Source: Eledone cirrhosa
Lineage: Eukaryota
Length of the DNA stretch: 64,000 nucleotides
Reading direction: 5' to 3'
Assembly (NCBI GenBank): GCA_964016885.1
Contig: OZ024743.1
Location: 258,106,001-258,170,000 of the forward strand
Program-made: the position numbers and the translations under genes
Notes under the pieces: model-generated
Database searches by the model: none
The model's input: the letters and a program-made list of their open reading frames with translations, nothing else
What the model was told of the DNA's origin: nothing
Shown: positions 1 to 64,000 of the stretch, piece by piece
Layout: each line of letters starts with the position of its first letter
How positions within the stretch are numbered: the stretch's first letter is position 1

Positions 1-13329: not shown

Positions 13330-13865
13330 ACACGTCAGTGTCCACCAGGGTTCTGTTCTTAGCCCTCTCCCCTTCATTATAGTTTTGCAGGCAATAACGG
13401 AGGAGTTTAAGACCGGATGTTCATAGGAACTCTTGTATGCGGATGATCTCGCATTTGTGGCTGGGTCCATGGTGGAACTAGAGGGGAGATTCCGGGCATG
13501 GAAGTGGGGTCTAGAAGAAGGGGGTCTCGGGGTCAACCTGGAAGGGAGTGGGGTTCTTGTGGGTGGACGAGGGAGCGGAGCCCGGAATCTTTCGGGGAGA
13601 TGGCCTTGCTTAGAATGTGGGGGAGGGGTGGGTGGGGACTCCATCCTCTGCCCCAAGTGCAAACGGTGTGTTCACGGCGCTGTGGTGGGATCTCGGGAGG
13701 TTTGACTAGGAGTGTGGGCTTCATGTGTGGCGGCTGTGCTGGGACAGCGGGCAGTGGGCGACCACGGGAGACGGGCGCCGCCGGGCTCTGTGGAGGCGGT
13801 GGATGGCTTCTGCTACCTAGGTGGCTGGGTTGGCAGCGGAGATGGGTGTTGGGAAAGTGCACTTT
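13330..13865 (+). pseudogene. RTE RT fragment with A-to-G hypermutation
   Basis: VHQGSVLSPL..YADDL..WPC..C..CPKCK..VH..YLG, colinear with the 35857-36798 ORF, with K/R/E/S/D>G, N>D and I>V replacements. Confidence 0.9.
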
Positions 13866-13962
13866 GTTGGTTATATATATATATATATATACCCTTCGTC
13901 TAAACCCATGCTAGCGTGGAAGATAGACGTTAAACGATGATGATGATGATATATATATATAC

Positions 13963-14049
<87 letters not shown>

Positions 14050-14052
<3 letters not shown>

Positions 14053-15167
14053 GGTATGGACGGCATTTGAAGACAGGTTTATGGTTTTAAAAAAATGCTT
14101 ATATAATAACAGAAAAAACTGTATTCTTGTAAAAATAACATAAACATAAAGCTAAATTATCAATTTAATAATTTCATTCAATAAAACCACCATAAGCATC
14201 AATAAGTGCCTCTACATGTGGTTGAAGTCATTTACAAGCTCGGATTAAGTGGTCCTTGTTCATATCGAACAGACTCGAACTATTGCGGCTTTCAAATAAT
14301 TTTTTGTGCTATGGTGGTGTTCATTGACATTTTTTCTCAATGATGCTCCACACATAGTAGTCCAGTGGATTGAGATCTGGAGAATTAGGAGGCCAAATGT
14401 TGGGGTTGAAGGGATCATGCAATTTTACAGCCATCCATTCTTGTGTCATTTGAGCCTTGTGTGATGGTGTCATGGTACAGAATCTTGTTGAAAGACTTAA
14501 GGCCTTCCATTGCGTACACTGTTGATCCAAGGCTTAACAACTTTATCCAGAACCTCAATATACGCAGCAGCATTCACCCTAAGGCCTTGTGGAAAAAGTG
14601 AGGAGGCATCACATGTCCTTCATTGCTAACAACACCAAAAACCATGACACTTGCAGGAAATTTTGTGTGCATTACTCTTGGAAACTCAGAAGGGTCTGCA
14701 CATAGCCACCTGTCATTTCTTCTGTTAGTTTTCTAGTCCTGGTCAAAGTTTTTCTCATCTGATTAAACGGTTTTCTTTTGTTTTTTCTGGCATGAATTGA
14801 CCTCATTGATTTTTCCTAGATTGTCATCAATGTTTTGTTTAACTTACTGAATAAATTCAGGTTCCTGATAGAATCAAAGCGTTCGAAATGTGTTTTACGT
14901 TTTGATACAGGTAATACGCTTCCATCTTCTTTCTCTAACTCACACTGAATCTTGTGGACAAAAGATCTTGCAACTTTCAGAAAACGAGAAATTTCTAAAT
15001 CACCATGCTTAGCCTTCAAAGCCACAATCACAACATGCCTTTTCATTTCATTAGTTTTCATTTCATAGTTATTTTCATTGTTATTTTCTGAAATAGAAGT
15101 TCAATAAAAATTAGGCAAATAAAATAAGGACTAAAACTGCATGTCCTCAAATACCACCCGCACCCTG
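14050..15167 (-). mobile_element. Decayed Tc1/mariner-superfamily transposon, maT (DD37D) type
   Basis: Degenerate ~28-bp TIRs flanked by TA. WPPNSPDLNPLDYYVW motif. 37 residues between the second and third Asp after removing a small insertion. Confidence 0.8.
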
Positions 15168-15218
15168 TATATATATACATATATACAATTATATATATAT
15201 TTATATATATATATATAT

Positions 15219-15516
15219 ATTGTTATACTTTAGGAGGGTCATGTTGCCAATAAGAAACACACGCACCAGTTGCTTTCACTTCAATTTATGATAATAAATT
15301 TATAAATTTAGGAATTTATAAATTTCTGGTTGGTTGGTTGGTTGGTTGGTTCCACAACCAGATAGTTGTTTATATATTGTCAGAGTTCTTTCGTCACACA
15401 TTCTGTGACCTCTTCAGTGACTGGAGATTTGTTTCTTTGTTTTTGTGCCTCTCCTTTGTTCTGTCCTACGCCATTTTGTTTCTAAAGAATCTTGCTAAAC
15501 AAATTCAGAAACGATA
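15219..15516 (-). mobile_element. PLE family A-related short arm plus inverted extension end (further fragments 4631-4710, 33805-34030)
   Basis: ttgttatactttaggagggtcatgttgcc... terminus, hammerhead, TA flanks. Confidence 0.7.
15379..15421 (-). ncRNA. Minimal type I hammerhead ribozyme
   Basis: GTCA-CTGAAGA-G-GTCACA/TGTGAC-GAAA-GAAC-TC-TGAC. Confidence 0.75.
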
Positions 15517-15588
15517 TATATATATATATACATATATATATACAAATATACATATATATATACAAATAAATAAATATATATATATATA

Positions 15589-16600
15589 GGTACAAGTAGG
15601 ACCCCGACGGCTGACCTCAAGCCGTTTCGAGGGCTAATTCTGGACTAAATGAAAATGTTTATCCTGGTAAATAAATAGCCGAACTTCTCAGGGGGTAATT
15701 CCATATATGGTAAAAATGATTGTCACAAGGATTGCTCAAAAGTTTGTTGTTGAGACACATGATTCTATCATGGCATTTTGTGGAAGGTAGGGGTAGCTGA
15801 ACTTGCCAGTAGAAGAAAAAGGGAGAGGGAGTGGAGGAAACCCAGTCGAGCGTTGAAAGTGACAACTACAGCAGATTCTAAGGATAGAAGGTCGAAAAAA
15901 GTATACTAGAGAAGAGGAGGGGGGAGGAAGTCGAAACAATAAGTAAATCTATATGGAGTAAATATATAGAAAAATATTAAAAATATTAAAAATATTTAAA
16001 AAAAAACAATTTCTGGTTACTATTCCCCTTCCACAATCACCAAATCTCTCACTGGTACTGCTAAGCTATAGAAAAGTTTAATAGGTGTGGCGGAATACTA
16101 AATACGAGATTGTAGTGAAAGAATTTTATGAGTTAGTAGTAATCGGCCAGATCTATCTTACAATGACAGGTCAACAAGTAGGGGGCCAAAATACTAAAAA
16201 AAAAAAAGAAAGAAAAAAAAAAACCAATACGAAATAATAATTTAGAGTCCCGAAACTAATACGAAATATTAATTCAGAATCCCGAAACATGAATACTAAT
16301 ACGATATATATAAGTACTGCTACAATACATAAATTCTAATCCAATCTACATAAATGCTCGTACAATATATATGAAAAACTAATACGAAGAATTAATTCAG
16401 AATCCCCCCCCCCCCCCAAAAAAATACTGATATACGAGATAGACCCCAGATACTTGCTTTCTTCTCTGATTGCTGCCCCATTTCCGTGATTTCTAGATTT
16501 CTTAGTGGTATTTCTGCTTTAGTTTCTTGTATATCAGTATTTGGGGAGGGGGGGGGGGATTCTGAATTAATTTTTCGTATTAGTTTTTCATATATATAGT
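15589..16600 (-). mobile_element. Diverged relative of the 49.6-57.4 kb PLE: 3'UTR arm with fold-back
   Basis: 15589-15860 aligns to 49693-49950. Hammerhead 15602-15695. Inverted arms about 16365-16435/16527-16598. Confidence 0.75.
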
Positions 16601-16625
16601 AATAATAATATATTTGAAGATTAAA

Positions 16626-16680
<55 letters not shown>

Positions 16681-16695
16681 TATATATATATATAT

Positions 16696-17470
16696 AAACG
16701 GAAAAAATGAAACGAAATTTCATTTCTCACTCTTAGTACAGCTGTTACTTAAATATAAATATGTATACGTACATACATATATGTATACAGACGTACAGTA
16801 GTATGTATATATATATACATACATGCACACATATATATATATGTACGTATGAATTCACCGAACATTTATATAAGCTTGAAGCTAGTACAGCGTTCCTTTG
16901 TCAGTGTTGAACAAATGAGCAACGATGGTTGCTAGACACTGTACGGCTTAATTCGGGATGTTTGTTTACAAACACACCGAGCATTATAATAAATGTTCGG
17001 TGAATCCATACGTACGTATATATATGTGTGCATGTATGTATATATATATTCATACTACTGTACGTCTGTATACATATATATATGTACGTATACATACTTA
17101 TATTTAAGTAACAGCCGTACTAAGAGTGAGAAATGAAATTTCGTTTCATTTTTTCCGTTTATCGTTTTCGGTACCCCGCCGATTAACTCACTCGATATGC
17201 AAATTAGGCTGCTCAGCCGTTAATATGCATAAGGAAAGTATATACTTTCAGACGTTCAACCATCTGGCAGGAAGGTATACGTTGCTGACGATATCTAATA
17301 AGCTTAAAACTAGTACAGCGTTCCTTTGTCAGTGTTGAACAAATGAGCAAAGATGGTTGCTAGACACTGTCCGGCTTAATTCGGGATGTTTGTTTACAAA
17401 CACACCGAGCATTATAATAAATGTTCTGTGAATCCATACGTACATATATATATGTGTGCATGTATGTATA
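16696..17470 (+). mobile_element. Non-coding hammerhead-bearing tandem unit (family E, 428-nt period) with inverted arm
   Basis: 16871-17040 repeats at 17299-17468. 16696-16868 is inverted relative to 16989-17161. Hammerhead 17281-17319 (GAAA mutated to AAAA). Relative at 59202-60680. Confidence 0.8.
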
Positions 17471-17532
17471 TATATATATATATACACACATATATATATA
17501 TACAATTATATATATATATATACAATTATATA

Positions 17533-18802
17533 TATTGTTATACTTGGGGAGGGTCATATTGTTGTAATAATATTGCCAGAATTAATAACAGAACACACTC
17601 ACTCTTTGGTTGGTTTTCGCTTCTGTATCTTTTATATCAGTTAATTTATTCGGTCCTCAATGTTTACCATTGACTGACCAACGGTCAAAAATACAGATAT
17701 AATATAGACACAAACACATATATATAGTCTAACAAAGTTCTTTCGTTGCATATCTGCAATATCTTCAGTGGTGCTATTATGTTTCCTCCTGTTGTATTTT
17801 ATGTCTACGCCATCTCTATTTAATTTGTTTATTTATTTATGTTTGTCTTCTTCTCTGCGCATGCGTTTGCGTGTGTGTATAGTGTTTGGTGAATGTTCGC
17901 GTTTGGGTGACTGTGTTTTGGTTATTGTATTCTATCTTAGTTTAGTAGTGTGTGTTTATATGTGTTTGTTGTTATTGTACTTGTGTATATATTTATTTAT
18001 TTATTTATATGTCTCTTAGGTCAGTATTGTTTGTTTGGGTGTTGTTGTTATTCCATTCATTTTTTTCTGTTTAGCTTTGGCCTTCTAAGTTCTATTTCAC
18101 TTGCCTCTCTGATTTGCCTATCTGCTGGGTCATTTCTATGTTTAGATATTATTTTAATTTCTATGTTGTCTACGTTACCGTCATGTTGTTGTCTGGCGTG
18201 TTCGTATAGTACTGAACCTTTTTTTGGTCCTTTTAGCCCCCCCCCCCCCCCCCACCACCACCAGTGTTGGTCTATCCTTTCACCTATGCAACGAGCTGTC
18301 TCGCCGATGTATGTTGTTGTCATGTTTCTGCAAGTACCCTCTGTACATCTTCTGCTATAGACTACGTTTCTAGTTTTACAATTTATCTGGGGGTTTACTT
18401 TACATATAATACATTTCCTATTAGTACAGTGGGTTTTCTTAAAAGGGTGTGTTTTGCTGATCAGTGATTGTATGGTAGTTCCTGGCTTTGGTCCACCTTC
18501 CCATGAGAATCTTTTTTGCCATTGAGGTTATGGTGGGGGGTCTACCACTTATGGGTCTACTAGGGCAGAAACGGCTACGGTCATGGCTGTCTAGGGAATC
18601 AGTGTTATAGGTAAGTCTAAGTAGGAGGCCCAGTTCGTATGTGTCAACGTCGCGGAACTCCACCTCACTCTCACTAATCATCTCCACACATTTTTCCACA
18701 GCAAAATCAATGTTAATGGATGGGTATAGTGATACCACATCCATACTGCCTATTATGCAGTTAGATACACAATTTCATATCAAAAACCTCGCAAAACCAA
18801 TT
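17533..18802 (-). mobile_element. Decayed, internally deleted PLE (family A): RT fragment, GIY-YIG, 3'UTR
   Basis: [11 protein letters not shown] (~18750-18715); TYIGETARCIGERIDQH..LYEHARQQH..RQIREASEI..PKLNRK (18057-18323); hammerhead core at ~17741-17768. Confidence 0.8.
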
Positions 18803-18812
18803 ATATATATAC

Positions 18813-18890
<78 letters not shown>

Positions 18891-19029
18891 TACAATTATA
18901 TATATATATATATATATATATACAATTACAATTATATATATATATATACAATTATATATATATATATATATATATATACAATTATATACAATTATATATA
19001 TATATATATATATACAATTATATATATAC

Positions 19030-20210
<1,181 letters not shown>

Positions 20211-20309
20211 ATATATATATATATCGCATTTCGCATTTCGGAGGGTAGAATCGCATTTCGGCGGGTAAAAGCGAAACGTAACACAAATTCCGAGTCATAT
20301 ATATATATA

Positions 20310-21150
20310 TATAAAGTTGTAGTTCCTGTCTGTTTGTTCACAAACTCCTCCTATGGTTTTGGAGATAGACCCCCATAACCATATATATTCTGAAACTATA
20401 TTGCGCAGCGTACTTGATTAATTATATTTCATTTCAATCAACGGTTCCCTGGTGGCACAAGCTCCTGCTGAATACCTTTTCCCTTCGATTTATATGAAAT
20501 TTAAACCATAAGTAAATGATAAGATATGATGCTGATTCACAAAGTTTCAGCAAATTTCAATATTAAGACACCTAATGGAGGTTAAACCCCCTACTAGGGT
20601 TCCCCAGGGGCACAAACCCCCCTGAAAAATTTTTCATTTCGATTTATATGAAATGTAAACCATAGGTAAATGACAAGATATGATGCCTATTCACAAAAGT
20701 TTTGAATTGATATTTTGAAAAGAAACAAAATAAGAATAAGATTTAATAATGTAATTTTGATTTGATATATTACAAGAAATGTTTTCCAATTTTCCATGCA
20801 TTACATTTTACATTTTGTAAAGATGGCTGTATTTGTTTATTTTATATATTTGTGTGTATGTGACTTGGAAACTCTGTTAAAATTCTATTTATCAGCCATT
20901 AAGTGCATTCTTAAAGATAGGTTTTGCTTTCTCCATATCTCCAAAATTATGTCAAATATTATATGTAACGGCTTGAATGATAGTGAAAGCTCTCACTTTT
21001 CGTAAAGATGGCTGTATTTGTTTATTTTATATATTTGTGTGTATGTGACTTGGAAACTCTGTTAAAATTCTATGTATCAGCCATTACGGTTCTCACTTCT
21101 CACACACCCCAACCTATTCGGCATACATGCCCGATGCTGTATGCTAACCA
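20310..21150 (+). mobile_element. Probable non-autonomous Helitron-like element with internal duplications
   Basis: 5' ctgtctgtttg tract after a TA run; 3' hairpin gcatac...gtatgc; direct repeats ~20444-20545/20600-20700 and 20817-20901/21002-21086. Confidence 0.4.
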
Positions 21151-21349
21151 CTACCTCGTGAATATATCATAGAACAGACAAGGGGCAGACGGAGGCTCCG
21201 TAAGCCACAATGTAGGCAACTCGTCTAGGACAGCTACCACTCCAAATAAATTGGTGCGGGGTAGGGAAGTCCAGTAAGACAAATTCCCTAGTGCTGGTGG
21301 CATGAATAAAAACACCCAGTCTATGCTGTAAAATGGAGGGGTGGATAGG

Positions 21350-21800
21350 GCCCCTGTGTACGAAAGGACAGTTATATGATGCCTGTGTGAGACATGGGCA
21401 GAAACTTCAAAAGATATGTGACAGCTGGAGAGAAATGAGGCAAGTATGCTCTGTTGGATGTGCAATGCCAATGTGCATGAACGACCAAGCATAGACGAGT
21501 TGAGAAAGAAACTGGGTATAAGAGGGATAAGTTGTGGTGTGCAGGAGAGAAGGCTGAGATGGTATGGACATGTGATGCGCATGGAGCATGACCGCTGGGT
21601 AAAGAAGTGCCAAGAAATCCCAGTAGAAGGAATATGCAGTAGAGGTAGTCCGCGAAAAACATGGGCAGAGGTGGTGAGAGCAGACCTCATATCGCTGAAA
21701 CTCACTGAGGAGATGACGAAGGACCGTGACAAGTGGAGAGATGCTGTGCTGAATAGGACCCATCCAACCCAAGCGGACGTAAAATTATGATGATGATGAT
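21350..21800 (+). mobile_element. RTE LINE 3' fragment, second subfamily (3' piece also at 26281-26450, minus)
   Basis: MLCWMCN..ERRLRWYGHVMRM..GSPRKTW; (GAT)n tail. Confidence 0.85.
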
Positions 21801-21815
21801 ATATATACAAATATA

Positions 21816-22852
21816 TAACGAAGGAAGTGTGGTAAGGAACCAGGTGGAGTAAGGAACATAACGCACTAGAGTACTCGATACTTTGGGTAGTAGAGTGGGT
21901 AATAGGGAAAGAGTCAAGACCCCGATGGCTGAGCTCCGGCCGTTTCGTTTTGACTTCTAGTTCTGAACTGATGCAGTATTGTTAGCACAGCAGTAGTTTG
22001 GCTGAACTTATCAAGGGGGTAATTCTATATATGGGCATGCACTCCTGTCAAACAGTTCTCAAAGTTGTTTTTATCAGGGGAGTGGTCAAAGTTTTTGTAA
22101 ACACAGTTAAATTCCTTCATAGAGGCGGGTGGGGGTGGTGGTGGCTGAACTTGCCTGTAGAACAAGGGGAGGGAGTAATATGACAATCTGACCTGTGGAT
22201 GTAAGCTGGTCATGCATTAAGAGGGAATTCTATACTGCTATCTATAATAAGGGTTAGGGAACTTATGATGAATAAAGAAATTGTGGAACTAATCGTTGGC
22301 TAGGAGGCAAAGCAAATAGAATTTGATACAAAATTCCAAATTAATAAAATCTATAAAATTTTAGCAAATAGAATTTGATACAAAATTCCAAACACAGAAT
22401 GCATAGGGCATACCTTACCTTCAAACCCCCTCACGACCCGAGTGGGTAGACAACGGCTGTAACATCTTTTCCTATCTGCCTACTAAGATAGAGGAAACCT
22501 CAGAATACTTAAGTAGAAGTAACAATTTTCTTTCTTCTTCTTTCTTACTTTCTTCCCCTCCCTCTCCTCTTACTTTCCTTCTTACTTCATTAGTTGCACC
22601 CTCATTTACACTTAGGCGGCCCATCGCTTATTTTCAGCCTCATTCTTCCTTTGATTAACCCTAGTATCTCCACCCCTGTTGTATCTATATAGCACTGGCT
22701 GACAATATAGCCGGTGTTTCCTCCTTTTTTGGCGGAGTGCATCATTACGGATGATATTGATAATTTACCATTATGAGATGATGGATGATGTTATAGTATT
22801 TTGGATGAACTAATAACTAAATATTGTAGATTTTATTAATTTGGAATTTTGT
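21816..22852 (-). mobile_element. Third diverged relative of the intact PLE: long-arm end with hammerhead (21920-22018, core TTGATAA)
   Basis: aacgaaggaagtgtggtaaggaaccaggtgg terminus matches 49612. Short inverted piece ~22327-22363/22815-22852. Confidence 0.7.
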
Positions 22853-22940
22853 CTCCCGACCCACCTTGCCTCTAAATGGGACTCATCTAACCTATGGTAC
22901 CATGGAAGATGGGCGTTAATCGATGATGATGATATATGTA

Positions 22941-23016
<76 letters not shown>

Positions 23017-23239
23017 CACACACACACATGTATATGTGATACATATATATCATCATCATTTTACGTCCACTTTTACCTGCTTGCAAGGGTGGGACGGGAA
23101 CTGATTCTGGCTTCATTTCTACAGCTGGATACCTTTCCTAACACCAACCTCATTTACAGTGAGTGCTGGGTGCTTTTTTTCCGTGGCACCTCCACAATCA
23201 CTTTGCAGTAGAATGATATGGACTCCAGTCCCTATCATC

Positions 23240-23362
23240 TCATTTCTACAGCTGAGTAAACTGGAGCAATGTGAAATAAAGTGTCTTGCTCAAGGAAACA
23301 ACACATCACCCGGTCTGAGAATTGAACTCACAACCTTTCAATTGCAAGGCCAATGCTCTATA
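23240..23362 (-). mobile_element. tRNA-derived SINE (similar copy ~31240-31385)
   Basis: B-box-like GAGTTCAATTC followed by tccttgagcaagacacttt..ttgctccagtttactcagctg. Confidence 0.65.
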
Positions 23363-23384
23363 GTTTTATTATTATTTGGCAGAG

Positions 23385-23590
23385 GGTGGTGAATTGGCAG
23401 TATCGGTAGAGGGTTGGACGCCATGCTTTGACGCATAGAGTTACGATCCTTGCCATTCTGAGTTCAAATCCCGCTGAGGTTAACTTTGCCTTTGATCCTT
23501 ACGGGGTCGATAAAATAAAGTACCAGTAATGCACTGGCCTTGTACCAGTAATGCTGGCCTTGTGCCAAAAGTAGAAACAATTATTATGAT
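23385..23590 (+). mobile_element. tRNA-derived SINE with Nin-like central domain (also ~44500-44640, minus)
   Basis: GAGTTCAAATCC B box; actttgcctttgatccttacggggtcgataaaataaagtaccag; matches 47649-47830. Confidence 0.75.
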
Positions 23591-24145
23591 AATAATATGT
23601 CTTTGTGTGCATATAGATATATATATATATCCAGGGAGTGTAACTTGGAGTTACTGTAGGTTCACCCGGGCGAGCACTGGATGTTTAGGTTCACTTCAGT
23701 GTCGAGGTGTAGAGCTATACAGAGTGTATTATAGTTAAATAAGATAACAAGGACGATTGGTTACTCCTTCATTATGTTTATTGGTTGGTGACGCTCGTTT
23801 CGCCACTGACCAGCTCAAGGTTCGATCTGTACAGAAATTTCTGTCCACACATTATACCATACAGATGCCCACTATATATGTCTTTGTTGAAGATATATGT
23901 TCTTTGGAAAAACATTTTTCGTGGCAATTTCGAGCACGCATGATCAGCTTGATTGAGGCATGACCTCAATGCTGACATTTCTCTTTGACAGGGAGGTAGT
24001 AGCACATTATAAGCTTGCGCCCCCTCACCAGATGGTCATAAGTAGACTTAATAATCAACACTTGAGGGCGGCCGACCGAGGTAGAAGCTGCTCTGATTTT
24101 CAGCCCCATGGAATTTAACTGTTATATTCCTTTGTTATATTTTGA

Positions 24146-24203
24146 ATACCTGATGATGTCACCGGATTCATACTGAACCTGGTCATTGAAATGATCATAG
24201 TAT
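24146..24203 (+). ncRNA. Minimal type I hammerhead ribozyme in a PLE-like remnant (~23630-24255)
   Basis: ATAC-CTGATGA-stem II-GAAA-TGATCA-TA-GTAT, then AATAAA. Confidence 0.75.
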
Positions 24204-24279
24204 AATAAACCTTTCAAGGATTTACACCAGTCCAGCCTCCTGTTATTTTATAATATATATATATATAGATATGTGTGTC

Positions 24280-24329
<50 letters not shown>

Positions 24330-25490
24330 CATACATACACACACATTATTATTATAATAAAACTATTATAATAAAATAAGACTAGGCCATGCAATTTCAC
24401 AGTTTTTTTAATACTTTTTTAATACTAAACTGCCTGAAACTGCCACATGTTCTATGATACAAAGCTGTTTATTTGTAAATGTTTATCATCATCATCATCA
24501 TCATTTACTATTTTTCTTCCTTGCTAGCAAAAGCCAAATCTGTTTTTGCAGACTAAGTCAGTACTCAAGCAAAACTTCTAACTTCTCAAATAATCCAGGG
24601 AGACAAAGTCAGGTTCGTCAGATGGTCTTTGAAGACCAATTCAGTACTCAAGCTAAGCTACTGATTTCTCAGATAGGCTGTGGATTAGATGGGTCTTTTC
24701 AGACAAAGTCATTACTCAAGTGAAGCTACTGATCTTTGAGATAGGATGGAACTCTATATCTATCTTACATATATACCTGCACTCTGCTGTGTGTATTTTA
24801 CCACAGCATTAGGGTGGTTGTCATGTCTTTGACACAGCTGAAAAGTTCTTCCAACCTTTTGTATGGCAGGTTTTCTACTGCTGGATGCCCATCTTATCAC
24901 CAAACCTTAACAGTATGTACCGGGCACATTTATCCTGTAGATCAACAACTGTATATTTATCTAAACACCATCTATCATAATTTTATGTAAGAGCATTTGT
25001 TAAGATGTTAGAAATACTGGCTTAATAATGAAATAGGTAGTTATTTTATTAAATCCAAATTCTTGATTATTTTCAAAGCTATTAGAAAATTATAGACAGT
25101 GACTTTAATCAGAAATATGGTAATGGAAGGGTTAACGTATACTCAAAGAGGTTTTTCCATTGCTGATACTATCTGTCAGCTGCACTTCTTGGCAAAAGTA
25201 TCACTGCCTGAGTAGATAGCACCGTAGTGTACAGATATTACAGTACTGATGTGATATTACAATGCTGTAGAGATACATTATAAAACCTTAGTGATATTGT
25301 ACTGGTGTATATTAAAGTGGTGTAGAGAATTAAGTATGTATGGACCTGCAATTTGTAATGGAATCATATGCATATCATCATTAGCACTTTAAATCTAGCA
25401 GAGCCCATCCCCTCTACTGGTGTAGATATATATTACAGTGGTGTATGTATACATATATATATATTAGAGTAATATATATATATATATATT

Positions 25491-26225
25491 ACTAGCAGAA
25501 TGGCCCGGTGTTGCTCGGGATTTGCTCTAGGGTTCTTATATATTTGATATATATTTATCCTTATCGAGCCTTGTGAAATAAATACGCTTGTTTATATTTT
25601 GTTATTGTGTATGCAAAAATATCTGACAGTGATGCATGTGATTATGTAATAACCAACCATGTTTGTTTATATTTTGTTTTTTGTGTATGCGAAAATATCT
25701 GTACACGAATATCTATATTAAAATAACATATTAAAGTTTAAACAAAGAATCGCTGCTTTCATCTTTAACGGGATCTTCTGAAACTAAAAAAATCAATCTG
25801 TGAACACAGAAGTAAATATTTCGAAAAATGTTGCAACCGAAGGAAAACAGGAAGACGATACTTTGGTTTGTGAAGGCATTCCCTGGCATAAGAATATATA
25901 TATACACACACACACTATATATACATATATACACACACACACTGATCATGACATAAGGACGTAATGTAGACAGCCAGACATACAGACATATTATAAGGGC
26001 GCAACGTTATATCTATGTATCTATCTAAAAAGAAAGACTAAGAATTATCGAGAGAGATCGATAAATCGCCTAATGCGGTCGCTAGGGCATTGAAAATTTG
26101 AAATTTCTTTTGCTCAAAACACTCACAGGACCATAAGTATTACATGTGCAAAGTTTGAAAACAATCGGTTAGGTGGTTCTTGGGTTTTAGTGAGCTGACA
26201 GACAGACAAACAAACAGATATTCTC

Positions 26226-26232
<7 letters not shown>
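25491..26232 (-). mobile_element. Non-autonomous Helitron-like element (Lep1-like layout)
   Basis: ACTAG terminus next to GC-rich cccggtgttgctcggg hairpin; other end tgtgcaaagtttgaaaacaatcgg...gacagacagacaaacaaacaga. Internal pieces recur at 10288-10380 and 13075-13150. Confidence 0.6.
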
Positions 26233-26264
<32 letters not shown>

Positions 26265-26831
26265 TGTGTATATATATATATCATCATCATCATCATTATT
26301 TTACGTCCGCTCTTCCCTGCTTGCAAGGGTTGGACGGGTCCTATTCAGCACAGCATCTCTCCACTTGTCACGGTCCTTTGTCATCTCCTCAGTGAGCTTC
26401 AGTGATCTATGGTCTGCTCTCACCACCTCCGCCCATGTTTTACGTGGTCAACCTATATATTATACATATATATATAAAGGATATAGATATATTAACCCAT
26501 ACTAGCATGGAAAAATGGATGTTAAACAGTGATGATGAGGATTACTCTGGTGTATATATATACTAGGATTTCTTTCTCCATGCTGACACATATGTGTAAA
26601 TGTATGTGCATATGCATACATTTATATGTATGAGTATATAGATATAAACTTGCAAACACAGACACACTTGCAAAATTACACTCACAGACATACATTTCAA
26701 GAAACACACACACACACACATTGAGTGATGGACAGATGGAAGTCACTCAAATTTATAAATAGATTGCAGAAGTGTAGATATATATATATTAGAGGGATGT
26801 AGATATATCCTATTAATAAAGGATTACTACA

Positions 26832-41767: not shown

Positions 41768-44700
41768 ATATATATATATAGGTGCGTGTATACATACATA
41801 CATACATACATACATACATGCATACATACATACATACATACATACATACATACATACATACATACATACATACATACATACATAAAGAAACATAAACAGA
41901 AGAATAAATATGAAAATGTTAAACATCCACTAATATTGACACACATTAATTTCTCCAACCATGACCATCACGACAGTTTTTCAGAGAGAATATTCCTCAG
42001 AAAACTCTGCCATTGGCCTATTTGAGTTATCTCACTTAGCTCAGTTTTTATAATTATATAACTCTTACTGGTCAAAATTATTTTTATAAAGAATAAGGGA
42101 GTTCCTGTTTTCTTTATCTTTTTCCTCCCATGGTTATTATATGTGTAACTAACGAGATGTTAAATGGTTCAGTGCAATTGGTATGTTGTGTTGCTGTGTA
42201 CTAGTTGGTGCATTGTGTAAGTAAATAATAAGAGTGACTTTACACACCAGAAAAATATGTGAAAGTATACTTAATGATTGCTACCCCAATGATACAGGCC
42301 TTGATGGTGTGGGTGAATGTTCTCTGGCTTGCAGAAACACAGGTGCAAGCCACCTTGAGATCCCAGTGGACAAAATGGAGAAAGCATTGCCCCAGAGTAT
42401 AGCGAGAAAGACATTGAAATATAGCCATTCCAACATGCAGAGCTTACTCTTGTGTGCGCCCAATCCTGCCCTGATACCAGTGAATAAGGAGGTAGTTTGG
42501 TGACCAAGAATGCCAGAAGTCTCCACCTCCACAGGTTCTCTTTATAAAACAAAATGGGATCAAATTATTTTTCTGCATGTAAATATTTCTCTCATTGAGA
42601 TTTCTAATGAAAGACATTGCCTACAATATTCTAATCATTTTTGGAGTGATTTCTCATTATTGAGCTAGTGTTTGGAACATAACTTAGCAAAGGCTATTAC
42701 GTAAAATTATGATACTAGGTTTTCAGATAAATATGAATATTTTAAAATGTACTATTTTGAATTTTAGAACCAGGGGCAATTTCAGGTAGTTTGATATTAA
42801 AGAGTTAAATTAAACATTCCTTCATAATTTTACATAACACCTTTTTGTTATGTTACAAATACTATCGTAATAATGAAATACTAATTTTAGTAAATCTCTC
42901 CAAATTCTTCATTAATTAATATACAGTACATTTCATTAGAAATATTATCATAAAAGGGTAAAGAATAATGTATTTGAAATGACTTTAATGTAAGTTGACA
43001 CTAACCTTAAAATATCTCCATTGCTGTATTACTTCAGAGCAGCAACAGCAATCATCAAAATTTATTTTATGGGAAAATAATTTGAATCAATGTATTTTAA
43101 TTTCCTACATATGTTATTACGTATGTTTTGCTTTCAGCTTTACATTGAACTCAATTAAAGTAATGAATATTTACTGTACAACTGGGTGTGATTTACAATT
43201 TACAATTAAAACTAGTTTTACAGTAATTACCTTTACTGTTGTATTTTCTACAACTTAAAACTTGGAAGAGATAGCTCTTTGGCAATAAGATGTTATATTA
43301 TAGAATATCTGTAGGGAATATTAGTGATAAGTCAGTATGAGCAGCAGTGATATCATATTGATAGAAGAGAATTATCAGAGGGTCATGCTGGAAGTATGAT
43401 GAACAACAATGTCATATGAGTAGAAGGGGATTAGGTAGGGCTTTGTTCTTCTTTGGGTAGCATAGTGTATAGATATGTCTGTGGATGAACACTACAGAAA
43501 CCCAAGAATTTCTGATCAGTATTTGGGTAAGTAGAGTTTTACAGATTTATGCCTCTAAATAAAAGTGATGATCAGGGCAAGACTAGCAATGTAAGCAAAT
43601 TTACATTTCCCACTTCCAACAAGCTAAGAAACTTTAGTTGTAAGAATATAATATTGTACCTGAGACTGCATGAATGTAAAGTAATTGCCAAAGCATTAGA
43701 CTAACCCTTTTGGTACCAAACTACCTGGAACCTCTCCTGGTTCTATGATTCAAAATTGCTTATTTTAAAATGTTTATATTTATTTAATGGTGAACTGACA
43801 GAGTTGTTAAAACATCAGATAAGAATGCTTTAGGACATTCTTTTAGGCTCTCTGTGTTCTCACAGAGATTGAAAGAAGTACCCTCATTCACTCTCTCTTT
43901 CTCAGGAATTGGCTGCATTCAGGCAGGAAGAAGGGATGGGCTCCCCTGGGTTTTGAATGCACAAGAAATGCTGTATGTCATGACAGCATCCATATGACTC
44001 CACCGATAGTTATGGGTCCATACAAGACATTTATCTAAAGATCGTTGTCACCATCAGAAATAGGGGTTTGTTGGGTTATCAAAAAATGCAGCTTGCAGTA
44101 ACTTGGCCATATCTGTGTCCATTATCACCATCAGTTTACCTCCATTTTTTATGCTGCCATAGGTTAAACAGTTTGTCACATTCTGTGACTAGAAAAGTCA
44201 GAGGACCCCTTTACAGCATGAACTGGGTGCATTTTATTGTGTCACTAGCATTATGGCTTTTGATTTATCATAGCACACCTGCACAACCACTATACAGAGT
44301 GTACTGGACGTATTCTATTTGACACCAGCACTACCACTTTACATAGTGTACGAGGCATATTTTATTGTGGCACCAGCACTACAACTTTACAAGTGTATTG
44401 GTGCTTTTTAACATGGCACCTGCATAACCACTATACAAAGAGTACTGGACATATTCTATCATGACACCAGCATTACCACTTTACAGTGTATACAGGTTGC
44501 CAATTAAGACACAAAGTAGCAATTTGGGGACAGGGAAAATGTAGTTATATTGGCCCCAGTACTTGACTGCTACTTATTTTATCGATCCCAGAAGAAGGAA
44601 ATACAAAGTTGATTTTAGCAGTCTTTGAATTTAACATGTAATGAGTTACAACAAATGTATTGTGTGTGTGTATGTGCATATATATCTACATTGAGTATAT

Positions 44701-45553
44701 ATATGTTGTAATATTTTGTACCAAATCAAAGGTTTTTATTCAATCTAAGAATAATATAGAAAGAGTCAATAAGAGAAGAAATTAGCATGGGTTAACAATA
44801 CAACAAACAAGAACAGAACGAATACAACGAATAAGAATAGAAAGGAATCAAATCAAAGAGAAGAAAGTGATGCTATAAAACAAATCATATCATCACATTC
44901 TTTCCCTCTAGCGTTAATCGTTGTATCGCATTGATCTCACTACTAAGCGTCCTCGGTGTGTTCTTTGTTGTTGGGGTGTGTTATTCGAGGTTAAGAATGT
45001 GTCAGAAGATTCATCGTCGTCGAATTCAGCACTCTCTGTAGGATTGTTATCGGCGGTAGATGTCATACTTTCGTTCCCAACGGCCACAGGTGTAGATATT
45101 ACTGTTGGTTGAGTTAAATTGGCGCCTTTTGGGGAGTTATTATTCTGACACTCTGATGTTGTTGAATTTCCATTGTTTTGTGGTGATGCTGCTGGTGCGA
45201 GATTTGTAGTTGAGACTGTGTCTATTCTTCCATTATTAAATTGTACCTTGGCAAAGTAAGGTGAGATCATCTCGATGAGGTGAACGTTTTCTGTGAGATC
45301 ATCACTTTTATTCCTTATGTGACGTCGATGTAGTACGATTGTGTATTTAGAAACTCTGGTATTTCTGTGCCGTTGTTTGTCGATCTGGTGATTGAAAATA
45401 CTCTTTCATGTGGTGTCGCGTTTGTAGCAGTGCAAAGCAATCCTCGGATAGACGACAGAGTGATTGGAATCATGTTACTCCATTCATTTTTATTGAGATT
45501 ATTTGTCTTCAATGCCAGACTTACCTCTTTGCATATTGTGCCGTTAACTCTTT

Positions 45554-47141
45554 TCTCGAAAATAGATCTAAAGGCGGCTTATCACCAAATACCCATTAAA
45601 TCTTTCGACTTTAAGTTGACTGCATTTGAAGCCTGTGGCCGACTATACGAATTTACCCGTCTTCCGTTTGGATGCACAAATGCCGTTCCAATTTTCCAAC
45701 GAATAATGGACACTTTCATAGACAATTACAACTTACAAAATACCTACTCATACCTTGACGACATTATTATAGGAAGAGACACAGTCGAAGAACATAACCA
45801 TAACCTAAAGCAATTCATGAATGCAGCTAACAATGCAGGTATGCAATTGAATCGAGACAAATGCAGCTTTAATCAAAATAGAATATATTTCCTTGGACAT
45901 GTCATAGAAAAAGGTAAATTAAGACCGGACCCTGAAAGGTATAAAGCCCTTATTGACATGCCGTTCCCAAAGATGTTAAAAGAGTTGAACCGGGTAATTG
46001 GTCTTTTTGCATACTATGCTAAATGGATTAAGGGCTCTTCTAACCTCTCAGTCGTTCTTACAAAGGCAAGAACCACCATTGATAAACAAGGTCTATCAAA
46101 CGAAGAAAAATCTACTATTAATAAGATGAAGGAAGAACTCATAAAGGCATCACTGTGTTCACCCGATTTCACTGCACCATTTATAATCGAAACTGACGCA
46201 TCAGATATTGCCATTGGCGGAACTCTATCACAAAATGGTCGTCCAATTGCTTTTATTAGTAGAACCCTAAATAAGTCAGAAAGAGGACATTCTATCATCG
46301 AAAAGGAAGCTTGCGCAATTATAGAATGTTGTAGAAAATGGAGGCATATGATCAGCGCTTTTCCACATTGTAATATCATAACAGACCAATGATCGGTTGC
46401 ATTTGCGTTCAACAAAAAACACACTTCCAAGATTAGAAATGAGAAGGTAGCCCGCTGGCGACTGGAGTTAAGCGATCTTAACCTTACCTTCTCATATAGA
46501 CCTGGTTCATTAAACCAAGCCGCAGACGCCTTATCGTGCTGCTGCTCTACTAAGACGGAACACGAATTATACAATATTCACTCACGTCTATGTCATCCGG
46601 GGGTCACCAGACTTCTACATTATTGTAAATCAATGAACTTGGCATATCCTATTAATGAAATAAGAGAAGTTATCGCCAATTGTAAAATATGCCGTGAATT
46701 AAACCACAATTCTATAAACCACCCAAAGGAAAATTAATACATGCTACAAGAACCTGGGAAAGACTATCAATAGACTTTGTGGGTCCCATGGCTATCTCAA
46801 ACGGTTTTGGATTTATGTTAACTATAGTTGACGAGTACTCACGTTTTCCATTCGCCATTCCCTGTAAAGAGATAACAACGGTAATTAAACATCTATTGGA
46901 GATATTCTCTATATTTGGAAAACCCAGTTCGATTCATACAGATAGGGGACGTCAATTTGAATCACAAAAACTCAAAGATTTCTTATGGAGTAATAACATT
47001 ATTAAAAGCCACACCACGCCATATCGACATCAAGCCGACGGCCAATGCGAAAGAGTTAACGGCACAATATACAAAGCGATAAGTCTGGCATTGAAGACAA
47101 ATAATTTCAATGAAAATAAATGGAGTAACAGGATTCCAATC
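45554..47141 (+). pseudogene. Gypsy RT-RNase H-integrase segment, inverted relative to its element
   Basis: FSKIDLKAAYHQI, LPFG, YLDDII, ETDASD, IIEKEA, TDQ, HSRLCHPG, IDFVGP, VDEYSRF, HTDRGRQF, GQCERVNGT. Confidence 0.92.
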
Positions 47142-47648
47142 GCTCTGTTGAATTATTCCAGCTTTAAGCATTCTGTCGATTTCCGTTTTAATGAATTGCT
47201 GATCTTTATTGTATTTTCGAGGAGGTATAGATAATGGTTTTAATTTTGTAGTATCGATACCAGGCATTAAATCATATTCTTCACAATTCAGATTTTGCAT
47301 TGACATACATGTCGTGACTGCTCTCATGTCCCCTGCATATTTTATTGTTAAAGACTTATGCCTTTTAAGTATATCAAGACCCGTAACTACTGGAGCAATG
47401 AGTTTGTCAACCACCATTAGATCGATGTGGTATTCTCGGCCCTCCCATTCTAATGTTGTTTCAAACGTACCTCGTATTATGAGTTTACTGTTGTTGGCTA
47501 AAATTACACTCTTATTCTTAGTTTTCTTGAATTTACTTTGCCATTTTGACAAGAGGTTCATGTCAATCTTGTCTGAGCATGTGTCAAGTAAACCTTCTGT
47601 TTTATGTGAATTGACATAAATTGTTAAAAGGTTTGTATTATGATTCAC

Positions 47649-47830
47649 GAATTGGCAGTATCGGTAGAGGGTCGGATATGCTTTCCAGCATAGTTACGTC
47701 CCTTTACGATCTGAGTTCAAATCCCGCCGAGGTAAACTTTGCCTTTCATCCATACAGAGGTCGATAAAATAAAGTACCAGTAATGTACTGGGTAATTGCT
47801 GGCCTTGTGCCAAAAGTAGAAACAATTATG
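47649..47830 (+). mobile_element. Nin-domain-like SINE inserted in the gypsy gag-pro junction with 13-bp TSD
   Basis: TSD ATTATGATTCACG at 47637-47649 and 47825-47837. Confidence 0.85.
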
Positions 47831-48830
47831 ATTCACGGAAGCAAGTTTATAGCAGGCAGCAAGATTACTGCCATCATAGGCTTCATCGGGGCCCTCGTTA
47901 TTATTCAAGACTGCTGCGTGTTTTATCTTCTTTAGTACCATCTTATATTTAACGAAACATACTGTTGCCCAGTGGCCTTTCTTGTGGCAGAAATTGCAAG
48001 TTGAATTTTTGCAGGGTTCTCTGATTTTTGGTGATATGAACCACCACACCAGAAACATTTTGATGAAGAAGCAGCGAATACGGGTTGTGGCGGCGGTTGT
48101 ATTGTTGTTGTTGACAGATTTTGTGCGTCTTCTATTACCAGTTCTAATGTGAGAGCGATTTGGAATATTTTATCTAGATTTTCGCCAGGTTGATTCCAGA
48201 AGTCGTTGTTTTATGGTGGCGGATTGAACACCTGACACGAACGCATCACAAATCAACAATTGTCTATGTTGTTCCCCTGTTAGGGGTTTAGTGGGGGATT
48301 TCTATGCGACGGCTTTTAATTCAGTCATGTTGGCCTCCAATGATTGCCCTTCTTGTTGACGATGGTTGCGTAGTTTATGTCGGGTCATTATTGCTGAGCC
48401 TTTCTTTTGAAATTTATTATCAAGAATGGATAATGTTTCATCGAATGATGTTGCTTTTCAATGAGAGTATAAGCATTGGCACCGCAAAGAACCAGAAGGA
48501 CTGACAGCTTACTTTCGTCAGGAACAGACAAGTTTTCCAAATAGATCGCCAACATTCTCTTCCAGTAGGCATAATCGGATTCACTAGGATCATCCGGAAA
48601 AATTTTCTTGAATATTTTCGGATCCATGATTGAATAAAATTGTTGTATTATTTTGTACCAAATCAAAGATTTTTATTCAATCTAAGAATAATATAGAAAG
48701 AGTCAATAGAGAATAAATTAGCATGGGTTAACAATACAACAAACAAGAACAGAACGAATACAACGAATAAGAATAAAAAGGAATCAAATCAAAGAGAAGA
48801 AAGTGATGCTATAAAACAAATCATATCATC

Positions 48831-48890
<60 letters not shown>

Positions 48891-48893
<3 letters not shown>

Positions 48894-49115
48894 CGGCGAT
48901 GAATTAGTTTTGCGAGGTTTTTGATATGAAATCGTGTGTCGAAACAAATATTGTTATACTTGGGGAGGGTCATATTTGTGTAATATTTGTGTAATAAATT
49001 AGATTACCGATATAAAAGACACAGAAGCGAAAAGCGAAAACCAACCAAACAGTGAGTGTGTTCTGTTATTAATTCTGGCAATATTACACAAATGTGACCC
49101 TCCCCATGTATGACA

Positions 49116-49119
<4 letters not shown>
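48891..49119. mobile_element. PLE family A fold-back
   Basis: Arms 48948-48987/49080-49119. Extension 48891-48947 matches 18765-18802 in reverse. Confidence 0.8.
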
Positions 49120-49195
<76 letters not shown>

Positions 49196-49198
<3 letters not shown>

Positions 49199-49545
49199 GG
49201 AGGTGAGTTTTATTGTAGTACAATAAAGCAATGCAGATATCGGATAAGAAGCACTCTACAGTTTGTAGGACTGGAGTATACATAATATAAGATCAAAAGA
49301 TGGTTAAAGGAGTTCCATGTATTTTATTATGCGCATTTCAAAAACAAACATCATCATGCAATAATATTTGTGTTTTCATCAGAATATGTTGATTTAAAAC
49401 TGCACTATTCACAAGTGTTTTTTGGCCTTCATATCATGTTCTCCTGTTTTATCTGATGAAAACACAAATATTATTGCATGATGATGTTTGTTTTTGAAAT
49501 GCGCATAATAAAATACATGGAACTCCTTTAACCATCTTTTGATCT

Positions 49546-49553
<8 letters not shown>
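49196..49553. mobile_element. PLE family C fold-back with hammerheads
   Basis: Arms 49282-49383/49452-49553; extension 49196-49281. Confidence 0.85.
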
Positions 49554-49613
<60 letters not shown>

Positions 49614-50895
49614 CGAAGGAAATGTGGTAAGGGACCAGGTGGACCATAACGCACCAAAGTACTCAATACTTGAGGTAGTAGAGTGGGTAATAGGAACCAG
49701 TAAGACCCCGACAGCTGAGCTCAAGCCGTTTCGACGGATAATTCTGGACTAAATGAAAATTTATCCTGGTATTTAAATAGCCGATCTTCTCAAGGGGTAA
49801 TTCCATATATGGTCAAAGTGATTGTCAAAAATCAGTAGTAATTCTGTGGTTGCAAATTAGTAGGGGAGATGGTGGCTAAACCTGCCAGTAGGAGAAAGAG
49901 GGGAGGGGGTGGAGTAGACCCAATCAAGCGTTGGTAGTGCCAGCTACAGCTGGGCATGAGGTCAAAGAAGATACAGGGGAGGGGGAGGGAGAGGAAGTCG
50001 GAACGGTAGGTAGAACGATGGGGGGTAGAAATATATAGGAAAGAAAAAATACTGAGAGTGAAGAAAAGCAAATAAGTGTAAAGAAAAAAGTAAAGTAAAT
50101 TCTACGACCTAGGTCTCTAGCTATTGTTAGGCTAGAATAAATAAATAAAGAAAGAAAGAAAGAAGTAAAGAAAGAAATAAAGAAATAACGAAATAAGTAA
50201 AAGAACTAGGTGGGACGAAATAGGCAAGGACCCTTTTAAGAGGTATAAGTACGTAAATGATACAGTGACGGGTCAACAAAAGGGACCAAAATACTAAAGA
50301 GACTACCACGAAATAAACAATAAAGGTTTCCATCCCGGGCACAATGCCAGCAACCACCCAGTGCAGCAAAGTGAAATAGTACGAGATAATAATTCTGAGT
50401 CCCGAGAAAAATATATACTAATGCTAACTCTAAAAGATCTAAAACAAGCTACATGAAAGTTCGTACGAAGTAAAGGTAGAATACGGAAAAATAAATTCAG
50501 AATCCACCCCGCCCAAAAGAAAAGCGAAGAAAGAAATACTGAAACGAAAAAATAAGGCATAAGTGCCACTAAGAAATATAGAGGGCACAGAGAATAGTGG
50601 GAGCGGTCGGAAAAAGGGGACAAGTATCCGGGGTCTAAACCAACTGCTATAAAGGGCGGAGTCCGCCAAATCTATCATAGACTAGGGGAGGGGGTGGGGG
50701 TACTAAGGCTACAAGGGGCCAAAGGGCAGCCTCGGGTGGGCGAGAAAAGACGCCGACAAAGGAGAAGAGCTGGGGTAGAAGGACTTAGGAGAGAGGGGGG
50801 AAGGAAATAAAGGAAGCGATAAAAGAATACAAAGAAGATCTTACGTCTCCCTTGGCAAGCAGGGGTTACCCATTGCAAAATCGGCAAGTGGGGTG

Positions 50896-53064
50896 TTATA
50901 GCCCTAGTCTACCCCCCCCCCCCCCCGCCGGGTCATTATGGGGTTTGAGGGCGAGGTAAGTCCTACGCAATCTATGTTTACATGCAGTAACCAGTTCATC
51001 TTTCTTGTTTAGGAGTTGGTCCGTCGAAAACAGCATTTGTAAAGTTTCCTCCGAGCATAAATTGCACGGACGGCGTCCTCCCGTGTAAGAATTGGCTCTG
51101 GACAGTAATCTCCAAGTGAGATCATAGGTGATGTTGTTGTCCTTGAGGTCCCATATGTGGCCCGAAAGTGTAGTGGCGTGACGCCGGGCCGGGTTTCGGA
51201 AGGTATGTCTATGTTGGTATAGCCGGGTCTTGAAGTCACATGCGGTAAGTCCTATATAGGCTTTGTTGGAGGTATCCGTCCTCACGTTGCACTGGTAGAT
51301 CACATTACGGTCTCTGCATCTATTGTCGAGTGGGCAAATGGATCTATCCGGGCAGTTACACCTCCTGGTCGGTTCTCCACTGCTATTTAGGTTATTTCTG
51401 CCATCGGGGTTGAGTTTTTTGTTGTTAGAGGAGACGATGTTTTGTGCGAAGTTTGGTGTAGTGCTGTAAGAGAGTTTGATGGTGTTTTTGTTAATTATGT
51501 TGTGGTAGCGGTGTTGTAATGGGAAGTGTTTTTCAATGAGCCTAAAGAATAGTTTCCCGATGGGAGTTGTCACCTCTGCGTTGTGGGGAGGATTGAACCA
51601 TGTTACATTGCGTGAGCGGCGGTGTCTCCTGCTGGTTCCGCTAATGGGAGCTGGACAGTAGGATATTTCCTCCCGGAAACCACTCCGCTTGAGGGCCTGG
51701 TTGTAATAAGGCGCATGTTCATCGAATATCCGCTCATTAGCTGACAAACGGGATATGCGGAGGGAGATGTTTTTGACCAGGTTGTTTGTGATGTTCCTAG
51801 GATGGTTTGATCGGCGGTGGATGTAGTGCAGATTGTCATTAGGTTTCCTGTATGGGTAGTACAGGTCGTTTTCGAGGTCGAGGGTCACGTCCAGGAAGTT
51901 TACTCGGGTCAGGGACGTTTGTATGGTTATTTTAAATCCCCAGTCGCGGAAGAATCTGATTAATTGTTTCCGGACCCGATCTGTACTACTGGGGTTGTAC
52001 CCTTTAAGGGTAAGGAGCCCATCATCACGGTACAATCCATCACCGAATGCAGGAAACATATCAGTGAGTTTGGCTATTAGGAATAATCCTATAAGATCTG
52101 TGACCTCCGCCGAATCCGTGGCGCCCATGCTGACGTCGAAGGGTGAGTCGGGAGCTCTTTTTATCCATTTAGAGTCGTCAAAGAGTAAGACTGTCTTCCT
52201 GGCGTGGAGGATGATTTTTCTTTCCTGGTCGGTGATGGGCACAAGTGTTTCGGCGAAGTCCAAGGCGGCAGTAAGTAGCGGTAAGGTGATTGAAGCATAG
52301 TAGCTCTCTATGTCGAACTGTATGAATTTAGTTTCTCGTTTATCCTCCATATTGCTGAACCAGGAGATTACTTCCTGGGTGTTGATCCATAGGCTAAGTC
52401 GGGTGTGTTGATTGACTTTTGGTATCACGCGGTCTAGGATTTTTTTGCTGATTCTCCCTATGTCGGACTTCGTTGGGTTAAAATCGGATTTACGGTCAAA
52501 ATCGGATTTATGGTCCTTCAGTGTGAAGTATGGTGTCCGTGGGTCTAGAGGTTCCGTGCGGTCGGCGACCCCGAGGCTGGAGGTAATTTGTTGTCCATCT
52601 CGATTTATGTCCTCGATGCAAGAGTGGTTGGCCTTTTTATAGGTGGAGTTTAGGCTGCTCCTGATCAGTGTGTGGTATCTGTCAGGGTTGACAAAGTATA
52701 GGTTCCCAGTTTTATCCGAATGCACCATGATGTCATTTGTGTTATCATACTCTGTTAAGTTGCTACGGAGTTTTTGTAGGAATCGGTTGTGTCTGGGTTT
52801 AAATTTAATGTTCTTGACCAGTTGGAAGAGGTCATTCTCGAAGGGTGCGAGCAAGGGGTTCAGGGGCGGAGATTTGTAGGTAATAAATCCGAATCTCTCC
52901 TTGGTGCCGAAGTCTTGGTTGTCGCAATATCTGTCATAGAAAAAAGTTCTCCATCTAAGTCTTTTCGCAAATAGATCGATTTTTTGCGTGAGCATCCGAA
53001 GGTAAAGTTTTTTCGGTGGGATTGGGATGTTCTTGGTAGAGAAGTCAATGTTGTGTTTTCGCAT
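50896..53064 (-). CDS. PLE polyprotein: reverse transcriptase + C-terminal GIY-YIG endonuclease (722 aa from the first ATG)
   Basis: FSTKNIPIP, SDKTGN, TLKDHK, FDIESYYASI, MGA, GLYRDDGL, FLDVTLD, CNCPDRSIC linker, VIYQC..AYIGLT..FKTR, CNLC. Uninterrupted. Confidence 0.93.
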   Translation of the reverse strand: MRKHNIDFSTKNIPIPPKKLYLRMLTQKIDLFAKRLRWRTFFYDRYCDNQDFGTKERFGFITYKSPPLNPLLAPFENDLFQLVKNIKFKPRHNRFLQKLRSNLTEYDNTNDIMVHSDKTGNLYFVNPDRYHTLIRSSLNSTYKKANHSCIEDINRDGQQITSSLGVADRTEPLDPRTPYFTLKDHKSDFDRKSDFNPTKSDIGRISKKILDRVIPKVNQHTRLSLWINTQEVISWFSNMEDKRETKFIQFDIESYYASITLPLLTAALDFAETLVPITDQERKIILHARKTVLLFDDSKWIKRAPDSPFDVSMGATDSAEVTDLIGLFLIAKLTDMFPAFGDGLYRDDGLLTLKGYNPSSTDRVRKQLIRFFRDWGFKITIQTSLTRVNFLDVTLDLENDLYYPYRKPNDNLHYIHRRSNHPRNITNNLVKNISLRISRLSANERIFDEHAPYYNQALKRSGFREEISYCPAPISGTSRRHRRSRNVTWFNPPHNAEVTTPIGKLFFRLIEKHFPLQHRYHNIINKNTIKLSYSTTPNFAQNIVSSNNKKLNPDGRNNLNSSGEPTRRCNCPDRSICPLDNRCRDRNVIYQCNVRTDTSNKAYIGLTACDFKTRLYQHRHTFRNPARRHATTLSGHIWDLKDNNITYDLTWRLLSRANSYTGGRRPCNLCSEETLQMLFSTDQLLNKKDELVTACKHRLRRTYLALKPHNDPAGGGGGRLGL

Positions 53065-54682
53065 GGTGCGGGTGAAATGAATTGAGCTTAGCGGAAAAGT
53101 CTGGATACGGCGTGGTAGGGTCGGAAAGTGCTCTACTACGGGAGTAGGAGCTAGATAACGAAGGAAATGTGGTAAGGAACCAGGTGGACCATAACGCACC
53201 AAAGTACTCAATACTTGAGGTAGTAGAGTGGGTAATAGGAACCAGTAAGACCCCGACAGCTGAGCTCAAGCCGTTTCGACGGATAATTCTGGACTAAATG
53301 AAAATTTATCCTGGTATTTAAATAGCCGATCTTCTCAAGGGGTAATTCCATATATGGTCAAAGTGATTGTCAAAAATCAGTAGTAATTCTGTGGTTGCAA
53401 ATTAGTAGGGGAGATGGTGGCTAAACCTGCCAGTAGGAGAAAGAGGGGAGGGGGTGGAGTAGACCCAATCAAGCGTTGGTAGTGCCAGCTACAGCTGGGC
53501 ATGAGGTCTAAGAAGATACAGGGGAGGGGGAGGGGGAGGAAGTCGGAACGGTAGGTAGAACAATGGGGGGTAGAAATATATAGGAAACAAAAAATACTAA
53601 GAGTGAAGAAAAGCAAATAAGTGTAAAGAAAAAAGTAAAGTAAATTCTACGACCTAGGTCTCTAGCTATTGTTAGGCTAGAATAAATAAATAAAGAAAGA
53701 AAGAGAGAAGTAAAGAAAGAAATAAAGAAATAACGAAATAAGTAAAAGAACTAGGTGTGACGAAATAGGCAAGGACCCTTTTAAGAGGTATAAGTACGTA
53801 AATGATACAGTGACGGGTCAACAAAAGGGGCCAAAATACTAAAGAGACTACCACGAAATAAACAATAAAGGTTTCCATCCCGGGCACAATGCCAGCAACC
53901 ACCCAGTGTAGCAAAGTGAAATAGTACGAGATAATAATTCTGAGTCCCGAGAAAAATATATACTAATGCTAACTCTAAAAGATCTAAAACAAGCTACATG
54001 AAAGTTCGTACGAAGTAAAGGTAGAATACGGAAAAATAAATTCAGAATCCACCCCGCCCAAAAGAAAAGCGAAGAAAGAAATACTGAAACGAAAAAATAA
54101 GGCATAAGTGCCACTAAGAAATATAGAGGGCACAGAGAATAGTGGGAGCGGTCAGAAAAAGGGGACAAGTATCCGGGGTCTAAACCAACTGCTATAAAGG
54201 GCGGAGTCCGCCAAATCTATCATAGACTAGGGGAGGGGGTGGGGGTACTAAGGCTACAAGGGGCCAAAGGGCAGCCTCGGGTGGGCGAGAAAAGACGCCG
54301 ACAAAGGAGAAGAGCTGGCGTAGAAGGACTTAGGAGAGAGGGGGGAAGGAAATAAAGGAAGCGATAAAAGAATACAAAGAAGATCTTACGTCTCCCTTGG
54401 CAAGCAGGGGTTACCCATTGCAAAATCGGCAAGTGGGGTGTTATAGCCCTAGTCTACCCCCCCCCCCCCCCCCCCCCCCGGGTCATTATGGGGTTTGAGG
54501 GCGAGGTAAGTCCTACGCAATCTATGTTTACATGCAGTAACCAGTTCATCTTTCTTGTTTAGGAGTTGGTCCGTCGAAAACAGCATTTGTAAAGTTTCCT
54601 CCGAGCATAAATTGCACGGACGGCGTCCTCCCGTGTAAGAATTGGCTCTGGACAGTAATCTCCAAGTGAGATCATAGGTGAT

Positions 54683-56141
54683 CCAGGAAGTAATCTCCTG
54701 GTTCAGCAATATGGAGGATAAACGAGACACTAAATTCATACAGTTCGACATAGAGAGCTACTATGCTTCAATCACCTTACCGCTACTTACTGCCGCCTTG
54801 GACTTCGCCGAAACACTTGTGCCCATCACCGACCAGGAAAGAAAAATCATCCTCCACGCCAGGAAGACAGTCTTACTCTTTGACGACTCTAAATGGATAA
54901 AAAGAGCTCCCGACTCACCCTTCGACGTCAGCATGGGCGCCACGGATTCGGCGGAGGTCACAGATCTTATAGGATTATTCCTAATAGCCAAACTCACTGA
55001 TATGTTTCCTGCATTCGGTGATGGATTGTACCGTGATGATGGGCTCCTTACCCTTAAAGGGTACAACCCCAGTAGTACAGATCGGGTCCGGAAACAATTA
55101 ATCAGATTCTTCCGCGACTGGGGATTTAAAATAACCCTACAAACGTCCCTGACCCGAGTAAACTTCCTGGACGTGACCCTCGACCTCGAAAACGACCTGT
55201 ACTACCCATACAGGAAACCTAATGACAATCTGCACTACATCCACCGCCGATCAAACCATCCTAGAAACATCACAAACAACCTGGTCAAAAACATCTCCCT
55301 CCGCATATCCCGTTTGTCAGCTAATGAGCGGATATTCGATGAACATGCGCCTTATTACAACCAGGCCCTCAAGCGGAGTGGTTTCCGGGAGGAAATATCC
55401 TACTGTCCAGCTCCCATTAGCGGAACCAGCAGGAGACACCGCCGCTCACGCAATGTAACATGGTTCAATCCTCCCCACAACGCAGAGGTGACAACTCCCA
55501 TCGGGAAACTATTCTTTAGGCTCATTGAAAAACACTTCCCATTACAACACCGCTACCACAACATAATTAACAAAAACACCATCAAACTCTCTTACAGCAC
55601 TACACCAAACTTCGCACAAAACATCGTCTCCTCTAACAACAAAAAACTCAACCCCGATGGCAGAAATAACCTAAATAGCAGTGGAGAACTGACCAGGAGG
55701 TGTAACTGCCCGGATAGATCCATTTGCCCACTCGACAATAGATGCAGAGACCGTAATGTGATCTACCAGTGCAACGTGAGGACGGATACCTCCAACAAAG
55801 CCTATATAGGACTTACCGCATGTGACTTCAAGACCCGACTATACCAACATAGACATACCTTCCGAAACCCGGCCCGGCGTCACGCCACTACACTTTCGGG
55901 CCACATATGGGACCTCAAGGACAACAACATCACCTATGATCTCACTTGGAGATTACTGTCCAGAGCCAATTCTTACACGGGAGGACGCCGTCCGTGCAAT
56001 TTATGCTCGGAGGAAACTTTACAAATGCTGTTTTCGACGGACCAACTCCTAAACAAGAAAGATGAACTGGTTACTGCATGTAGACATAGATTGCGTAGGA
56101 CTTACCTCGCCCTCAAACCCCATAATGACCCGGGGGGGTAG
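54683..56141 (+). pseudogene. 5'-truncated inverted copy of the PLE ORF
   Basis: Only about 4 amino-acid differences seen versus the minus-strand ORF; starts at the inversion junction. Confidence 0.9.
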
Positions 56142-57253
56142 ACTAGGGCTATAACACCCCACTTGCCGATTTTGCAATGGGTAACCCCTGCTTGCCAAGG
56201 GAGACGTAATATCTTCTTTGTATTCTTTTATCGCTTCCTTTATTTCCTTCCCCCCTCTCTCCTAAGTCCTTCTACCCCAGCTCTTCTCCTTTGTCGGCGT
56301 CTTTTCTCGCCCACCCGAGGCTGCCCTTTGGCCCCTTGTAGCCTTAGTACCCCCACCCCCTCCCCTAGTCTATGATAGATTTGGCGGACTCCGCCCTTTA
56401 TAGCAGTTGGTTTAGACCCCGGATACTTGTCCCCTTTTTCCGACCGCTCCCACTATTCTCTGTGCCCTCTATATTTCTTAGTGGCACTTATGCCTTATTT
56501 TTTCGTTTCAGTATTTCTTTCTTCGCTTTTCTTTTGGGCGGGGTGGATTCTGAATTTATTTTTTCCGTATTCTACCTTTACTTCGTACGAACTTTCATGT
56601 AGCTTGTTTTAGATCTTTTAGAGTTAGCATTAGTATATATTTTTCTCGGGACTCAGAATTATTATCTCGTACTATTTCACTTTGCTGCACTGGGTGGTTG
56701 CTGGCATTGTGCCCGGGATGGAAACCTTTATTGTTTATTTCGTGGTAGTCTCTTTAGTATTTTGGCCCCTTTTGTTGACCCGTCACTGTATCATTTACGT
56801 ACTTATACCTCTTAAAAGGGTCCTTGCCTATTTCGTCCCACCTAGTTCTTTTACTTATTTCGTTATTTCTTTATTTCTTTCTTTACTTCTTTCTTTCTTT
56901 ATTTATTTATTTATTCTAGCCTAACAATAGCTAGAGACCTAGGTCGTAGAATTTACTTTACTTTTTTCTTTACACTTATTTGCTTTTCTTCACTCTCAGT
57001 ATTTTTTCTTTCCTATATATTTCTACCCCCCATTGTTCTACCTACCGTTCCGACTTCCTCTCCCTCCCCCTCCCCTGTATCTTCTTTGACCTCATGTCCA
57101 GCTGTAGCTGGCACTACCAACGCTTGATTGGGTCTACTCCACCCCCTCCCCTCTTTCTCCTACTGGCAGGTTTAGCCACCATCTCCCCTACTAATTTGCA
57201 ACCACAGAATTACTACTGATTTTTGACAATCACTTTGACCATATATGGAATTA

Positions 57254-57345
57254 CCCCTTGAGAAGATCGGCTATTTAAATACCAGGATAAATTTTCATTT
57301 AGTCCAGAATTATCCGTCGAAACGGCTTGAGCTCAGCTGTCGGGG
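57254..57345 (+). ncRNA. Type I hammerhead ribozyme with U3-A8 core (copies 49706-49797 and 53251-53342, minus)
   Basis: CCCC-TTGAGAA-GATCGG...CCGTC-GAAA-CGGCTTGAGCTCAGCTG-TC-GGGG. Confidence 0.8.
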
Positions 57346-57358
57346 TCTTACTGGTTCC

Positions 57359-57395
<37 letters not shown>

Positions 57396-57424
57396 ATGTA
57401 TTTCTGTATATATATTTATATATA

Positions 57425-58325
57425 CGAGGTGTGTCAGAAAAGTTCCAGGACTGATGTCACAAAAGATTTATTTCAAGCCCAAACTTCACACTAAGGGATT
57501 TCTCCTTAAAAGTAATCCCCCTGGAGTATGTAACTGTAATCTTAGCTCTCTGCACTGATCAAACTTTTTTATTCATAATTTTATATACATGTCCTCTGTT
57601 TCAGGTCGTCAAGCAATGAGCACAGAGCAAAGAAAGAAACTTGAAGTTTATGGTACGGTTGGGGAAAACTCCGCTGCAGCAAGTGTATGGAGATGAGATG
57701 ATGTCACACTCATGTGATTTTGAGTGGTACAAGAGGTATAAAAAAAGGACGCGAGGACGTGGAAGATGACCCGAGGAGCGGAAGGCCCTCAACAACCAGG
57801 ACTGAGGTCAACATTGAGCGCGTCAGCCAGATGGTGCATAGTGATCGTCGGCTGACTGTTCGACTGATGGCAAATGAGCTGGGCATGAATTGGGACAGCG
57901 TCTGGAATATTCTCACTGAATATTTTGACATGCGGAAAGTCTGCACGAAGATGGTGCCAAAACTGCTGAACGATGACGAGAAGGGTCGACGTATGAAAGT
58001 GTGCCAGGACACCCACCAGCATCTTGAAACTGAACCAGACTTGCTAGGGACAGTCATCACCGGTGATGAGTCATGGATCATCGAGTACAACCCGGAGGGG
58101 ACTCGTTTTGAAGACGTGGACGACATCAAAAAGGCCGTGACGACGTAACTGCGGAGGATCCCGGAACAATCCTTCCAGGAGTGCATGCAAGCGTGGCAGA
58201 AAAGGATGGAAAAGTGCAATAGACTCCAGGGGGATTACTTTGAAGGAGAAAACTCTTAGTGTGAAGTTTGGGTTTGAAATAAATCTTTTGTGACATCAGT
58301 CCTGGAACTTTTCTGACACACCTCG
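57425..58325 (+). mobile_element. Internally deleted mariner element, copy 2
   Basis: 103-bp TIRs (57425-57527/58223-58325), TA TSD, ITGDESW motif. Confidence 0.92.
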
Positions 58326-58476
<151 letters not shown>

Positions 58477-58660
58477 ATTGCATCTACATATATGAATGTA
58501 TATATATGTATGTATATATACATGTGTGTGTTTATATATATGTATGTGTGTGTATATATATATATAAATATATCATCATCATCATCATCATTTTACGTCC
58601 GCTTTTCCCTGCTTGCATATATATATATGTATGTATATATATGTGTATATATGTATATAA

Positions 58661-58714
<54 letters not shown>

Positions 58715-58717
<3 letters not shown>

Positions 58718-59137
58718 GAGGTTATATTTAATTTGGTGGGATTCAACAAGCTTAACGAATTGTTATAACTGATATAAAGCACTCAACAGTTTAGTGGAGT
58801 AAATACACAATATATTAATAAATGGAAACTATATTTATAAAACCATATTTATTTTATTATTCATATTTCAAGGGCAACCAAGCCAAATTATGGTGCGCTT
58901 TCATCAGATAAAACACAGATTTTTTTATAAATAAATATTGACATACCCGGAAAAAAAGACAACCTTGACGGTTGGAGCTTCCTGGATAGTCTTTTTTCCG
59001 GGTATGTCAATATTTATTTATAAAACAAATCTGTATTTTTTCTGATGAAAGCGCACCATAATTTGGCTTGGTTGCCCTTAAAATATGTATAATAAAATAA
59101 ATATGGTTTTATAAATATATTTTCCATATATTAATAT

Positions 59138-59142
<5 letters not shown>
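58715..59142. mobile_element. Fold-back of a family C relative with hammerheads
   Basis: Arms 58807-58960/58989-59142; CTGATGA at 59042 (+) and 58907 (-); extension 58715-58806. Confidence 0.8.
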
Positions 59143-59203
<61 letters not shown>

Positions 59204-59321
59204 TTGAAAAAAAAAATGAAAACGAAATTTCATTTCTCACTCTTAGTATGGCACTTACTTAAATGTAAGTATGTATGTATGTATACGTACATACATATAT
59301 GTATACAGACGTACAGTAGCA

Positions 59322-59419
<98 letters not shown>

Positions 59420-59576
59420 TACATACAGGTACACATACATATATGCACGCATCAGTTTAGCGGACGCTTATTATAACGCCACTTTGTTCGTTTGTAAACA
59501 AACTGAACAGCCTGAATTTATGCCATACGGTGTTAAGGCAACCACGTCACCTTTTTGTTCAACACTGACACAGGAA

Positions 59577-59617
59577 CGATGTACTAGTTTCAAGCTTGTT
59601 AGCTATCATCAGCACCG
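59577..59617 (-). ncRNA. Minimal type I hammerhead ribozyme, family E
   Basis: CGGTG-CTGATGA-T-AGCT/AGCT-T-GAAA-CTAG-TA-CATCG. Confidence 0.85.
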
Positions 59618-59856
59618 TATACCCATCTGCCAGATAGTTGAACGTTCGAAAGTATATACTTTCCTTATGAAAATTAACGGCTGAGCAGCCTAATTTGCAT
59701 ATTGAGTGAGTTAAATCGGTCAGGCATACCGAAAACGATAAGTTGAAAAAAAAAATGAAAACGAAATTTCATTTCTCACTCTTAGTATGACACTTACTTA
59801 AATGTAAGTATGTATGTATACGTACATACATATATGTATACAGACGTACAGTAGCA

Positions 59857-59904
<48 letters not shown>

Positions 59905-60105
59905 CAGGTAAACATACATATATGCACGCATCAGTTTAGCGGACGCTTATTATAACGCCGCTTTGTTCGTTTGTAAACAAACTGAACAGCCTGAATTTAT
60001 GGCATAAATTCAGGCTGTTCAGTTTGTTTACAAACGAACAAAGCGGCGTTATAATAAGCGTCCGCTAAACTGATGCGTGCATATATGTATGTGTACCTGT
60101 ATGTA

Positions 60106-60130
<25 letters not shown>

Positions 60131-60136
<6 letters not shown>

Positions 60137-60570
60137 TGGTAAACGGAATAGAAAATGCTGACAAATTGTTCACAGTTGAAAAAGGGTTTAATTAGGAATA
60201 AAAGAGTATTAGTGATTGTATGGGTTAGTATTCAGTTGTGGTTTTAAGTTTTTAAGTTTTTACCGGTTGCGCATTTCTAAATGCTTTTCAAAAATAATTT
60301 TGAGATAGAGTGTCCGTGCTGTTTGCTCTGATCAGATCAGAGCAAACAGCACGGACACTCTATCTCAAAATTATTTTTGAAAAGCATTTAGAAATGCGCA
60401 ACCGGTAAAAACTTAAAAACTTAAAACCACAACTGAATACTAACCCATACAATCACTAATACTCTTTTATTCCTAATTAAACCATTTTTCAACTGTGAAC
60501 AATTTGTCAGCATTTTCTATTCGGTTTACCAATATATAATAACTTGTGTGTTACACCTCTATTCTTTTAA

Positions 60571-60574
<4 letters not shown>
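60131..60574. mobile_element. ~407-bp palindrome (1-nt spacer at 60334) with right extension
   Basis: Arms 60131-60333/60335-60537; hammerhead-like motif 60374-60411. Confidence 0.8.
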
Positions 60575-60623
<49 letters not shown>

Positions 60624-60673
60624 TGCTACTGTACGTCTGTATACATATATGTATGTACGTATACATACATACT

Positions 60674-60741
<68 letters not shown>

Positions 60742-60855
60742 TTAGTTAAGCAAAACAAGACCACAAATTTCACAAGGAAGACGTTATTTAAAGAGTGTCA
60801 ACATAGTTGCAGTTTAATGTAAGGAATAAGGAGTGTAATTATAGTTTAATGTAAG

Positions 60856-60856
<1 letters not shown>

Positions 60857-60934
<78 letters not shown>

Positions 60935-60977
60935 AAGAAGAAGAAGAAGAAGAAGAAGAAGAAGAAGAAGAAGAATA
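60857..60977. repeat. (TAA)n(GAA)n compound microsatellite
   Basis: Directly visible. Confidence 0.98.
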
Positions 60978-62046
60978 AGGGAAGAAGACGCACGAGGTGA
61001 CGGAGGTCATGAAATCGCTCCCGTAAGTTTTGAATTTTTAACATATTTAAATCATTTGTGAAATAACAACTCTTAGTACAAATGCTACGTAAAGCACCCG
61101 GCTTGAGCCCCAAAAAATTCGGACCCAAAATATAATGTTATAAGGCTCAAATATTCAAATATTCAACTTTGTATTGTACACTGTATATCCAAAACAGAAA
61201 ATGGCTATAAATGGAAGAAGAAGAACCCCCCCCCTCCTCTCCTCTGGCTACACTATATAGGACAGCTAAACTCACCAACACCAGAAACTAGATACACCAC
61301 CCACCCCATCATCTGTGTACACTAAACACAACAGCCAGATAACGACATTTTCACCTTCACCGCCACCGCTCACTACGGCCATCATTACCACCACTATCCC
61401 ATCACCGCCGCCACCACCCCTTAACTCCTTCACTACTGCCACCGCTACAGTAATACGGTCACATCACCGCCACCACTGCCTCGGTATCGACATCACCACC
61501 ACCACTGTCTCAGTATCGCTACCGCCGCCAGTCTCCCACTTCCCCCTGCTGGCTGCTACTTCCACATTATAGAATTCCTACTACTAACAAAGAGGAAGGC
61601 ATCAAAATATATAGATAGACTCAAAAGAAAAAAGAAAAAACAAACAACAAAACCAAAGCAGCACAGCAACAACAGCAAAAACGAGAAAAACAAACAGAGA
61701 AAAACAAAAACAAAAAAAGAAACCCCAAAAACGTAAAGAAAATAAGAATGAAGAGAGAAGCAGGCGGACGGACAGAGAAGAGGGGGGAAAAAGTAAAACT
61801 TAAAAAACAAAAACTAAGTCAGACATTCGAACACTACATTACAATGAAACTTATGCTTATTCATTTTTGGGGCCCTTTCTGCCTGTGTGTTTGTTTGTTT
61901 ATGTGTGTTCGTATACAGCGTGGCGATAATGCCACACAAGGGCCAAGTGGGATGGCGGATCCACAGATGGCTATGTAACTATACATTCGCCAATCCTCGA
62001 TAAGAGTGTTTAAATATCGAACATAAACAGTTCGAATAACGGTGAA

Positions 62047-64000
62047 ATGGAGACTAGAACGTCATGTGACAGACTCTCACCCAACAGGTTCCCCCTGGCT
62101 CAGCAGCAGGAACCTGACTGTCAACCAAATACTGCTGATGTTGGAGGAAGAAGAAGGAAAGGGGCCAGAACCAACTGGACGAAAGAATTGAATAGAACTG
62201 TTATGCAATGCTACCTGAAAAGTAACCCCAAGGAGAGGGGCTACAGGAGACGGATGCATAACATCTGGAACGAGATTGGTTTATTTAAATTAGATAAACA
62301 AAAATTGGCCGGGCAGGCTCGGGTAATAAGAACTAATGGGTGGATAAGCGAGCTGGAACTGGAGGAACTGAGCAGAGAGAATCGCTTGGAGATGGCGGGT
62401 GTAGTATGCCAGACAAGCGAGCCGGTGGGAAATGAAGGTGAGGAGGTCCTGAGAACGGAGGAACCACCCGAAGCAGACAATGATCTGAATACTGAGATAA
62501 ATAATACCTGGAACAGAGATACGGCCACTGAGGAGATGAATACTGACGGGCTAGGACAAGATTCGGTTGACATCCTAAATTTAGTGGTAGATGAATTGAA
62601 CAATGATAGTGGGAGACCTATGAACCTAAGATTTGTAGACAGGAAAAAGTTAAAAGAAACAACAGCTAAGGTAAACAAAGTCATCCCATACCTTGAGACG
62701 AGGAGCCTTCACCAGTGCAACAATATCCTCAAAGCAACAGCAAATACGGTGAGGAAACTACTTGGTATAAAAGCGAGAGGAAACAACAGACAAGAAAGAG
62801 CAGAGCCGTGGTGGAAGAAGCGACTGAGTGGGCAAATCGGGGAAATGAGAAATGACATAGGAAAGCTTGAGTCACTACTGAATGGGACACTAAAAAACAT
62901 AGGCACTAAAAATAGACTGGAAATAAAATACAAAACTAGGAGTAAAAAGCTAAATATTATCATAGAGGAATTGAAGCAACGCATTGTAGCAAAGAGTGCA
63001 AAAATCAGGCGATACGAGAACAGAGTCAGTCAGTATAAACAGAACCGCATGTTCGACAACAACCAGAAGATGCTGTTTGGACAGCTTGAGGGGAAAGAAA
63101 GAGGCAACGACTTGATCCCTGGGGCGGAACAAACTAAAACATTCTGGAGAGGAATATGGGAGCAGGATGTTAGACACAATGCCCAGGCAGGGTGGATTGA
63201 GACAGTACAAAGGGAGATCGGTGAGCAGGCACAGCAACAGACTGATTTGAGTATCACAGTTGAAACTCTTAAGGGGCAAGCCAAAAAACTAACCAACTGG
63301 AAATCACCAGGCCCAGATGGTGTGCAGGGGTATTGGATTAAACATTTAACATCCCTCCACCCGAAGCTGACGGCCATGTTCAATGACTGCTTGGTGTCGG
63401 GTGAGGTGCCAGAGTGGTTGACAAAAGGTACCACAGTTCTGATAATGAAAGACCGAATCAAGGGTAATGATGTTACCAACTATAGACCTATCACATGTCT
63501 GCCCGTAATGTGGAAACTGTTGACGAGCATTGTGTCTGAGGAAATCTACCATCACCTCCACACAAACAACTTGTTACCGGACGAACAGAAAGGATGCCGA
63601 AAGAAGTCACGTGGTACAAAGGACCAGTTGCTTATTGATAAGATGGTAATGGGGAATTGCAGGAGGAGACACACTGATCTTGCCATGGGATGGATAGACT
63701 ACAGAAAGGCATTTGACATGGTGCCTCATTCCTGGATCACCAAAAGCCTGGAGATCTTCAGGGTGGCGGATAACATCAGACAGTTGCTAGGCAGGAGTAT
63801 GGGGTCCTGGGAGACAGAGTTGACATCAACTTCGGGAAAAGTGAGAAGGAGTTGGATGTGCTTGTTGACACTGTCCGTATTTTCAGCAGTGATATATGTA
63901 TGCAGTTTGGTATTGGTAAATGTGGAGTCATTGTGATGAAGAGGGGTAGGTTGAGCAGAAGTAACGGGATCCAGATACCAACAGGTGAGATGATAAAGGA
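62047..64000 (+). pseudogene. R4/Dong-clade non-LTR retrotransposon ORF, RT core deleted, runs off the window
   Basis: WTKELNRTVMQCY..GYRRRM..W N-terminal block, WKSPGPDGVQGYWIK, YRPITCL, EQKGC, GTKDQLLID, WIDYRKAFDMVPHSW; continues in another frame (FSSDICMQFGIGKC) after ~63830. Confidence 0.85.

Follow-up and report, generated by a model that had tools for sequence, protein, structure and literature searches.

An RTE retrotransposon fragment carrying a strand-specific A-to-G cluster of ADAR type in an octopod genome

Introduction

In the genome of the octopod Eledone cirrhosa, an internal fragment of an RTE-clade LINE carries a dense and sharply bounded cluster of A-to-G changes on its sense strand, placed in the neighbour context that ADAR enzymes favour and found at no other locus at the sites probed. 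We consider it very probable that this fragment derives from a sense RTE RNA that was hyper-edited by ADAR and reverse transcribed, with inosine read as guanosine (I -> G), and whose cDNA entered the germline. The fragment lies in a stretch of 64,000 nucleotides, G000:C4:258106001-258170000, analysed as a whole and referred to here as the window. A preliminary description of the window, made from its letters alone, had proposed that a hyper-edited LINE transcript was inherited here, and had named balanced substitutions, a natively G-rich subfamily, missing neighbour bias and absence from DNA reads as observations that would speak against it. Each was looked for, none was found, and the proposal is supported.

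The edited fragment and its flanks

The coordinates of the fragment, its flanks and the related copies are collected in Table 1. By its domains and tail, the family to which the fragment belongs is tentatively assigned to the RTE clade, the features of the family and its sister copy including RVT_1 and PHD matches, an endonuclease-like N-terminal ORF recognized by eye and a (GAT)n tail. The fragment covers the C-terminal part of the reverse transcriptase (RT), with the YADD motif and a PHD-like insert, and lacks the ~800 bp of 3′ sequence with which the family runs on to its (GAT)n tail.

Table 1. Location of the edited fragment, its flanks and related copies (window positions unless a genome locus is given)
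Feature	Location	Strand	Remarks
Internal RTE-clade LINE ORF fragment	13322..13862	+	Both ends cut
Unedited 5′ part of fragment	13322..13456	+	0/27 family As changed
Hyper-edited tract	13457..13859	+	75 sense A>G, ADAR-type neighbour preference
Left flank: short RTE-type 3′ tail, then (GAT)n and (TA)n	13182..13321	+	BLAST to family 3′ ends
Right flank: 11 non-family bases, (TA)n, second copy of left-flank tail, (GAT)n, (TA)n	13863..14052	+	
Near full-length RTE, sister subfamily (~76% to family)	35637..38834	-	Comparator of the preliminary description, here an outgroup
Edited stretch of L068	G000:C19:33337458-33337958		Same family; 34/154 As changed
Cluster in L060	G000:C1:123347826-123347855 (L060:1486-1514)		8/13 As changed in ~30 bp

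The homology to an RTE at 36 kb that had been described before is real, and that comparator proves to be a member of a sister subfamily, with ORFs at 36792-38834 and 35857-36822 and matches to RVT_1 and PHD. Its PHD finger is inserted near the C-terminal end of the RT (window 35860-36792, minus strand; Pfam PF00628, E=5.6e-6). The 27-base comparison from which the editing was first suspected is exact, with 7 A>G among 8 differences, as is the composition given for 13441-13860, where A accounts for 66 (15.7%) and G for 188 (44.8%) of the 420 bases. The A content of the comparator is high as claimed, although the figure of ~35% has to be lowered to a measured 32.5%.

The two flanks form a direct repeat when aligned with each other, and the tail variant of the left flank is unlike the one that copies of the fragment's own family commonly bear. 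The edited fragment is thus without a 3′ tail of its own and sits between two tail copies of another variant. An own 3′ tail is the usual leftover of target-primed insertion. The direct-repeat flanks are compatible alike with the duplication of a long target site, with a duplication that came later and with a cDNA patch. Both flanking tails are unedited, the right one with 0 A>G.

Substitution spectrum, boundary and neighbour context

A search of the 3.0-Gb assembly with window positions 13325-13865 returned 2509 candidates, of which the best 40 were scored, and the column majority of the 29 closest non-self genomic copies among these (mean pairwise identity 94.5%) served as the reference. The fragment is 78% identical to the best family copies, a value that rises to 93.5% once A(copy)>G(window) is forgiven and only to 80.7% when G>A alone is forgiven. 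Against the majority, the window copy shows 105 differences, comprising 75 A>G, 12 C>T, 4 G>A, 1 T>C and 13 transversions; the imbalance between A>G and T>C (p=2e-21) is far from a balanced spectrum. Each of the 29 copies compared with the other 28 has 0-7 A>G, and the per-copy background taken from local alignments is 0-10 A>G per 450 columns. The reservation attached to the preliminary description, whose comparator was a related subfamily, is therefore removed, since the excess holds against the closest copies of the fragment's own subfamily. Sense-strand G>A clusters of APOBEC type were looked for in the window copy and not found, its 4 G>A being read with the polarity fixed by the outgroups.

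The changes are sharply confined. None of the 27 family As in 13325-13453 is changed, as against 75/134 from 13457 on (Fisher p=7e-9), so that the boundary noticed in the preliminary description is real. Ranked by G content, the top seven 300-bp windows of the 64 kb come from the tract, and 57 of the 75 A>G lie in uninterrupted runs of at least five, the longest comprising 14.

The neighbour bias expected of ADAR had first been sought in the surviving As, and the count of six following T among 66 is correct; as a test of context it fails, since edited neighbours confound counts on surviving As, and the test was redone on the family majority. Measured in this way, the edit rate falls with the 5′ neighbour from T (17/23, 74%) through A (33/49, 67%) and C (17/32, 53%) to G (8/30, 27%; chi2 p=0.001), and the depletion of G at -1 is marked (8/30 vs 67/104 for the other neighbours, p=3e-4). 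Ordinary copies, in which 2.1% of As are changed, show no neighbour bias; the family background by 5′ T/A/C/G is 2.4/1.7/2.2/2.4% over 61 alignments, not all of them independent. On the 3′ side, the rates are 32/45 for G, 26/49 for A, 7/16 for T and 10/24 for C, which amounts to a preference for G over the rest (43/89, p=0.016) that is not seen in the second edited copy, L068.

Within the reading frame, the edits fall on codon positions 1, 2 and 3 in the numbers 31, 21 and 23, and 54/75 are non-synonymous, compared with 113/164 possible changes (p=0.5). Since this share is what is expected in the absence of selection, the edits carry no codon-position signature of selection. The edited copy also has two CC>TT doublets, at window 13420-13421 and 13590-13591, and its non-CpG C>T rate (7/61) lies above the family rate of 2.4%, an excess that tells against the proposed origin.

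Other edited copies and their frequency

At one 26-base site, a whole-genome pattern scan found at least 3,867 family copies matching the unedited form within 2 mismatches, while the edited-form probe matched the window locus only; a second site gave the same result. The wider scan for edited copies that had been envisaged in the preliminary description took the form of six sense edited-form probes within one family, covering ~700 bp of its ORF, and it brought two more copies to light: of 10 matches, two are the window locus, two were kept (L068 and L060) and six were dropped. The simulated sensitivity of the probes is 0.43-0.79 for heavy editing and 0.05-0.14 for moderate editing. Heavy tracts thus occur in about one of several thousand copies, and a few further moderate tracts are likely to have escaped the probes.

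The edited stretch of L068 has A>G at 34/154 ORF As, compared with 1-4 in its 11 closest copies, and its other changes include 1 T>C and 12 G>A. Edits again prefer 5′ T or A (26/75) over C or G (8/78; p=4e-4), a preference that persists in a hand count without the seven sites fixed by the probe (21/68 vs 8/78), and of the As that follow a 5′ G, 5/52 are changed. The copy, which extends to G000:C19:33338250 (L068:1160-1950) and whose best other match is 85%, is 5′-truncated and keeps its own 3′ UTR and tail, both unedited (1/97). A short degenerate target duplication was seen by eye, and alignment failed to recover one. L068 is the best case for target-primed insertion of an edited RNA. The cluster in L060 lies in an otherwise ordinary copy, with 9/229 As changed outside it; three of the eight As beyond those that the probe demanded are also changed (p ~0.003), and its context is not independent of the probe.

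Among the dropped matches, L061 is an old copy with balanced changes, L065, L066 and L067 have no family homology at the probe match, and L062 and L063 (G000:C3:25310087-25315730) belong to a 57-bp minisatellite. This minisatellite has more than 40 copies of a unit resembling a stretch of the RTE ORF and is possibly a LINE-derived tandem repeat.

All three A>G clusters are on the sense strand of the LINE, which is the retrotransposed strand. This bears on the possibility that the adenines were deaminated in DNA after insertion. The enzyme could have been ADAR, working on the DNA strand within an RNA:DNA hybrid, or else a DNA adenosine deaminase of unknown kind, and such deamination would likewise yield an ADAR context and a bounded tract and would not need the element's own 3′ tail. 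In model substrates, ADARs are indeed described as editing dA where a hybrid has an A-C mismatch (PMC12925331), and yet a conversion of 56% over 400 bp is far above the mismatch-dependent activity described there. Edited first-strand cDNA would moreover appear as sense T>C, of which the window copy has one, the flanking tails have escaped editing, and the shared sense orientation argues in the same direction, joined by a single antisense-type (T>C) probe that gave 0 matches in the whole genome, which weighs little as one probe against six sense probes. Deamination at the DNA level is for these reasons improbable.

An error of the RT, in which dC was wrongly placed opposite A in the course of a single insertion and for which a dNTP imbalance is one conceivable cause, would also be strand-specific, confined to a single copy and linked to retrotransposition. 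It would require A:C mispairs at more than half of the As, a sharp boundary and the 5′ order T>A>C>G, and it would have to have struck again in L068. A dNTP imbalance is expected to favour wobble pairs rather than A:C, and this explanation strikes us as highly improbable.

Family, outgroups and polarity

In the family itself, 73 of the 75 edited columns are at least 90% A. At the 75 sites, the sister copy has A at 58, G at 5 and another base at 12, and a second outgroup subfamily (L039) has A at 72. With A in the family and in both outgroups, the window copy represents the derived state. A second DNA search with the tract, in which the best 40 of 82 candidates were scored, gave a best match of 74%, and none of these shares the edits; its 19 non-self loci are ordinary copies, most of them from one duplicated block on C25. 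At G000:C25:19.5-23.6 Mb, where 17 of the loci L032-L050 lie, this block carrying a family copy is repeated more than 20 times in near-identical form, which suggests a large segmental or tandem amplification.

These data largely refute the notion that the window copy belongs to an unseen G-rich subfamily, or that it is ancestral and the family went G>A, to which we give very little credence. Room for it is left by the scoring of the best 40 candidates per DNA search and by the divergence of the window copy at non-A columns (7.3%), which exceeds that of the compared copies (1.8-5.0%), themselves picked for closeness. No natively G-rich multi-copy subfamily under purifying selection was found among the best 40 of 2509 candidates, the best other match being the 78% already given, and the pattern scans at two sites point to the window locus alone. 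The outgroup states speak against G>A in the family. A true subfamily split, represented by the 36-kb copy, also looks different, since it places 38/56 A>G at third codon positions, compared with 23/75 in the tract.

Presence in genomic DNA and age of the copy

Short-read contigs from two public runs reproduce the tract with 0 differences; one contig covers 13395-13742 and spans the edit boundary, and another covers 13595-13874 and reaches the right flank. Both runs come from one sample, possibly the assembled one, with an unrecorded library type and a depth of ~2; the ~1.4 billion letters of contigs per run look genomic. RAD runs X4 and X5, from two other samples, do not cover the tract and count neither way. 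An error of sequencing or assembly, or contamination by cDNA, for which one could cite the possible identity of the confirming and the assembled sample and the gap in the RAD runs, has a very low probability in view of the contigs' agreement across the boundary and into the right flank, the ordinary post-insertion decay of the copy and its location in a 379-Mb contig.

The window copy carries deletions of 1 and 11 bases, and these, together with its divergence at non-A columns, are as expected of long germline residence. CpGs created by the edits have decayed to TpG in 3/17 cases, compared with 1/24 unedited CpA, a difference that is not significant (p=0.29); the rate is near the CpG decay of the family (18%).

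Host ADAR genes and the double-stranded substrate

Matches to PF02137 were found at four genome loci. One is predicted to encode an ADAR2 deaminase domain that matches human ADAR2 at E=2.5e-101, keeps its catalytic motifs intact and bears the KIESGEGT loop present in human ADAR2; its identity to the ADAR2 of Octopus vulgaris is 95%. Another exon is closest to ADAR1 and thus ADAR1-like. A downstream G preference has been tied to Ser486 of ADAR2 (PMC5625713), and the 3′ G preference of the tract would fit such a Ser-bearing loop rather than the A preference reported for invertebrates in the same source.

A self-hairpin was considered as the editing substrate and found no support, as no strong fold of the family sequence was found over the tract (lowest z -1.7). 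A close inverted partner was sought in the window and the preceding 10 kb, where only the 76% sister copy turned up, 22 kb away. Given the weak self-fold and the lack of a close inverted partner over this range, the duplex probably arose at another place, either by pairing with an antisense RNA or at the locus from which the RNA came.

The window holds other repeats as well. A Penelope-like element at 49607-57361 comprises three overlapping copies and a 789-aa open frame in which, by eye, an RT is followed by a GIY-YIG-like part; its 2.7-kb inverted arms are 99% identical and show no A>G bias between them. Self-BLAST shows a tandem array at 26814-28208, ~1.4 kb long and built of units of about 76 bp, and 45334-47693 contains broken pol frames of LTR-retrotransposon type that by eye resemble RT, RNase H and integrase.

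Proposed origin and its significance

On our reading, a sense RTE transcript would have been held in long dsRNA over ~400 nt, most likely with an antisense transcript or an inverted copy at the source locus as its partner, and ADAR would have converted ~56% of the As to inosine. The unedited 130 bp at the 5′ end may have lain outside the duplex or may stem from a template switch. An RT would then have copied the edited RNA, reading I as G, and the cDNA would have entered a germline chromosome at a (TA)n-rich site, to be inherited and to decay neutrally. Entry may have been by target-primed reverse transcription, probably in trans; with 54 codon positions recoded by the edits, the RT is likely to have come from another element's RNA in trans or to have been translated before the editing took place. 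As the window copy is without the kind of tail that L068 keeps, a cDNA patch or a later deletion also has to be considered.

Extending this to the genome as a whole, we lean towards the view that ADAR edits retrotransposon RNA in octopod germ cells or early embryos and that a small share of it is recurrently written into the genome, leaving ADAR-scarred retrocopies. If so, these would be an RNA-level, invertebrate counterpart of APOBEC-edited retro-elements, would preserve a history of the specificity of germline ADAR and may be what is still visible of an editing-dependent restriction of LINEs. The preliminary description had also raised ADAR editing as a possible route of transposon inactivation. 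The data point only weakly to this, marked copies being about one in a thousand or fewer, and a major inactivation route lies beyond the present evidence. A need for RT in trans may itself explain the rarity, which would then be no measure of restriction by editing.

Edited copies that are inherited would demonstrate that LINE RNA, once edited, is able to finish reverse transcription and germline integration. RNA editing would thus have a way into heritable DNA change, and this in the lineage for which editing is best known; the low frequency here limits its weight as a source of mutation. The rate of germline editing, its age, the range of families and the enzyme context thereby become testable from assemblies alone, through a screen for A>G in LINEs.

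Comparison with known systems

Hyper-editing in octopus is described as exceptionally high, among the highest of the animals studied (PMC5625713), octopus has an RTE LINE with signs of being active (PMC9115989), and editing outside the nervous system of squid targets repeats, editing as a transposon defence being regarded as possibly major and unexplored in the same cephalopod genome paper (PMC9068888). A 2016 review treats the suppression of retrotransposition through mutation by ADAR editing as a role undetermined (PMC4982230); in human cells, L1 was restricted by ADAR1 with no editing of L1 detected (PMC5224506), and one endogenous mouse provirus has been described with an A>G excess and without the ADAR context (PMC12548423). 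No report of inherited ADAR-edited LINE copies was found in a literature search that covered titles and the beginnings of abstracts and included few subscription papers; mismatch types other than G-to-A are tabulated in the supplements of PMC4866542, which could affect how new the finding is.

By its features, the family resembles RTE-2_OV of octopus and its relatives, which share an RTE-like ORF with endonuclease and RT, a (GAT)n tail and thousands of copies, and which are described in PMC9115989 with, in the parts consulted, no treatment of edited genomic copies. Like the clusters of ADAR hyper-edited RNA, which have upstream G depleted and downstream G enriched (Porath 2014, PMC4365171), the tract is a dense, bounded, single-strand A>G cluster in a repeat with 5′ G depleted. 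Upstream G depletion is reported for all animals studied, and downstream A for invertebrates (Porath 2017, PMC5625713), whereas the tract prefers downstream G; and while the clusters of both studies are RNA-versus-genome mismatches, the changes here are in the chromosome itself.

A-to-G hyper-edited sequences are also described for retroviruses, including Rous-associated virus, avian leukosis virus, HTLV-2 and STLV-3 (PMC12925331). The tract shares with them an ADAR-type conversion that affects about half of the As of an element replicating by reverse transcription, and differs in that those are LTR viruses in infection, whereas the present element is endogenous and of non-LTR type and has been inherited and has aged in the germline. 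Endogenous retro-elements with DNA editing by APOBEC are known as well (Knisbacher and Levanon, PMC4866542; Zaranek, PMC2873906); the screen of PMC4866542 required G-to-A rather than A-to-G in LTR elements, and is reported as finding invertebrates devoid of DNA editing. The copies described here resemble APOBEC-edited elements in being inherited, strand-biased and hypermutated records of a host deaminase, and are their opposite in the change itself, which in those vertebrate LTR elements is a sense G>A arising on the cDNA.
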